From the NCBI GenBank assembly GCA_965240325.2, contig OZ251248.1:682001-746000 (forward strand): a stretch of 64,000 nt of DNA, read 5' to 3'. How positions within the stretch are numbered: the stretch's first letter is position 1; the number at the start of each line of letters is the position of its first letter. The translations under genes and the position numbers were made by a program. This stretch comes from Rebecca billardiae RCC1528 (taxonomy: Eukaryota; Protista; Haptophyta). Below the pieces are notes generated by a model that was given only the letters and a program-made list of their open reading frames with translations, was not told where the DNA came from and did no database searches. Below, piece after piece: positions 1 through 64,000 of the stretch.

Positions 1-514
1 CACGACGACCAGAGCAAGAAGAATGCGCATCATGGCTGACCTGCGTGGGGCGGGAAGCGCGAGGGGCGTCGTGAGCGACCCGTGCAACGCGTCTCAGGCG
101 GATCGGGGCGTCTGTACGCCCCGGAGCCCTCGCCGTCGCCGCCGGGCTGGTAATTGGGATGCAGGCGGGCGCTCCTCACCTCGACGAGCGATGATGATTC
201 CTCCTAGCGTGGCTGGGGCGCACGGCCGCCACGAGGCTTTAATTCTAATTTTGACGGCACCCGGCGCCGCCGAGATGCCATGCTCCCCCGCCCGGACTCG
301 CCTTGATGCGTGCATCCGTCCTCCCGTCGGTACGAGTAACGGCCGAATCAGACGGGGTAATCAGGCCGGACCCGACGGAATTCCTTGCGGAAAAGATGAA
401 AGGACCGCCCATGTTCCACCGGTTCGTCACTATGTGGGTGTACACCTAACACAAGACTCTCAGCTCATCTTGGGGCAGTCGCTCCTCGGCCAGCTGGCAC
501 GCGTGGGGCCGCGC

Positions 515-2203
515 TCATGCGTCGCGCGCGCTCGCCCCACCGGAGCGCGCCCTCCCGAGCGTCGGCGCGCGCCGTCGCCGTCGGCGGACGAAGCCGACGG
601 TGAGGAGCAGCGCCGCGGCCACAGCCGTGCAGCCGAGCGCGGCGAGCGCCGCGCTCCACTCGGCCACGCCGAGATGCGCGCGGCGTGCAGGGGGCAGCGT
701 CGAGCCGCCACGATGCACGGCGGCCGACCAGCGCTCGGCGTGCTCCCCTCTCGCCAGCGGCCTCGGCCGCGTCGGCGGCGCGCGCGCCGCGGCGGGCTCG
801 CGCGACGCGGCCGACGCCGCTGGCGTCGTCTCGTCCGCACCCTCCGCTGCACCCTCCGCTGCACCCTCCGCTGCGGCCGTGCCATCCGCCGTGGCGGCGG
901 CCGCCGGCGTGGGCGACTGGCTGGCGGGGACGCGCGGGCTCGGCCGCGCGTGCGCGGCCGCGCGCAATGGCGCCCCTTGCCCCGCCGCCGCCGCCGCCGC
1001 CGCCGCGTCCGGCCGCGCGCCGCCGCGTCCGCGTCCGGCGCCTGCGCCCGTCTCGTCTGCGGGTGGCGTGCACAGCTTGCACGAGCGGCGGCACTCGGCG
1101 CTCATGAACGCCGGGTTGGCGTCGCACTCGCCCTTGCCGGCCCAGCCGGCGCACGCCGACGCGTCGTACCTGTCGACGCACGGCGCGGGCCTCACGCGCT
1201 GGTGCGCCGCGCAGCGCACCTCCAGCCCGCAGCTGCGCGCGTAGAAGGCGCACAGCGCGTCGTTGAGCGCCTCCACCGTCTCCGCGCACAGGGCCTCGAC
1301 GGCCGACGGCTGCGGCGGCGGCGGGATGAGCTGGCCGTCGCAGGAGAGCGGGCGGAGGCCGCCCATCGCGTACTTGGTGAAGTGGTACCGCGGCGCGGGC
1401 GGCTGCTCGATGTAGCAGTGCAGCCCGTAGTGGATGATGTACGGCTCGGTCCGGCCGCCCGCGTTGGGCGCGTCCGAGTACACGACAGCGCCGTCGGTCA
1501 GCACGTGGCCCACGCCCGCCTCCGCCGCGGCGAAGACGTAGCCGTACATCTCGGAGATCCAGGGCGCGGCGCCGCGGCCGACGTACGCGTCGCCCGTGGG
1601 GATGTCCGCCTGCAGCGCGCTCGGCGCGCTCGTGCCCGTCGCCCAGTACCGCTCGGGGTGCGAGCGCATCTCTCGGCAGAAGTGCAGCCAGCGCGGCGCG
1701 ATCGCGCGCGCATCGTCGACGTGGAAGAGGTGGTACCAGCCCGCGGCGCCCGAGCGGCGCGCGGCGTCCTTGCTGATGAACTGCTCGGGCAGGCCGTGCG
1801 AGATGCCCACGTCGAGGTACCCCACGTGCTCCGACACCACCGTCCCGCGCCTCGCGCCCATCTCCGCCGGGACCATCGGCTTCCTTAGCAACATGTCCGC
1901 GTCGATGTACAGGATGTACTCCTCGTCGATGCGGGTCGCGTTGAGCCAGTGCATCAGCGAGGCGGGCTTGTTGTACGTCGGGCTGAGGTCGTACCCGGGC
2001 ACCTCGCCCACGCCGTAGTTGGGGTGCACGAACGTCGGGCCGATCTCCAGCCCCTTGTACGCGCGCAGCTGCTGCTGGCTGCACGCGAGCAGCCGCGTGA
2101 CGCGCCCGTGCATGCCGCTCGCGTTGGCCGAGTGGAACACGCCGATGCTCTTCCAGTCGAAGGAGGGGGTGCACTCCGCGCAGAAGGCCAGGTGCACGGC
2201 CAT
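515..2203 (-). CDS. Peptidyl-serine alpha-galactosyltransferase (SERGT1)/HPAT-like glycosyltransferase with ShK domain and C-terminal TM helix
   Basis: Single ORF of 562 aa. It has family-like motifs FCAECTPSFDWKSIG, VTRLLACS, YNKPASL, the DxD motif IDADML and WISEMYGYVFAAA. A six-Cys ShKT module (CVDRYDASACAGWAGKGECDANPAFMSAECRRSCKLC) follows, then a hydrophobic C-terminal segment and RRRRRR. Confidence 0.8.
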   Translation of the reverse strand: MAVHLAFCAECTPSFDWKSIGVFHSANASGMHGRVTRLLACSQQQLRAYKGLEIGPTFVHPNYGVGEVPGYDLSPTYNKPASLMHWLNATRIDEEYILYIDADMLLRKPMVPAEMGARRGTVVSEHVGYLDVGISHGLPEQFISKDAARRSGAAGWYHLFHVDDARAIAPRWLHFCREMRSHPERYWATGTSAPSALQADIPTGDAYVGRGAAPWISEMYGYVFAAAEAGVGHVLTDGAVVYSDAPNAGGRTEPYIIHYGLHCYIEQPPAPRYHFTKYAMGGLRPLSCDGQLIPPPPQPSAVEALCAETVEALNDALCAFYARSCGLEVRCAAHQRVRPAPCVDRYDASACAGWAGKGECDANPAFMSAECRRSCKLCTPPADETGAGAGRGRGGARPDAAAAAAAAGQGAPLRAAAHARPSPRVPASQSPTPAAAATADGTAAAEGAAEGAAEGADETTPAASAASREPAAARAPPTRPRPLARGEHAERWSAAVHRGGSTLPPARRAHLGVAEWSAALAALGCTAVAAALLLTVGFVRRRRRRAPTLGRARSGGASARDA

Positions 2204-2519
2204 GCTCGCGCGCGCGCGGCCGCCGGGCGTCGCGCGATCGGCGCACGATGGCGGCAGAAAAAGTCCGGTGAGTCAAGCGCACGCCCGCTGAGGCACGTCG
2301 CCGTCGCTGTGACGCTTGAGCCTCTCGGTGCGCGAGGCGCGCGTCCATCGCGCTGGCGCTGCGCAGCGGGCGCTGAGGGCTGTGCGCGCCGCGCGGCCCC
2401 GCCCGCGACCGCGCAGACCACTTGTAATCGGTGGCGAAGGGCATTAGCGCCGCACCACCGCCTGCCTCGCGCACTCTCCACCCGCCCCGCCCGCCTTGTC
2501 CCTCGGCCTGCCTTGCAAG

Positions 2520-3566
2520 ATGGCGTCTGTCACCTACGTGTCGGAGGAGCAGAAGAAGCGTGACTTCCAGATGATGCTTGCGTGCTCGACGCACCTGGGC
2601 ACGAAGAACCTCGACTGGCAGATGACGCGGTACGTGTGGAAGCGCAAGCCCGACGGCATCCACATCATCAACCTCGGCAAGACGTACGAGAAGCTGATGC
2701 TGGCGGCGCGCATCCTCGTCGCGATCGAGAACCCGGCGGACGTGTGCGTGATCTCGGCGCGGCCGTACGGGCAGCGCTCGATCCTCAAGTACGCCCAGTA
2801 CACCGGCGCCACGCCCATCGCGGGGCGGTACACCCCCGGCATGTTCACCAACCAGATCACCAAGAAGTTCATGGAGCCGCGCATCCTGCTCATCACTGAC
2901 CCGCGCACCGACCACCAGCCCATCGCCGAGGTGCGCGCCGCGCGCGCGCGCCCGCGGCGGAGGCGGTGGCGCTGGCGCTGGCGGCCCGCAGCGCGCTCAC
3001 GCCCTCGCCCCCGCGCCGCCCGCGCCGCCCCCGCGCAGGCCGCGTACATGAACATCCCGGTGATTGCCTTCTGCGACACGGACTCGCCGCTCAAGCACGT
3101 CGACGTGGCCATCCCGGCCAACAACAAGGGCAAGCAGAGCATCGGGCTGATGTACTGGATGCTGGCGCGCGAGGTGCTCCGGCTGCGCTCGACGATCACG
3201 CGCTCGCAGGAGTGGGACGTGATGGTCGACCTCTTCTTCTACCGCGACCCCGAGGAGGTCGAGCGCGAGGAGAAGGAGGCGGCCGCGCTGCGCGAGCAGC
3301 AGGCGGCCGAGGTCGCGGCGCCGCTGCAGCAGTGGGACGAGGGCGCGATGCCCGCGGCGATGCCCGCGGTGGGCGCGGAGCAGTGGGTGGACACCGCGCC
3401 GGCGCAGCCCGTCGCGGACAACTGGAACGCCCCGGCGCCCACGCTCCCGGTCGTCGACGCGGCGGACTCGTGGGACGCGCCGACCGCGCCCGCGCTGCAG
3501 CAGCCGGCGCCGGGCGGCTGGGACGCGCCCGCGCCCATGCCCAACCCGCAGGCCGGTGGGTGGTAA
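2520..3566 (+). CDS. RPSA: 40S ribosomal protein SA (uS2)
   Basis: Motifs [49 protein letters not shown] and [10 protein letters not shown], with an acidic DW-repeat tail. Exons 2520-2930 and 3039-3566 flank a GT-AG intron at 2931-3038; the spliced product is 312 aa. Confidence 0.97.
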
Positions 3567-4094
3567 GCCGACGAGCGCGGTGGCGCCGGCGCGCGCGCGG
3601 CCGCCGGCGTGCGCCGGGTGGCTGTGCCATCCGCGTGCCGCCCGCCCGTGCCGGGCCAGACCCGGGGCACCTGGCCCGCGGCGCTGCGGCAGCCGTGCAC
3701 GCACGAGCTGCGCGCATGGCGCTTTGCCTGTGGCCTCGCCGGTGCCTCCGGGCGGCTGGTGTCACGCAGCGCCGGTGGCCTCCGCATAGGCGGCGTGCCT
3801 TTGCGTGGGGCCGGTCGCTGCTCGGCACCTCGTCCGAGCACATCCATCTGCGATGTCGCCGTTCACGATCGCGGACGACGCCGATGGCGCTGTCCGCGAC
3901 GCGGACGGCCCGAGTCACTCGTCAGCCGCCAGTCGCGATACTGTTGGTGCACGAGTTAAATCATAGTGAACTGTACTCGACAACAGTGGCAATGGTGTCG
4001 GCAGTGTTGCAGGGTCACGCGCATTCAAGTCGTCCGTCTAGACAGCTCAGCGCTGACTGAGTCACTGAGTGCCTGGGCTGACGGCCTGAATATA

Positions 4095-4988
4095 GGCCTG
4101 TTTTATTTCTACCAGATTCCATTTACTATGTCACGGCGACAAACCCGTGCCCGCCAGTGGGAATCGGTGTCACGCCCCGTTCAGTGTACCTCTCACGGCC
4201 GATGGCGGCCCCCACGTGCGCGAGGAACGCGATTCGTGGTGACCGGTGAGTGCACGAATCCAGTTGCGGCGCTCGTCCGCCTCGTCGTCGTCGCACACGA
4301 GGTACACTGAAGAGCACGGGTCAGAAGCCAGATCTCTCTGCGCGCTCGCGCCTGCGTGGTGAGGCACTGGCAGGCTTGTTCTCATCATCTTGGCCAAGAC
4401 TGCAGCCTGAAAGATGCGCGAGGACGCGTGTGCACGCCTTTCCGCGCGCCATGGGTGCGCGCGGCACGCACCTTGTCGTCATCTACGCCGAGGAGGCCTG
4501 AACAACCGGCCCACCAACCTGCCGTGACCATGTTCAAATGCAGGCCGCAAGCTGCATGCGAGCGCACGCAACGGAAACATCTCACGCTCGACAAGGAAGT
4601 GGTGGCGGAGCGAGTAGAGCTGGTATCGTTTGCAGTCCATCTGTCGTTCAACAATCCTGGTTCACCAACTGACACGGGCGCGACGCAGCCAAGGCAGAGT
4701 GCTTGCAGCTTGCAGCGCGCCCGCAACCGCGGTTTGCCGCCGCGGCGCGGCGATCGTCACACTGCCGTGTGCTGCAAGTGACCTCTGTGTCATGGCGAAG
4801 CACCATGGCAAGGCTTAGCAGCAAGCCTTGACATGATCTTTCGCTACAGCTCAGCGCCCTAGTACGAACATGCGCCAACGACGTGCCATCACTACTCCGC
4901 AATCGCACCCACCACAAGCGGGCAAGCCGCCATTGTACCGCGTTTTGGCGGATGTCGCCGTTGGGCTCTCGTAGAAATAAAACAGGCC
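4095..4988. mobile_element. Non-autonomous TIR DNA transposon (MITE-like), copy 1
   Basis: 18-bp TIRs GGCCTGTTTTATTTCTAC...GTAGAAATAAAACAGGCC, flanked by a 4-bp direct repeat TATA (4091-4094, 4989-4992). A homologous copy lies at 23010-23923. Confidence 0.9.
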
Positions 4989-6049
4989 TATAAATCAGTA
5001 TATAAGTTATAACTATATGGCAGTCGATAAGTGCCATGCGCCTGCGCTGCTGTGTCTCGGTGATGCGGCGCCACGGGATCACGGGCACTGGCCCCGTTGG
5101 CCGGGCCCCGCGGCCCCGCGGGGCGGGTGCGATCAGGATGCTGAGGATGCGCCGGCAGTCGTAGCCGTAGTGACGCCGAAGCAGCATCAGGCTCAGCACC
5201 AGTCGGAATTTACCGGCGGACGACTTACGTCTTATTACTATTCAATAAGTGACTTTAGTCTTTACCGTATAACCGCGGGTCGTACTCGCCGCATAGACGC
5301 GTAGTAACGTATACGCAGTAGGTAGGTCCTACAGCTACTGACGCCAACTCGTAGACGACGTATCCCGCGGGCGCCGGGGGCCGGGGGGGCGGGCGGACGC
5401 GGGACGGCGGTAACCGGGCCAGTACTGTAGCGCGCATCAATCCATCATGCTGATATCAGTATACGACGTCGGATCGGACAGACCGCGTGCTAGGACTGAG
5501 ACGACGACACCGTCATCATCAGCAGCAAATTCAATCGACATCAATGCTCGCGACTTCCAGGAGGCAGGACGTCACCGGTCACGACCGTCATCATTACGTA
5601 GTCGCCAGTCACGAGACACGCCCGTGTCGACTACTACTGCTGACTCATTGAGTCATATATGAGTCAGACTCATCAGCCCCCGCTGCTGACTGCAACTTAG
5701 TAAGTGCAACTGCGGGCTGACGGGTTCCGGACGCGGATCGGGCGGTCAACGTACATCAGCGGCAACACTAACAGGCGGAGCAGGCGACGCACTGACGCCG
5801 CGGTGCCTCAATCGCCGCGGCCGCCGCGCTGGCACTGGCAGGGCTCCGGTCCCGCGACTCCGTGGCGCGCAGCGGCGTGCGACTGGCGCCTTCGAGTTCG
5901 TCGTCGACACCGCCGCCAGCTCATGCCTCGTCGCTCTGCTTTGAGAATTGAGGCGCGCGCACGCAATCGTCATCGACCGTGTCCGCGCCATTGTCAACTC
6001 CCTCTCTCGCCAGGCTGGACGGCTCGCGAGGGTCGTACGCCGTGCTGAG

Positions 6050-8244
6050 CTAAACATTGGATGCTCGGCTACCGGCCTTCTTCATGCTGCCGCTGCTCTC
6101 CACCTCGATTCTGCTGTGCGTGCCCTCGTGCAGCTCGTTCATGCCCTTGACGAGGCTCGCCGCGTTGGCGGCGGCCGCTTCCCTCATCTTGACGACCGCG
6201 GGGTAGTAGAACTTCTCCTGCCCGGGCATGATGGCGGGCAGCGAGCACAGCTCGTCCACCTCGACGCCGTGGTCTGTGAGCATCTTGTGCTCCAGCGTCA
6301 TGGTCTTCTCCTCAAGCCATCGCTCGATGCGGTCCTCGCCGCCGTTCTGCGCGCGGGCCGCAGCGCGCGTGGCGGGCGGCGCGAGTGAGGCGAAGCGGCT
6401 CCCGCGCCGCCCGCGCCGCCCGCGGCGCGAGCAGCAGCGCGCGCGTACACTCCACGCCTCCTGGTTCATCTTACAGCACTCGACTGCGGTGCCCCCCGTG
6501 TCCGACTTTGCGAACGCCTGCCATGCCTCGTAGAGCGGCGTGACGATGATTTTGATGAAGCCGCCCTGGCACTTGCTGATCTGCGTCGTCTCGCGGTCCA
6601 TGAAGGGCGAGACGTTGTTGCCGACCTCCTTCTCCTTGTCGCCCTGCGCGTGCGCGCGCGTGCGCGTGTGTGTGCGCGTGGAGGGCGCGGCGGGGCGCGC
6701 TCAGCGCACGGCACGCGCGCAGCCGCGCACGCGCGCTGGCGCGCTCAGGGCCGGTGCGCCGCGCCATGCGCCGGCCGGCTCGCCACGTCGCGGTGCGCGC
6801 CAGCCAGCCACGGTGCGCGCGTGCGCTGTGCGCGTGCGCTGTGCGCGTGCCTGCATGAAGAACTCGTTCATCACGCGCACCGCCCACGGGATGCACAGGT
6901 CGGCGCCCTTCGCGGGGTTGGAGACGTCGGAGCAGTGCAGCGCCATCTTGAGGATCATCTTGGTGTTCTCCACGCTCTGCGTCTCGAAGCCGTTGCTGCT
7001 CGTCTTCGTCATGAAGCGCGCGAGCTCGTCGAAGTGGCCCGACATGTCGGTGCCGAGCACCATCGTGATGAGCAGGTCGCGCACCTTGCTGAACTCGTCC
7101 GGCTGCAGCCCCTTGAAGAGGTCGTGCTCGGGGCTGGTGAGCACGGCCCACGCGCGCGAGATGTGCATGTTCTCGAGCACCGCGGCGTCGTTGTACAGCA
7201 TCGCCACCTCGAGCTTGTTCTTCACGTGGAAGAGGTTGTTCAGCCCGGGGTGGCCGTAGTCTGCGAGCGCGCGCGCGGGAGCGAGCGCGGGCGCGGGCGA
7301 GCGCGCGCGCGGGGAGCGGGGCGTCAGCGCGTCAGCGCGTCGCGCGCGAGCCGGCAGGCCAACCCCCCCCCGCCCTCTCCCCCACGGCGGCGGCGGCGAG
7401 CGCGCGACGCACCGTGGCACGCCGCCGCGAGGATCGCGGCGAACAGCTCGATCTCGTTCACGTGCTGCGACACGGCGTCGCCCAGCACGAGCGAGTAGAG
7501 CGTCTGCGTGACGTCGGCCGCGTGGATGCGGTTGTGGTACGGCACGGCCGCGTACCCCGCTTGGATCTTGCTCATCACCTTGGCGAGGTCGGTGGGCAGG
7601 ATGCGGAAGCGGTCGAACATGTTGTGCCGCTCGAAGATCGTGAGCACCAGCGGCACCAGCGGCATCCCGCCCGACACGTCGAACAGCTTGAACACGTCGA
7701 ACTCCCAGCCGTCCACGTGCGACAGCATCTCGTCGAGCTGCTTGCGCTGCGGCGCGCTCAGCGTGCGGATGCCGTACGTCTTCGCGCCGTGGACGTGGTC
7801 GTCGTCGTCGTGCTTGGCCTGCGCGGCGAGGCTGGTTCGCCTGGGCCCGGACTCGCGCGACGCCTCCGCCTCCTCCACCGCCTTCTCCTTGATGTGGTAC
7901 TGCGAGTTGAGCCACTCCGCGGTCTCGGAGTCGAGGTTCTCGCCCGTCAGCCCCGTGTTCACGACCGCGTGGTACAGCCGGTCAGAGCCGATCACGTCGA
8001 CGATCCACGCGAGGTTGCGCTTGTCGGACTGGTTGTCCAGCCGCGCCGCCAGCTCCTGGAGCAGCGAGAGCACCTTGTACACCGGCGCCTCCACCCCGCT
8101 CTCGAGCGACGCGTACTTGAGCTTGGTCAGCCCCTCGCGCGACTTGTTGAGCTTGTTCATGATGAGCAACACGCGGATGATGCGCCCCAGCCGCAGCACG
8201 CGCACGATCACGTTGGACGTGCCGTCCGACTGCGCGCGCGGCGG

Positions 8245-8275
<31 letters not shown>

Positions 8276-9131
8276 GGTGGGCACGCGCGCGGCCGGGCGT
8301 GAGCTCGAGCCGGCCCGGCCCGCGCGGGCGGCGCGGGCGCGCGGCGCCCGTCACCCATCCACCCACGCACGCACGGCCGCCGCCGCTGGCCCGCGCCTCC
8401 GCCTCTGAGACTCTGAGAGGGGTAGCCCCCCCCCCCCCTCGGTGCCGCCAGCCCACGGTGTGGCCCGCGCCGAGCGAGCCCGCGCGCACACACCCCGCAT
8501 CCCCCGCCCGCACACACCCCGCCCCCCCCGCCGCCCGCCCCTGCGCGTGCGCGTGCGTGCGCACAGTGAGCGAGAAGACGGTGAAGAAGAAGGACACCAC
8601 CACAATCGTCGTGTCAAACAGGTTCACAAAGTTGAACAGGTACTTGTGCCCGAAGGCGAAGACCTTGACGATGATCTCGACGAGGAAGAGGGAGAGAAAG
8701 ACCAGGTCCACGTACACGAGCACCACGTTCGAGAGGAACTCCTCGACCGTCTCCACCTCCGTGCAGTCGTCCGTCTCGAGGCTCAGCCCTGCGAAAATGA
8801 ACAGCGTGTACACGAGCACGAGCATGATGATGGTCATGTCGACCACGCGCGTCTCGAAGAGCTCAGCGGCGCCAACGCGCCTCCTCTCGAACCAGCTGAG
8901 CTCGCCGTACGGCCGCTTGCCGAACACTTTGGCTGTGGCCGTGTCGCGACGCGACGTCGCCGCCTGCTCGCGCTCCTCGGCCTCCACCGGGTCCTCCGCC
9001 GCGGCAGGCGCGCCGGTCACGAGCTCAGAGAACGTCCTGGACTTCTTCTTGATTCGATTCGGGGCACTCGACGAGTTCCGACCCAGCCCCAGGGTCGGCG
9101 TGTCCGACGGGTTCACCTTGGAGGTGACCAT
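6050..9131 (-). CDS. Class I 3',5'-cyclic nucleotide phosphodiesterase with N-terminal S1-S4 voltage-sensor domain
   Basis: Exons 9131-8565, 8229-7413, 7260-6851, 6643-6449 and 6346-6050 sum to 2286 nt (761 aa). PDE motifs: YHNRIHAADV, HDYGHPGLNN, LENMH, TDMSGHF, HCSDVSNP, EFFMQGDKEK, QGGFI. There are four N-terminal TM helices, including S4 VRVLRLGRIIRVLL. Intron 3 (6644-6850) is GC-AG. Confidence 0.92.
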
Positions 9132-9788
9132 CGCGCCCACCACCACACACTTCGGTTTCGCCGGCCGTGTGGTGATGAATCTCAACGCGCTGGAGTATTC
9201 CGGATAGTCGCGAGGCACTGCGCACCCGCACGAGTGCGGAGTACCCCTTCATGGAGGCTGGCCGGCACCTATGACGCGAATCGTGCCGTGTGAGTACAGA
9301 GTAGTCATTCCAGGTTTGAAAAGCGAGTCCATAAGAGCATCATTGCTTGCAAGATTGTATGATCATGTCAATTGTTGTACCAAATGATGTTCAAGCTCAC
9401 ACACCGTTCCGGAAGTCCTAATAGCAGAAAGACAAACGGTTTTGCAAGGTCGTCGTTCGATGCTCCCGGCAGTAGCGACCCACCGATCACAGTTGTGAGT
9501 TGACAGTACACAGTGACACTACACACGACTGGCGCGCGGCCGGGGTGCGTGCGACCGACGGCCGGTCCGCGTCGGCAGTGAGCGCCGGAGCATGGGCTGC
9601 TTGCTCAGCACTCGGGGGAAGCTGCGCTTGGCAGCCCGCCAGCCGACCGAGCCTGAGAGGTCACGATGGGGACGATGGGTGCGCCGGCAGCCACGCCAGC
9701 GATGTCGGCGTGCGGCCGGCGCCCCTCCGACTCGGAGTCGGGAGTCTGAGCAACGACGGCGCGCCGCGCGCTCCCGCGCCGCGCGCGC

Positions 9789-11842
9789 TCAGCGCCGCGC
9801 GGTCTCGGCGCGCACGGCGAGCAGCGTCTTGAGCGCCTGCACCCACATCAGCAGCTCCGCCTCCGTCGCCGCGCGCATCCGGTACGGCTTGTTCAGTCCG
9901 CGCAGCTTGATCGCAAACTCGAACTTGTCGATCGGGTCGAGGGCGGCGACGCTCCTGCGCGCGGGGCGGAGCGCGCGCCGGCCGCGCGTGAGCACGCGGC
10001 CAGATGCGGCGGCGCGCGGGGCCTGCGCGGGCGCGCACTCGATGCTGCTCAGCTCCATGAACTTCTTCTCCGCCTCGTCCTCCTCCTCGTCCGCCGACTT
10101 GCGCCAGCACAGCCGGTCCGCCTCAAAGTAGAAGTAGCGCGTGTGCGTCGAGCTGCGCAGCGGCGCGGCGGGCGGGAGGGCGGGCGGGCGGCGCGCGGTC
10201 GGCGGTCGGCGCGCGCGGCCGCTGGGCGCGCCGGCGGCGCGGCGCGCCGCACCCCAGCGCCAGCCGCGCCTTGGGCGACGTCTTCTTGAGGAAGCCGCGC
10301 ACGTTCTGCATCATGCGCGTCGCGAGCTCGTCCGCGCGCCGCTTGGCCGCGTTGTTCCGCGCCGCGGTGCGCGCCGAGCGCTCGAGCGCATCGTTGAGCT
10401 CGGCCGCGGCCATGCCGTCGTACACGTCCACCGGCCGCGGCTCCTCGAGCTCGTCGCGCGCGGAGGTGGTGGCGGCGGCGGCTGCGCGCTGGCGCTCGGC
10501 GTCCGCGTCGCGCTGGCGCTGCGCCTCCGCCTCGCGCGCCGCCGCGTCCGCCCTCGCCTTCTCCGCCGCGCGCACCGCGTCGCGCTCCGCGGCGCGCTCG
10601 CGCGCGGTCATCCGACCCCTGCGGCCGCGGTACCCGGCCTGGATGGCTGAGGCCTGCTGGTGGTAGCCCGTGTTGCGCTCGCGCGTGATGAGGAACATGT
10701 TCACGTAGTACTCGATCTGCGAGGGGCGCAGGTGGCGGCGCGCGCGCGGGGAGGGGGCTCGCGGCTGGGTGAGGCGCACACCGCGCCGCGGCGCGCGCTG
10801 CCGCGCCACGGCCGGCGCGCGGCGCGCGGCCGCGCGCGGCCGCGGCGCGCGCGCTCGGCCGCGCGCGCACCCGCTTTGCGTGCCGCTCCTCCTGCCGGTT
10901 GACGAGCTCGTAGAGCAGGTTCTCGCGCAGCAGCAGCCGCGCGCGCGCGCGCGCCAGCATCCCCCGCGCCATCCGCTGCACGATCACCACCGAGTGCATC
11001 TCCAGCTCGCGCCGCGCCTTCACCTTCCGCGGCGTGACGAAGCCCGCGACCGACTCGAAGCACGAGAGCGCGCGCGGCTGCTTGGACGTGGACGAGGCGA
11101 GCGCGCGCTCGGTGAGCGGGAGCTTGGGGACGGCGGGCAGGCTGGGCGGCTCGTACCCCAGCTCGATCGCCTTCTCCACCTGCCCCGTGCGCACGTAGTA
11201 CGCCACCCACTGCTGCCGCGCCTCCTCGTCGCGCACGTCCTTGTAGTCCTCCCGCTGCTGGTACCCGCGGTAGTGGCGCTGTATTGTGCCCGCGGCCAGC
11301 TCCGTCTCCGTGGTGGGCTCGGTGCCGTCCCAGCCGAAGGCGCGGGCCTGCGCGCGCGCGCGGGCGGGACAAGGGGCGCGCGCGGGCGCGGGCGGCGTGC
11401 ACGCGCGCCGCGTCAGCACGGCCGCGCGCGCGCGTGCGCGCGCGCGCGCAATCAGCGCGCGCCGCGCCACCGCCCGCCGCCCGCGCGCGCGCGCGCGCCA
11501 TGCGGCACGCACCGCCGCGTACTGGCGCGTCTTGACGTAGTAGTTGATCCACTCAATGCGCGCAGCCTCGTCTCGCTCGTCCCTGAACTTGACGCGCCGG
11601 CTCCAGCCGCGGTACTGCGCCTGGATGACGACGGCGGCCGCATCGTCATCAGTGATCGGCCGCCGCTCGGAGGGCTCGACGTGCGCGCTCTGCTCGGCGC
11701 CGCTGACGGGCTCGCCGTCCCAGCCGAGCGCGCGCGCCGACGCGAAGTCGCCAATATCCACGTAGTACTTCACCCACTCTTTCCGCGCGTACTCCTCCGC
11801 GTCGTCCCCCCGAGGCGCCGTGGTTGCCGAGGCGTCGGCCAT
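9789..11842 (-). CDS. Multi-IQ-motif protein with C-terminal PH domain
   Basis: Exons 11842-11513, 11347-10871, 10716-10253, 10152-10039 and 9954-9789 give 1551 nt (516 aa). IQ motifs: IQAQYRGW, IQRHYRGY, VQRMARGM, IQAGYRGR. PH signature: RGFLKKTSP...RYFYF...YRMRAATEAELLMWVQAL. The start codon is uncertain. Confidence 0.8.
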
Positions 11843-13026
11843 CTCTGCCCTTGCCACAGGCTGCACACAGGCTGACCGCTCCGCTTGGGGCTCAGTTTTC
11901 GATGCGCGATGCTTTGCGGCGTGGAGCCGTGGGAGCAGTTCACTTGATGGGTCCTTTGGTAGTAGGCGAGCTGAACGCCACCGAGATGCGCGCCGGCCTT
12001 TTTCGATCGGTCCGGTAGTACGCCGCGGACAACGTCACCGTTGGCGTCCAGCCGGATGTTCGCCGCAGTGCTCCCCTGCGAGGGCGCATTGCCCACAGCA
12101 AGACCGCCACGACGTGGGCGTGCCCACTCTGCGTCGGCGTGCGCGCAAGCTCAAGCAGTGCTACGGTGCCACGTCGCGCGCTTGTGTAGCGCACGTGCGC
12201 GGCACGCGCATGGCAGGCGCACACGGGCGCGTGCTCTGCATGGCGAGTCGAGGCCGAGACCAAGCGCGTGCGCGAGGGACGGAGCGCGCAGTGCGTGCGC
12301 GACGAGCGCGAGCGCCAAGCCAACCTGCCGCCAGCCGATCGCGAGGCACTGGAGCGGCATCGGCGGGCGTTTCAGCGGGAGATGGACGCAAGCGAAGCGC
12401 GCATCGTGGGCGGCGGCGCAGATCTGTGAGATGCGCGCCTGCGCGCGCCGGGTGGCCGCACGCCGGCCTGCGTCTCGGCCCCGCCATCGCGCCCCTGATC
12501 ACGGCCTGCAGGCTGCAGCAGGCAGCGGACAGCGGTACAGCGTGCATTCGATCCATCCCGCCCATTTCTGATTTCAATGCTGTGCCGGCCGCGCGGCTCT
12601 GCTCATCCTGGCTGGCTCATCTGAGTGTGACACCTGTCGCGAGAGGACGACGGTGTGCGTGTCACCGGTGCCCACAGGCTGCACTCAGCAGCGGGGTCGT
12701 CGTCGCACACAAGCATTATGAACCGGTCAGCCCAGCGCAGGCGGCCAGCTCTTCATGCGGTCATGCCCGCGAGCATTGAGCAAGGGGGGCACCTCAGCTC
12801 CGGCTTCCAACCGAGGGTGTCCTACAGTTTATTTGTTTTAACGTGCGTAAGGCTCACGGTGGCAGGTTGCCGCGCCATCCTTCATCGCACGCTCTCCGAA
12901 GAGAGACCTGGTACTGTCCTGGCAGTGGCTCCGGCTCCGCTGAGGCGCTGACGGCCTGACGCAGAAGATCTTCACTCTTCACTCTTCAGATCTTGGTCGC
13001 AGCTTGGAGCTGCAACTGCCGCCAGC

Positions 13027-14085
13027 ATGGCTGCCGCCTGCGCGTGGTGCGGCAAGGCAAGCGGCAGCGCAGAGGAGATCGTGACGAAGGAGGGCTGGCT
13101 CGAGCGCGAGGCGCTGCTCAAGTGCTCGGCATGCCACTCGATCGCCTATTGCACGCGCGCCTGCCAGAAGCGGCACTGGTCGCTGCATCGGCGCGAGTGC
13201 GCGCAGCTGCGCGCCAAGTGGGTGGCGGGCGAGGCGACGCGCAAGGCCGAGCGCGACCGCGCGGCGGAGGCGCGCCGCGCCGAGCTCGAGCGCGACGTGG
13301 CGCTCGTGCGCACAATCATCGCCGACTTCGAGGCCGGCGTCGAGCGCCTCGACCCCTCCGCCTCCGTCCGATGGTCGCAGAAGCGGCCGGGGCGCATCGA
13401 GATCGTCGAGGTCTGGCTGCACGGCAAGAAGTACGCGGGCTTCGAGACGGTGACGAAGCACTCGAGCGCGGAGGCGCTGGTCAAGTCGTGCGAGTTCCGC
13501 GTCGCGACGGGCACCGTGGGCTACGGCTGCCCGTGCCACGGCTTCAACCTCATGCTCATGAACTCGCAGGCCGCGTCCAACCAGTCGTGGGCGCCGTGCC
13601 CATTTGGCGGCGCGGGCGCGGCGGCGCGCCGCCCGCTCGCGCCGGCGAGCTTCGCGGGGAACCAGATGGGTGTGCTCGGCGTGGGCGGCGTGGTGCGCTC
13701 GCAGCCGCCGGCGGATGCCCTCGGTGTCGCGCCCGGCTTCGCGCCGTGCACCTTCTCGTGCGAGCCGTGCGATCCAGAGGAGGCGGCGCGCGCCGGGCTG
13801 GGCGCGCCGGCCGCGCCGCTCGTCGCCGTGGGCGGCGGCGGCACCGCGGGGCCGCAGCTGTGCGCGGCGGAGGCGCAGGGGCTGGCGTGCCCGGCGGAGG
13901 CGCAGGGGCTGGCGTGCCCCGCGGAGGTGGACTCGGCCGCGCCACTCGCGCCGCCGAGCTGGCTCGGCGCCGTGAACGGCTTCTCCTGCACGCCGTGTGA
14001 CCCGGACGAGGAGGCCGCGCTCGCCAGGCGGCTCGACGCGCAGATGGGCCGCAGCGGGCAGGGGCCGATCAAGCTCAGGTTGTAG
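13027..14085 (+). CDS. MYND zinc-finger protein
   Basis: N-terminal CAWC...KCSACHSIAYCTRACQKRHWSLHRREC matches the MYND pattern. Single-exon ORF of 352 aa with a duplicated FSC(E/T)PCDP(D)EEAA motif in the tail. Confidence 0.8.
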   Translation: MAAACAWCGKASGSAEEIVTKEGWLEREALLKCSACHSIAYCTRACQKRHWSLHRRECAQLRAKWVAGEATRKAERDRAAEARRAELERDVALVRTIIADFEAGVERLDPSASVRWSQKRPGRIEIVEVWLHGKKYAGFETVTKHSSAEALVKSCEFRVATGTVGYGCPCHGFNLMLMNSQAASNQSWAPCPFGGAGAAARRPLAPASFAGNQMGVLGVGGVVRSQPPADALGVAPGFAPCTFSCEPCDPEEAARAGLGAPAAPLVAVGGGGTAGPQLCAAEAQGLACPAEAQGLACPAEVDSAAPLAPPSWLGAVNGFSCTPCDPDEEAALARRLDAQMGRSGQGPIKLRL

Positions 14086-14290
14086 CCGAGCGCGACGCGG
14101 CGTCTGCTGTGAGCGGTGTGTGCGGCGCGCCTCGTGGCCGCTGCGCCGAGCCGCACCCGTGTCCGTGACCCGACGACGACGGGATTCACCGTTCAGTCCG
14201 TTCACGACTCGCGGTTTGCGTCATTACTTGTTGCAGCAGCCGATCTATCCAGCTTACCGTACGTATATACCGACTGTTACAGTATGCCAG

Positions 14291-14294
<4 letters not shown>

Positions 14295-14336
<42 letters not shown>
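14295..14336. repeat. (AG)n microsatellite
   Basis: About 21 perfect AG units. Confidence 0.95.
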
Positions 14337-14340
<4 letters not shown>

Positions 14341-15126
14341 TTATTCACAGTAAAGAAATCGATTTTCGGCGTTACCGTAACCCGTCCGCACTTCCGCCCA
14401 GTGGGGATGCGGGGGATTTTTTTTCATGCCGCGTTCGCGGCACTTCGCGCCGCATTATAATAACTCAGGCCGGGCTGGCAGGTCACCGTGGCATCGTCAG
14501 GTCCGTTACTAAACCGTTACACGATGAAATAGTCATACTCTTCTGAGTCATCATCACGACGGCCACGCATTCTGATGAGACGCACTGAATCTGATGATGC
14601 CAAATAAATGACAGCCAATTCAGCGGGCAATATCGCCATCATGCTGCATGCTGTGCACAGTGTCAAGCACAGTCACACCCGTTGTCGTGACATGTTACTT
14701 TACGACTTACTCAGATTATTGCCGCTGACGATAGGTCATCGCAGTGTGTGACCTCGTAACGAGTAACCACGAGCGCTACTACTATGCCTAATGGGGGTAG
14801 CTAGTAACTTGAACCGTCGGATCCCACGGGCTTCGGCCTGCTGCCCGCCCGCACTGCTGGCTGGTGAGCACGCGTTCGGCTTTCGGCCTGGCTGGTTGCG
14901 TGCGGTCCTGGTCGGGTCAGGAAGCATCCACGCCGATCCCGGAAGCGGGAAGGCATCCGAAAAAGGGATCTTCTGGTCTTCGCGAGCTGTCGTCTGTCGA
15001 GCTGGAATGGCCGGATGCATCATGAATGATGATGACGCAGCGCGCTGCTTTGGAGCCTTGGTCAGCTTTGCGGCGGGGGCGGGCATCTGACGGCTGGCGG
15101 CCACGGGCACACGGCCGCCAATCACC

Positions 15127-18100
15127 ATGGCGACCGAGGAGCTGACGCAGATGAGCGTGCTGGACGAGGCGGCGCTCACGTCGAACCTGAAGTCGATGTT
15201 CGAGAAGGGCGTGGTCTACTCGCGAGCCGGCCGGCTGCTCGTCAGCCTCAACCCCTTCCGCGAGCTCCCGCTGTACGGCGAGAAGAAGCTCGAGGCGTAC
15301 CGCACGGCGGTCAACGCGGGCGCGCTGCCGCCGCACATCTACGGCGTGGCGGCGGAGGCGCACGCGCGGCTGCTCGAGCGCGGGCGCAGCCAGACGATCG
15401 TCATCTCCGGCGAGAGCGGCGCGGGCAAGACCGAGAACGCCAAGTTTGTCATCCAGTACCTCGCGGCGGCGCTCGCGCCACCGCCGCCCGCCGCCGCGCC
15501 CGGCGGCAGTGCGAAGGGCAAGCTCGCGGCGCCGCCGACGGCGTCGTTCCACGCGCGCCTGCTGCGCTCGAACCCGCTGCTCGAGGCGTTCGGCTGCGCG
15601 CACACCGAGCACAACGTCAACTCGAGCCGGTACGGCAAGTTTGTCGAGCTGCGGTTTGACCGCACGGGCAAGATGGCGGAGGCGCGCATCACCACCTACC
15701 TGCTCGAGAAGAGCCGCGTGGTGCAGCACGGCAAGCACGAGCGCGCGTTCACGGCGATGCACACGCTCGTGGCGGGCTGCACCAAGAAGGAGGCCACCGA
15801 GCTCTCGCTCTCCTCCAAGAAGTTTGCGTACCTCGACGGCGGCGCGCGCGCGGCGTCCGACGACGCAAAGGTGCACAAGGGCGTGCGCGAAGCCTTCGAT
15901 TCGCTCGGCGTGCCGGCGGCGGAGCAGGCGGAGGTGTGGACGCTGGTGGCGGCGGTGCTGCACTGTGGGAACGTCGGGATGGCCGACGCGAAGGGCGCCG
16001 CCTCCGCCGACGCCGGCGCCGCCATCGCCGACGCCAACTCGAAGAAGGCGCTCGGCGTCGCCGCGTCCCTGCTCGGCGTCGACCTCGAGCAGCTGACGGA
16101 CGCGCTGCTCAAGCAGCGCATGCGCGCGGGCACGGAGTGGGTGACGCGCTCGCACTCGAAGGAGGAGGCGCTCGCGGCGCGCGACGCGCTGGCGAAGGCG
16201 CTGTACGCGCGCCTCTTCGACTGGCTCGTCCGCCGCATCTCCGACTCGCTGCAGGCCGACTCGGCGGCCGCGGCCGCGGCCGTCGCCGAGGGCCGCTCGC
16301 CTGCGCGCGCGGCCGCGTCGCCGCTGCTCGGCCCCGCCGACGGCCTGCTCAGCCCGGGCGCGGAGGGCGGCGCGCGGAGCGCGCGGCTGAGCAGCACCGC
16401 GCGCGGCGCGCCGCACCTCTTCATCGGCATCGTCGACATCTTCGGCTTCGAGGTCTTCCAGACCAACTCGCTCGAGCAGCTGTGCATCAACTACGCCAAC
16501 GAGCGGCTGCAGCGGCTCTTTGTGGCCGTGGTGATTGAGGAGGCGCAGGCGCAGTACAAGGCGGAGGGGATCAAGGTGGAGGCGGTCGAGTTCGAGCACG
16601 GCGCGGGGACGCAGCGGTGCCTCGAGCTGCTCGAGGCCAAGCCCGCCGGCGTGCTCCCCCTCCTCGCCGAGGAGTGCATCCTGCGCACCGGCTCGGACAA
16701 GGGGCTGCTCGAGAAGCTGAGCGCGGCGCACGTGGCCAACGACCGCTACGTGATGCGCCGCGACGCGCCCACCGCCTTCGTCGTGAAGCACTTCGCGCGC
16801 GACGTGGAGTACGGCATCGAGGGGTTCCTGATCAAGAACAAGGACCCGCTCTCGCAGAACGTCGCCGTGCTCATGCAGAAGTCGAGCCGCGCGCTCGTCG
16901 CCACGCTCTTTGCGCCCAACGGGCCGGACGAGCCGGGCGCCACCAAGCCGCCGCCGCCCGCGGCGGGCGGCGCGCGGCTCGCGCGCTCCGCGTCCTTCCA
17001 GCGCACGACGCGGCGCGGCGCGGGCGCGAGCTCGCGCTTCGCTGGCGTCGCCGACCAGTTCTCCGTCTCCCTCGCCTCGCTCATGCGCACCATCGGCGCC
17101 TCCGACGTCTCCTTTGTCCGCTGCTTCCGCCCCAACGGCGCGCAGCACCCGAAGAAGTTCGAACCGGAGCTTGTGGGCTCTCAGCTCGCGACGAGCGGGC
17201 TGGTGCACGCGATCAAGCTGGCGCGCAGCGCGTACCCGGGTGCGCGCCTCCCGCCCGCGCGCCCGCCCGCTCGGCCGCGCGCGGCCGCGCACCTCGCTTC
17301 CCCGCCCGCCGCGCGGCCGCCTCGTCGGCTTGGAGGCTTACTTGCCGCGCGCGCGCGTGCCCGCATGCCGCGCCGCACCGCGCCGCGCACCGCCCCAGAC
17401 TCGCTGCCGCACGCCGAGGTGGCGAGTAGGTACGGCCTGCTGCTCGACGCGAAGGCGCGCTCCGAGCCGACGAAGAAGGGGATCGCCTCGATGCTCGGCG
17501 CGCTCGGCGTCTCCGACAAGCAGTACGCGCTCGGCAACACGCGCACCTTCTTCAAGGCGGGCGCGCTGAGTGCCCTCGAGGAGAAGCGAGGCGTGGCGAT
17601 GGCGGCCGCGGCCGAGGTGCTCGCGCGCATGTGCCGCGGGCTGATCGCGAGGCGGATGGTGGCGAAGCTGCGCAACGCGGCGGCGGAGCGCGCGGCGGAG
17701 GAGGCGATCGAGCGCCAGCGCCGCGAGGAGGAGGAGGCGGCGAAGCGCGAGAAGGAGAAGGAGGCCTCGCTCTTGTGCGCGCGCGGCCCACCGCGCGCAG
17801 CTAGCCCACCGCGCGCCGACCGCGCGCCGCGCGCCGCGCGCCGCTGCGCGCCGCCGCCGGCACCACCGCCGCGCGTCGCCACCCGCTCACCGCGCACGCG
17901 TGGCCCCTGTTCCGCCCTCCGCCTCGCCGCCTCGCAGCGCGGAGCAGGAGGCGCTGCTGCGCAAGGCGCAGGCGCAGCTCGAGGCGGACGCCAAGGCCGG
18001 CAAGCCGCTCAGCAGCGGCGGCAAGGGCGCCGCCGGCGCGAGGCGCGCGGAGGCGGGCGCGCGCCGCTCGAGCGACGAGCTGCCGCGCGTGCTGCGCGAC

Positions 18101-19087
18101 CAGGAAGGCGCGGGCGACGCGGAGGGGGCGCCGTCCGCGCCGCTCGACCCGTCCGAGGTGGGCATCTCGTTCAAGCAGGTGATGGCGTCGTACACGCTGA
18201 TGCTGCCGCACGCGCCCGAGGGGCAGAAGCTCTCGGCCGGCGCCAAGCGGCTCGCCGCGTCCGGGCTGCTCGGCCAGCTGCCGCTGCACGCGGCGGGCGA
18301 GGAGCTGCTGCGGTACGCGGAGTACATCGGGATGGACGCGGAGCGCGACTGGCAGCTGCTCTGGATCGCGGACGAGGCGCTGCACACGCCCGCGCCGCCC
18401 GGCTGGCACGAGGAGCGCGACCCGACCGGCGGCACCTACTTCAAGAACGTGGTGACCGAGGACGTTTCCGAGCAACATCCGAACACGTGGTCGTACCAGC
18501 AGCTCTACTTCCACGAGCGGCTGCAGCTGCTGCGCCAGCTCGCGCCGCACACGCTCACGCGCGAGGACCTCGACGCGCTCGAGCAGGGCAGCCCCTCCAC
18601 CTTCCGCGCGTCCGTGCTGTACAACTTTGGCGCCGAGGAGGCGGGCGAGATGAGCGTGCGGCAGGGAGACGTTCTGACGGTGCTCGCGGGCGAGGTCGCG
18701 CCCGAGGGCTGGTGGCAGGCGGCGTACTACAGGCCGGGGCGCGCGCCCAAGGGCGAGGTGGGGCTGGTGCCGCAGGCGTACGTGCAGGAGACGGTCACCG
18801 TGTACGCCGAGCAGGACGGCTCGCCCATCTCGCCCCGCTGGCCCCCGCGCCCCCCCGGCGCGTCCAAGGGCAAGGCCGCCGCCGTCCCGCGCACCCCGCC
18901 GCCCGAGTCCGCCAAGCAGAAGCTCGACTTCTCGCCCGGGGCCGGCGCGGGGAAGGGCCCGGCCGCGCCCGCCGCCCAGGCCGCCTCAAGCAACGCGCCG
19001 CAGCCGAGCGCCGCCGCAGCCGCGCCCGCCGCCGCGGAGGACGCCGAGCCCAAGGGATCCGGATGCGTCGGCTGCGCCGTGCAATAA
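15127..19087 (+). CDS. Unconventional myosin: motor, one IQ-like motif, charged helix, CEP164-like WW module, SH3, CaaX
   Basis: P-loop GESGAGKT, switch I NSSRYGK, switch II DIFGFE and LEQLCINYANERLQ. Exons 15127-17239, 17399-17774 and 17938-19087 give 3639 nt (1212 aa). The tail has a WW domain (PPGWHEERDPTGGTYFKN...QHP) and an SH3 domain (VLYNF...GWW...GLVPQAYV), and ends in GCVGCAVQ*. Confidence 0.93.
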
Positions 19088-19739
19088 TAGCCCGAGCACG
19101 CGCGCGCGCGCGTTCGGTGCTGACGCGCGCGCCTCTGGCTGCCAGGCCGCCGGGGCCACGCTCGCCCATCGACGGCAGGAAGCCGCGCCCGCGTGGTGCT
19201 GCGCGCGGCCTGCTGGGGGGCCCTCTCTTCGGGCATGGCTTCATACGCGACTGCTGTGAGTGCGGCGTAGTAGCGCAGTCGTGAAGTCGTCGTCGTCGTG
19301 TCGTTTTATTTATATTAGATGATGCGCAGTATAGCATCGCAGCCAGTTGCTGATGTCGCCACTGCGCTAATGTGATCATCTGCAGATTCTGCAGTAGCAG
19401 CTTATTAGTCGTCGCATTGATGCTGGCGCGCTAACTACATCACCTGGCTCGCTGCCCGGCTCAACTGAGACTACGAGTACGACCGTGCCGCTGCACCAGT
19501 GCCGCGGCTGTCCGTGTGACCGCCCGGGCCCGCGGCCGCCGCGCAGTATATATAGCGCAGGCGGTCGCTCCGCGCGATCATCATCGTCGTATATCAGCAG
19601 CGCATCATCATCGATCATCATATCATCATCTGCATCATGTTGATCATCATCAGCGTCGCATCAGTCAGCAGCATATATCGTCAGCACTGCTAATCTGTAA
19701 TCAGCAGCGCAGCGCGGCGGCGCGTCATACGACCGATCA

Positions 19740-21356
19740 TCACTCGAAGAACGCCATCGTCTCCTCCACCGTCACGCCACGCTTGAGCACGCGCAGCGTG
19801 CCATGCACGTCCGCCTCCTCGAAGCCGAGGATGGGCGGCAGCTGGCGCGAGTTGTAGAAGCAGAAGCCCGAGATGGCGTAGCTGCCCTGGTCGTGCAGCA
19901 GCGCGTAGTCGCCGCGCCGCGCGAGCGGCATGGCGCGGCGGTGCGCGACGACGTCGCCCGCGATGCAGCACGGCCCGGCGAGGTCCTGCCGCGGGCGCGG
20001 CTCGTCCTCCGCGCGCAGCCGCCCGTCCGCGTCGCACACGGACACGCGCATGCGCCAGTTGGCCGGCTCCCAGACGTACCGCGTGAAAAGATCGGCGCCG
20101 CCGTGGATGGCGGCGACGTTGCGCCCGCCCGCGCTCTTGTTGTACTCGACGCGCGCGGCGAAGAAGCCGGGCTTCGCGTTGTACCGCCGGCCGAACTCGG
20201 TGAGCACGGTGAACTCGCCGCTGAACAGCTCGGGCACGCCCTCGCGCAGCAGCCGCGCGTACTCGGCGAACGGCACGGCCGAGTCGCCGAGCGCGTCCGC
20301 CTCCGAGTCGAAGTTGACCGAGAGGCCGCCGCCGATGTCGACGAAGGCGATGCGCGGGCGGGTGGGCGTGCCGTGCCGCCGGTTCACCTCGAGCGCGAGG
20401 TCGACCGCGCGGCGCACGCCCTGCACGTGCAGCTGCGGCGCGATGCCCTGGCTGCCCACGTGCACGTGCACGCCGCTCAGCCACTCGTGCGCCCCGAACG
20501 CGGCCAGGATCTCCTCGCGCTGGTCGTGGCCCACGCCGAACTTGGAGGAGGCGCCCGCGGTGGAGAAGATGTGCATCGAGCCCGTGCCCACCTGCGGGTT
20601 CAGCCGCACGCCCACGCGCGGGCGCGGGTGCGCCGCCCCATCCGCGCGCAGCTGCTCCAGCACCTCCGCGAGCACGCCCAGCTCCTGCAGGTTGTCCACG
20701 TTGATGTACACGCCCGCGCGCACCGCGGCGTCGAGCTCGGTGCGGCGCTTGACGGGCGAGTCGAAGACGATACGCGCCGGGTCCGCGCACGCGCGCAGGC
20801 TCTGGTGCAGCTCGCCCATCGACGCCGCCTCGAAGCCGATCCCCTCCCGCTCCGCGAGCCGCATGAGCGGCAGCACGTTGTTCGACTTGACGGCCATCGC
20901 GTGCACCCAGTGCGGCGGGAAGGCCGCGCGCACGGCGGCCATCTGCGCGCGGTACGCCGTCAGGTTGTACATCAGCGCGAGCGGCTCGTGCTCGCCCAGC
21001 AGCCCGCGCGAGATCGCCGCGCGCAGCGCGTCTTCTTTCCACCACCAACAGCCTCCCGCACCCGGCTCGAGCGCGCTCGCGCCGCGCTCGAGTCGGCGCT
21101 GCGGGTCGGCGAGAGGGTCGTGGCCATCGGCGCCTGGCTCGAAGGTCGAGGGCATCGCCGCGGCGGCTGAGGACGTCGCGGCGCGTGCGGCGCTCAGCGC
21201 CGATCGAGGGATCGATCGACCGCAGGCCGCCGCCAGGCGCGTCGCCGCGGCGGCTGAGGACGTCGCGGCGCGTGCGGTGCTCAGCGCCGATCGAGGGATC
21301 GATCGACCCCAGGCCGCCGCCAGTGACATTCGCGTCGCGTCGTCGCGTCGATTCAT
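19740..21356 (-). CDS. lysA: Diaminopimelate decarboxylase (fold-type III PLP decarboxylase)
   Basis: PLP-lysine motif AMAVKSN, plus FEAASMGE, SKFGV, HVHVGSQ, DIGGG, EFGR, GPCC..GD and GSY. Intronless. The start could be ATG 21356, the next in-frame ATG, or 21155. Substrate assignment within the family is by resemblance. Confidence 0.8.
   Translation of the reverse strand: MNRRDDATRMSLAAAWGRSIPRSALSTARAATSSAAAATRLAAACGRSIPRSALSAARAATSSAAAAMPSTFEPGADGHDPLADPQRRLERGASALEPGAGGCWWWKEDALRAAISRGLLGEHEPLALMYNLTAYRAQMAAVRAAFPPHWVHAMAVKSNNVLPLMRLAEREGIGFEAASMGELHQSLRACADPARIVFDSPVKRRTELDAAVRAGVYINVDNLQELGVLAEVLEQLRADGAAHPRPRVGVRLNPQVGTGSMHIFSTAGASSKFGVGHDQREEILAAFGAHEWLSGVHVHVGSQGIAPQLHVQGVRRAVDLALEVNRRHGTPTRPRIAFVDIGGGLSVNFDSEADALGDSAVPFAEYARLLREGVPELFSGEFTVLTEFGRRYNAKPGFFAARVEYNKSAGGRNVAAIHGGADLFTRYVWEPANWRMRVSVCDADGRLRAEDEPRPRQDLAGPCCIAGDVVAHRRAMPLARRGDYALLHDQGSYAISGFCFYNSRQLPPILGFEEADVHGTLRVLKRGVTVEETMAFFE
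21155..21323 (-). repeat. Two-copy 87-bp in-frame tandem duplication in the lysA N-terminal extension
   Basis: LAAA(W/C)GRSIPRSALS(T/A)ARAATSSAAAA occurs twice with an 87-nt period. Confidence 0.9.
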
Positions 21357-21401
21357 TCGTCCGGCCGGCCGCGGACGGGCGATGCCGAGCTACCGCGCCA
21401 C

Positions 21402-22515
21402 CAAGGGGAGTCAGGGTACAGCACGTCCAGTTGGGCTGCAGCTGGAGCTTGGGTACAAAAGCTCCCGCGGCGCAGCGGCACTCGCCGCCGCCGCCGCCGT
21501 CGAGGGGCGGTTGTGGCGCGCACGGCGTGAGCCGCTGCGGGCGCTGAGGTGCGCGCGACGGCGGCGCGCCCGGCGGCGCTGCTGTAGGAGGCCACTGCCC
21601 TCCTCTCTGCCCCGCGCGCTTCGCTCGTCGTCGCCGTCTCCGCGCCTGCGACTCAGCGCGCACGCGAGCGCGGCACCGCCCGGCAGCCGGGGCAATCTCT
21701 GCCATGACTGCGCATGTGCGTCGCGACCTGGTCGGCCCAGCGCGCGAGGCGCGTGCGGGCGAGGTAGGGCCAGTATGGGCGCGCGCCATGCCGCCTCAAG
21801 TAAGCCCATCAGAGCGTACAACAGGGAACTGAGCACGTGTGTCTGGTTGGCCGCTTGGACTGTGTTCAAGCAATGCACGGGCCATCGTCGAGGCGATCTC
21901 GAGGCACTCAGTCAAAACGTCAGTTCAGCGCGCAGACGACCTGGGCGAGAGTCACTGACAATGTATGACTCGCATGATCACAAAAAGCTCTGCAACTATC
22001 GCGTCTGTACGCCTACTGCCTCGATCGTGCACACTGACGTCTGCGCTTGGGTGCCGCATTGTTTGTCAACGTTGTCGACAGAGGTGCAAGGCCCGCGACA
22101 TGCCCACCGGCGCAAGGTCGAGGCGGCATGGCGCGCGCCCATACTGGCCCTACCTCGCCCGCACGCGCCTCGCGCGCTGGGCCGACCAGGTCGCGACGCA
22201 CATGCGCAGTCATGGCAGAGATTGCCCCGGCTGCCGGGCGGTGCCGCGCTCGCGTGCGCGCTGAGTCGCAGGCGCGGAGACGGCGACGACGAGCGAAGCG
22301 CGCGGGGCAGAGAGGAGGGCAGTGGCCTCCTACAGCAGCGCCGCCGGGCGCGCCGCCGTCGCGCGCACCTCAGCGCCCGCAGCGGCTCACGCCGTGCGCG
22401 CCACAACCGCCCCTCGACGGCGGCGGCGGCGGCGAGTGCCGCTGCGCCGCGGGAGCTTTTGTACCCAAGCTCCAGCTGCAGCCCAACTGGACGTGCTGTA
22501 CCCTGACTCCCCTTG
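21402..22515. mobile_element. Foldback-type non-autonomous transposon with 396-bp TIRs (P/Galileo-like termini)
   Basis: 21402-21797 is the reverse complement of 22120-22515, with a 322-bp spacer. Termini are CAAGGGG...CCCCTTG, flanked by the 7-bp direct repeat GCGCCAC (21395-21401, 22516-22522). Confidence 0.85.
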
Positions 22516-23009
22516 GCGCCACCCCCCCGCCTTCTTGAGTGCTTGACCCGCTGGCCGCTGCTGACCACCAGCCAAGGGCCCTTGCCACCGCAGGCGGTCC
22601 ACTCTACAAGTACAACTCAGACAGTGAGTGAGTGACACATCGTCAGACTGTTATTAGCTACTGCCTCGGCAGTGTCACAAGTTGTCATCGTCTCCGAGAC
22701 GCGACTCATCCGACTACTGCGTTGTCAGTGTCACAATATGGGCGGCGCGCGAGTGTCACTCAGTGACGCCCGTGGGCCGTGCTGCTCCAATTATACCCGT
22801 CGCACGGCATTAACTATTAATAAGCAGCACTGATATAGTTATTATCGAGCCTAGAGTAACTTAGAGACAGTCTCACTCTCAGAGAGTACGGTAACGGGTG
22901 CAGCTGCGTCATTACAAATATAAGACGGTCATACACATATATATATATATATATAGATAGATATAGTCGCGCGTATCATATATGGCCCTGCTGCATGACC
23001 GCCACTATC

Positions 23010-23923
23010 GGCCTGTTTTATTTCTAACAGATTCCATTTACTATGTCACGGCGACAAACCCTTGGCCGCCAGTGGGAATCGGTGTCACGCCCCGTTGGGT
23101 GTACCTCTCACGGCCGATGGCGGCCCCCACGTGCGCGAGGAACGCGATTCCTGCACTCCTCAGTGACCGGTGAGTGCAGGAATCCAGTTGCGGCTCTCGT
23201 CCGCCTCGCCATTGTCGCACACGAGGTACACCCAACACCATGGGTCGGATCCTAGAACTCTCCGCGCGCTCGCGCCCGCGCGGCGAGGGCACTGGCAGGC
23301 TTGTTCTCATCATCTTGTCCAAGACTGCAGCCTGCTAGATGCGCGAGGACGCGTGTGCACGCCTTTCCGCGCGTCATGGGTGCGCGTGGCACGCACCTTG
23401 TCGTCATCTACGCCGAGGAGGCTTCAGCAACCGGCCCACCAACCTGCCGTGACCACGTTCAAATGCAGGCCGGCAGTAGCTGCATGCGAGCGCACGCAAC
23501 AGAAACATCTCACGCTCGACAAGGAAGTGGTGGCGGACCGAGTAGAGCTGGAATCATTTGCAGTCCATCTGTTGTTCAAGTATCCTGGTTCACCAGCTGA
23601 CACGGGCGCGACGCAGCCAAGGCAGAGTGCTTGCAGCTTGCAGCGCGCCTGCAAGTCGCAACTACTGCGGTCTGCCGCCGCGGCGTGGCGATCGTCACAC
23701 TGCCGTGCGCTGCGAGTGACCTCTGTGTCATGGCGAAGCAAGCAGCATGTCTTGGCAACACCTTTCGCTACAGCTCAGCGCCCTAGTACGAACATGCGCC
23801 AACGACGTGCCATCACTACTCTGCAATCGCGCCGGCACCCACCAGCGGGCAAGCCGCAAGCCGCCATTTTACCCGCGTTTTGGCGAATGTCGCCGTTGGG
23901 CTCTCGTAGAAATAAAACAGGCC
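23010..23923. mobile_element. Non-autonomous TIR DNA transposon (MITE-like), copy 2
   Basis: TIRs GGCCTGTTTTATTTCTA...TAGAAATAAAACAGGCC, with a 4-bp direct repeat TATC (23006-23009, 23924-23927). Colinear with 4095-4988, differing by scattered substitutions and indels. Confidence 0.9.
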
Positions 23924-24202
23924 TATCATCCCGGACGATCTGGAGTACCGGCATCAGTCAGTAGAGAATATGACTCGACATATGATGAGTCCGCTGCCGA
24001 CGTGCCGGCCGGACAGCGCCGGTCGCCGGATGGAGCTACTCTCACTCTCTCAGTCTCATGAACAGGGGCCAGGCTGCTCTGCCCGCAGCGCCATGCCCCC
24101 CGATCAGCCACCGTGCGGCCCAGCGCCAGGGTGAGCTGCGCGGCGCTCAGTCTGCTCCTCAGCGCGCGCCATCGGCGCCATCGGCTGCTGCAAGCCCGAG
24201 CC

Positions 24203-26940
24203 TCATGCGGCGCGCTTGGTCGCCGCGCGCGGCTTGCCCCAGCCGGTGCACAGCCCGACGCCGACCGCCAGCGCCGCGGCTGTCGCGCCGAGCAGCGCCC
24301 AGCCCAGCCCGGTGATGGGCAGGCTGACCGAGTGCACGAGTGTGCAGCACGCGAGCTCGGCGCGCGCCTGCGTGAGCTCCGCGTCGCAGTGCGCGGCGAA
24401 CGCGCCCACGCTGCCGGCGAGCGCGCGGAGCCGCGCAAGACCCTCCGCTCGGAGCGCGCCGCCGGCGCCGGCGCCGAGGTCGGCAATTGCCGCGCCGAGC
24501 GCCGAGCGCAGCCGCCGGAACTCGCCCATGAGCGCGACCACCCTGCGCTTGGCGAGCGAGTCTGGCAGCGAGGCGCGCGCGTCCCACGCCGCGCGCGCGT
24601 GCAGCGCCCACTGTGGCACCGCCTCCTCGGCAAAGAAGCCCGCCGCGCCGCCCGCGCCCGCGCCCGCGCCGCCGGCAGCGCCGCCCGAGCCGGCGCCGCG
24701 CGCCGCCGGCGCCAGCTCGCGCAGCAGCGCGCGCCTGTGCGCAGACACCTTGCCCTCCGCGCGCAGGAAGTCGTGCGCGAAGCGGTCCACCTGCGGCGGC
24801 GGCGGCGGCGCGGCGTGAGCGCGCGCCCGCCCGCACCCACGCGCGTGCACGCCGCAGCAGCGCACGGCCGCGGGCGCAGAACGCGCGGCGCGCGCACGCG
24901 CGCGCGCGCACCGCTGCCTCGACCTCGCGAAGCACCGCCACGCTCTCGCGCAGCTGGCACAGGAGCTGGTTGCGCCTCGCGACGTCGATGACGATGTCCG
25001 AGGGCGAGGCGCTCGCGGAGAACGGGCCTGCGCGGCGCGCGCGGCGCGCGAGGGCGCGGCGCCGGGGCGCGCTCGTCTCGCGGCCAAGCGCGGCAGCGCG
25101 CGCGGCGCAGGCCCGGCGGCGCGCGCGCGGCGCGCGGCGCGCGCGCGCGCGCGGCTCGACGGCGCGCGGCGCGCGGCGCGCGGCGCGCGCGCGCACCGAA
25201 GGGCTGCGCGCCCGTCGCCCACATGTACCCGGCGACCACCTCGCCGCGCGCCTCCGAGTACGTCTGGTACGGCGGGAGCAGCGCGCCGACCACCGCCAGC
25301 ACGCCCGCGAGCACGTGCCTGTCGGCGCGCCGGCCGTCGACGAGCGTCTCGGCGCCGTCTGCGGAGAAGTACCCGAGGCGGAGGCGCTCGACGTTGGGCT
25401 GCATGATGGCGACGGCGTCCGCGCTGGTCGCGAGCAGCCCGTGCTCCGTCGTCGCGTGCGCACCCGCCATCGGGCCCTCCTCCCGCCTCGGCGCCGCCGC
25501 GCCCTGCTCGGCGGCGAACGGCGCGTGCGCACGCGTGCGCCCGGCGCGCACGTGCGCGCTCGCGTGCGCGTGTTCGTCGTTCAGCACGCCGGTGCGCAGC
25601 AGGCTGGGCGCGTCCTCGCCGGCGAGGGAGATGAGGTAGATGGGCACGAGCAGCGCCCCCTGCATCCCCTCGCCGCTCGCCGCGCCGCCCGCCAGCCCCG
25701 CCTCGCCCTCCTCCGCCTCGTCCACCCCAGCGGCCAGCAGCAGCTCCGCGCCCAGCGCGTCGCGCGCGCGCGCGAGGTGCGCGAAGAGGTCCGCCGCGTC
25801 GGTGTACGGGCGCGCGACGGGGGTGAAGCGGCCCTGGTGCAGCTCGTGCGAGGTGGCGGCGCGGCGCGCGCGCGAGAGCGCCACCGACACCTGCGGGTGC
25901 GTGTGCAGCGGGTGCGTGCTCACGAACAGCTCGATGTGCTGCGTGGGCAGCGCCAGCCGGTCGAGGTTGGCCTTGAGCAGCGCGGTGTGCACGGCGCCGG
26001 GCTCGTCCTGCGCCGGGAGCGGCAGCGAGGGGAAGTCGTCGTGGTTGCGCAGGCCGGTGAGCATGAGCAGCACGCGCTCGACCAGGCTGCACCCCCGCGC
26101 GCACGAGCGCACGCTCGGCGCGAGCACGAAGCGCACGGCGCTCAGAACGATGGACGCCGCCGCCGCGCTCGCGCGGTGCGAGTGCGCGCGCCGCTCGGCG
26201 CCGCCCGCGCCGCTCGGCGGCGCGGGCGGCAGGCGCGGGAGGAGCAGCTCGTCGACGGTGCCCGCCTCCGAGTCGGTGCGCCCGAGCGCGCACGGCCCCG
26301 CGCTCAGGTCCGCCACCAGGTACCGCCCCGCGCCCACGAACGCCTGCGCGGGCGCGCCGCGCTCGAGCCGATAGCGGTACGCCCAGCCGGCGCCGCCCTC
26401 GTCGGGCACGTCCGCGCGCTGGCGCGCTCGGAGGCGCGCGGCGAGCGTGGCGTGGGAGAGGCGCTGGACGAAGACGACGTACGTCCACTGCTCCTCCCCG
26501 CCGCCGCCGCCGCCGGGCGCGTCGCTCCAGCCAGCGCCCTCGCCGAGCACGCGCGCGCACAGCTCGCGGTACGCGCCGTCGAGCCGCGCGACGTCCACGT
26601 CGTACGCGCGCGCGGCGGCGTCGGCGAGGGTCATCGCGTCGGCGAGCACGTTGTGCAGCATCGCCTCGTCCGACTCGCTCACGTGCGCCACGCGGTACTC
26701 GAGCGTGTAGCTCGTGTCGAGCGGCTCGCCGTCCGCAGCCACCGACGGCCGCATGCGCGGCAGCGACTGCTCGAGCAGCTGCTGCAGAGCGGCGGCCGGG
26801 ACGTCGGCGTCGTCGTCGAGGCCGACGAGGGCGACCACCACGCGGAGCGGGAGCTCCAGGCCGAACGAGTCGGCGCTCCACGCCCCGCCGCTCGCCGCGC
26901 CAAGGGCGCTCGCGACGAGGAGCGCGCCGAGGCCTGCCAT
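24203..26940 (-). CDS. Signal-peptide, C-terminally anchored protein resembling the plant KNS3/SPOT1 family
   Basis: Exons 26940-25197, 25027-24912 and 24790-24203 give 2448 nt (815 aa). Signal peptide MAGLGALLVASALGAASG; motifs LPLRVVVALVG, GRYLVADLSAGPCALGR and WATGAQPFGPFS; C-terminal TM helix. Family recognised from memory. Confidence 0.65.
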
Positions 26941-27139
26941 CGTGGTCGTCCGGGCAAGGGGAATTTTCCGCGGTCCGGTACGGCGTTGCAGTGCTTGCGG
27001 CCGACACCCCGATGGCCGGCTTGGCGAATGAGCTTGGCCCGACGACAAATGTTGAACAGACAGTTGAACTGCTGAAGTTGACTGTACTCAGAAGAGTACG
27101 TACCGTCAGAGACGCGCACAGCTCAAGCTGCACCCCTCA

Positions 27140-28438
27140 TCAAAAGCGCTCTGCCAGGCTGATAGCATCGAGCACTTCCGCTGGCAGCAGGTCGGCCCAA
27201 GACCGACTGGCATCGGGACGACCGTCGCCGCCCGGAGGGCGCACCGGAGCCATCTGCGCCTCCCGCATCACCTCCAGGAAGGCCTCCGGCAGTGGCGCAG
27301 CGACTCGCAGGCGACGGCGGCCGCGATGCCCCGGCGTGCCGGAGCCGCGCGGCGCTGGGTGCTCGAACTCGACTGCGAGAGCGTGCAGCACATGCCCGCT
27401 GCCTGCCGGGCACCGCCGGCCGTACAGCTCGTCGCCGATGAGCGGCGCGCCGACCTCCGAGCAGTGCAGCCGCACCTGGTGCGTGCGGCCCTGGCGCGGG
27501 CGGGCGATCACGAGGGAGCGGGTGCGCGGCGCGCCCGGCGGCGTGGCCGCCACCACGTGCAGCTCCGTCTGCGCGTCGAGCGCGCCCTCCGTGCCAGCAT
27601 CCACGCACCGTCGCACCGCCGTGCCGCCGGCGCCCGGCACGCGCGCGACAGGCCTGTCCACCACGCCGCTGGGCGGGCACCCCTCGCAAAGAGCGGCGTA
27701 CCACTTGCGCACCGTGCGCTCCTCGAACTGGGACATGACAACCCGCGCAGCGGCGGGACTGCGCGCGAAGACCAGCGCGCCCGAAGTGTTCAGATCCAGC
27801 CTGTGGCACGGGTGCGGCGGCGGCGCGCCCGGCGGGAGTCGCGCCACGAGGCGGTTGAGCGCCGAGCCCGGACGGAGGCGGTGCATCGGCGTGACGGGCA
27901 CGCCTGGGGGCTTCGCCACCACCGCGATCTGGGCGTCCAGGTGCAGCACGGGGAGCGGGCCCGCGTCCGGCGGCGGTGGCACGCCGCGCATCGTGGACCC
28001 GACCAGCGAGCGCACGCGCTTGGGCGACAGCCCCGCAGCTGCGGCCACGGCCGCAAGGTCAACGGTGCCGCGCCCGAACCGAAGCTCGAGGGCGCGCGCC
28101 TCTCGAGAGCCGCGACGGTGCACGCGACGCACGTGTCCGAGCACAACGTCCATATCCCCGGCCTGCCACCCTTCCGGGTCGAGCACGTCCGGAGCGCAGA
28201 GCGCGAGGTGGCGCGTGCGCCCCTTGCCCGACAGGAGCTGTCCGCAGCTCGGGCAGCGGTCTGATGGCTGTGTGGCCCGCGCAGCGGGCGTGCGAAGTGG
28301 AGCGCCACCGACGGACGGGTATCGCGGCCGGGGCTGACGCACTCGGCGAGGTGTCCCGGCCGCATCTGCCGAGCATGAGAGCATGAGCGCCACAAAGAGC
28401 CTCGTGCACAAAGCCGTGGCAGCCACGGTGGCAGCCAT
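27140..28438 (-). CDS. RluA-family RNA pseudouridine synthase, probably organelle-targeted
   Basis: Motifs KPPGVPV, catalytic HRLDLNTSG, GRTHQVRLH, GDELYG and LHA. Hydrophobic N-terminal extension and a CxxC...HxxxC finger. Confidence 0.9.
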   Translation of the reverse strand: MAATVAATALCTRLFVALMLSCSADAAGTPRRVRQPRPRYPSVGGAPLRTPAARATQPSDRCPSCGQLLSGKGRTRHLALCAPDVLDPEGWQAGDMDVVLGHVRRVHRRGSREARALELRFGRGTVDLAAVAAAAGLSPKRVRSLVGSTMRGVPPPPDAGPLPVLHLDAQIAVVAKPPGVPVTPMHRLRPGSALNRLVARLPPGAPPPHPCHRLDLNTSGALVFARSPAAARVVMSQFEERTVRKWYAALCEGCPPSGVVDRPVARVPGAGGTAVRRCVDAGTEGALDAQTELHVVAATPPGAPRTRSLVIARPRQGRTHQVRLHCSEVGAPLIGDELYGRRCPAGSGHVLHALAVEFEHPAPRGSGTPGHRGRRRLRVAAPLPEAFLEVMREAQMAPVRPPGGDGRPDASRSWADLLPAEVLDAISLAERF

Positions 28439-28487
28439 CGCGTGCACGCACACTCTGCAACCAGGGTAGTTCGAGAATTCGGTCCGA

Positions 28488-29539
28488 GGCCGCTCGAGCG
28501 ACTTCGTGTCAGGCGAGGCAGATCGCGCCAGTGCGAGGCGAGGCAGACGCTCGCCTGCCTCGCCCAGCAGGCGAGGCAGCTAAGCTAGTAAAGCCGCGGC
28601 CGAACTTTACGAAAGCCAAATGTCTGCCGGTGCGCCGCCCGTCTTTTGCGCACGGTGACAAGGGCGCGCGAGGGCGCTTCCTCACGATCCCGAAGAGCGC
28701 TGCGCGCGGCGTCGCGTTGGCGGCGGCAGCGGCGCTGGGGTGTATCTTGCCCATTCTGCGTGGCGGTGCACGCTCATGACGCCTCGGCCGCCGCCACGCC
28801 ATGCGCGACCGGGCGTGTCGCCTTCTTGACGGGCAGTGCACACGCCCTTGCAAGCGCACAGCCGTGAAGAGCCGAGAGCGTCCGTCGCGCGCACGCCGCC
28901 CACGCGGGATGCTTTGTGTTATCAACGAAGCCACCTTCCCCATGCGCTCCGCCGAGTTCGCCATGCGTTCAGAGCAGTCAAGATCGCTGAACGAGAGGAT
29001 GTCATCGGCTGAAATGCAGGTGAGCAGTGGTCATCGTAGTTGCTACCCATGGTCATCACGGCTCGCACATGCCAGAGCGCGATCGCTCAGTGTCATACGA
29101 ATAGTCCTGAAACCTCATCCCGCGTGGGCGGCGTGCGCGCGACGGACGCTCTCGGCTCTTCACGGCTGTGCGCTTGCAAGGGCGTGTGCACTGCCCGTCA
29201 AGAAGGCGACACGCCCGGTCGCGCATGGCGTGGCGGCGGCCGAGGCGTCATGAGCGTGCACCGCCACGCAGAATGGGCAAGATACACCCCAGCGCCGCTG
29301 CCGCCGCCAACGCGACGCCGCGCGCAGCGCTCTTCGGGATCGTGAGGAAGCGCCCTCGCGCGCCCTTGTCACCGTGCGCAAAAGACGGGCGGCGCACCGG
29401 CAGACATTTGGCTTTCGTAAAGTTCGGCCGCGGCTTTACTAGCTTAGCTGCCTCGCCTGCTGGGCGAGGCAGGCGAGCGTCTGCCTCGCCTCGCACTGGC
29501 GCGATCTGCCTCGCCTGACACGAAGTCGCTCGAGCGGCC
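28488..29539. mobile_element. Mutator-like non-autonomous element with 424-bp TIRs
   Basis: 28488-28911 is the reverse complement of 29116-29539, with a 204-bp spacer. Flanked by the 9-bp direct repeat TCGGTCCGA (28479-28487, 29540-29548). The TSD is nearly palindromic, so the boundary is ambiguous by 1-2 bp. Confidence 0.8.
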
Positions 29540-30311
29540 TCGGTCCGAATGACCCACCCTTCGGATTCGGACCCCGAACTTCGGGGTCCGAATTTCGGGG
29601 TGGGCCACATCCGGACCCGAAATGTGGCCTCTGTGGGCGGCTGGCCTGCAATGGCGTCGGCGGATTCGCGTGCCGTCGACGTCATGCCGTGCCCAACTAA
29701 TATGCTCGCAGCGGCCGTGCCGGGCCAGCAGCTGGTGGTGTGGTTCGGTCAGAGCCCGGTACACCGATTGCCAGTGCAGTTTCGCGGTGCGGGGAACCCT
29801 GTCCGTGGTGACGCGCGTTGACCGGCAGCGCAACGGCAGCCGGTCTGTGGGCGCCGTGTTCTCGGAGGGGGACACTGTCCTCGGCGCCAAGCCTGCTTTG
29901 ACTTGACTCCTGCCATCTACTGAGTGGCTGGCGCGGCAAGCAGTAAGCACTGCCTGTGCTCGGCAGCGCTGCGGAGCCCGACTCGCACGGCGTGCTGAGC
30001 ACAACGCCCGCGAGGACGGGCGCGGCCCGGCGGATGGGACCAGCCATTCGTCGTAAGATCGAGTCTGATCCTGATGTAGTTAGGGTGAGATCCATGGCTG
30101 TGCAGAACTGTGACATTCACTGCGTGCGGACTGGTGCTGGCGCAGTGACCGACTCACCGTCGCTGTTATGCCCGGGCACGCCACTGTGGCGTGCCCGCGT
30201 GCCATGCTGTCAGGAGTCCGGACCACACTGCCCCGACCCGGACAGCCAGAATTCCCCCCCGAAGATGGAGGCCAGAATTCGGATTCCCCGCCCCCGAAAA
30301 ATTCCCCCCCG

Positions 30312-30511
30312 NNNNNNNNNNNNNNNNNNNNNNNNNNNNNNNNNNNNNNNNNNNNNNNNNNNNNNNNNNNNNNNNNNNNNNNNNNNNNNNNNNNNNNNNN
30401 NNNNNNNNNNNNNNNNNNNNNNNNNNNNNNNNNNNNNNNNNNNNNNNNNNNNNNNNNNNNNNNNNNNNNNNNNNNNNNNNNNNNNNNNNNNNNNNNNNNN
30501 NNNNNNNNNNN
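30312..30511. other. Assembly gap
   Basis: 200 consecutive N. Confidence 1.
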
Positions 30512-31652
30512 CGCGCGCTCGCGCAGCTTGACAGTCGGCGCGTTCGCGGCGGAGCCTTCGCAGATGATGGCGAGCGCCCAGCAGCCCTGCGCCTGCACCT
30601 TCGCGTCGAGCGGGTGCGCGCACATCGAGCGCACCGTCTCCTCGATCGCGCCCTCCTCCGCCGCGCGCTCCTTGCGCGCGCGCCCGTCCGCGTTCGTGCC
30701 GTGGCACATGTGCAGCAGCGCCCAGCACGCCTGCGCGATCACGTCCGGACGATTCTGGTGCTCGCGCATCGCGCGGACGACGGCCTTGATACCGCCCGCG
30801 TCCACCGCCGCCTGCGCCGCGGTGGACGCGCCCTCGTCCGTGCTCGTGCACAGGTTGTCGAACGCGCCGATCGCTTGCACCTGCGGGCCCGGCCGCGCCA
30901 GCAGGCGGACACGTGTGAGCGCAACGCAGCGAGCGGGCGCGCAGGGCGGCGCGCTGGGGCGAGGGGTGCGGGCGCCGGCGCACCTGCACATCCGCGTTGC
31001 TCGCGTGCGCGTCCATCGCGCCCACGAGCGCGGGCAGCGCGCCCGCGGCCACCGCCATCTGCCGCCGCTTGAGCACCGCGTCGACGTCGACGCCCCAGCA
31101 GATCGTGCGCAGCACCGCGCTCGCCTGCTCCTGCACGGCGGCGTTCCAGGTGTGCAGGCTGAGCGCGCGTACGGCCGCGTCGATCGCGCCCGCCTCCGCC
31201 GCGTGCCTCTTTCGCGCGAGCGTGATGACGTCGTCGCCCCAGCAGATAGACCGGAGCGCTGAGCACGCTCGCTCCTGCACGCTCGCGTCGGCCTCGTGCT
31301 TGCGCATCGCGCCGACCATGAGCTCGAGCGCGCCGGCGGCGGCCGCGTCGGTCGCGCGATGCGCGCGCGACTGCTCCAGATCGTCCTCGCCGGAGCTCAG
31401 CGCGTGCAGCGCCGCGCACGCCGCCGACTGCACGCTGACGTCGTCCGTGTGCGCTCGCATCAGCCGGAGGGCCGCTTTGATCGCGCCGGCGTCGGCGGCC
31501 GCGCGCGCCTCGGAGCCGTTCTTATCCTCGCGCACGCGTCTACTGATCTCATCGAGCGCCTCCGAGGCCCCCTTCGCGCTCGCCGGAATCCCTGCGATGA
31601 AGGGCGCCCATTCCTTCGCTGTTTGCACCTGCTTTGGAGGTTCCGCCTCCAT
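30512..31652 (-). CDS. Armadillo-repeat protein (3' end lost in the gap)
   Basis: Repeats of the type AGA...MxxH...VQxxAC.AL..IC at roughly 45-50 aa spacing. GT-AG intron at 30983-30881 joins the two ORF-track frames. Confidence 0.85.
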
Positions 31653-32125
31653 CGGCCAGGGCAGGTTTTGGGCCCCTTCGAGACTCGCCGCGGCGGCGGC
31701 GGAGCGGGCGAGTGGGAGGCGTCGAGGTCGCGCGGGTAGAAACGGATACCCTCATAATCGTGGGAGTACTTTCTCGGGGGGAGCCTTCGAGATATTGATA
31801 GGGAGATAGATATGTCGCAACCGTATCGTAGCTGGCGCTCAATGCCTTTAAATTATGGGTCGGCCGCGGAACGGCACCGGATCAGCACTGTGCTACCCAC
31901 GGTGCTACCGCTTCCAAGCCTCCCCCCAGCCGGACTGTTGGGCCCAGCATGCATCGCTCGCCCCGCTCCCGAGCGAGCCGGGCCGGGGGGGGACGCCTTG
32001 GCTGGCGGTGACCGACCTGGACTCGCCGGCGCCGCGCCAGCTCGGGCGTGCGAAGGCCAGCGCGCGCCGCAGCGCCGAGCGCGGCGCACCGCCGTCAGCA
32101 CCGCCGAGCCCCACGCCCCGGCGCC

Positions 32126-34521
32126 ATGTCGCAGCGCACGCGCAAGAGCACCTTCGCCACGTGCCCGATGTGCGGCCAGTACTTCTCGCCTGACCTCATC
32201 CTGCAGCACGCGGACGCGTGCGCGCGCGCGCGCTTCCGCGTGAAGCCCAAGCCGTCCGCGTCGAAAGGTGCGCTTGCGAGCGATGCACGCGCGCGTCCCG
32301 CGTCGGGCGCCGCCGTGCACGCCGCGTGCTCAGCGCGCCGCGCGGACCGCGCGCCCCTGAACCCAACCCTCGGCCTCGGCGCAGGTGCCAAGGCGCGCGC
32401 GTCGAGCAGCGACGAGCCGCCGCACCCCGAAGAAGGCCCGGCCGCCGACGCGGGCCTCGCGGAGGGCGCTCCTGCCGCCGCCGACGAGCCGCTCCCGTCC
32501 GTCGCCGAGCGCAAGCGGCCCCTGTCGGAGCCGGCCGCCAGCGGCGCGCCGCGCGCCCCCAAGCCCAAGCAGCGCAAGCTGCAGCAGCCGCGGCCGCCGC
32601 CGCCGCACGGCGTAGACCCCGCGCGCAAGGGCTCGAAGAAGCCCAAGGCCGCCAAGCCCAAGAAGGGCGCCAAGAAGGGCGCCGACCAGCCGCCGGGCGC
32701 GGCCGGTCCGTCGGCGCTGCCCGCGGATGTGGACGAGGTGGTGATTGAGGGCTTTGCCATCCGCAGCCTCAAGCTGGACGAGACGATGGCGCCGCTCTGG
32801 GCGGCGCTGGGTGGCGAGGCGCACGTCGCCAGGCCCGGCGCGCGCGTGCACCGCCAGCACGCGCATGCCATGGCCGTGCCGATGCCCGCGCCGCTGGCGC
32901 AGCCGCCGGTTGCGCCGAGCGCGAGCTGCCTTCCCAACGGCGAGGCCTGCGCGGAGCCCCAGCCGCCGCCGACCGGCCTCGCGCCGGTGTCGGCCCAGCC
33001 GGCCTCGGCCAAGCCGGTGTCGGCCCAGCCGGCCTCGGCCAAGCCGGTGTCGGCCAAGCCGGCCTCGGCCAAGCCGGCCTCGGCCAAGCCGGCCTCGGCC
33101 AAGCCGGCCTCGGCCAAGCCGGCCTCGGCCAAGCCGGCCTCGGCCAAGCCGGCCTCGGCCAAGCCGGCCTCGGCCAAGCCGCTCTCGGCCAAGCCGGTGT
33201 CGGCCAAGCCGATGCCGGTCGGGGCTTGCGTCCCGAGCGCAGCAGCGGCAGCGACGGAGCCGGCGAGGCGGCCGGACGCGCCCAAGCGCAGCACGCCGCA
33301 GGGCGGGTCCGCTGCGCCCGCGGCGCCGCGCGCGAGCGGCGCGGGCGCCGGCGCGGCCGCGGGCGCGCCGCCCGCCGGCGGCCGCGCCGCCGCGGCCGGC
33401 CACGGCGGCAGCAAACCCAAGCCGCCGTCAAAGGCGGGCGCGCGCGGCCCCAAGCCGTGCCTCGCAGTCGCGTACAGCTGGCCGCAGGAGCCGTTCGGCT
33501 TTGAGACGGACGAGGAGGCGGAGCTCGTGGAGCGCGCGGAGCACTTTCTCGAGATGCTCCGGGTGCGCGCGCGCGCGCGCCCGGCGCGCCCAGCGGCGGC
33601 GGTGGTGCGCGTGTGCGCCGCCTGGCGGCGCTGCTGTGGCCGCCGGCGCGACTGTGCCCATTTGCCTTTTCGCGCGCGCGCTGCTGACGCGCCGCGCCGC
33701 GCCGCGCGCCGCGCGCCGCGCGCCGCGCGCGCTCTGCGCCGCAGTACCGCTTCGCGGACAAGCCGGCGGTGATCGAGGATGTGATGGGCTCGCTGTGCGC
33801 GTTCGTGGCGGGCGAGGCGGACACGCCCGAGGTGATGGAGCGCGTGTCCACGCGCCTGCAGCACGAGCCCGAGTTGCTCGCGGCCTTCACTGTGTTCCTG
33901 CCGCCCGGCTACTGCTTGCAGCCGGTGCCGTCGCGCCACCTGCCGTACCTCGCGTGCATCAGCGCGCCCGCCGCGTTCGAGCTCGCGAATAGCTTCGTCG
34001 ACCGGGTGTGCGCGCAGCTCGCGCCGGCGCCGCCGCTCGCGCTCTCGCTGCTACGCGCGATCGACCAGCTCCCCAGCGATCTCCCCGAGATCTCGTCGGT
34101 CGCGGCGCTGCTGGGCGCGCACGTCGACGCCGGGCTGCACGCCGAGCTGCCCGTGTGCGGCATGAGCATGGCGCAGGCCGAGGCGGTGCGCGGCGCAGCG
34201 GCGGACGCCACGGCGCTGCTGCAGTCGTGCCCGATGCCCGCGTGCGAGCTCGCGCGCGAGCTGATGCTCTACGTGCCCCTTGGGCTGCAGCACGGGCTGA
34301 CGAACGCGCTGCACGGGCACACGCATTACGTCACGTGCGACACGCGGCTGCCCCAGCTCAAGCCGGCGCGGCGCGCGAGCGGCGAGGCGGGCGCGGCCGC
34401 CGGTGCGGATGCGCCGGCGCGGACGTCGCAGCGCCAGACGCTGACGCCCGGCCCGATGGCGCCCGCGACGCCACTGGGCATGCAGGTCTCCGCGGCGCCA
34501 CTCGCCCCAGTCCAAGCCTGA
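32126..34521 (+). CDS. Nuclear protein with UBZ-type zinc finger, PASAK repeats and Sin3-type PAH domain
   Basis: Exons 32126-32267, 32385-33562 and 33745-34521 give 2097 nt (698 aa). Finger CPMCGQYFSPDLILQHADAC. PAH: AEHFLEMLRYRFADKP...DTPEVMERVSTRLQHEPELLAAFTVFLPPGY. Confidence 0.75.
32984..33208 (+). repeat. 15 x 15-bp coding minisatellite, P(A/V)SA(K/Q)
   Basis: Unit CCGGCCTCGGCCAAG, 225 nt in total. Confidence 0.95.
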
Positions 34522-35240
34522 GCAGTGAGCTGACGCCACGCCCACGCCGGCCATGCGGGCACGCCCGGGCCACGTGTGCAGCCGATCGAGCTCGAAATCG
34601 CCCGGAGCATTCCAGCTGGCCGCTGGCTGGCCAGCGGCGGCCAATGGCAATAATATTTTAATAACAGATTTATTTCGAATAATTAATATTTATTATATAT
34701 ATTTCATTAAATCAATAATAAATAATATATATCTAACTAGCCATGTGCCAATTACATCCGGAGCGAGCCGCATCGCGAGCCACCGTGCACGACTCCGGCG
34801 GAATCTGTGCGCAGTGCGGACCGTCGCGCAGTCGCACACGAGTCACGATCGGCGACCACCGAGATCCCTCACTCACGTGAGGCGCCTGCTGCCCTGCGCG
34901 GTACGGCCGACCTGACACTCACCTGACTGGCTGACAGACCCGAGTCAGACCGCCCCGCCGGCATGCCTCAACAAGCCTCTTGAGCAGGGGGCATGGCGTC
35001 GCACACGCAGCGGCGGCCCACAGAGCATGCGCGCGAGTCGGCGCAGGCTGGCGGGCGACGTGGCAGCACTCCCACGACCGCCATCAGACGCGCCCCGACT
35101 GCGCCGTCAGACGCGGCGCCCGCAGAGGCGCCACCGCCCGGTGCTGCGCGGCGGCGCGCACTCGAGGCGGGTGCGCGCGGCCGTGGCGCGCGGCGCCGCG
35201 GGTGCGGCGCCGCCCCGCCACGCGCCGAGCGAGCGGCCGC

Positions 35241-35702
35241 TCACTGGTTCGCCGTCGCCTCGAAGTTGTCCACGAGGTCGGGCATGTCGTCATCGTCGTC
35301 GTCGTCCTCCTCGGGGATGGCCCCTTGGCCGCCGCCGTACTGCTGCTCCGCCGCCACCTTCTTGAGCGAGGCGAGGTTGTCGGGTCCGAGCTGGTTGATG
35401 ATGCCCGGCAGCAGGTCCTGGAGCTTCTTCGTCTCCGCGTGCCCGCTGATCACGTACGTGTTCGCCGAGATGGACGCCTGCACCTTTGGGTTGGTGAAGT
35501 GCACGACCGTGCCGTTGTCCTTGAAGAGGTTCACCTCCTCGATCGCCGGGATGTTGTTCACACCCAAGCGCTTGAGTGTGCTCTGCAGCCGCTTATCGTC
35601 GGTGGTGGTCGTCTTGTGAATCGCCTTCTTCTTGCGCCGGACGGACCCCTTCCCGCCCGTGCGCACCGACGCCGCCATCTTCTCGAGTTTTTCCTTGTTC
35701 AT
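35241..35702 (-). CDS. BTF3: Nascent polypeptide-associated complex beta subunit / BTF3
   Basis: [73 protein letters not shown] and PDLVDNFE. 153 aa, intronless. Confidence 0.97.
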
Positions 35703-36134
35703 GGCTGCTGCGCGGCGCGAGCGCGCGCGCGCGCGCGTGGACGGCGTGCCGAGGCGAGGCGAGCGCGGCGTGAGCCAAGCGTGCCGACACTGGCGCCCTG
35801 GAGCGAGGCCCCTCGCCGCCGTGCCCGGCCGCTCCGAACCACAGGCGCACCCCGAGGGCGCGCGTGGGCAACTGCCGCGAGCCCCACCTGGCGGCGAGCG
35901 CTGACGACCGCGCCCGGGAAGGCTGCGTTCCATGCACCCGGACAGCCACCTGTCGACCTGCCCAGGCCGGTCCGGGTTGAGGGAGCGTCTTTGTCTCGAT
36001 TGGCGCAACCCCGGCCCGGACTGGGGTTTGCTCGTCAAACGCTGGCTGATGGCGGTGGTGCCACCGTCGTCCTGCTCGTGAGCCGGCCACCCGAAGCGGC
36101 GCCGCCCCACCGCGCGAGCCCTCGAGTCGGGGCG

Positions 36135-39100
36135 ATGGACGACGTGATCGCCGCATGCCTCGACGAGGTGGGCCTCTCGGGCGAGCAGGGCATCCGCACC
36201 GACGACCTCTGGGCGCGCGTGCGGCTGCGGTGCGACGCCGCGCTCGGCGCGCCGACGCGCGCGCGCGCGTGGCGCGCGCTGCGCGCGCACCCGTCCGTCG
36301 AGCGCGTGCGTGTGGGCGGGACAGACGTGGCGCGATCCACGTGGGCCGCGTGGGGCCTCGACGAGCTCGAGCGCGGCGTGGACGACGCGGACGCGCACGT
36401 CGCGCGCGTGGTCGGCGCGCGCGCGCTCATCCGGCGCGCACTGGGCATGCCCGCGGGCGCGGAGGTGAGCCGCGCGGACTGGCAGATGCTCCAGGCGATC
36501 GGCGTGCGGCGCGAGGCCGGGCTGCTCCAGAAGGAGGCGCACGAGGCGGCGGGCTGCGCCAAGCCGCAGGTCTTCCTCCCAATCCGCCACCTGCAGACGG
36601 CGCGGCTCGTGCAGGTAAGCCGAATCTGCCTGCGAGCGCTCGGCGCGCGCGGCGGCTCGATCACGACGAACTTGCTGCGGCTGGCGCGGTACCGCGCGGA
36701 CGCGCTGCCCGAGGTGCCGGGGTACTCGCTCGAGCCCATCGCCGCGACGATCGGCGCGCAGGAGCGCCCGGCGCTCCTCGAGCTCGTGCGCGCCTCACGA
36801 GATTCGGAGCTCGGCGCGATCGCGAGCGTGGAGGCACGCGACAGGCTGGGCGCGTGCGGCAAGGGGAAGGCGGGCGCGTGGCGCAAGCTGGTGGCGGAGC
36901 TGGTGGAGGAGGGGCTGGTGCGCGAGACCGTCGTGCTCTTCGGCACGGGGCGCCGCACCGAGCGCCGCGTGCACTGCCTGGAGTGGGCGGCGGACGACGA
37001 CGGCGCGGCGGCGGCGGCGGCGGGCGGCGGCGGCGGCGGCGCGTCGGCGGCGGCGGCGGCGCGCGCGCACGGCGCGTGGTGGGGGCAGGGTCTCGCGCTC
37101 GACGCGGGCGCGGGCGCGCAGGCGCTCGAGCTCATCGCCTCGCGCGGCGCCGCCGGCCTCGGCTCGACCGCCCTGCGCACCGCGCTGGCCGTCGACCCCA
37201 AGCTGGCGGCGCGGCTCATCGAGGCGCTCGCCGTTTCCGGGAACGTTCGCCGATCTCGCGATCTGGTCAAGAAGACAGACGAGTTCCTGGCGATCGCCAC
37301 GCCGAAGGGGCTCGCCGCGGCGGGCGGGCGCGCGCGCGCCGCCGCGGCCGCGGCCACGGCGAGGCTGCCGCCCACGCACCACGCCCCACCGCCGCGCGCG
37401 CCGCCGCAGCAGCCGGCGCCACTGACCGAGCGCGCGGCGGCGGCCGCGCCGGCCGCGCCGGCCGCGGGCGCGCTCGTCGCCGTCGCGCCCGGCAGCGGCG
37501 CTGTCGTGCGCGCAGGCGGTGGGGTGGTCGCTGGCGCGGGGAGCAGCGCCGCCGGCGGCGGCGCTCCCGCCGCGCCTCCGCCCACCGCCGCCTCCGCCCC
37601 GCCCCCCGCGCAGCAGCGCCCCGCGCGCCAACTCGAGCGCTCGGCCACGCTCCGCCGCATCGTCGAGCACGAGCGCGCAGTGCTGCTCGAGTCGGCGGTG
37701 GTGGCGCTGTACTCGCACGAGGCGCGGCGCGGGCTGGCCGGGAAGGTGGACAAGGCGACGGTGGCGCGGCTCGCGGCGGGGCTCGCGGCGGAGGGCGCGC
37801 TGCGCGTCGAGAGCGTCCCGGACCCGGCGAGGCCGGACGGGCGCCTCACCCTCCTCCTCGCTGCGCAGCCGTCGGCGCACGCGCCCGCCGCGACGCCAGA
37901 CTGCGCGGAGGCGCAGGCGATTTGGGGGCTGTTCGGGAAGGGGCTGACGCAGCGGGCGATCAGCGCGCTGCTCGTGGAGCGGCTGGGCCAGCGCGCGGAC
38001 GCGGCCGAGCCGCATGACGGCGCGGGGCGCCAGCCGAACGCGCCGCGCGCGCTCGCGCGCTGGAGCGCGGCGGAGGCGGCACCCGGCGACGCTGACGGCT
38101 CGCGGCCGCCGCCGCTGATGCCGCCGCCGCGCCCGAGCGCCGCCGCGGCTGTGCGCCGGGTGGAGAGCTCGGCGCTGCCGAGCGCGCTCGCGGCGGGCAT
38201 GTCGGAGCGGCTGCACGCGCGGCAGGCCAGCTACTCCGTCGGCCTGATCCCGGGGCGGTACGCGCGCGCTCGGCGGCTGCACTCGCTGCTGCACGCCGCG
38301 GCGCGGCGCGCGGCCGGCGGCGCCAGCGCCGGCGCCGGCGGCGGCGCCGAATACGGCGCCGGCGGCGGTGGCGGCGGCAGAGACGATGGCGGCGGCGCGG
38401 CCACGATCACGGGCGCGGCGCGCGTCGTCGACGTCGCCGACGCGCTGTGCCAGGCGCCGCTCGCCCACGTCCTCGCCGTGCTCGGTGCGCCGCCCGAGAC
38501 CGCGCCGCTGCTGCTGCGCTCCACTGCGCGCGCCGCGCGCCCGCCGGCGCGGCGCGGCGCGATGCCTGCTGCACAGCTGAGCGCCACGCTGAGCGAGGCG
38601 GCCATGCTGGGCGGCGAGGACGGGGCGCGCGGGCGGGCGCTGGGCGCGTACGAGCCCGGCGTGCGCGACGCGCTCCTCCGCTCCCACCGCCTCCTCACCA
38701 AGCTGCGAAATTCACTCGCCCTCTTGGAGCAACTTGGCCTACTGCGCGTGCGGACGGAGGCGGCCGCGCGGCTGAGGTCGGCGGCGGCGCGCGCGGCCGA
38801 GTCGGCGGCGGCGGGGGCGGCTTCGGCCTCGGCGGCGCGGGCGCAGGCGGAGGAGGCGGAGGGCGCGGCGCCTGGGCTGAGCGTCGAGCTGCGCGAGAGC
38901 GCCGCCCTGCCGCCGCGCGACCACGCGCAGATCGCCGCCGGCGGCGGCGGCCCGTCGGAGGGCGGCCCCGAGCGCGGCAGCGGTGCCGGCGGCGCGTCCG
39001 CGTCCGCGTCCGCGCCGGCCGAGCACGAGCTGCTCACGGCGCGCGGCGTTGAAGGGTACTGGGAGGCGCTGCGCGAGCTGGCGCTGGGCGAGAGCCACGC

Positions 39101-41891
39101 AGCGGCGGCGGGCGCCGCGCAAGGCCGGCAGCGCTTTGCGCTCCACGCAGCCTCGCCCGATTCTGATTCCGATGGCGACGACGGCGACGACGACGACGAC
39201 GGCGGCGGCGGCGGCGGCGGCGGTGTTGGGGGCAGTAGCTCGGACGAGGCGGCGGAGGCGGCGCCGAGCGCCGCGGGCGGCGGCGGTGGTGGCGGCGGCG
39301 GCTCGGCGCGGCCGCGCCGCCGCGGCGCCGTGCCCGAGCCGCTGTATCGCCGCTCGAGCTGGAAGTCCTCGCCGCCCGCCAGCGCGACGGCGCGCGCGCT
39401 GTTGCTGCGCGTGTGTTCAGCACACCAGCTCGCGCGCGCGGACGACGCGGCGCTGCGCCAGCTGGCGCGCAGCGCGGGGCTGCACCCGTCGCAGGCGCGC
39501 GCGCTCGCCGCGGAGGCGCGGTGCGGCGGCGACCTTGGCGCGGCGCCGCCGCTCGAAGACGCAGCGGGCGGCGCGGAGGGGGCGGAGGCGGAGGAGGTGC
39601 CGCCGCCGCCGCCGCCAGCGCTACAGCCTGCGCACGCCGCGCGCGCCGACGCCGGCGCCGAGCCGCGCGCGCGCGCGCAGCACCCGCATGCGCAGCGCGG
39701 CGGCGGCTTGCTGCCCGCGCGGCTGGCGCTGCCGGCGGCGGTGCGCGCCGAGGCCGCGCCCGGCGCGCGCGCGGGCGCGGTGGCGCCAGGCGCCGCCGCC
39801 GCCGCCCCTTCACTCAGCACCGCCTCGCACAAGCGCGCTCTCAGCGCCGAGCCGGGCGGCGCGGGCGCGGGCGCGGGCGCGGAGGAGGAGGACGACGCCG
39901 AGCGGCGGCCTCGGCGCGAGCGCAGCCGCCGCTCCACGCCGCGCTGGACCGACGCGCAGGGCGCGGCGCTCGCAGGCGTGATTGCGCGCGCGGTCCGATC
40001 GGCCGTGAAGGGCGGCGGCGCCGCGCTCGCCGCGAGCCCGCCCGCCGAGCTGCCGACCGCCAAGCTCGCCATCGCCGAGTTCAAGGCGCGCGCGGTGGAC
40101 TGGGCGGAGGTGGCGCGCGCGGTCGGCGCGGCGAGCGGCGTCGGCGCCGCCGGCGCCCCGGCCGTGCCGCCCTCGCAGGACGCGTGCCGCCAGCGCTTCG
40201 GTTGGCTCACGAGCGTTCACCCGGGACACACGCGCCACCGCGCGTCGCTGCGCACGACGATCGCGCTCGAGCTCACGCGCGCGGAGCAGGCGGCCGAGCT
40301 CGACGCCGAGCCTGCCGTCGCGCCGTCCGCGCAGCGCCGCCACGCCGCGCTGTGCGCGCTCGGCGTGGCCTACTCGCTCGGCGTGAGCGCGCGCGGACGG
40401 CTTCTCGCACCCACGCGAGGCGCAGCGCGCGAGGAGGGCGGCGGCGGCGCCGCCGCCGCCGCCGCGGGCGTGGGCGGCGGTGGCGTGGGCCTCGCCGCGC
40501 CGGGCGGCGGCGGCGTGGCGCCGCCCAGTGCGCGGCGCGCCGCGCTGCTCCTACGGCTGCAGCTCATCTTCCGAAACCCAGACGCCGGCTACGAGCGGCG
40601 CGCGGCGCGCGCGCTGCTCGGCGCATTCAGCTCGGCCGAGCACTCGGCCGGCGTGGACGTGCTGCTTAGGGCGGGCTCGGTGGTGAAGGTGCGCAAGGTG
40701 GGCGCGCAGAGCCAGGTGCTGCCCGGCGTGGGCGGCGGCCGCGCCTCGCGCCGGCTGTACGTGCTCTCGCACGCGTGGCACATGCAGTTTGGCCCGATCG
40801 GCGGCGACGCCAAGCCGCGCGCGCTCGGCGCCGACGCGGCGCGCGCGCGCAAGCGGCTGCGCGCGGCGCTCGGCCCCGCGGAAGGCGCGCCCGCGGCTGG
40901 CGGCGCGCCCGGCGGCGGGCTGGACTACGGGCTGGCCGAGCTGACGAAGCCCACCGTCGCGCAGCTGATGGCGAGCCTCGCCCACGGGGTCGTGCGGCTG
41001 CAGCCGAGCCTGCAGCGGGCGAGCGCGCCAGGCGGCGCCGCGCTCTGCGCCGCGGCCGGCGCCGCGGCCGGCGCCGGCGCCGGCGGCGGCGGTGGCAGCG
41101 GCGGCGCAGGCGCGGGCGCGGGGGTGGGCGGCGGCGCGGCGCCACCTCTGCCCGGCGGAGCGGACGGCGCTGCCGCGCCGCCCGCGAGCGGGCCGGCCGC
41201 TGGCGCAGCGGGCGCGGGCGCCGCCACTGAGCCGCCGCCGCCGCCCGCGGCCGGCTCGGCCGGCGGCGCGGCGGCGCCCGCGCCTCACACCGCGGTGCGC
41301 GGCGCGGGTGTGCGCTTCGGCGTCAAGCAGCACCTGCGCAACGCGCCGCCCACGATGGCGGGCGGCCCCGCCGGCGCGCCGCCCCGCGCGCCGGGCGACG
41401 GCGCCGACGCGCGCGCCGCCCGCGCCGCGCCGCCCGCCGACGGCCGCGCCAGCGCGCAAGCGCTGCAAGCTGCCCACGTGGTCGCTCTGAGCGCGCGCGC
41501 GGGCGGCGCGCGCGGAGCGCGCGCGGGCGGCGGAGGCGCGGCCGAGCGATCGGCCTCCGATGGCGTGCCCACGGCCGCCGCGGCGCTCGGCGAGCTCGGC
41601 GGCAGCACCGGCGGCGCGCTGGGCGCGTGGCTCGGCGCGGGCGGCTGCGCAGGGCAGCGCGTGAGCGCGGCCGCGCGCTGGCCACCGCTCGTGCGCGCAC
41701 ACGCGCGCGCCGCGGACGCTGAGCGCGCGATGGGCGCGTGTGCCGAGGCCGCGCGGCGCGCGGGCGGCGCGCTCGCCGCCGAGCTCTGCGCGAGGCTCCA
41801 CGGTGCGCTGCGAGACGCCGGCGCCGACGGGCTGAGCGCGGCAGAGCTTGCGGCCGCGGCGCGCGCGCATGCCGCAGAGCTTTGCGCCGAG

Positions 41892-41953
<62 letters not shown>

Positions 41954-42838
41954 AGCAGAGGAGGCGGCGGTACGCGCGCGCGCTCGCGCGCTCGCGCGCA
42001 CGCGCGCACGCGCGCACCACCGCCGCCGCGTTGCGCGCACAGCCCGCCGTGACACCGCGCACCGCACGCCACACACGCGTGCGGTGCCCACGCCGCGTCC
42101 GCCCCTGGCTGCTGCTGCCGCCGCCGCCGCCGCTGCTGCGGCGTCGGCTGCGCAGGTGTGCGCGCTCCAGGCGCTGAGCGGTCACGCGCTGCTGCTATGC
42201 GTGTGCGCGCACACCGAATGGTGCGGCGCTGCGCGCGCGCGCGCGCCCGCTGCCCCCGCCCGCCCTCTCTCCGGCCGACCGCCGCCAACCCGCGCCGCGG
42301 CCCCGCCGCGCGCAGGCGCCTCATTGCGGCCGGCGCCGGCTGCGACGAAGCTCTGGCGCAGTGGTGCGTGCCGCTGGGCGGCGAGGACTCGGCCGCGGCG
42401 GAGGCGAGCTCCGCCGCGCCGCCTGGCAGCGGAGGCACGGTGCACGCGCTCGTGCAGCCCTGGCGCCTCGTCTCGGGCGCGCCGCACGCCGACTTCATCG
42501 CCGCCATGCGCCACGCGATCGGCTGGAGCGTCTTCTCCAGCCCCGGACTGACCGAGTCCGGGCTGCGCAGCCAGTTTGCGCACATCCCGCCCGCGGAGCT
42601 CTGCTGCTACCTCGCGCAGCTGCTGCGCGAGCGCGTGCTCGAGGCGCGCGCGTGCGCGCCCAGCCTCCACGCGGAGTCGCCCTTTGCGCGCGCCGGGCAG
42701 CGCAGCGCCGCGCCGCGCGCCGAGCGCGCCTTCTTCGCGACGGGCACGGTGCGCGCGCCCGCGGAGGGCGGCGGCAGTGCGGCGTTCGGCGGTGCGGCTG
42801 TTGACCTCGGCGACTTTCACTGGCCGGTCGAGCAGTAG
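36135..42838 (+). CDS. GTF3C1: General transcription factor IIIC subunit 1 (B-block-binding)-like
   Basis: N-terminus [20 protein letters not shown]...LW and B-block-domain-like [15 protein letters not shown]; later [10 protein letters not shown], a Myb-like RWTDAQ and C-terminal SSPGLTE. Exons 36135-41969, 42156-42220 and 42316-42838 give 6423 nt. Highly divergent and low-complexity. Confidence 0.7.
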
Positions 42839-43236
42839 CCGAGCACGTACGCTGCACGGCGTCGATCACGCGACGACGACTCGTGATGCGGCTAGTCACT
42901 CAGTAGTCGTTATCACCGCGTATAGCTGTCGTCTGCCTATACCGAGGGCCTATACGCGACGGCGCTGCTGCTGATGATGATGACGCCAGTCGCGTGGCGG
43001 GTAGTACTAGTATACATACGCGGAATCGGTGCGCGACGACGGCAGTGACGCGCGCATTGTCGTCATCAGCGAGCTGCTGCTCGGCCTCGGAACGACGGAC
43101 GGCGCGGACGAATGAATACTACAGAATAATGATGCGGCTCGGTGACTACCGATTATATTATATATACGCTACTCGCGATGTGACTACGACGCGATGATAC
43201 TACTGTACGCGTCGGCTGCTCCAGTGAGGCGCTGCT

Positions 43237-43947
43237 TCATAGACGCGGCTCGCCCTCGGGCCACGGGATGCCGTTCTCCTCCTCGTACTGCTGGAAGACG
43301 CGAAGCACGCCGAACGAACGCAGCCTGCGCGCGAGCTCGCGTGCCGAGTCGCCATCCCCTTCGAGACCGGAAGGCCGCTGGTGCGAGGCGCCTGCGCGCA
43401 CAAGCACGGCCGCGCCCTCCGCGAGGTTGTTGGTGGCCATGCGCTGGAGCGGCGTGTAGCCCCACGTGTCGACGGGGTCAAGCTCGGCGCCTGCGTCGAC
43501 GAGCAGCTGCGCCGCGTGCTGCGCCGGCTCCGACATCCCGCAGACGTGCAGTGGCCGAGCGCCGCCCGTGCAGAGGTCGTTGGCGAGCGAGCTGTCAGCC
43601 TGGAGGAGCGCCGCGACCTTGTCCAGGTCGCGGGCACGGATGGCTTGGTTCAGCTCGGTGAACCCGCCACCGGCATACACGGGCCCGGGCAGAGGGTTGT
43701 AATCGTCGAACTGCTTGCCGATCACGACGGTGCCGTTCAGGTGGCGCTCGACGCGGCCACCAAAGATGCCCGGGCCAACGGCGTCCGCCTCGGCGTCGAG
43801 ACCGGGGGCCGATGCGACGTGAGCACACGAGCGCCGTACTGCCATGCGCGAGCGCACGCGCGCGCCAGCGGGCGCGCTGCCGGGAGCCAGTGCGAGTGCG
43901 CTCCACACGGCGAGCGCGGCGGAGCACCCCGCCGCCACCATGATCAT
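43237..43947 (-). CDS. Ankyrin-repeat protein with N-terminal targeting peptide
   Basis: Ankyrin motifs GARPLHVCGM and DTWGYTPLQRMA, preceded by NPLPGPVYAGGGF. Signal-like N-terminus; start ATG at 43947 or 43941. Confidence 0.8.
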   Translation of the reverse strand: MIMVAAGCSAALAVWSALALAPGSAPAGARVRSRMAVRRSCAHVASAPGLDAEADAVGPGIFGGRVERHLNGTVVIGKQFDDYNPLPGPVYAGGGFTELNQAIRARDLDKVAALLQADSSLANDLCTGGARPLHVCGMSEPAQHAAQLLVDAGAELDPVDTWGYTPLQRMATNNLAEGAAVLVRAGASHQRPSGLEGDGDSARELARRLRSFGVLRVFQQYEEENGIPWPEGEPRL

Positions 43948-43984
43948 ATCGCGCGCGAAATCGAAGCTCAATCGCTCGAGAGCT

Positions 43985-43998
43985 TTTATTCCTTTATT
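43985..43998 (-). terminator. Tandem AATAAA putative polyadenylation signals for the dynein gene
   Basis: Two AATAAA hexamers on the minus strand about 60-70 nt after the dynein stop codon, in otherwise GC-rich sequence. Confidence 0.4.
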
Positions 43999-44056
43999 GA
44001 CAATTCCGGATCGTCGGATCTGAATAAATAGCGCGGCCAGCATGGCGGCCGCGGCC

Positions 44057-45318
44057 TCAGACGGAGAGGCTGAGGATGATGGCCGTCCCGCGCTTCGTCC
44101 AGTGCGCCTGCCCTTGGTCGGTGGGCACGCGCACGTACATGACGAAGTTCGAGCTGTGCCCCGTCGTCGCGAGCACGCCACGCCGCTCCGTCGTCTTGTA
44201 CACCGGGCAGTTGTAGTACGGGAAGTCTTTGAAGTTGGATGTGAGCGCGGGCTGTAGCAACAGCACCGGCACCGGCTCGAAGAGCACCTTGGGCATCGGC
44301 TCGTCGAGCATGAGCTCGTCGTTCATCCGCGCGCCCTCAAAGTACGCGCCGTGCACGTACGCCCCGTCCGCCGGCTTCGTCGCCGGCATCTCGTTGCGGA
44401 ACTCGAAGTCAAAGTCTACCGTGTCGATGGGGATTGCGTACTTGCGCGCGTAGTTTTGCAGCGTGCCCGTCATGAAGGCCTGCGGGGCGGGAGCGCGAGG
44501 AGCGCGCGGGGCGTGCGCGAGGTGAGCGTCCACTCGCGCCCCAGCCGAGGCGCACCGCGGGCAGCCGCCATCCGCCCTGCGGCCCCGGTGCGCGCGGCAC
44601 TCGCGCGGCGGCGCTCGGCGCGCGCCGCGCGCCGCGGCGCGCCGCGTCGGCGCGCGTCCGCACCTGCGTGAAGAAGAAGGCGGGCATGTTGAAGATGACG
44701 GGGACGCCGTCGTCCACCCACGCCTGGAAGAAGTGGAGCCTCATCACCACGTCCGCGACGTACGAGGCCAGCGGCTTGAGCGACGGGAACGACCTGCGGC
44801 GGGTGAGTGAGCGCGCACGCGCGGCGCGGGCGGCGTGCAGCGTGAGCGCGACCGCTTTGCGCCGCGCCGGCCGCCGCGCCGGGCCGCCGCGCTGCTGCCG
44901 CGCGCGCACTTCTTGAGCCAGAGCTCGGGGATCGCGTTCGAGAAGCACGCCTTCGCCACCGCCTCGAGCTCCGCGCTCATCACCACCTGGGCGCAGGCGG
45001 GCAGGCGCGCGCGCGGGAGCGGCGGCGTCAGCGGCCGCGCGGCGCACGCACACCCCGCCTCGACAGCGCGCGCGCCTCGATCGCCGCGCGCGCGCGCGCG
45101 CGCGCACCAAGCCCTTGAGCGCCTTGAGCACGTTCTGCAGCGAGGAGCGCATCGTGGCGGTGAGCTTGTTGAAGCGCGTGAGCTCCTGCGCGAGCACCGT
45201 GTTCATCGACTCGTCGTACAGCACCGGGTACTTCTTCTGCACCGCCTCGATGTCGAACTGCGCGGGCAGCTTTGCGAGGATGTCGTTGGCGAGCTCGGAC
45301 ACGAGCGAGTCGAACGAG

Positions 45319-45357
<39 letters not shown>

Positions 45358-48300
45358 AGCGAGGCGCCGGTGGTGAGCACCGTGCCGAGCAGCGCGCCCG
45401 TCTCGTTCAGGTCCTTCGTGATGTCCGCGTTCTCGTGCAGCCCGAACACCTCCGGCGCGGGCAGCAGCGGCAGCGTGCGGATGAAGCCGATCGTGTCCTC
45501 GATCGAGCCCACGCGGTCGGTCGGGATGTAGTAGGTGCCCGACGCGGAGAGGGCGTACGCCTCGCCGAGCGCGTCCTCGGCGTAGACCATGTCCATCGCG
45601 GCGTTGAGCAGCCGCCGGTCCTTGTCGTCCGTCACGCGCCCGCCGTAGTTGCACTCCGCCGTGCAGTACTTGAGCGCGAGGAAGGGTGTGCTCTCGTACT
45701 CGGTGAGGAAGAGGGACAGCTGCCGCACCGAGATGCGCAGGTCTGACTCGTTGAACTCGTACGGGATGTTCCAGCCGAGCGGGCCGAACTTGCGCCGCTC
45801 CTGCAGCCAGGCGTGGAAGAAGCACAGGCTGAAGAGCAGCCGCGTGAACGGCTCGCGCTTCGGGCACGACTCGAAGAACTCCGGGTCGGAGATCGGGTCG
45901 GTCAGGTAGGACGAGAGCATGTTGGCGCGCAGCCCCTTGGGCGGCTCGTTGGTCATCTTCACGCCGTTCTGCAGCACGAGCACGGGGAAGGCGGGCGAGG
46001 GGTACGAGGTGAGCCAGAGCCGGAACGAGGGGTGCGGGTCCGCCGACTCGAAGCCCTCGACGATCCGCTCGAGCGTCGTCATCCACGACACGTACAGGTG
46101 GCAGTTCTGCAGCACGACCCAGAAGCCCTTGGCCGTGCCCGAGCTCACGAGCTTCTCGGCGTGCGGCCCCTGGCCCTGCCCGAGCGAGACGGACTCGATC
46201 GTCGTCTTCTTCGCCTCGGCGAAGCGGATGAGCGCGTTCATCGGGTCCACGCCGGGCGAGAGCACGAACACCAGCGGCACCGTCGGCGTCGAGTCCGCGT
46301 ACGAGCCGGCGAGGTCGAAGGGCGGCGGCTCGATGAACTTTTGGCCGAGCTCGCCCGCGACAAACGAGATGACCGCCGGGATCAGCTTGTCCGGCCGGAT
46401 GGCCTTGAGCACGAGCAGCCGCTCGAAGGGGGTGAGGCGCTCGCTCCACGGCGCGGGCAGCTCGCCGAGCAGCGTGTCCGGCTCGATCGCGTCGTACACG
46501 CCGCGCCACGCCTCGGGCTCGGCGGCGACCGCGTCGGTCAGCCCCTCGAACGCGGGCAGCTCGGCGAGCGTGACAAAGTCCGCCCACGACTTGTCGGTGA
46601 GCCACGCGGGCGCGGGGTTGGGCGGCGCGTCGGAGGCGTCGAGCAGGATGCCGCCGACGATCAGGTACTTCCACTCCGCGTGGTTCAGCCGCTGGTACCC
46701 CTCCATCAGCTTGACGCAGAGCAGCAGCGAGAAGACGAGCTTGTCCTTCTCAAAGAGCGAGCGGCACACGTTGTTGTACAAGAAGAACTGGAAGTACTCG
46801 TTCAGGTTGGTCATGCGCACGTCGAGCGCGGCGTCGGGCGTCGAGTCGGCGATCGAGCGGACGAACAGGTCGATGAACCAGTTGAGCGAGTACTGGTACA
46901 TCGGGTCCACCGCCGCGAGGTCCGAGATGCAGAAAAAGAGCAGCGACGTGCGGTACGCGACCGGCCGGTACCCCTCGCGCGCCTCGTCGATCTTGAGCTC
47001 GGTCTCGACCGCGACCTTCTGCTTGGCCTCGATCTCGTTGGAGAGCTTCTTCGCGTCGTCGAGGATCTGGATGGCCGAGGCGTCCTCGAGGATCGAGCCG
47101 CCCGCCTCGCCGAGCACCTCGAGGATCTTGTCCTCGATCTCCTTGAGCTGCCGCCGGTTCTCGTTGCCCTCGACGACGAGCACCGACTTCTCCTCCTCGA
47201 GGTCGGGCCGCTCCTTGGCGACGACGATGCCGAGCAGCTGGTCCTCGAGGCCCTCGCGCGTGATCATGAAGTTGAGCAGCGTCACCTTCACCTGCAGCTC
47301 GGGCATGTAGTGCGGGTTGCGCAGCTTCGTCGTCACGTAGAACCGGAAGTCGTTCGAGTACTCGATCGTCGCGTCGCCGAGCCGGATGCAGAGCACGCCG
47401 CCCTGCTTGAACGTCTGCTTGACGAGCAGCGGCTCGAGCGCGGGGTCGAGCTCCTCGAGGACGTTCTCGAGGAGGACGGGCTTGCCGAACTGGATCGCGT
47501 TCTCCAGCGTGCGCAGGTACGTCGACTGCGTCAGCTTGATCACGTGCATCCCCGCCTCCGCCTCCATGTTGCGCACCCACTTGTTCGCCTGCCCCTGCGG
47601 GTCGATCATGAGCGGCCAGCGGCGCGCAATGTTGGTCACGATGCCGTTGTCGCACGAGAAGGAGTCGGTGGGCAGCCCGTGCGCGTTCCACGCGCGGATC
47701 TTGACCGGGTCGCCCAGCGTCTCCTGGAAGTTGAAGCGCTCCGAGCGCGGGATCCGGTTCTCCTCGCACAGCTTCATCCAGCCGTCGGTCGCGCGCTGCC
47801 GGTACGTCACAGTGAACGGTCCGAGGTACGCGATCACGCCCGCCGAGATGAGCACGTCGCCGGTGAGGTTGGTGTACCGCGGGCCGAGCGAGGCGGCGAC
47901 CTCGGTCCAGCGCACCTTCTCGCCGCCCAGCCCCGAGAGCAGCTTCTCCGCGCGCTCGAGCTTGTTGTTGCAGTCGTCGTACTTGTCCTCGAGCGACTTC
48001 TTCTCGCGCGAGAGCTCGGCGAGCTTGGCCTGCATCGTCTCGAGCTTGTCCATCACCTCCTTGAGCTCGGCCTGCTTGGCCTGGAGCGAGGCCATCGCGG
48101 TGGCGTACTCGCCCTCCGCCACCTTGAGCTTCTCCTTCTTCGGCGCGACCACCTTCACCACGCGGTCGTACACCTCGAGCGCGAGGATCCACTTGCAGAT
48201 GCCCTCGGCCGCGGACGACGCCTTGGCGATCCGCTCGGGCGTGAACTCGTCCATCGGCTTGTACTTCTCGCGGATGCGCTTCATGATGGCGGGCTTGATG

Positions 48301-51300
48301 TTGTCCTTGTCGTACGCCTTGAGCGAGTCGAGGAACGCCTTCGAGTCGTTGAGCAGCGCCTTCCCCGGCCCCCAGTAGTCCTCCACCATCTTCTGCGTCT
48401 CGGGGTCCTTCACCTTTGCGGGCTTGATCTCTTTCATCACGCACACCGCCTCCATCACGAGCTTCACGCCGGCGGGCGGGTTGCTCATCGAGCGGACGAG
48501 GTCGATGTCGGGCTTCTTGAGCGTGTCCAGCGCGGCGATCGCCATGTTGAGCGCGGGGATCGCCTCGGCGAGGTCCGCCTCGCACTCGTCCTTCATCGCC
48601 TTGGCGGTCGCCGCGACCTCGGACGTGGCGCGCTCCTCCGCCTGCACGACCTCCTTCTTGGGCTCGACCACGTCGCGCACCTCCTTGTCGATCACGACCT
48701 GCATCTCCTCGGTCTCGGCCTTCGCCTTGACGAGCTGCGGCTTGAGCTCGGTCAGCTCGTCCTGCATCTTGTTCACCGAGAGCCCCGCGTCCTCGAGCTG
48801 GCCCAGCCCGTTGTCGTACCGCGAGCGCAGCATGCTCACCTCGCGCCGCTTGTTGGCGAGCAGCGACTTGAACGTCTGGATCAGCTCGAGGTACGAGGTG
48901 GGCGTGATGTACACGTTGCGCTTCTCGTCGTGCAGGAAGGCGGAGGAGAGCTCGAGCGAGCCCACGTGGAACGCCTTGCACATCTCGATCACGCCCGGCC
49001 GCACGCTCGACTCGAGCTCGACGTCCTCGAGGAACTTGTGCGCGACCGCGTCGAGCGCGTCGCGCGGCCACGCGCGGAACCAGTCGATCGTGCAGCAGTT
49101 GACGAGGGAGGGGAACATGCGCAGCCGGTTGCGGAAGGCGTCGCCGATCGGCGACATCGCGAGCACGACGTGCAGGTACTTGCGCGACTGCTCGACGAAG
49201 TACGTGTACAGCGCGCCGATCGAGCCGTCGCCCTCGCGGCCCGCCTGCCGCGCGGCGTCGCGCACCATCTCGGCGAGCGCGGCCTTCTCGTCGTTCGCGA
49301 AGAGGTTGGGCACCTCGCCCGCGTTGAGCAGGCCGTTGATGTCCTCGAGGTACGCCTCCTCCTTGATCTGCGTGTCCGCGAACAGGAAGATCGTCCCCTT
49401 CCGCTCGCCGCCCGCCTGGCGCAGCACCGCCTTGATGTCCTCGCGCCAGTCGACGAGCGAGTACGTCTTCGACACCTCGATCTGCTTCACCTCCATGTCT
49501 GCGATGTAGCCGGCGAGGCGCGTGAGCGACTGGCGGCCCGAGCCGCCGATGCCGACGAGCAGCGCGTTGCCGCGCGGCATCATCAGCACGCGCGAGATCC
49601 GCGCGATGTGCTCGATCGCGAAGAGGAACAGCACGAGGTTCATCGGCTTGGACGAGATCTGGTTGTACTCGTCCAGGTAGGCGTTCATCGTCGGCGCGAG
49701 CGCCGTCACGTCCTCGACGAGCTTGTACGCCTTCACCTTGGCCTTGGGGTCCTCGAAGTCGCAGTACATGAGGTGGCGCACGTCCTCGTCGTCCAGCGCC
49801 TCCTTCGGCTTGTGCGCGATCCGGCCGAACAGCTTGGGCGCCGTCAGGTCGAACTGCGACTTGAGCAGCTCGCGCGCCATCCCGAGGAACCACGAGCAGT
49901 CGGCGTCGTCGGTCAGCCGGTCGTAGAAGACGCGCATGAGCTCGTGGAGCCAGACGGCGACGAGCTCGTTCGGCCCGGTGAAGTCGTCCTTGTGCGTGAG
50001 CAGGATCCCCTGGATCACGCGCGAGAAGTCGCGCAGGTTGAACGTGTAGTGCGACTTGGTCGGCGTGGGCAGCAGGTGCTGCACGGACGCCTTGTACGCG
50101 CTCATCGTCGCCGCGACAATCGACGGCGCCTTGGTGCGGAAGGTGGCGTCGAAGCCGGAGCGGTCGAGCCACCAGTCGAGAATCGTCTGGAAGATGCGCA
50201 CCATCGACATGTCGTCGAACTCGGTGAACGCCACGATGTTGAAGTGCCGCATGTACCGCGGCGTGATCGGGTTGCGGCCGCCGCCGGGCGGTCCCATCGC
50301 GCCCACAAACGTCAGGTCGACCAGCTGGCGGAACGAGTTCTCCTTGAGGTCGTACCAGCCGCCGTGGTCCATCCACTGGCGGAGGAGCTCGACGGGCGGC
50401 TGCGCGCCGTACCGCTCGAGCACGGGCATGTTCAGGTCGTCGACGAACACCGCCATCTTCTTGCCGAGCGGCGGGCCGTACACGCCCTTGCGCCGCTTGT
50501 CCAGCTTCGAGTCGATGATGTCCTGCGTCTGGTTCGCCGAGGTCTGCGCGGAGAAGTTGACGAAGAGCGAGACGTACGTCTCGGCCGAGAGGCCGTCGAG
50601 CAGCTTCTGGTGCACGTACACCGACTTGCCCGTGCCCGTCGGCCCGACGAACAGCGTGGGCATCGAGTGCGTGACGAGCGCCTCGAGCAGCGACGTGTAG
50701 CGCACGGTGTCGATCGTCGGCACGATGATGTTGGCAAACTCGGCGCCGTCGGGGATGCGCATGTCGTCGCGCGAGATCGAGTCGGTCCAGAGGGCCCACT
50801 TGGCGCGCGCCTTGTTGAACGTGTACTCGTACACGCTCGCGTCGCCCTCGGGGAACATCACCGCCAGCTTGACCACCTGGCCGAACGTGCCGTCCACCTT
50901 GTCGTACGGGCGCGGCGCGCGGCCGGCGCACAGCTGCCGGAAGAAGGCGTCGAAGCTCTTGCGGCTCGCGGCGTCGAGCACGCCGGCGACGCCCCAGACG
51001 AGGGAGAAGAGGAAGGTCGCCTCGACCCACAGCTGCGCCTCCTTCGCCGGGATCTCGCGCGCCACCTCCTCGCCCTCCGCCGCGTCCTTGAACTCGTCCA
51101 TGTGCGCGTCGAAGAGCTTCATCAGCGCGCGCACGCGCGTGATCTCGTCCGTGTCGAGGATGCCGACCGAGACCATCGAGCGCGCCTCCTTCATGATCCA
51201 GCGGTTGACCGAGGGGACGAGCCAGCCGAACAGGTTCTTCAGCGCGTCGGCGTGCCCCTTGAGCTTCATCGGCAGCGCCTCGAGCCACGACTCCATCAGC

Positions 51301-54300
51301 GGCCGCCACGACATCGCCTGCGGCTCGAGGTAGACCATGCCGCAGCGCGAGACGGTCGCGGGCGACGCGACCGCGAGGTCCTGCACCTCGAACATCATCG
51401 TCATGGGCGAGGACATGGCGATGATCTCGCCGGACATGAGGCAGAGCTTCTTGTTGTCGTCGAGCACCGTGTTCATGTTCTCGATCCAGATCGCGTCCAC
51501 CGGCCCGTCGAAGACGACCCACTGGCGGTCGGGCAGCCCGTGCATCGTCTCCTGCTGCGCGGCGAACCGGTACGTGACGGCGAGCACGCCGTCGGACCAC
51601 TCGTGCGTGACCGGGTCGAACTGGCCGTAGAGCTGGCCCATCGTGATCGCCTTCGGGTTGAGCACGTGCGCGTGCGTCCGCTTCTCGCCGTTCAGCCCGT
51701 TGTCGCACAGGTTGGTCAGCGCGCGCTGCAGCACCTGGTACGCGGCCGTCTTGCCCGAGTAGGAGTAGCCGACCAGCATCAGCCCGTGCCGCACGATGAT
51801 CATCTCGTACAGCTGGCACACCTTGGTGAAGAAGGCGTCGGTGAGCTGCAGCCCCATCTTCTCGCAGTTCTCCAGCGTGTACTTGTACAGGTTGTCGTAG
51901 TCCGCCGGCGGCAGCTTCACGCCGGGGAAGAGGTCGGACGTGATCCCCTCGAAGAGCGGGATGTCGTGCGAGAGGAACTTGGGCAGGTTCACGTCGATGA
52001 TCGAGCGGAGCATCAGGATGTTCTCGTCCTCGTCGGGGAACTGGCGCTTGAGGTTGCCCGCGGCGCGGAGCACCGCCATCACCGCGCGCATCCCGTAGTC
52101 GTAGTGGTCCTGCGACGAGAGCTGCTCCGAGCACAGCTTGTACGTCTGCACGATCTTGCGCGCGAGCGTGCGCGCCTGCAGGTAGCCGTTCGAGTAGAGC
52201 AGGATCTCGCCGATCAGCGCGTAGTCGGGCACCATCATGGCGCACGAGCGGAAGAGCGCCTTGAGGTTGTCGGGCAGCTCGGCGCGCCCCGCGTACCCCG
52301 GGTTCATCGTGATGAACACCGACGACGACATGCGCAGCGGCAGCTGCGTGCCCTCGAAGAGGAACGTCTTGAGCGCCTTCGCCTTTGCGCGCTGGATCGT
52401 GAGGATCTGCTGCGCGATCACGGAGAGGACCTCGACGTTGATGCGGTTGAACTCGTCGAAGCAGGCCCACGCGCCGGTGGCGGCGAGCCCCTTGAAGAAC
52501 TTCGCCATCGCGAGGTAGTCCAGCCCGTCCGAGCAGTTGAACACCACGCACTGGATGCCGACCGCCTTGGCGAGGTCCTTGGTCGTCTCCGTCTTGCCCG
52601 TGCCCGCCGGCCCCTCGGGCGCGCCGCCGAGGTCGAGCTGCAGCGCGGACATGAGCGTGCGGTAGCAGCGGTCGGTGAGCGGCGTGACGACCAGCCGGCC
52701 CTGCACGCCCAGGTACTCGTACCCGTACGGCAGCGACGCCGAGATCATCTTGCACTGGATGCCCGCCTCCTCCTGCACGTAGCGCAGCTGCGACGTCCAC
52801 TCGAACGCGTTCGGCTCGTTCACGTCCGCCTCGACGATGGCGACGGTGGTGTCGCGCGCGTGCACGTCCATCACGATGAGCGGCGAGACGACCTGCCGCG
52901 CGAGCGCGTCCATCTTGCCGCGCACCAGCTCGACGATCTTGTCCAGGTCGCCGTTGAGCTTGTCGACGTACTGCGCGAGCGCGCGCGAGCCGCCCGACGC
53001 GAGCGCCTGCTCGACCTCCGACGTCCAGAAGAGGCCCGTGGTGGTGAGCACGGCCTGGCCGGGCCAGTTGAGCACCCAGTCGTGCCGCGCGGTCTCCTTG
53101 TACGCGACGACCGACTCCTCGATCACGCGCCGCGTGTTGTGGAACATGTACTGCTCGACCTCGACCAGCCACTGCTCGACCATCGCGCTCGGCTTGATCG
53201 CCGAGCCGACAAACGGGATCGTCTCGGCCTCGGAGGAGATCATGCCGGCGATGTCGCCCGCGTCGGAGAAGACGAGCTTGCTGATGCCCTCGAAGCACTT
53301 CTTCAGGTGCGGCTGCACGCGCTTCGGGTCCTTCGTCTCCGAGAGGATCTCGAGCAGCTCGTCGTTCGAGAGGAAGAAGAAGCGCGGGAAGTAGAGCCGC
53401 TTCATCTCGAGGTACTCGTTCAGCCCCTTCTGCACCTGCTCGAGCAGCTCGTGCTGCTTGCGGTACGAGTCGAGGATGCCGGGGATGTCGGCGACGGCGA
53501 GCACGTTCAGGTTCGCGTGCACGCTCTTCATCATCTCGCGCCACATCGCGTCCTGCTCCTTGAAGAGCTTGCCCTCCTTGGGCATCTGCCGCATGATGTC
53601 CTCCGAGCCAAAGATCGGCTCGAGGTACTGCCACACGCCCTGCACCTTGAGCCAGATGTCGACGAGGTCCTGGATGAGCGTGAGCTTCGCGACCCACGCC
53701 TTCGTGCGCTCCTCGTGCGGCCCGATGAACGTCGAGCCCGCCATCGTCTGCGCCTTGACGATGTGGTCGTCGAGCAGCTGCTGCACCTCCTCCACGCCGC
53801 CGATGATGTGCGTGCCCGTGTCGCGCCAGTCCTTCGTGACGAGCTCGAGCGGCGCCCACTCGCCGTGCATCTTGTCGAGCGCGCGCTCGAGCGAGTACTC
53901 CTTCGACGCGGCGTCCGCCACCTCCTGCAGCGCCTCGAGGTGCTTCTCCAGCCCCATCGAGAGCACCGTCTGCAGCGAGGTCGTGTCCGATGGCTTGAAC
54001 GAGTACCCGATGATCTTCGAGACGGACTCCCAGTGGCGGTCGCGCATGCCCGCGTTGGCGACGACGGAGATGATGGGCAGCTTCTCCTTGAAGTCGTCCA
54101 TCTGCGACTTGAGCGCCTCCGCCACCTTGCGCGGCTTGCTCAGGTCCACCACGTCCGCGCCGCCGCCGTCGTCGGGCTCAAACTCTTTGAGGCACTTGAA
54201 GTTGGTGCGCCACATCGTCATCACCTCCTTCTCGACGAGCTCGGGGTCGAGCCCGCGCATCGAGCCGTTGAGCCACATGTACGAGGCCTTCTGGAACTCC

Positions 54301-55642
54301 TGCGCGTTGCGCCACAGCGTCGCGTACGGCGCGAGGATCGCCGGCGCCTGCTCGAGCTGGATGAAGTGCGTGCGCGCAAAGCCGAGCATCTCTTCCTCCG
54401 TGTTGAGCTGCTCGGCGCGCGCCTTCGCCTCGTCGAGGTCGGCCTGCAGCTTGGCGATGGTGGTGACGTTCTCGCCCATGCGCGAGAGGTCGCCGAAGGA
54501 GGTGAACATGTCGGCGACGCGCACGAACTCGTCCAGCTCCTCGACGAACGTGTCCTTCCGCGCGTTGAGCTCGTCCTCCGCGCGCGTGCGCTCGTCCTTG
54601 AGCCGCTTCTGGCAGTCCTCGAGGAGCGGCTTGATGCGCGACGGCCACAGCCACGTGGAGCCGACGAGCTTGAGCTCGTCGTCGGAGAAGTGGTAGGCGT
54701 GCTCGACGAGGAAGGCGAGCTGCTTCCGCGCCGCGTTGAGCTCCTTGTTCAGCTCGACCAGCGTGTCCTTCGACTCGGCGAGGTACTTCTCGAGCGCCAC
54801 CATCTCCTCGTCCGTCGACGGGTGCACCATCAGTCTCGCCGACATCTCCTGGTACGCGTGGCAGATGGCCTGGTCGCGCGCGCCGAACTTGGCGCCGATC
54901 GAGGCGGTGAGCGCGGAGGCGAGCTCCTCCGCGCGGTTCGCCAGCTTCTGCTTCACCGCCGACGCGTTGATCTCGACCAGCGTGAAGAGCACCTCGTCGG
55001 GCGCGCGCTCGCCCACCTCGCCGCCCGCCTTTGCAAACTTCAGCACCTCGGTCGTGTGCTCGGCGAGCGAGTGGTCGGCGCGGTTGAAGTCCTCGACGCG
55101 CTTCTCGGTCTCGGCGGAGAGGAGGTAGCGGTACGGCGCGTACCGCCGGAGCATCTCGCCCGTCGCCTCCATGTTCGCCTCGACGATCGCCTGCACGTCC
55201 GCCTTGGCGCGCGTGATCAGCTCATCGTCCAGCGTGCACACCAGCAAGAGGTTGCCAACAGACGAGTGACGGCCGAGCTCGCCCTCGATGCGCGGCAGCG
55301 TGTTCATCATCGAGACGAAGTGGTCGAGGATGGCGAGGAGGGTCTTGGTCAGCGCGCCCGCCGTCGGGTTGAACTTGAAGCCCTCGCCCTCCACCAGCAT
55401 CTTCACGATGAACAGCGCGCGCGCGTCCTTGGCGCCCTCGGCCGCGGGCTCGTCCGCGGGCGGCGTGAACTGTCTCAGAAAGTTCACGTACGCGTGCACC
55501 GAGTTGGCGAGCAGCGAGCGCAGCTGGTTGAACATGAGCGTGGAGACAGCGGAGAGGAGCGCGCTCGGCGCGTCCGCGTCGGCGGCCGCGTCGGCCGCGC
55601 CCGCGCCGCCGCCGCCGCCGCCATTGCCGCCGCCGCCGCCGC

Positions 55643-55674
<32 letters not shown>

Positions 55675-56798
55675 TCGCCGTCGTCGCCGCCGCCGCCGTC
55701 GTCGGCCGCGCCGCCGCCGACGAGCGCGTCGCGGCGGAAGATGTCGACGACGGTGGGCAGCCACTTCTTCTTCAGCGTCTGCACCACCTTCTCGCAGTGC
55801 GAGTGCTGCGTCTCCTTGAAGCGCTCGACCTCGAGCGGCGAGACGGGCGGCATGGCCGACACGTTGCACAGCAGCAGGTGCTGATACTTGTCCCACGCGT
55901 GGAGCAGCTGGAGCATGCCGTCGTGGTTGACGACGAGGCCGGACTCGATCGCCTCGTACCCGTGGATCACGTTCTCGTGCCACTGCCCCAGCGCGAGCGA
56001 CACCGGCGAGAGCGACGCCGCGCACTCCGCCACCGACGGGTCCTGGCTCGGGTGGAAGACGTTCGTCTCAAAGTCGCGCGGCGGCTCAGTGATCTGCACG
56101 CGCTTGCGCTCGCGCGGGTCCTTGAGGACGTACTCGAGCGTGGCCTTCTTCACCGCGGCGACGTAGCCGCCGCGCACCTCGTCGAGCAGCTCGCCCACCA
56201 TCTCGTCCACGCGCTCCTGCGCCACGCCGCCGAGCAGCTGCGGCACCTGCTCGAGCGCGTGCTCCGCCCACGCGTCGTTAAACGGCGCGAGCGCCGACTC
56301 GTCGACGCCGCCCGAGACGTAGCCGTCGAAGCGGCGCTCGAGCGCGGCGGGGTCGGTGATGTGCGCGGAACGCAGCGTGCCCACGAACATCTCCTCCTCC
56401 GCGAGCCGCGCCTCGCGCTGCTGCCGCTGCAGCACCTCGAACGCCGAGCCCTCCGGCGAGCTTGGCGGTAGCCCGTGCTCGACAGGCGGCAGCAGCGGCT
56501 TGCACGCGAGGCCGGTGGCCCAGCCGCGCCGCACGACCTGCGGGCGCAGCGGCGAGGGCGACGCGAGCTGCGTCGCGCGCGTCGTCGCGAGCTGCGCCTC
56601 GTCCATCTTGCCCAGGCTCGTGCGGTTGAACGCACCGATCCGACTCGACGGTGCGAGGTAGCCGCGCGAGGGGTTGAACGTGGTGGCCTGCGTCCATTGG
56701 GTGTTGTCGAGGAGCGCGGGGTAGCGGCGCTCCTCCGGGGCGGCCGTGACGCGCGGCTGCCGCCGGTACGGCGAGCGCGGCCCGCCGGGCGACGACAT
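44057..56798 (-). CDS. Axonemal inner-arm dynein heavy chain (DNAH3/7/12-like)
   Basis: P-loops GPAGTGKT, GYSYSGKT, GPTGTGKS and GIGGSGRQS; CVVFNCSDGLDY, FPRFFFLSNDELL, stalk/MTBD, and C-terminal RRGVLATTGHSSNFV. Exons 56798-45108, 44986-44910, 44793-44664 and 44479-44057 give 12321 nt (4106 aa). Confidence 0.96.
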
Positions 56799-57026
56799 GC
56801 TCGCCCGCGAGGCGCGTCCCCTCCCACGGCGCCTGCTCTCAACAGCTGATCAGCAGGTAGTGCCTGCCCCAGCGCCGCGAAACGGCGACCTGATCAAGAG
56901 GAGCGCGCTGCGAACGCACGAATCAGCATGGCTGCCGCCAAGGGCGGCCCGCCGCCCCGCCCGCGCGGTGTCTTGCCACTTTTTGCCAGCTCAAGCCGGG
57001 GGCGGCTGCGTCGACCTCCGAGCAGG

Positions 57027-59340
57027 ATGGAGGTCGTCACGCGGCGCGTGCGCCGCTTCAAGCAGCCCGAGTTGGAGGAGGATCAGTGGGCGCGGCTGCG
57101 CGACGCGCTGCTGCAGCGGCGGCGACAGACCGAGGAGGTCCAGGCCGAGCCGACCGACGACGACGCCGAGCAGGTCACGCCCACGCGCGGCGCGCGCGCG
57201 AGCGACGGCGGCGCCGACAGCGCCGACGCGGCAGCGAGCAAGCACAAGGCGGCTGCCGTCGACGAGGAGACGCTCTCGCGCATGCGCGCGAACCTGCAGC
57301 GCCTACAGGAGCGCAAGACGCAGCTCTTCACCCTGCTCAAGACCGTCCTCGCCGAGGACGAGCGCAAGAAGCAGGCGGAGGAGAGCGAAAAAGCGATGGC
57401 CGAGCCGGCCGCAGACCGCCAGCCAGCGATGGGCGACGAGTCGCAGGTGGGCGGCGGCGGCGGCGGCGGGCAGCCGCCGCCGCCGCGTGGGGGGCAGGCG
57501 ATGCGCGCGGGGATGCACGGCCCGTACTACATGGGGCAGCACGGGCCCCCGGACGACGGCGGCTGGGGCGGCGGCGGGCCTCGACAGCCCGCGTACGCCT
57601 ACGCACACAGGTGAGAGAGGCCGCGCGCGCCGTGCGCCGCGGTGCGCGAGGCCCCGCGCGCGCCGGGGCCGCGGCCGGCTGCGCCGCGCGCGCGCGCGCG
57701 CCGACGCGGCCACGCCGCGCGCCCCTCGCCGCCGCGCGCCGCGCGCAGGGGCGCGGCCGTAGGCCCACACCCCCAGAGCCATCGGTGCCGCCCTGGGGGC
57801 ATTGCACCGCTGAGCCCCGTTGGCCCGCCGCATAAGGTCGCGGCGATGGGCGGGCGGGACGACGGGCCTGTGCGCGCTGCGCGCTGCGCGCGCGGCGCGC
57901 CGCCGCCGCCGCCCGCGCCCCCTGCGCCGCCCGCCCCGCGCGCGCACTCGGCGGCTCACACGTCCATCGCCGCCGCCGCGCCGCGCGCCCGCCGCCCGCC
58001 ACCGCCGCGCCGCGCCGCGCCGCGCCGCGCAGCCGATGGGTCGCGGCATGCACTGCGGCGGCATGCCGCCGCACGCGCAGTCGCCCAAGCCGCTGATGCG
58101 CGTGACGAGCTGCGGCGGCGGCGGCGGCGGCCCGCCGTACCAGCAGGGCCCGCCCAGCTGCGGCCGCATGCGCAGCGGCTCCGATCGACCGCCGCCCAAC
58201 ATGCAGCCGTGCGGAGCCGGAGCGTTTGCTTGCGCGCCGCCCGCGCGCCAGCAGAGCGGCGGCCCCGGCCCGCACGGCTTCGGCTGCTTCGGCGGCGCGC
58301 CGCCGCACGCGGGCGGGTACGGGCTGCACCGCGCCGCGTCGGCCGGCGCCGTCGACTTCGACGCGCACCAGCCGCCGCCCCACCGCTACGGCATGGGCGG
58401 CCCGGGCGGGCTGCCGCCTGGCGTCGAACCGTGGGCCATCGACCGCGACCTCCGAGATCGCGATCTGGGAGATCGGCCTCGAGATCGGGAGCGGGATCGT
58501 GAGCGCGAGCGCGACCGGGACCGCGAGCGCGACCGGGAGCGCGACCGCGACCGCGACCGCGACATCGAGCGCGACCGCGAGCGCGAGCAGCGCGAGCGCG
58601 AGCGCCTCGAGCGAGACGAGCGCCTCGCCGAGCGCGAGAGAGAGTACCGCGATGGGCGCGACGGCCGCGACGCGCGCGACAGGCCGATGCCGCCTTACGA
58701 GCGCGAGCACGGCGGCGGGCCCCCGGGGCACTGGCTGCCGGAGATGGGCGGCGGCGGCCCGCCGCACCACCCCGCCGCGCGCGAGCGCGAGCGCGACGGC
58801 GGCGGCGTCCACTTCCTCGGCCCGCACGCGCGAGATCGTATGGAGATCATGCACCCACATGGGTATCCTCCGTACCGCGGCGGTCCGGGGCCTGGGCCTC
58901 CGGAGCCGTTCCACCACTGCGACCCGCGCGGCGGCGGGAGCGACCCGCGCGACCCGCGCGATCCGCGCGCGCGCGGCTGCTTCTCCGAGCGCGGCATGCC
59001 GCCGGGCTACCCCATGCACCCGATGGAGGGCGCGCCGGGGCTGCCTATGGGCGCCTACCCAGGCTTTGGGGGCGGCGCGTGCCGCCCGCCCGCGGGCGGG
59101 TGTGGGCCGCCGCCGCCGTCGATCCCGCTCAACCGGCCGCCGCCCGGCGGGCCCGGCGACGGGCGGCACGGCGGGCCGCCGCCGCACATGTACCACGGCC
59201 CGCCGCACGGCGCGCCGCCGCACCACGGTATGCACGCCGGGCAGCGGCCGCCGAGCCCGCCGCCCATGCGCGGGGGTGGCCCGCCGCTCGGCCCACCGCC
59301 GCAGCACCACCCGCACGGCGGCCCGCCGGGGTACTACTGA
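57027..59340 (+). CDS. GPS2-like coiled-coil protein with Pro/Gly-rich tail and RD/RE dipeptide tract
   Basis: Exons 57027-57610, 57749-57869 and 58033-59340 give 2013 nt (670 aa). Coiled coil EETLSRMRANLQRLQERKTQLFTLLKTVLAEDERKK. An alternative in-frame ATG lies at 56928. Confidence 0.7.
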
Positions 59341-60227
59341 GGGCCACGCGCGCAGCAGCTTACGGCTGCAGGCGCGGGGCGGCCCCGCTCTGCCGCGGGA
59401 GCCTCCGTCTCGAGCAGCGAAATGCGGCGCTGCGGCTTCTGATGCGCCGCGCGCAGTATGCGCTGATGCCGATCATTAATGATCGGGGCGTATCGCCATC
59501 AGCAGCGCGGAGCCTTGCAGCTAGTGCTGCTGAGCATCAGCTGAGCGCTGAGTGACTGACAACAGTGACTGCAGCAGCGCGCCAGCAGACGCAACAGTGT
59601 CAGCAGCGCTCAGTCTACTGCTGCTGCTGCCTGCTCAACCGTCACACCGCGGACGACTGCCACTTACCGGCAATTTCGGCAGCCAATCTGAGCCGCGGAC
59701 CAGTACGTACCGCGCGGCATCAGTATTCATAGCAGCAGGTGTGACCAGTGATGCCGCCGCTGTCATCAGGCAACGGTCAGTACTGACTACTGTCACTCAC
59801 TCTGTCAGGCCCGGCGGACTCCCGGACTCACCCGGGGACTCCGGTCCCGGAGTAGCTCGGTACGGGCTACCCGGCGAGCCGCGCGGGCCCCGACCCGGCG
59901 CGGACTCCGCCCGGGGCAGCGCAGCAGCGCCCCCGTCCGATTGTCCGTCAAGCTCTCGTCACTCGTCAGGCGCCAGCGCCGGCGGCCCGTGAGTGAGCGC
60001 GCCGCCGGCGCGGTGACACGGACCGCCGTGGCGACAGCGGCGGCCCGGGTCACGACACTGAGTGCAGTGGCGGTCCGCCGGCTGCTGGTTGTATGCTGAG
60101 CCGAGAGGCGGCGGACGATCGGCACCCGTCGGCCGACGTGTAAAAATTGGAGTTCGAGCTGCGGCGACGCAATCATTCATCGCACGGCATGCGCGCCATA
60201 GATGCGATCGAGGATGGCACGCCGATC

Positions 60228-60659
60228 TCACGCTCCTCCCGCCGACTCCTCCGGCCGCGGCGTACCGCACGTCCGCCCGTTGCACACCTCACGCCGCCCC
60301 CAGTTGGTGTTGCCGCAGCCTGGGCATTTCCAGTCGGGCGGGTTACTGTTCTTCTTCTTCCGCTGCTTCGGCGCGTCGCCCGCGCCGTCGGGGGCCGTCG
60401 TCGGGGCAGAGCGCTTTTTGACCCCGGTGTCGGCCGCTGCTTCGACTTGTTCTGCCGCAGGCTTGCTCTTTCGCTCCTTGACGCTGTCGATGTACGAAGC
60501 TCGCAGCTCGGCAGGGTCGCCTACGTGCAGCTTGGGGCACGCGTCGCCCAATGTGCAGCGCCCCTTGCGCTTCCATGCCCAGCACTGCCGCGCTTTCAGA
60601 GCGCGACCGCTCAAGCTTCTTGCGCTGGCCGTGTCGACGACGTGCTTCGCATCCGCCAT
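60228..60659 (-). CDS. Small RNA-binding-type protein with CCCH and RanBP2 zinc fingers
   Basis: CWAWKRKGRCTLGDACPKLH (C-x8-C-x5-C-x3-H) and DWKCPGCGNTNWGRREVCNGRTC, with an NLS-like KQRKKK. 143 aa. Confidence 0.75.
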   Translation of the reverse strand: MADAKHVVDTASARSLSGRALKARQCWAWKRKGRCTLGDACPKLHVGDPAELRASYIDSVKERKSKPAAEQVEAAADTGVKKRSAPTTAPDGAGDAPKQRKKKNSNPPDWKCPGCGNTNWGRREVCNGRTCGTPRPEESAGGA

Positions 60660-62173
60660 CGTCCGGCGTTATCCGTTTCTACCAAGCCCCGTGGCGGAAG
60701 GCCCTTCCGCTGCGAGGTCGCTGCGACGCGAGCGGACTCCGGAACGCCTCGTGGCGACCGGAAAGCCCGCCCAAAAAGGCCGGAAAACCCGCCACGATTT
60801 TCCGAGCTCCGCTCTCCATTTCCGAGAGCTCCGCTCGACGGATTTCCTCGCCTGAACCGCCGCGTTTATTCGCGCACTTCCGGACGACGCCTCGGTCAAA
60901 CGGACGCACCTGTCCGACTCCGTCTGAGTCGTCAGGCAGGAGGGCGGCGTGCGCCGTGCGGCGGCGGAACGGCGCGCGTGTCGCGCCGCCGCGGAGCCCT
61001 CGTGGCTAGCGCGCCTGTCTTCCGGACCTCGTGCCTGCGGCTGTGCTTCCGAGGGCGTCACTGAGCGTCTGGTAACTGCAGACCGTTCGTGCTCGGTGCC
61101 TGTGGCCGGCGGCTCGCGCCGGCCCGCCGCGCGCGCGCGGCGCGAGGCGCGCCGCGCCGCGCACAGTGTCCACCCCGAGAGAAAACGGGACGGACGTACT
61201 TGTAGCTCACTCGTGCAGACGCGAGGCGTGCGCCTCGATCGGCATCCCCGCCGCCGCGCACGGACCCGTCGAAGTCCTCTGAGCAGAGGCGCCGACGAGC
61301 GTCCTCGGGAGGTACCCCGGCGCCACGACTTGGTCCGTCCCGGGGCTCCAGCCGTCACCCCGCCATCGCCGCTTGTACTGCGCGTGCGGCGCACTCCTCG
61401 CCGCCTCGATGTCGACACGCACGCGCCCGGCCGCCTGAGTGACATTTCCAATGCTGGCCGGCGTCGCTCCGGCGGCCGAGGCGCGTCGCGCGACCCGCGC
61501 CGGCCAGCAGGCCGTGCGTCGCAGTGGGTAGGGTCAGGATCGCGTAGCCACCGTGCTGCTGAAGTCGAGAGAGCATCTGTCCGCGCTCTCGCGCGTGACG
61601 GACGTCGCGGGCGAGCGCTTGAGCGGGTGTAGCACCAGCGCGTGCATCTCGCGCGCGAGCTCCGCCGCAACTCGACGGGTGAGTCGCGCGCGTCGGCCGG
61701 ATTTCAGACCGATTTCAGATTGCTCTGGCTGCCGCCGCCCGCCCCGGGCCGGCAGGCGAATTCATTTGGCCGGAACGGTCGCCGTTTCCGAATCGGAATA
61801 CAGCTATTCATTTCATGTCGGGCGGACGCACGCCGAGCACTTCGCCGCCGCCGAGGGCAGAACGGACGGCGCCGATCGCGGCGGCCGAGCAACTCCGGAC
61901 GGCGTGCGCGGAGCTCGGCCTCGACGATGACGCCGCGTTCGTCGAGGCCGCGGACAAGGGCACTGCCGCGGACAAGGAGCTATGCCGTGCTGCTTTGGTA
62001 AGGTGACAACCGACGACTGCGCCACCTGCCTCAGCCTCGACTCGAGCCACCCGGAGCTCTTGGCGCACTACCTCGAGGCGGACTCGATTGGCGGCGTGTA
62101 GCTCAGCGTGCGCAGCCGCGCAGCCGCCTTGGTGGAGGCGGTGGGCGCGCGGCACACGGCGGCGGTGCACGGC

Positions 62174-64000
62174 GTTGACGGCAGTCGCGCGCGCGCGGAG
62201 TCGATGGCGGAGGCTGCCTCGGCCGAGTGCGCTCGCGTGCACCGCCGCCGTCGCCGAGCAAGCGTGTCCGCTCGATGTCGCGCGCCGCGGCCGGGCGCGC
62301 GGCCGCGGCCGCGGTCGCGTGCGGCGCCGCGCCGTGCCGCGCCGCCGCCTCGCCGGAAGCGGCGGGCGCGCGGCGCGCGGCGGCGGCACGCGGCGATGAC
62401 GGCAGTCGCGCGCGCGTGGAGTCGATGGCGAAGGCTGCCTCGGCCGAGTGCGCTCGCGTGCACCGCCGCCGCCGCCGAGCACACGTGTCAGCTCGATGCC
62501 GCACGCCGCGGCTGGGCGCGCGGCCGCGGCCGCGGCCGCGTGCGGCCAACGCGGCCGCGCGGCCGCGCCGCGCCGCGCCGCCGCCTCGCCGAAGGCGGCG
62601 GGCGCGCGGCGCGCGGCGGCGGCACGCGGGGATGACGGCAGTCGCGCGCGCGTGGAGTCGATGGCGGAGACTGCATCGGCCGAGTGCGCTCGCGTGCACC
62701 GCCGCCGCCGCCGAGCGCGCGTGTCAGCTCGATGCCGCGCGCCGCGGCCGGGCGCGCGGCCGCCCCCGCGGCCGCGTGCGGCGCCGCGCCGCGCCGCGCC
62801 GCCGCCTCGCCGAAGGCGGCGGGCGCGCGGCGCGCGGCGGCGGCACGCGGCGATGACGGCAGTCGCGCGCGCGTGGAGTCGATGGCGGAGACTGCATCGG
62901 CCGAGTGCGCTCGCGTGCACCGCCGCCGCCGCCGAGCACGCGTGTCAACTCGATGCCGCGCGCCGCGGCCGGGCGCGCGGCCGCGGCCGCGGCCGCGTGC
63001 GGCGCCGCGCCGCGCCGCGCCGCCGCCTCGCCGGGGGCGGCGGGCGCGCGGCGCGCGGCGGCGGCACGCGGCGATGACGGCAGTCGCGCGCGCGTGGAGT
63101 CGATGGCGAAGGCTGCCTCGGCCGAGTGCGCTCGCGTGCACCGCCGCCGCCGCCGAGCACACGTGTCAGCTCGATGCCGCGCGCCGCGGCTGGGCGCGCG
63201 GCCGCGGCCGCGGCCGCGTGCGGCCAACGCGGCCGCGCGGCCGCGCCGCGCCGCGCCGCCGCCTCGCCGAAGGCGGCGGGCGCGCGGCGCGCGGCGGCGG
63301 CACGCGGCGATGACGGCAGTCGCGCGCGGGTGGAGTCGATGGCGGAGACTGCATCGGCCGAGTGCGCTCGCGTGCACCGCCGCCGCCGCCGAGCACGCGT
63401 GTCAACTCGATGCCGCGCGCCGCGGCCGGGCGCGCGGCCGCCCCCGCGGCCGCGTGCGGCGCCGCGCCGCGCCGCGCCGCCGCCTCGCCGGGGGCGGCGG
63501 GCGCGCGGCGCGCGGCGGCGGCACGCGGCGATGACGGCAGTCGCGCGCGCGTGGAGTCGATGGCAAAGGCTGCCTCGGCCGAGTGCGCTCGCGTGCACCG
63601 CCGCCGCCGCCGAGCACGCGTGTCAACTCGATGCCGCGCGCCGCGGCCGGGCGCGCGGCCGCCCCCGCGGCCGCGTGCGGCGCCGCGCCGCGCCGCGCCG
63701 CCGCCTCGCCGGGGGCGGCGGGCGCGCGGCGCGCGGCGGCGGCACGCGGCGATGACGGCAGTCGCGCGCGCGTGGAGTCGATGGCGAAGGCTGCCTCGGC
63801 CGAGTGCGCTCGCGTGCACCGCCGCCGCCGCCGAGCACACGTGTCAGCTCGATGCCGCGCGCCGCGGCTGGGTGCGCGGCCGCGGCCGCGGCCGCGTGCG
63901 GCCAACGCGGCCGCGCGGCCGCGCCGCGCCGCGCCGCCGCCTCGCCGAAGGCGGCGGGCGCGCGGCGCGCGGCGGCGGCACGCGGCGATGACGGCAGTCG
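62174..64000. repeat. GC-rich tandem satellite of 221/236-bp monomers, running off the window end
   Basis: The marker G(A/T)TGACGGCAGTCG recurs at 62174, 62395, 62631, 62852, 63073, 63309, 63530, 63751 and 63987. Confidence 0.95.

What the first reader, a model, noticed from the sequence alone, without database searches (positions are those of the whole stretch)
6050..9131. Candidate voltage-sensing phosphodiesterase: a pore-less S1-S4 voltage sensor fused to an intact class I PDE
Seen in sequence: removing the 335-nt GT-AG intron 8564-8230 joins S1 (VVDMTIIMLVLVYTLFIF), S2 (VDLVFLSLFLVEIIVKVF) and S3 (NLFDTTIVVVSFF) to S4 (VIVRVLRLGRIIRVLLI). The intron splits the domain, so the raw ORF track hides it. 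No S5-P-S6 pore follows; S4 runs straight into a basic helical linker and then a PDE domain with the metal-binding His/Asp residues and the invariant Gln intact. Established knowledge: four Arg at every third position in S4, the S2 F-x-x-E charge-transfer centre and the S3 Asp are voltage-sensor hallmarks. The same layout of sensor plus enzyme defines VSP/TPTE phosphatases. The Hv1 signatures (mid-S1 Asp, RxWRxxR) are absent. Inference: membrane potential may directly control cAMP/cGMP hydrolysis, an electrical analogue of rhodopsin-PDE that could link excitability to flagellar or haptonema behaviour. I know of no functionally characterised enzyme with this architecture, but cannot exclude database annotations of it.
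Basis: partly seen in the sequence, partly recalled or inferred. Interest (0 to 1): 0.93.

Follow-up and report, generated by a model that had tools for sequence, protein, structure and literature searches.

The report
Pore-less voltage sensor fused to phosphodiesterase
This gene joins a channel-type voltage sensor that has no ion pore to an intact cAMP/cGMP-degrading enzyme; the design is widespread in protists but untested, and may let membrane voltage switch second-messenger breakdown directly.

Summary
A five-exon minus-strand gene (9131..6050) encodes a 761-aa protein with three parts: a cytosolic N-terminus, an S1-S4 voltage-sensor domain with no S5-P-S6, and a ~130-aa linker leading into an intact class I PDE domain.

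No RNA-seq run could be found, so the exon 1-2 junction rests on homology. The spliced product aligns without gaps across all four junctions to relatives. These include one genomic relative that encodes S1 through the PDE in a single uninterrupted ORF, and transcriptome-derived proteins.

The gene is not unique. It belongs to a family carrying Pfam Ion_trans (S1-S4 half only) plus PDEase_I. Members occur in haptophytes (Chrysochromulina), stramenopiles (Platysulcus, Chrysoparadoxa) and ciliates (Protocruzia). One ESM Atlas cluster has 248 members.

Across 40 diverged members the charge-transfer centre and S4 arginines R2-R4 are 92-100% conserved. The sensor is as conserved as the catalytic domain.

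Toxoplasma and Euplotes papers mention the domain pair in passing. GenBank labels one member "PDE1A". Two VSD reviews (2023, 2024) do not mention it, and I found no functional study.

Voltage control of hydrolysis is a well-motivated inference, not a shown fact. I class it as a new variant of the voltage-sensor-plus-enzyme kind (VSP-like).

The parts
6050..9131 (-). Whole coding region of the VSD-PDE gene (5 exons, 761 codons plus TAG stop at 6052-6050)
   Evidence: Model built. It gives a single blastp HSP to relatives P0001 (61.6% id, model aa 104-730) and P0003 (50.9%). GC dips at 9300-9499 (46%) and 5500-5699 (53.5%) bracket the gene.
8565..9131 (-). Exon 1: cytosolic N-terminus (aa 1-95) plus S1, S2 and S3 (aa 96-189)
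   Evidence: Pfam Ion_trans 4e-7, profile positions 2-82 of 241. ATG 9131 is the first in-frame ATG after an upstream stop.
8778..8846 (-). S1 (aa 96-118), with Tyr108 at the mid-helix position where Cav/Nav carry Asn; no Asp
   Evidence: Hydropathy. Family column is Y 27/40, N 10/40. The position aligns to the Cav1.2 S1 Asn.
8652..8720 (-). S2 (aa 138-160) with D142, F149, E152 and K156: outer acid, charge-transfer Phe, inner acid, basic residue
   Evidence: Regex. Family conservation: D/E 39/40, F 37/40, E/D 40/40, K/R 40/40.
8565..8630 (-). S3 (aa 168-189) with N170 and D173
   Evidence: D173 is invariant in 40/40 family members.
8230..8564 (-). Intron 1 (335 nt, GT-AG, 85% GC), which splits the sensor between S3 and S4
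   Evidence: The junction is gap-free against P0001 (FTVFSLT|SDGTSNVIV vs FTVISVTSDNQSSTIV). The relative L002 has no intron here. The intron translation has no Pfam hit.
7413..8229 (-). Exon 2: S3-S4 loop, S4, linker and the first part of the PDE domain up to the His of the HD motif
   Evidence: Many of the best 150 relatives listed align to it from S4 through to its end.
8155..8217 (-). S4 (aa 194-214): R199, R202, R205 and R208 at every third position
   Evidence: Family conservation: R1 24/40, R2 R/K 39/40, R3 40/40, R4 38/40.
7942..8154 (-). Conserved post-S4 linker module (aa 215-285): basic continuation of the S4 helix (NKLNKSREGLTKLKY), then two conserved helices (GVEAPVYKVLSLLQEL and KRNLAWIVDVIGSDRLY)
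   Evidence: Family consensus MNKVxxAxxxxKKAKYLxLGSPVERVxELL...WIMxLIxSDxLYT. The AF2 model of the relative shows S4 as one helix 97-130 followed by helices 132-139, 144-158 and 162-176, with pLDDT up to 96.
7762..7941 (-). Variable, probably disordered spacer (aa 286-345)
   Evidence: Low identity to relatives, 12-44%. pLDDT is below 50 in the corresponding part of the relative's model.
6341..7761 (-). Class I PDE catalytic domain (aa 346-665, interrupted by introns 2-4) with intact metal-binding His/Asp residues and the invariant Gln624
   Evidence: Pfam PDEase_I over exons 2-4. Motifs. The closest relative's domain matches PDE1B at 2.3e-62 and PDE4B at 3.5e-60 in PDB. The relative's model overlays PDE4/PDE1 at about 2 A.
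7261..7412 (-). Intron 2 (152 nt, GT-AG, phase 1), which splits the Asp codon of the HD motif
   Evidence: The PDEase_I profile continues from position 42 to 44 across it.
6644..6850 (-). Intron 3 (207 nt, GC-AG) after ...EFFMQ
   Evidence: The relative L002 has a GT-AG intron at the identical position.
6347..6448 (-). Intron 4 (102 nt, GT-AG)
   Evidence: The junction is gap-free against P0001.
6053..6340 (-). C-terminal tail (aa 666-761), weakly conserved
   Evidence: 30% identity to P0001 over 71 aligned residues. No Pfam family.

Best explanation
Shown: the locus is one gene encoding a membrane protein with three parts. The first is a canonical S1-S4 voltage-sensor domain with no pore domain. 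It has four S4 arginines and a complete charge-transfer centre (F149/E152/D173, plus outer acid D142). The second is a linker in which S4 continues as a basic cytosolic helix into a conserved two-helix module. The third is a catalytically intact class I cyclic-nucleotide phosphodiesterase. By the positive-inside pattern, both the N-terminus and the PDE face the cytosol. The gene belongs to a conserved protist family with exactly this layout.

Inferred: changes in membrane potential move S4. The movement passes through the continuous S4 helix and the conserved linker helices to the PDE domain, either through its dimer geometry or through an autoinhibitory contact. cAMP and/or cGMP hydrolysis therefore becomes voltage-dependent. 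This would be a VSP-like principle applied to a different enzyme, and the degradative counterpart of the channel-cyclase fusions of alveolates.

The polarity of the response (depolarisation- or hyperpolarisation-activated) and the substrate (cAMP or cGMP) cannot be told from sequence.
For: Gene model and motifs.

Pfam on the window's own exons: Ion_trans 4e-7; PDEase_I seamless across introns 2-4.

One-gene status:
- Single gap-free alignments to P0001, P0003, P0012, P0004 and others across all junctions.
- Genomic relative L002 encodes S1 through ...EFFMQ in one 498-codon ORF and shares the intron 3 position.
- Transcriptome-derived members exist in Platysulcus tardus, Protocruzia adherens and Chrysochromulina rotalis.

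Family layout: 14/14 relatives tested carry Ion_trans covering only about profile positions 2-125 of 241, plus PDEase_I.

Bona fide VSD:
- The family profile hits Cav/Nav VSDs (E down to 2.3e-52), an Hv1 chimera (1.1e-20), Hv1 (1.7e-17), Ci-VSP (8e-16) and NavMs (4.2e-15).
- The AF2 model of the VSD plus linker of a 51%-identical relative has pLDDT 84.6.
- That model overlays AtTPC1, Cav1.2 and Ci-VSP sensors at 2.0-2.6 A over 101-113 residues, Z 11.7-12.2.
- The Ci-VSP VSD is Foldseek's top hit.

Selection on the sensor:
- In 40 non-redundant members, S3 Asp is 40/40, S2 Glu/Asp 40/40, S2 Phe 37/40, R3 40/40, R2 39/40 and R4 38/40.
- VSD identity to distant members (35-42%) equals PDE-domain identity (38-41%).

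Conserved linker module.

Intact catalytic domain.
Against: No transcript data exist for this locus, so the exon 1-2 join rests on homology.

No functional data exist for any member, as far as I could find.

The S4-to-catalytic-domain connection is about 130 aa and includes a poorly conserved stretch predicted to be disordered. Tight mechanical coupling as in VSP is therefore not obvious.

The closest genomic relative, P0003, keeps only two of the four S4 arginines, which suggests some paralogues can do without full voltage sensing.

The Toxoplasma survey reports many substitutions among the PDE signature residues of TgPDE4 (PMC7720076), so not every member need be an active enzyme.

The AF2 output gives no inter-domain confidence, so the coupling geometry is unknown.
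Confidence: 0.6

Rival explanations
1. The S1-S4 domain is only a membrane anchor, targeting module or oligomerisation module inherited from a channel. The PDE is constitutive or is controlled by other inputs such as Ca2+/calmodulin or phosphorylation. Voltage plays no part.
For: - Many protist PDEs are membrane-anchored by TM helices without known sensing roles: the Toxoplasma survey predicts at least one TM helix in each of its 18 PDEs and compares this with Plasmodium PDEs (PMC7720076).
- The catalytic domain is closest to PDE1, and a haptophyte member is annotated as CaM-dependent PDE1A.
- The post-S4 helix is basic and amphipathic.
- P0003 has lost two S4 arginines.
- The linker is long and partly disordered.
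Against: A mere anchor would not keep the S2 Phe, the S2 and S3 acids and three to four in-register arginines at 92-100% across members that share only 25-40% identity. No PDE1 N-terminal domain (PF08499) or PDE4 UCR (PF18100) match was reported at E<=1 on exon 2 or at E<=0.01 in relatives.
Confidence: 0.22
2. The sensor itself conducts protons or ions (Hv1-like, or an omega/gating-pore current). The PDE domain would be a passenger or a regulator, so the protein is a conductance coupled to cNMP signalling rather than a voltage-regulated enzyme.
For: The strongest single-VSD matches are to Hv1: a chimera at 77 bits and Hv1 at 67 bits. Many Hv1 clusters appear in AlphaFold DB. As in Hv1, S4 continues as a long cytosolic helix. 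Some family members lack R1, a situation the 2023 review links to gating-pore currents (PMC10651576).
Against: The window's protein has all four arginines. It has no Trp in S4 (no RxWRxxR) and no acidic residue in mid-S1. That position is Tyr (27/40) or Asn (10/40) in the family. From established Hv1 knowledge, the mid-S1 Asp is required for proton selectivity.
Confidence: 0.07
3. Gene-model artefact: exon 1 (S1-S3) belongs to a decayed or separate channel gene next to an ordinary PDE gene, and the S4-like segment is coincidental.
For: No RNA evidence at this locus. A Euplotes genome paper described PDEase_I and Ion_trans as adjacent genes (PMC8670190).
Against: - The junction is gap-free and in frame, with S4 immediately after it.
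- The spliced product matches the family VSD profile in a single domain, E 3.5e-34.
- Relatives encode everything in one ORF or one mRNA.
- There is no AT-richer intergenic dip between exon 1 and exon 2, whereas both gene ends have one.
Confidence: 0.03

Closest known systems
Voltage-sensing phosphatase (Ci-VSP / TPTE family)
   Same: An N-terminal pore-less S1-S4 sensor is followed by a basic post-S4 segment and a cytosolic enzyme. The family VSD profile matches the Ci-VSP sensor at E 8e-16. The modelled sensor overlays Ci-VSP at 2.6 A over 112 residues and is Foldseek's top hit.
   Different: The enzyme is a class I cyclic-nucleotide PDE (HD-type metal hydrolase), not a PTEN-like CX5R lipid phosphatase. 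The substrate is soluble rather than a membrane lipid. The linker is about 130 aa with its own conserved two-helix module, much longer than the short phosphoinositide-binding linker I recall for VSP.
Uncharacterised protist Ion_trans + PDEase_I proteins (e.g. Chrysochromulina tobinii KOO25557.1, Platysulcus tardus, Protocruzia adherens, Chrysoparadoxa australica; by published description Toxoplasma TgPDE4/TgPDE16)
   Same: Same family and same layout: the S1-S4 half of Ion_trans, the conserved MNK...PVE+V...LY linker, then PDEase_I. An ESM Atlas cluster of 248 members is mostly ciliate where the phylum is known.
   Different: The window's protein is only 28-36% identical to the named members. 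Its nearest relatives (61% and 51%) are unnamed environmental sequences. None has been studied as a voltage sensor. Existing annotations call them 'phosphodiesterase', 'PDE1A' or 'ion transport domain' (PMC7720076; PMC8809380). I did not test homology to the Toxoplasma proteins.
Voltage-gated proton channel Hv1
   Same: A stand-alone S1-S4 domain whose S4 continues as a cytosolic helix. It gives the best single-domain sequence scores and many AlphaFold DB fold hits.
   Different: There is no mid-S1 Asp and no RxWRxxR motif. The protein carries a large enzyme domain instead of a short coiled coil.
Rhodopsin-phosphodiesterase (Rh-PDE) of choanoflagellates
   Same: A membrane-embedded physical sensor fused N-terminally to a class I PDE, giving direct stimulus control of cNMP hydrolysis. 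This comparison rests on my own knowledge and was not tested here.
   Different: The sensor there is a retinal-binding rhodopsin that responds to light. Here it is an S1-S4 voltage sensor with no rhodopsin homology (Pfam).
Alveolate adenylyl cyclase / K+-channel fusions (Paramecium, Plasmodium, Tetrahymena) and the sperm Na+/H+ exchanger SLC9C1
   Same: Both are VSD-containing non-channel effectors that link membrane potential to cyclic-nucleotide signalling (listed in PMC10651576). The SLC9C1 sensor with its long S4 helix aligns to the model over 150-160 residues.
   Different: The cyclase fusions keep a pore module and synthesise cAMP. SLC9C1 is a transporter with a CNBD. This protein has no pore, no CNBD, and degrades cNMP.
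Mammalian PDE1 and PDE4 catalytic domains
   Same: The nearest solved catalytic domains are PDE1B at 2.3e-62 and PDE4B at 3.5e-60, with overlay at about 2 A. All catalytic motifs are shared.
   Different: No PDE1 N-terminal domain (PF08499) and no PDE4 UCR (PF18100) was detected. The regulatory region is replaced by the VSD plus linker.

Membership tests
Voltage-sensor domain (S1-S4 of the voltage-gated cation channel superfamily; N-terminal half of Pfam Ion_trans PF00520) | Significant profile match to S1-S4 | tested here: met
   Exon 1 alone hits Ion_trans at 4e-7, 29.9 bits against a cut-off of 25. The spliced product scores 111 bits against the family VSD profile. That profile hits Cav/Nav/Hv1/Ci-VSP/NavMs sensors at E 2e-52 to 4e-15.
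Voltage-sensor domain (S1-S4 of the voltage-gated cation channel superfamily; N-terminal half of Pfam Ion_trans PF00520) | S4 with at least three basic residues spaced every third position | tested here: met
   R199, R202, R205 and R208. R2-R4 are 95-100% conserved in the family.
Voltage-sensor domain (S1-S4 of the voltage-gated cation channel superfamily; N-terminal half of Pfam Ion_trans PF00520) | Charge-transfer centre: S2 aromatic, S2 acidic and S3 Asp, plus an outer S2 acid | tested here: met
   D142-x6-F149-x2-E152-x3-K156 and N170-x2-D173. Family conservation is 92-100%.
Voltage-sensor domain (S1-S4 of the voltage-gated cation channel superfamily; N-terminal half of Pfam Ion_trans PF00520) | Four-helix antiparallel TM bundle fold | tested here: met
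   Tested on a 51%-identical relative, not on the window's own product, because the spliced sequence has no reference. AF2 pLDDT is 84.6. Z is 11.7-12.2 and rmsd 2.0-2.6 A to the AtTPC1, Cav1.2 and Ci-VSP sensors. The window's own hydropathy shows S1-S3.
Voltage-sensor domain (S1-S4 of the voltage-gated cation channel superfamily; N-terminal half of Pfam Ion_trans PF00520) | Gating-charge movement in response to voltage | not testable with these tools
   Needs electrophysiology.
Class I 3',5'-cyclic nucleotide phosphodiesterase (PF00233) | Profile match over the whole catalytic domain | tested here: met
   PDEase_I profile positions 1-42, 44-183 (1.4e-40) and 184-229 on exons 2, 3 and 4.
Class I 3',5'-cyclic nucleotide phosphodiesterase (PF00233) | Metal-binding and catalytic His/Asp residues (YHNxxHAxDV, HDxxHxGxxN, LExxH, TDM, HxxDxSN) and the invariant substrate-clamping Gln | tested here: met
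   All motifs are present at aa 420, 461, 490, 532, 570 and 624. The same motifs align to PDE1B in the closest relative.
Class I 3',5'-cyclic nucleotide phosphodiesterase (PF00233) | cAMP/cGMP hydrolysis | not testable with these tools
   Needs an enzyme assay. Substrate preference is not predictable from the data here.
Voltage-sensing phosphatase (VSP/TPTE) | Pore-less VSD N-terminal to a cytosolic enzyme | tested here: met
Voltage-sensing phosphatase (VSP/TPTE) | PTEN-like phosphatase plus C2 domain with a CX5R active site | tested here: not met
   Pfam finds only PDEase_I downstream of S4. The protein is not a VSP member, only a functional analogue.
Hv1 voltage-gated proton channel | Mid-S1 Asp selectivity filter and the S4 RxWRxxR motif | tested here: not met
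   S1 is MTIIMLVLVYTLFIFAGLSL, with no acidic residue in the core. S4 is RVLRLGRIIR, with no Trp. The family column is Y/N.
PDE1 (Ca2+/calmodulin-dependent PDE), as a GenBank homologue is labelled | N-terminal PDE1 regulatory domain (PF08499 PDEase_I_N) | tested here: not met
   No PF08499 hit at E<=1 on exon 2 or at E<=0.01 in 14 relatives, including KOO25557.1. Catalytic-domain similarity to PDE1B is only marginally better than to PDE4B.
Voltage-gated ion channel (full Ion_trans) | S5-P-loop-S6 pore module after S4 | tested here: not met
   Ion_trans coverage stops at profile position 125 of 241 or earlier in all relatives tested. No hydrophobic segment follows aa 215 in the window's product.

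The most novel reading that the evidence does not exclude
This gene and its protist-wide family are true voltage-gated cyclic-nucleotide phosphodiesterases. That would make them a second class of voltage-sensing enzyme after VSP. Membrane potential would set cAMP/cGMP breakdown directly, without Ca2+ or channels as intermediaries. They might work push-pull with voltage-sensor/cyclase fusions; another unchecked note reports one in the same genome.
Probability: 0.5. Interest if true: 0.9.

Novelty: new variant of a known kind. Interest (0 to 1): 0.72.

Why it matters
By my own knowledge, the only well-characterised enzyme driven directly by an S1-S4 voltage sensor is the phosphoinositide phosphatase VSP. 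A 2023 review lists all reported VSD-containing proteins: channels, sNHE, the alveolate cyclase-channel fusion, VSP and Hv1. It contains no phosphodiesterase (PMC10651576).

A conserved, pore-less VSD-PDE family would show that voltage sensors were coupled to second-messenger degradation across several major protist lineages: haptophytes, stramenopiles and ciliates. It would give a direct route from excitability to cAMP/cGMP levels in swimming and sensing cells.

It would also offer a natural scaffold for voltage-controlled cNMP tools, complementing light-controlled Rh-PDE.

The hypothesis can be tested directly by heterologous expression, and the window supplies a complete, apparently intact example.

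Current annotations ("PDE1A", "ion transport domain", "adjacent genes") hide the family.

Tried and rejected
RNA-seq confirmation: the look-up of sequencing runs listed no run, either for the whole gene as RNA or for exon 2 as any kind. Read laying was therefore not usable.

Same-species transcripts: a metagenome/metatranscriptome scan with exon 2 found no relative.

Full-length product in other tools: the spliced 761-aa product has no reference. Database searches, folding and fold searches were therefore done on single exons or on relatives (P0001, P0003).

Region-limited homologue searches, meant to gather named taxa:
- P0158 VSD plus linker gave 16 hits, all unnamed.
- P0037 VSD plus linker gave 2 hits.
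- Names came instead from cluster look-ups.

Literature:
- Six exact phrases for a voltage-sensing, -gated or -dependent phosphodiesterase, including 'VSD-PDE', returned 0 papers.
- 'voltage-sensing' + 'phosphodiesterase' + 'VSD' returned 20 papers, none relevant by title or abstract among the 18 listed.
- Four other term combinations returned nothing or nothing relevant.

Foldseek on the VSD model gave weak E-values (best 0.095), as is usual for helical bundles. I relied on the ranking, the VIA-align Z and rmsd values, and the sequence profiles instead.

The one long-form PDE4B fold hit has rmsd 7.6 A. I rejected this as a membership claim. The linker is a family-specific conserved module.

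Antisense ORFs (597, 282 and 239 aa on the plus strand) and the intron 1 translation have no Pfam hit. I treat them as by-products of the high GC content.

Organism identity was not established. The tools mask it, and the nearest relatives are unnamed.


Full report
**Observation**

The region holds a minus-strand gene. I rebuilt it from the sequence.
- Exons: 9131-8565, 8229-7413, 7260-6851, 6643-6449 and 6346-6050, with a TAG stop.
- Introns: 335 nt (GT-AG), 152 nt (GT-AG, phase 1, inside the Asp codon of the HD motif), 207 nt (GC-AG) and 102 nt (GT-AG).
- Composition: introns are 83-86% GC; the coding sequence is 64% GC with GC3 of 95%.
- Boundaries: GC dips to 46% at 9300-9499 and to 53.5% at 5500-5699, bracketing the gene. 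There is no such dip between exon 1 and exon 2.

- S2 reads D142-x6-F149-x2-E152-x3-K156.
- S3 carries N170 and D173.
- S4 has R199, R202, R205 and R208.
- After S4 there is no further hydrophobic segment.
- The PDE motifs YHNRIHAADV, HDYGHPGLNN, LENMH, TDM, HCSDVSN and QGGF are intact.

**Is it more than chance, and is it one gene?**

Pfam evidence on the window's own exons:
- Ion_trans is found on exon 1 alone (4e-7, above the curated cut-off, profile positions 2-82 of 241).
- PDEase_I runs without a break over exons 2, 3 and 4 (positions 1-42, 44-183 and 184-229). This fixes introns 2-4.

No public sequencing run could be listed for the locus. A metagenome scan found no same-species transcript. 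The exon 1-2 junction therefore rests on homology, and that evidence is strong.
- An exhaustive search with exon 2 found many proteins that align from S4 right through to the end of the exon.
- The spliced product aligns in a single HSP to several relatives, crossing every junction: P0001 (61.6% identity, model aa 104-730), P0003 (50.9%), P0004 and P0012, among others.
- Around each junction the alignment to P0001 is gap-free, for example FTVFSLT|SDGTSNVIV against FTVISVTSDNQSSTIV.
- P0003 lies on a 12.9-kb genomic contig. There, S1 through ...EFFMQ is one uninterrupted 498-codon ORF.
- That ORF is followed by an intron at exactly the position of the window's intron 3.
- Members from Platysulcus tardus, Protocruzia adherens (MMETSP0216) and Chrysochromulina rotalis (MMETSP0287) come from transcriptomes, so single mRNAs encode both domains.
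- Against a profile built from 18 family sensors, the spliced product scores 111 bits (E 3.5e-34) in one domain spanning the junction.

Antisense ORFs and the intron translation have no Pfam family.

**What it is**

All 14 relatives I scanned have Ion_trans covering only profile positions of about 2-125 of 241, that is S1-S4 with no pore, followed by PDEase_I.

The family sensor profile matches solved voltage sensors:

| Solved structure | E-value |
|---|---|
| Cav and Nav repeats | down to 2.3e-52 |
| Hv1 chimera (3wkv) | 1.1e-20 |
| Hv1 (5oqk) | 1.7e-17 |
| Ci-VSP (4g7v) | 8e-16 |
| NavMs | 4.2e-15 |

Structure predictions used P0003, because the window's spliced product has no reference.
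- The AF2 model of residues 1-498 has pLDDT 82. It shows four TM helices, with S4 running on as one helix into the cytosol.
- After S4 come three short linker helices, a disordered spacer and then a PDE fold.
- The PDE fold overlays PDE4 and PDE1 catalytic domains at about 2 A.
- A sensor-plus-linker model (pLDDT 84.6) has the Ci-VSP sensor as Foldseek's top hit.
- With VIA-align, that model overlays the AtTPC1, Cav1.2 and Ci-VSP sensors at 2.0-2.6 A over 101-113 residues (Z 11.7-12.2). It also aligns to the SLC9C1 sensor.

The tool warns that such Z values are not decisive for helical bundles. But nearly every top match is an S1-S4 domain, apart from a few designed helical repeats, and the sequence profiles agree.

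The closest solved catalytic domains are PDE1B (2.3e-62) and PDE4B (3.5e-60). No PDE1 N-terminal or PDE4 UCR domain is detected.

**Conservation**

I counted key residues in 40 non-redundant family sensors.

| Position (window numbering) | Conserved in family |
|---|---|
| S2 outer acid (D142) | D/E 39/40 |
| S2 Phe (F149) | 37/40 |
| S2 inner acid (E152) | E/D 40/40 |
| S2 basic (K156) | K/R 40/40 |
| S3 Asp (D173) | 40/40 |
| S4 R1 (R199) | R 24/40 |
| S4 R2 (R202) | R/K 39/40 |
| S4 R3 (R205) | 40/40 |
| S4 R4 (R208) | 38/40 |
| Mid-S1 (Y108) | Tyr 27/40, Asn 10/40, never Asp |

- Identity of the window's sensor to distant members (35-42%) equals that of its catalytic domain (38-41%).
- A linker module directly after S4 is also conserved. 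It consists of the basic MNK...R...K helix, then PVE+V..LL and W..LI.S..LY helices.

This pattern is what one expects if the sensor has to work as a sensor and pass something on. It is not what one expects of a passive anchor.

**Mechanism (inference)**

By the positive-inside pattern, the N-terminus, the S2-S3 loop and the post-S4 helix are cytosolic, so the PDE faces the cytosol. I propose three steps:
1. S4 moves with voltage.
2. The continuous S4 helix and the conserved linker helices carry that motion onward.
3. The PDE's activity changes, through an autoinhibitory contact or through dimer geometry.

Polarity and substrate are unknown.

Weak points:
- The spacer between the linker module and the catalytic domain is about 60 aa, poorly conserved and predicted to be disordered.
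- The nearest genomic relative keeps only two S4 arginines.
- No inter-domain confidence was available from the models.

**Rivals**
- Anchor only, with other regulation such as calmodulin. This is possible, but sensor conservation argues against it.
- Hv1-like conduction. The sensor scores best against Hv1, and AlphaFold DB fold hits include many Hv1 clusters. But the mid-S1 Asp and RxWRxxR are absent.
- Mis-joined genes. This is unlikely for the reasons given above.

**Known or new?**

The architecture is already in public databases.
- An ESM Atlas cluster named "Phosphodiesterase" has 248 members. All carry PF00233 and 73% carry PF00520. It is mostly ciliate where the phylum is known.
- AlphaFold DB clusters named "Phosphodiesterase" are the top fold matches to the sensor-plus-linker model.
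- Chrysochromulina tobinii KOO25557.1 is a member and is annotated "calcium calmodulin-dependent ... phosphodiesterase 1a".
- Chrysoparadoxa australica has one as an "unnamed protein product".

Three papers mention the pair of domains in passing:
[quoted passage not shown] - In Euplotes, PDEase_I and Ion_trans "were always adjacent" (PMC8670190).

None of these treats the domain as a voltage sensor.

Two reviews of voltage sensors do not mention a phosphodiesterase.
- The 2024 review "Voltage sensors" has no occurrence of the word (PMC13095418).

Exact-phrase searches for a voltage-sensing, -gated or -dependent phosphodiesterase returned nothing. The library lacks most subscription-journal papers, so a published characterisation cannot be fully excluded.

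**Verdict**

The gene is an intact member of a widespread but functionally unexplored VSD-PDE family. I class it as a new variant of the voltage-sensor-plus-enzyme kind.

Other unchecked notes from this scan call the genome probably haptophyte and report a voltage-sensor/cyclase fusion elsewhere in it. I did not test either claim. Haptophyte members of the family exist, which fits the first. The second would fit a push-pull scheme.

Noticed in passing
window 6644-6850 (minus strand); L002 1853-2026: Intron 3 of the gene uses a GC-AG splice pair. The homologous intron, at the identical codon position in a 51%-identical relative, is GT-AG.
   Followed up: partly
window 8230-8564, 7261-7412, 6644-6850, 6347-6448: The introns are more GC-rich (83-86%) than the coding sequence (64%) and are low-complexity: GCGC/CGCC runs, a poly-G run of about 11 near 8430-8440, and a (CCG)n-like stretch near 8235-8265. 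In this genome introns cannot be spotted by AT-richness. The high GC also opens long spurious antisense ORFs, for example 7414-9207 on the plus strand (597 aa, no Pfam hit).
   Followed up: partly
window 9300-9499: A sharp GC dip to 46%, against a window mean of 71.6%, lies just upstream of the start codon. It is probably the promoter / 5' intergenic region.
   Followed up: no
P0305 (Chrysochromulina tobinii KOO25557.1): This haptophyte family member is annotated in GenBank as a calcium/calmodulin-dependent PDE1A. It has an N-terminal Ion_trans S1-S4 domain (aa 44-165) and no PDE1 N-terminal domain, so the name looks misleading.
   Followed up: yes
P0012, P0021, P0121, P0013 (family members): A subgroup has a three-residue insertion inside S4 (for example LRLFRLRVVFRVLRL). 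It adds an arginine and shifts the register by one helical turn, which is unusual for voltage sensors.
   Followed up: no
P0003 / L002 359-1957: The closest genomic relative has a partly neutralised S4 (IVQLIRLGRLVLVMLI, only two arginines) while keeping the charge-transfer centre. It may be a paralogue with reduced or altered voltage sensitivity. Its database gene model is also truncated, because the ORF-style gene call stops at the intron after EFFMQ.
   Followed up: partly
PMC8670190 (Euplotes genomes): The reported 'always adjacent' PDEase_I and Ion_trans genes in Euplotes may in fact be single VSD-PDE genes split by annotation.
   Followed up: no
same genome, another piece (note s1-341161): An unchecked first-stage note reports a voltage-sensor/cyclase fusion with lost metal-binding aspartates in the same genome. 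Together with the VSD-PDE, this would suggest voltage-linked control of both synthesis and breakdown of cyclic nucleotides.
   Followed up: no
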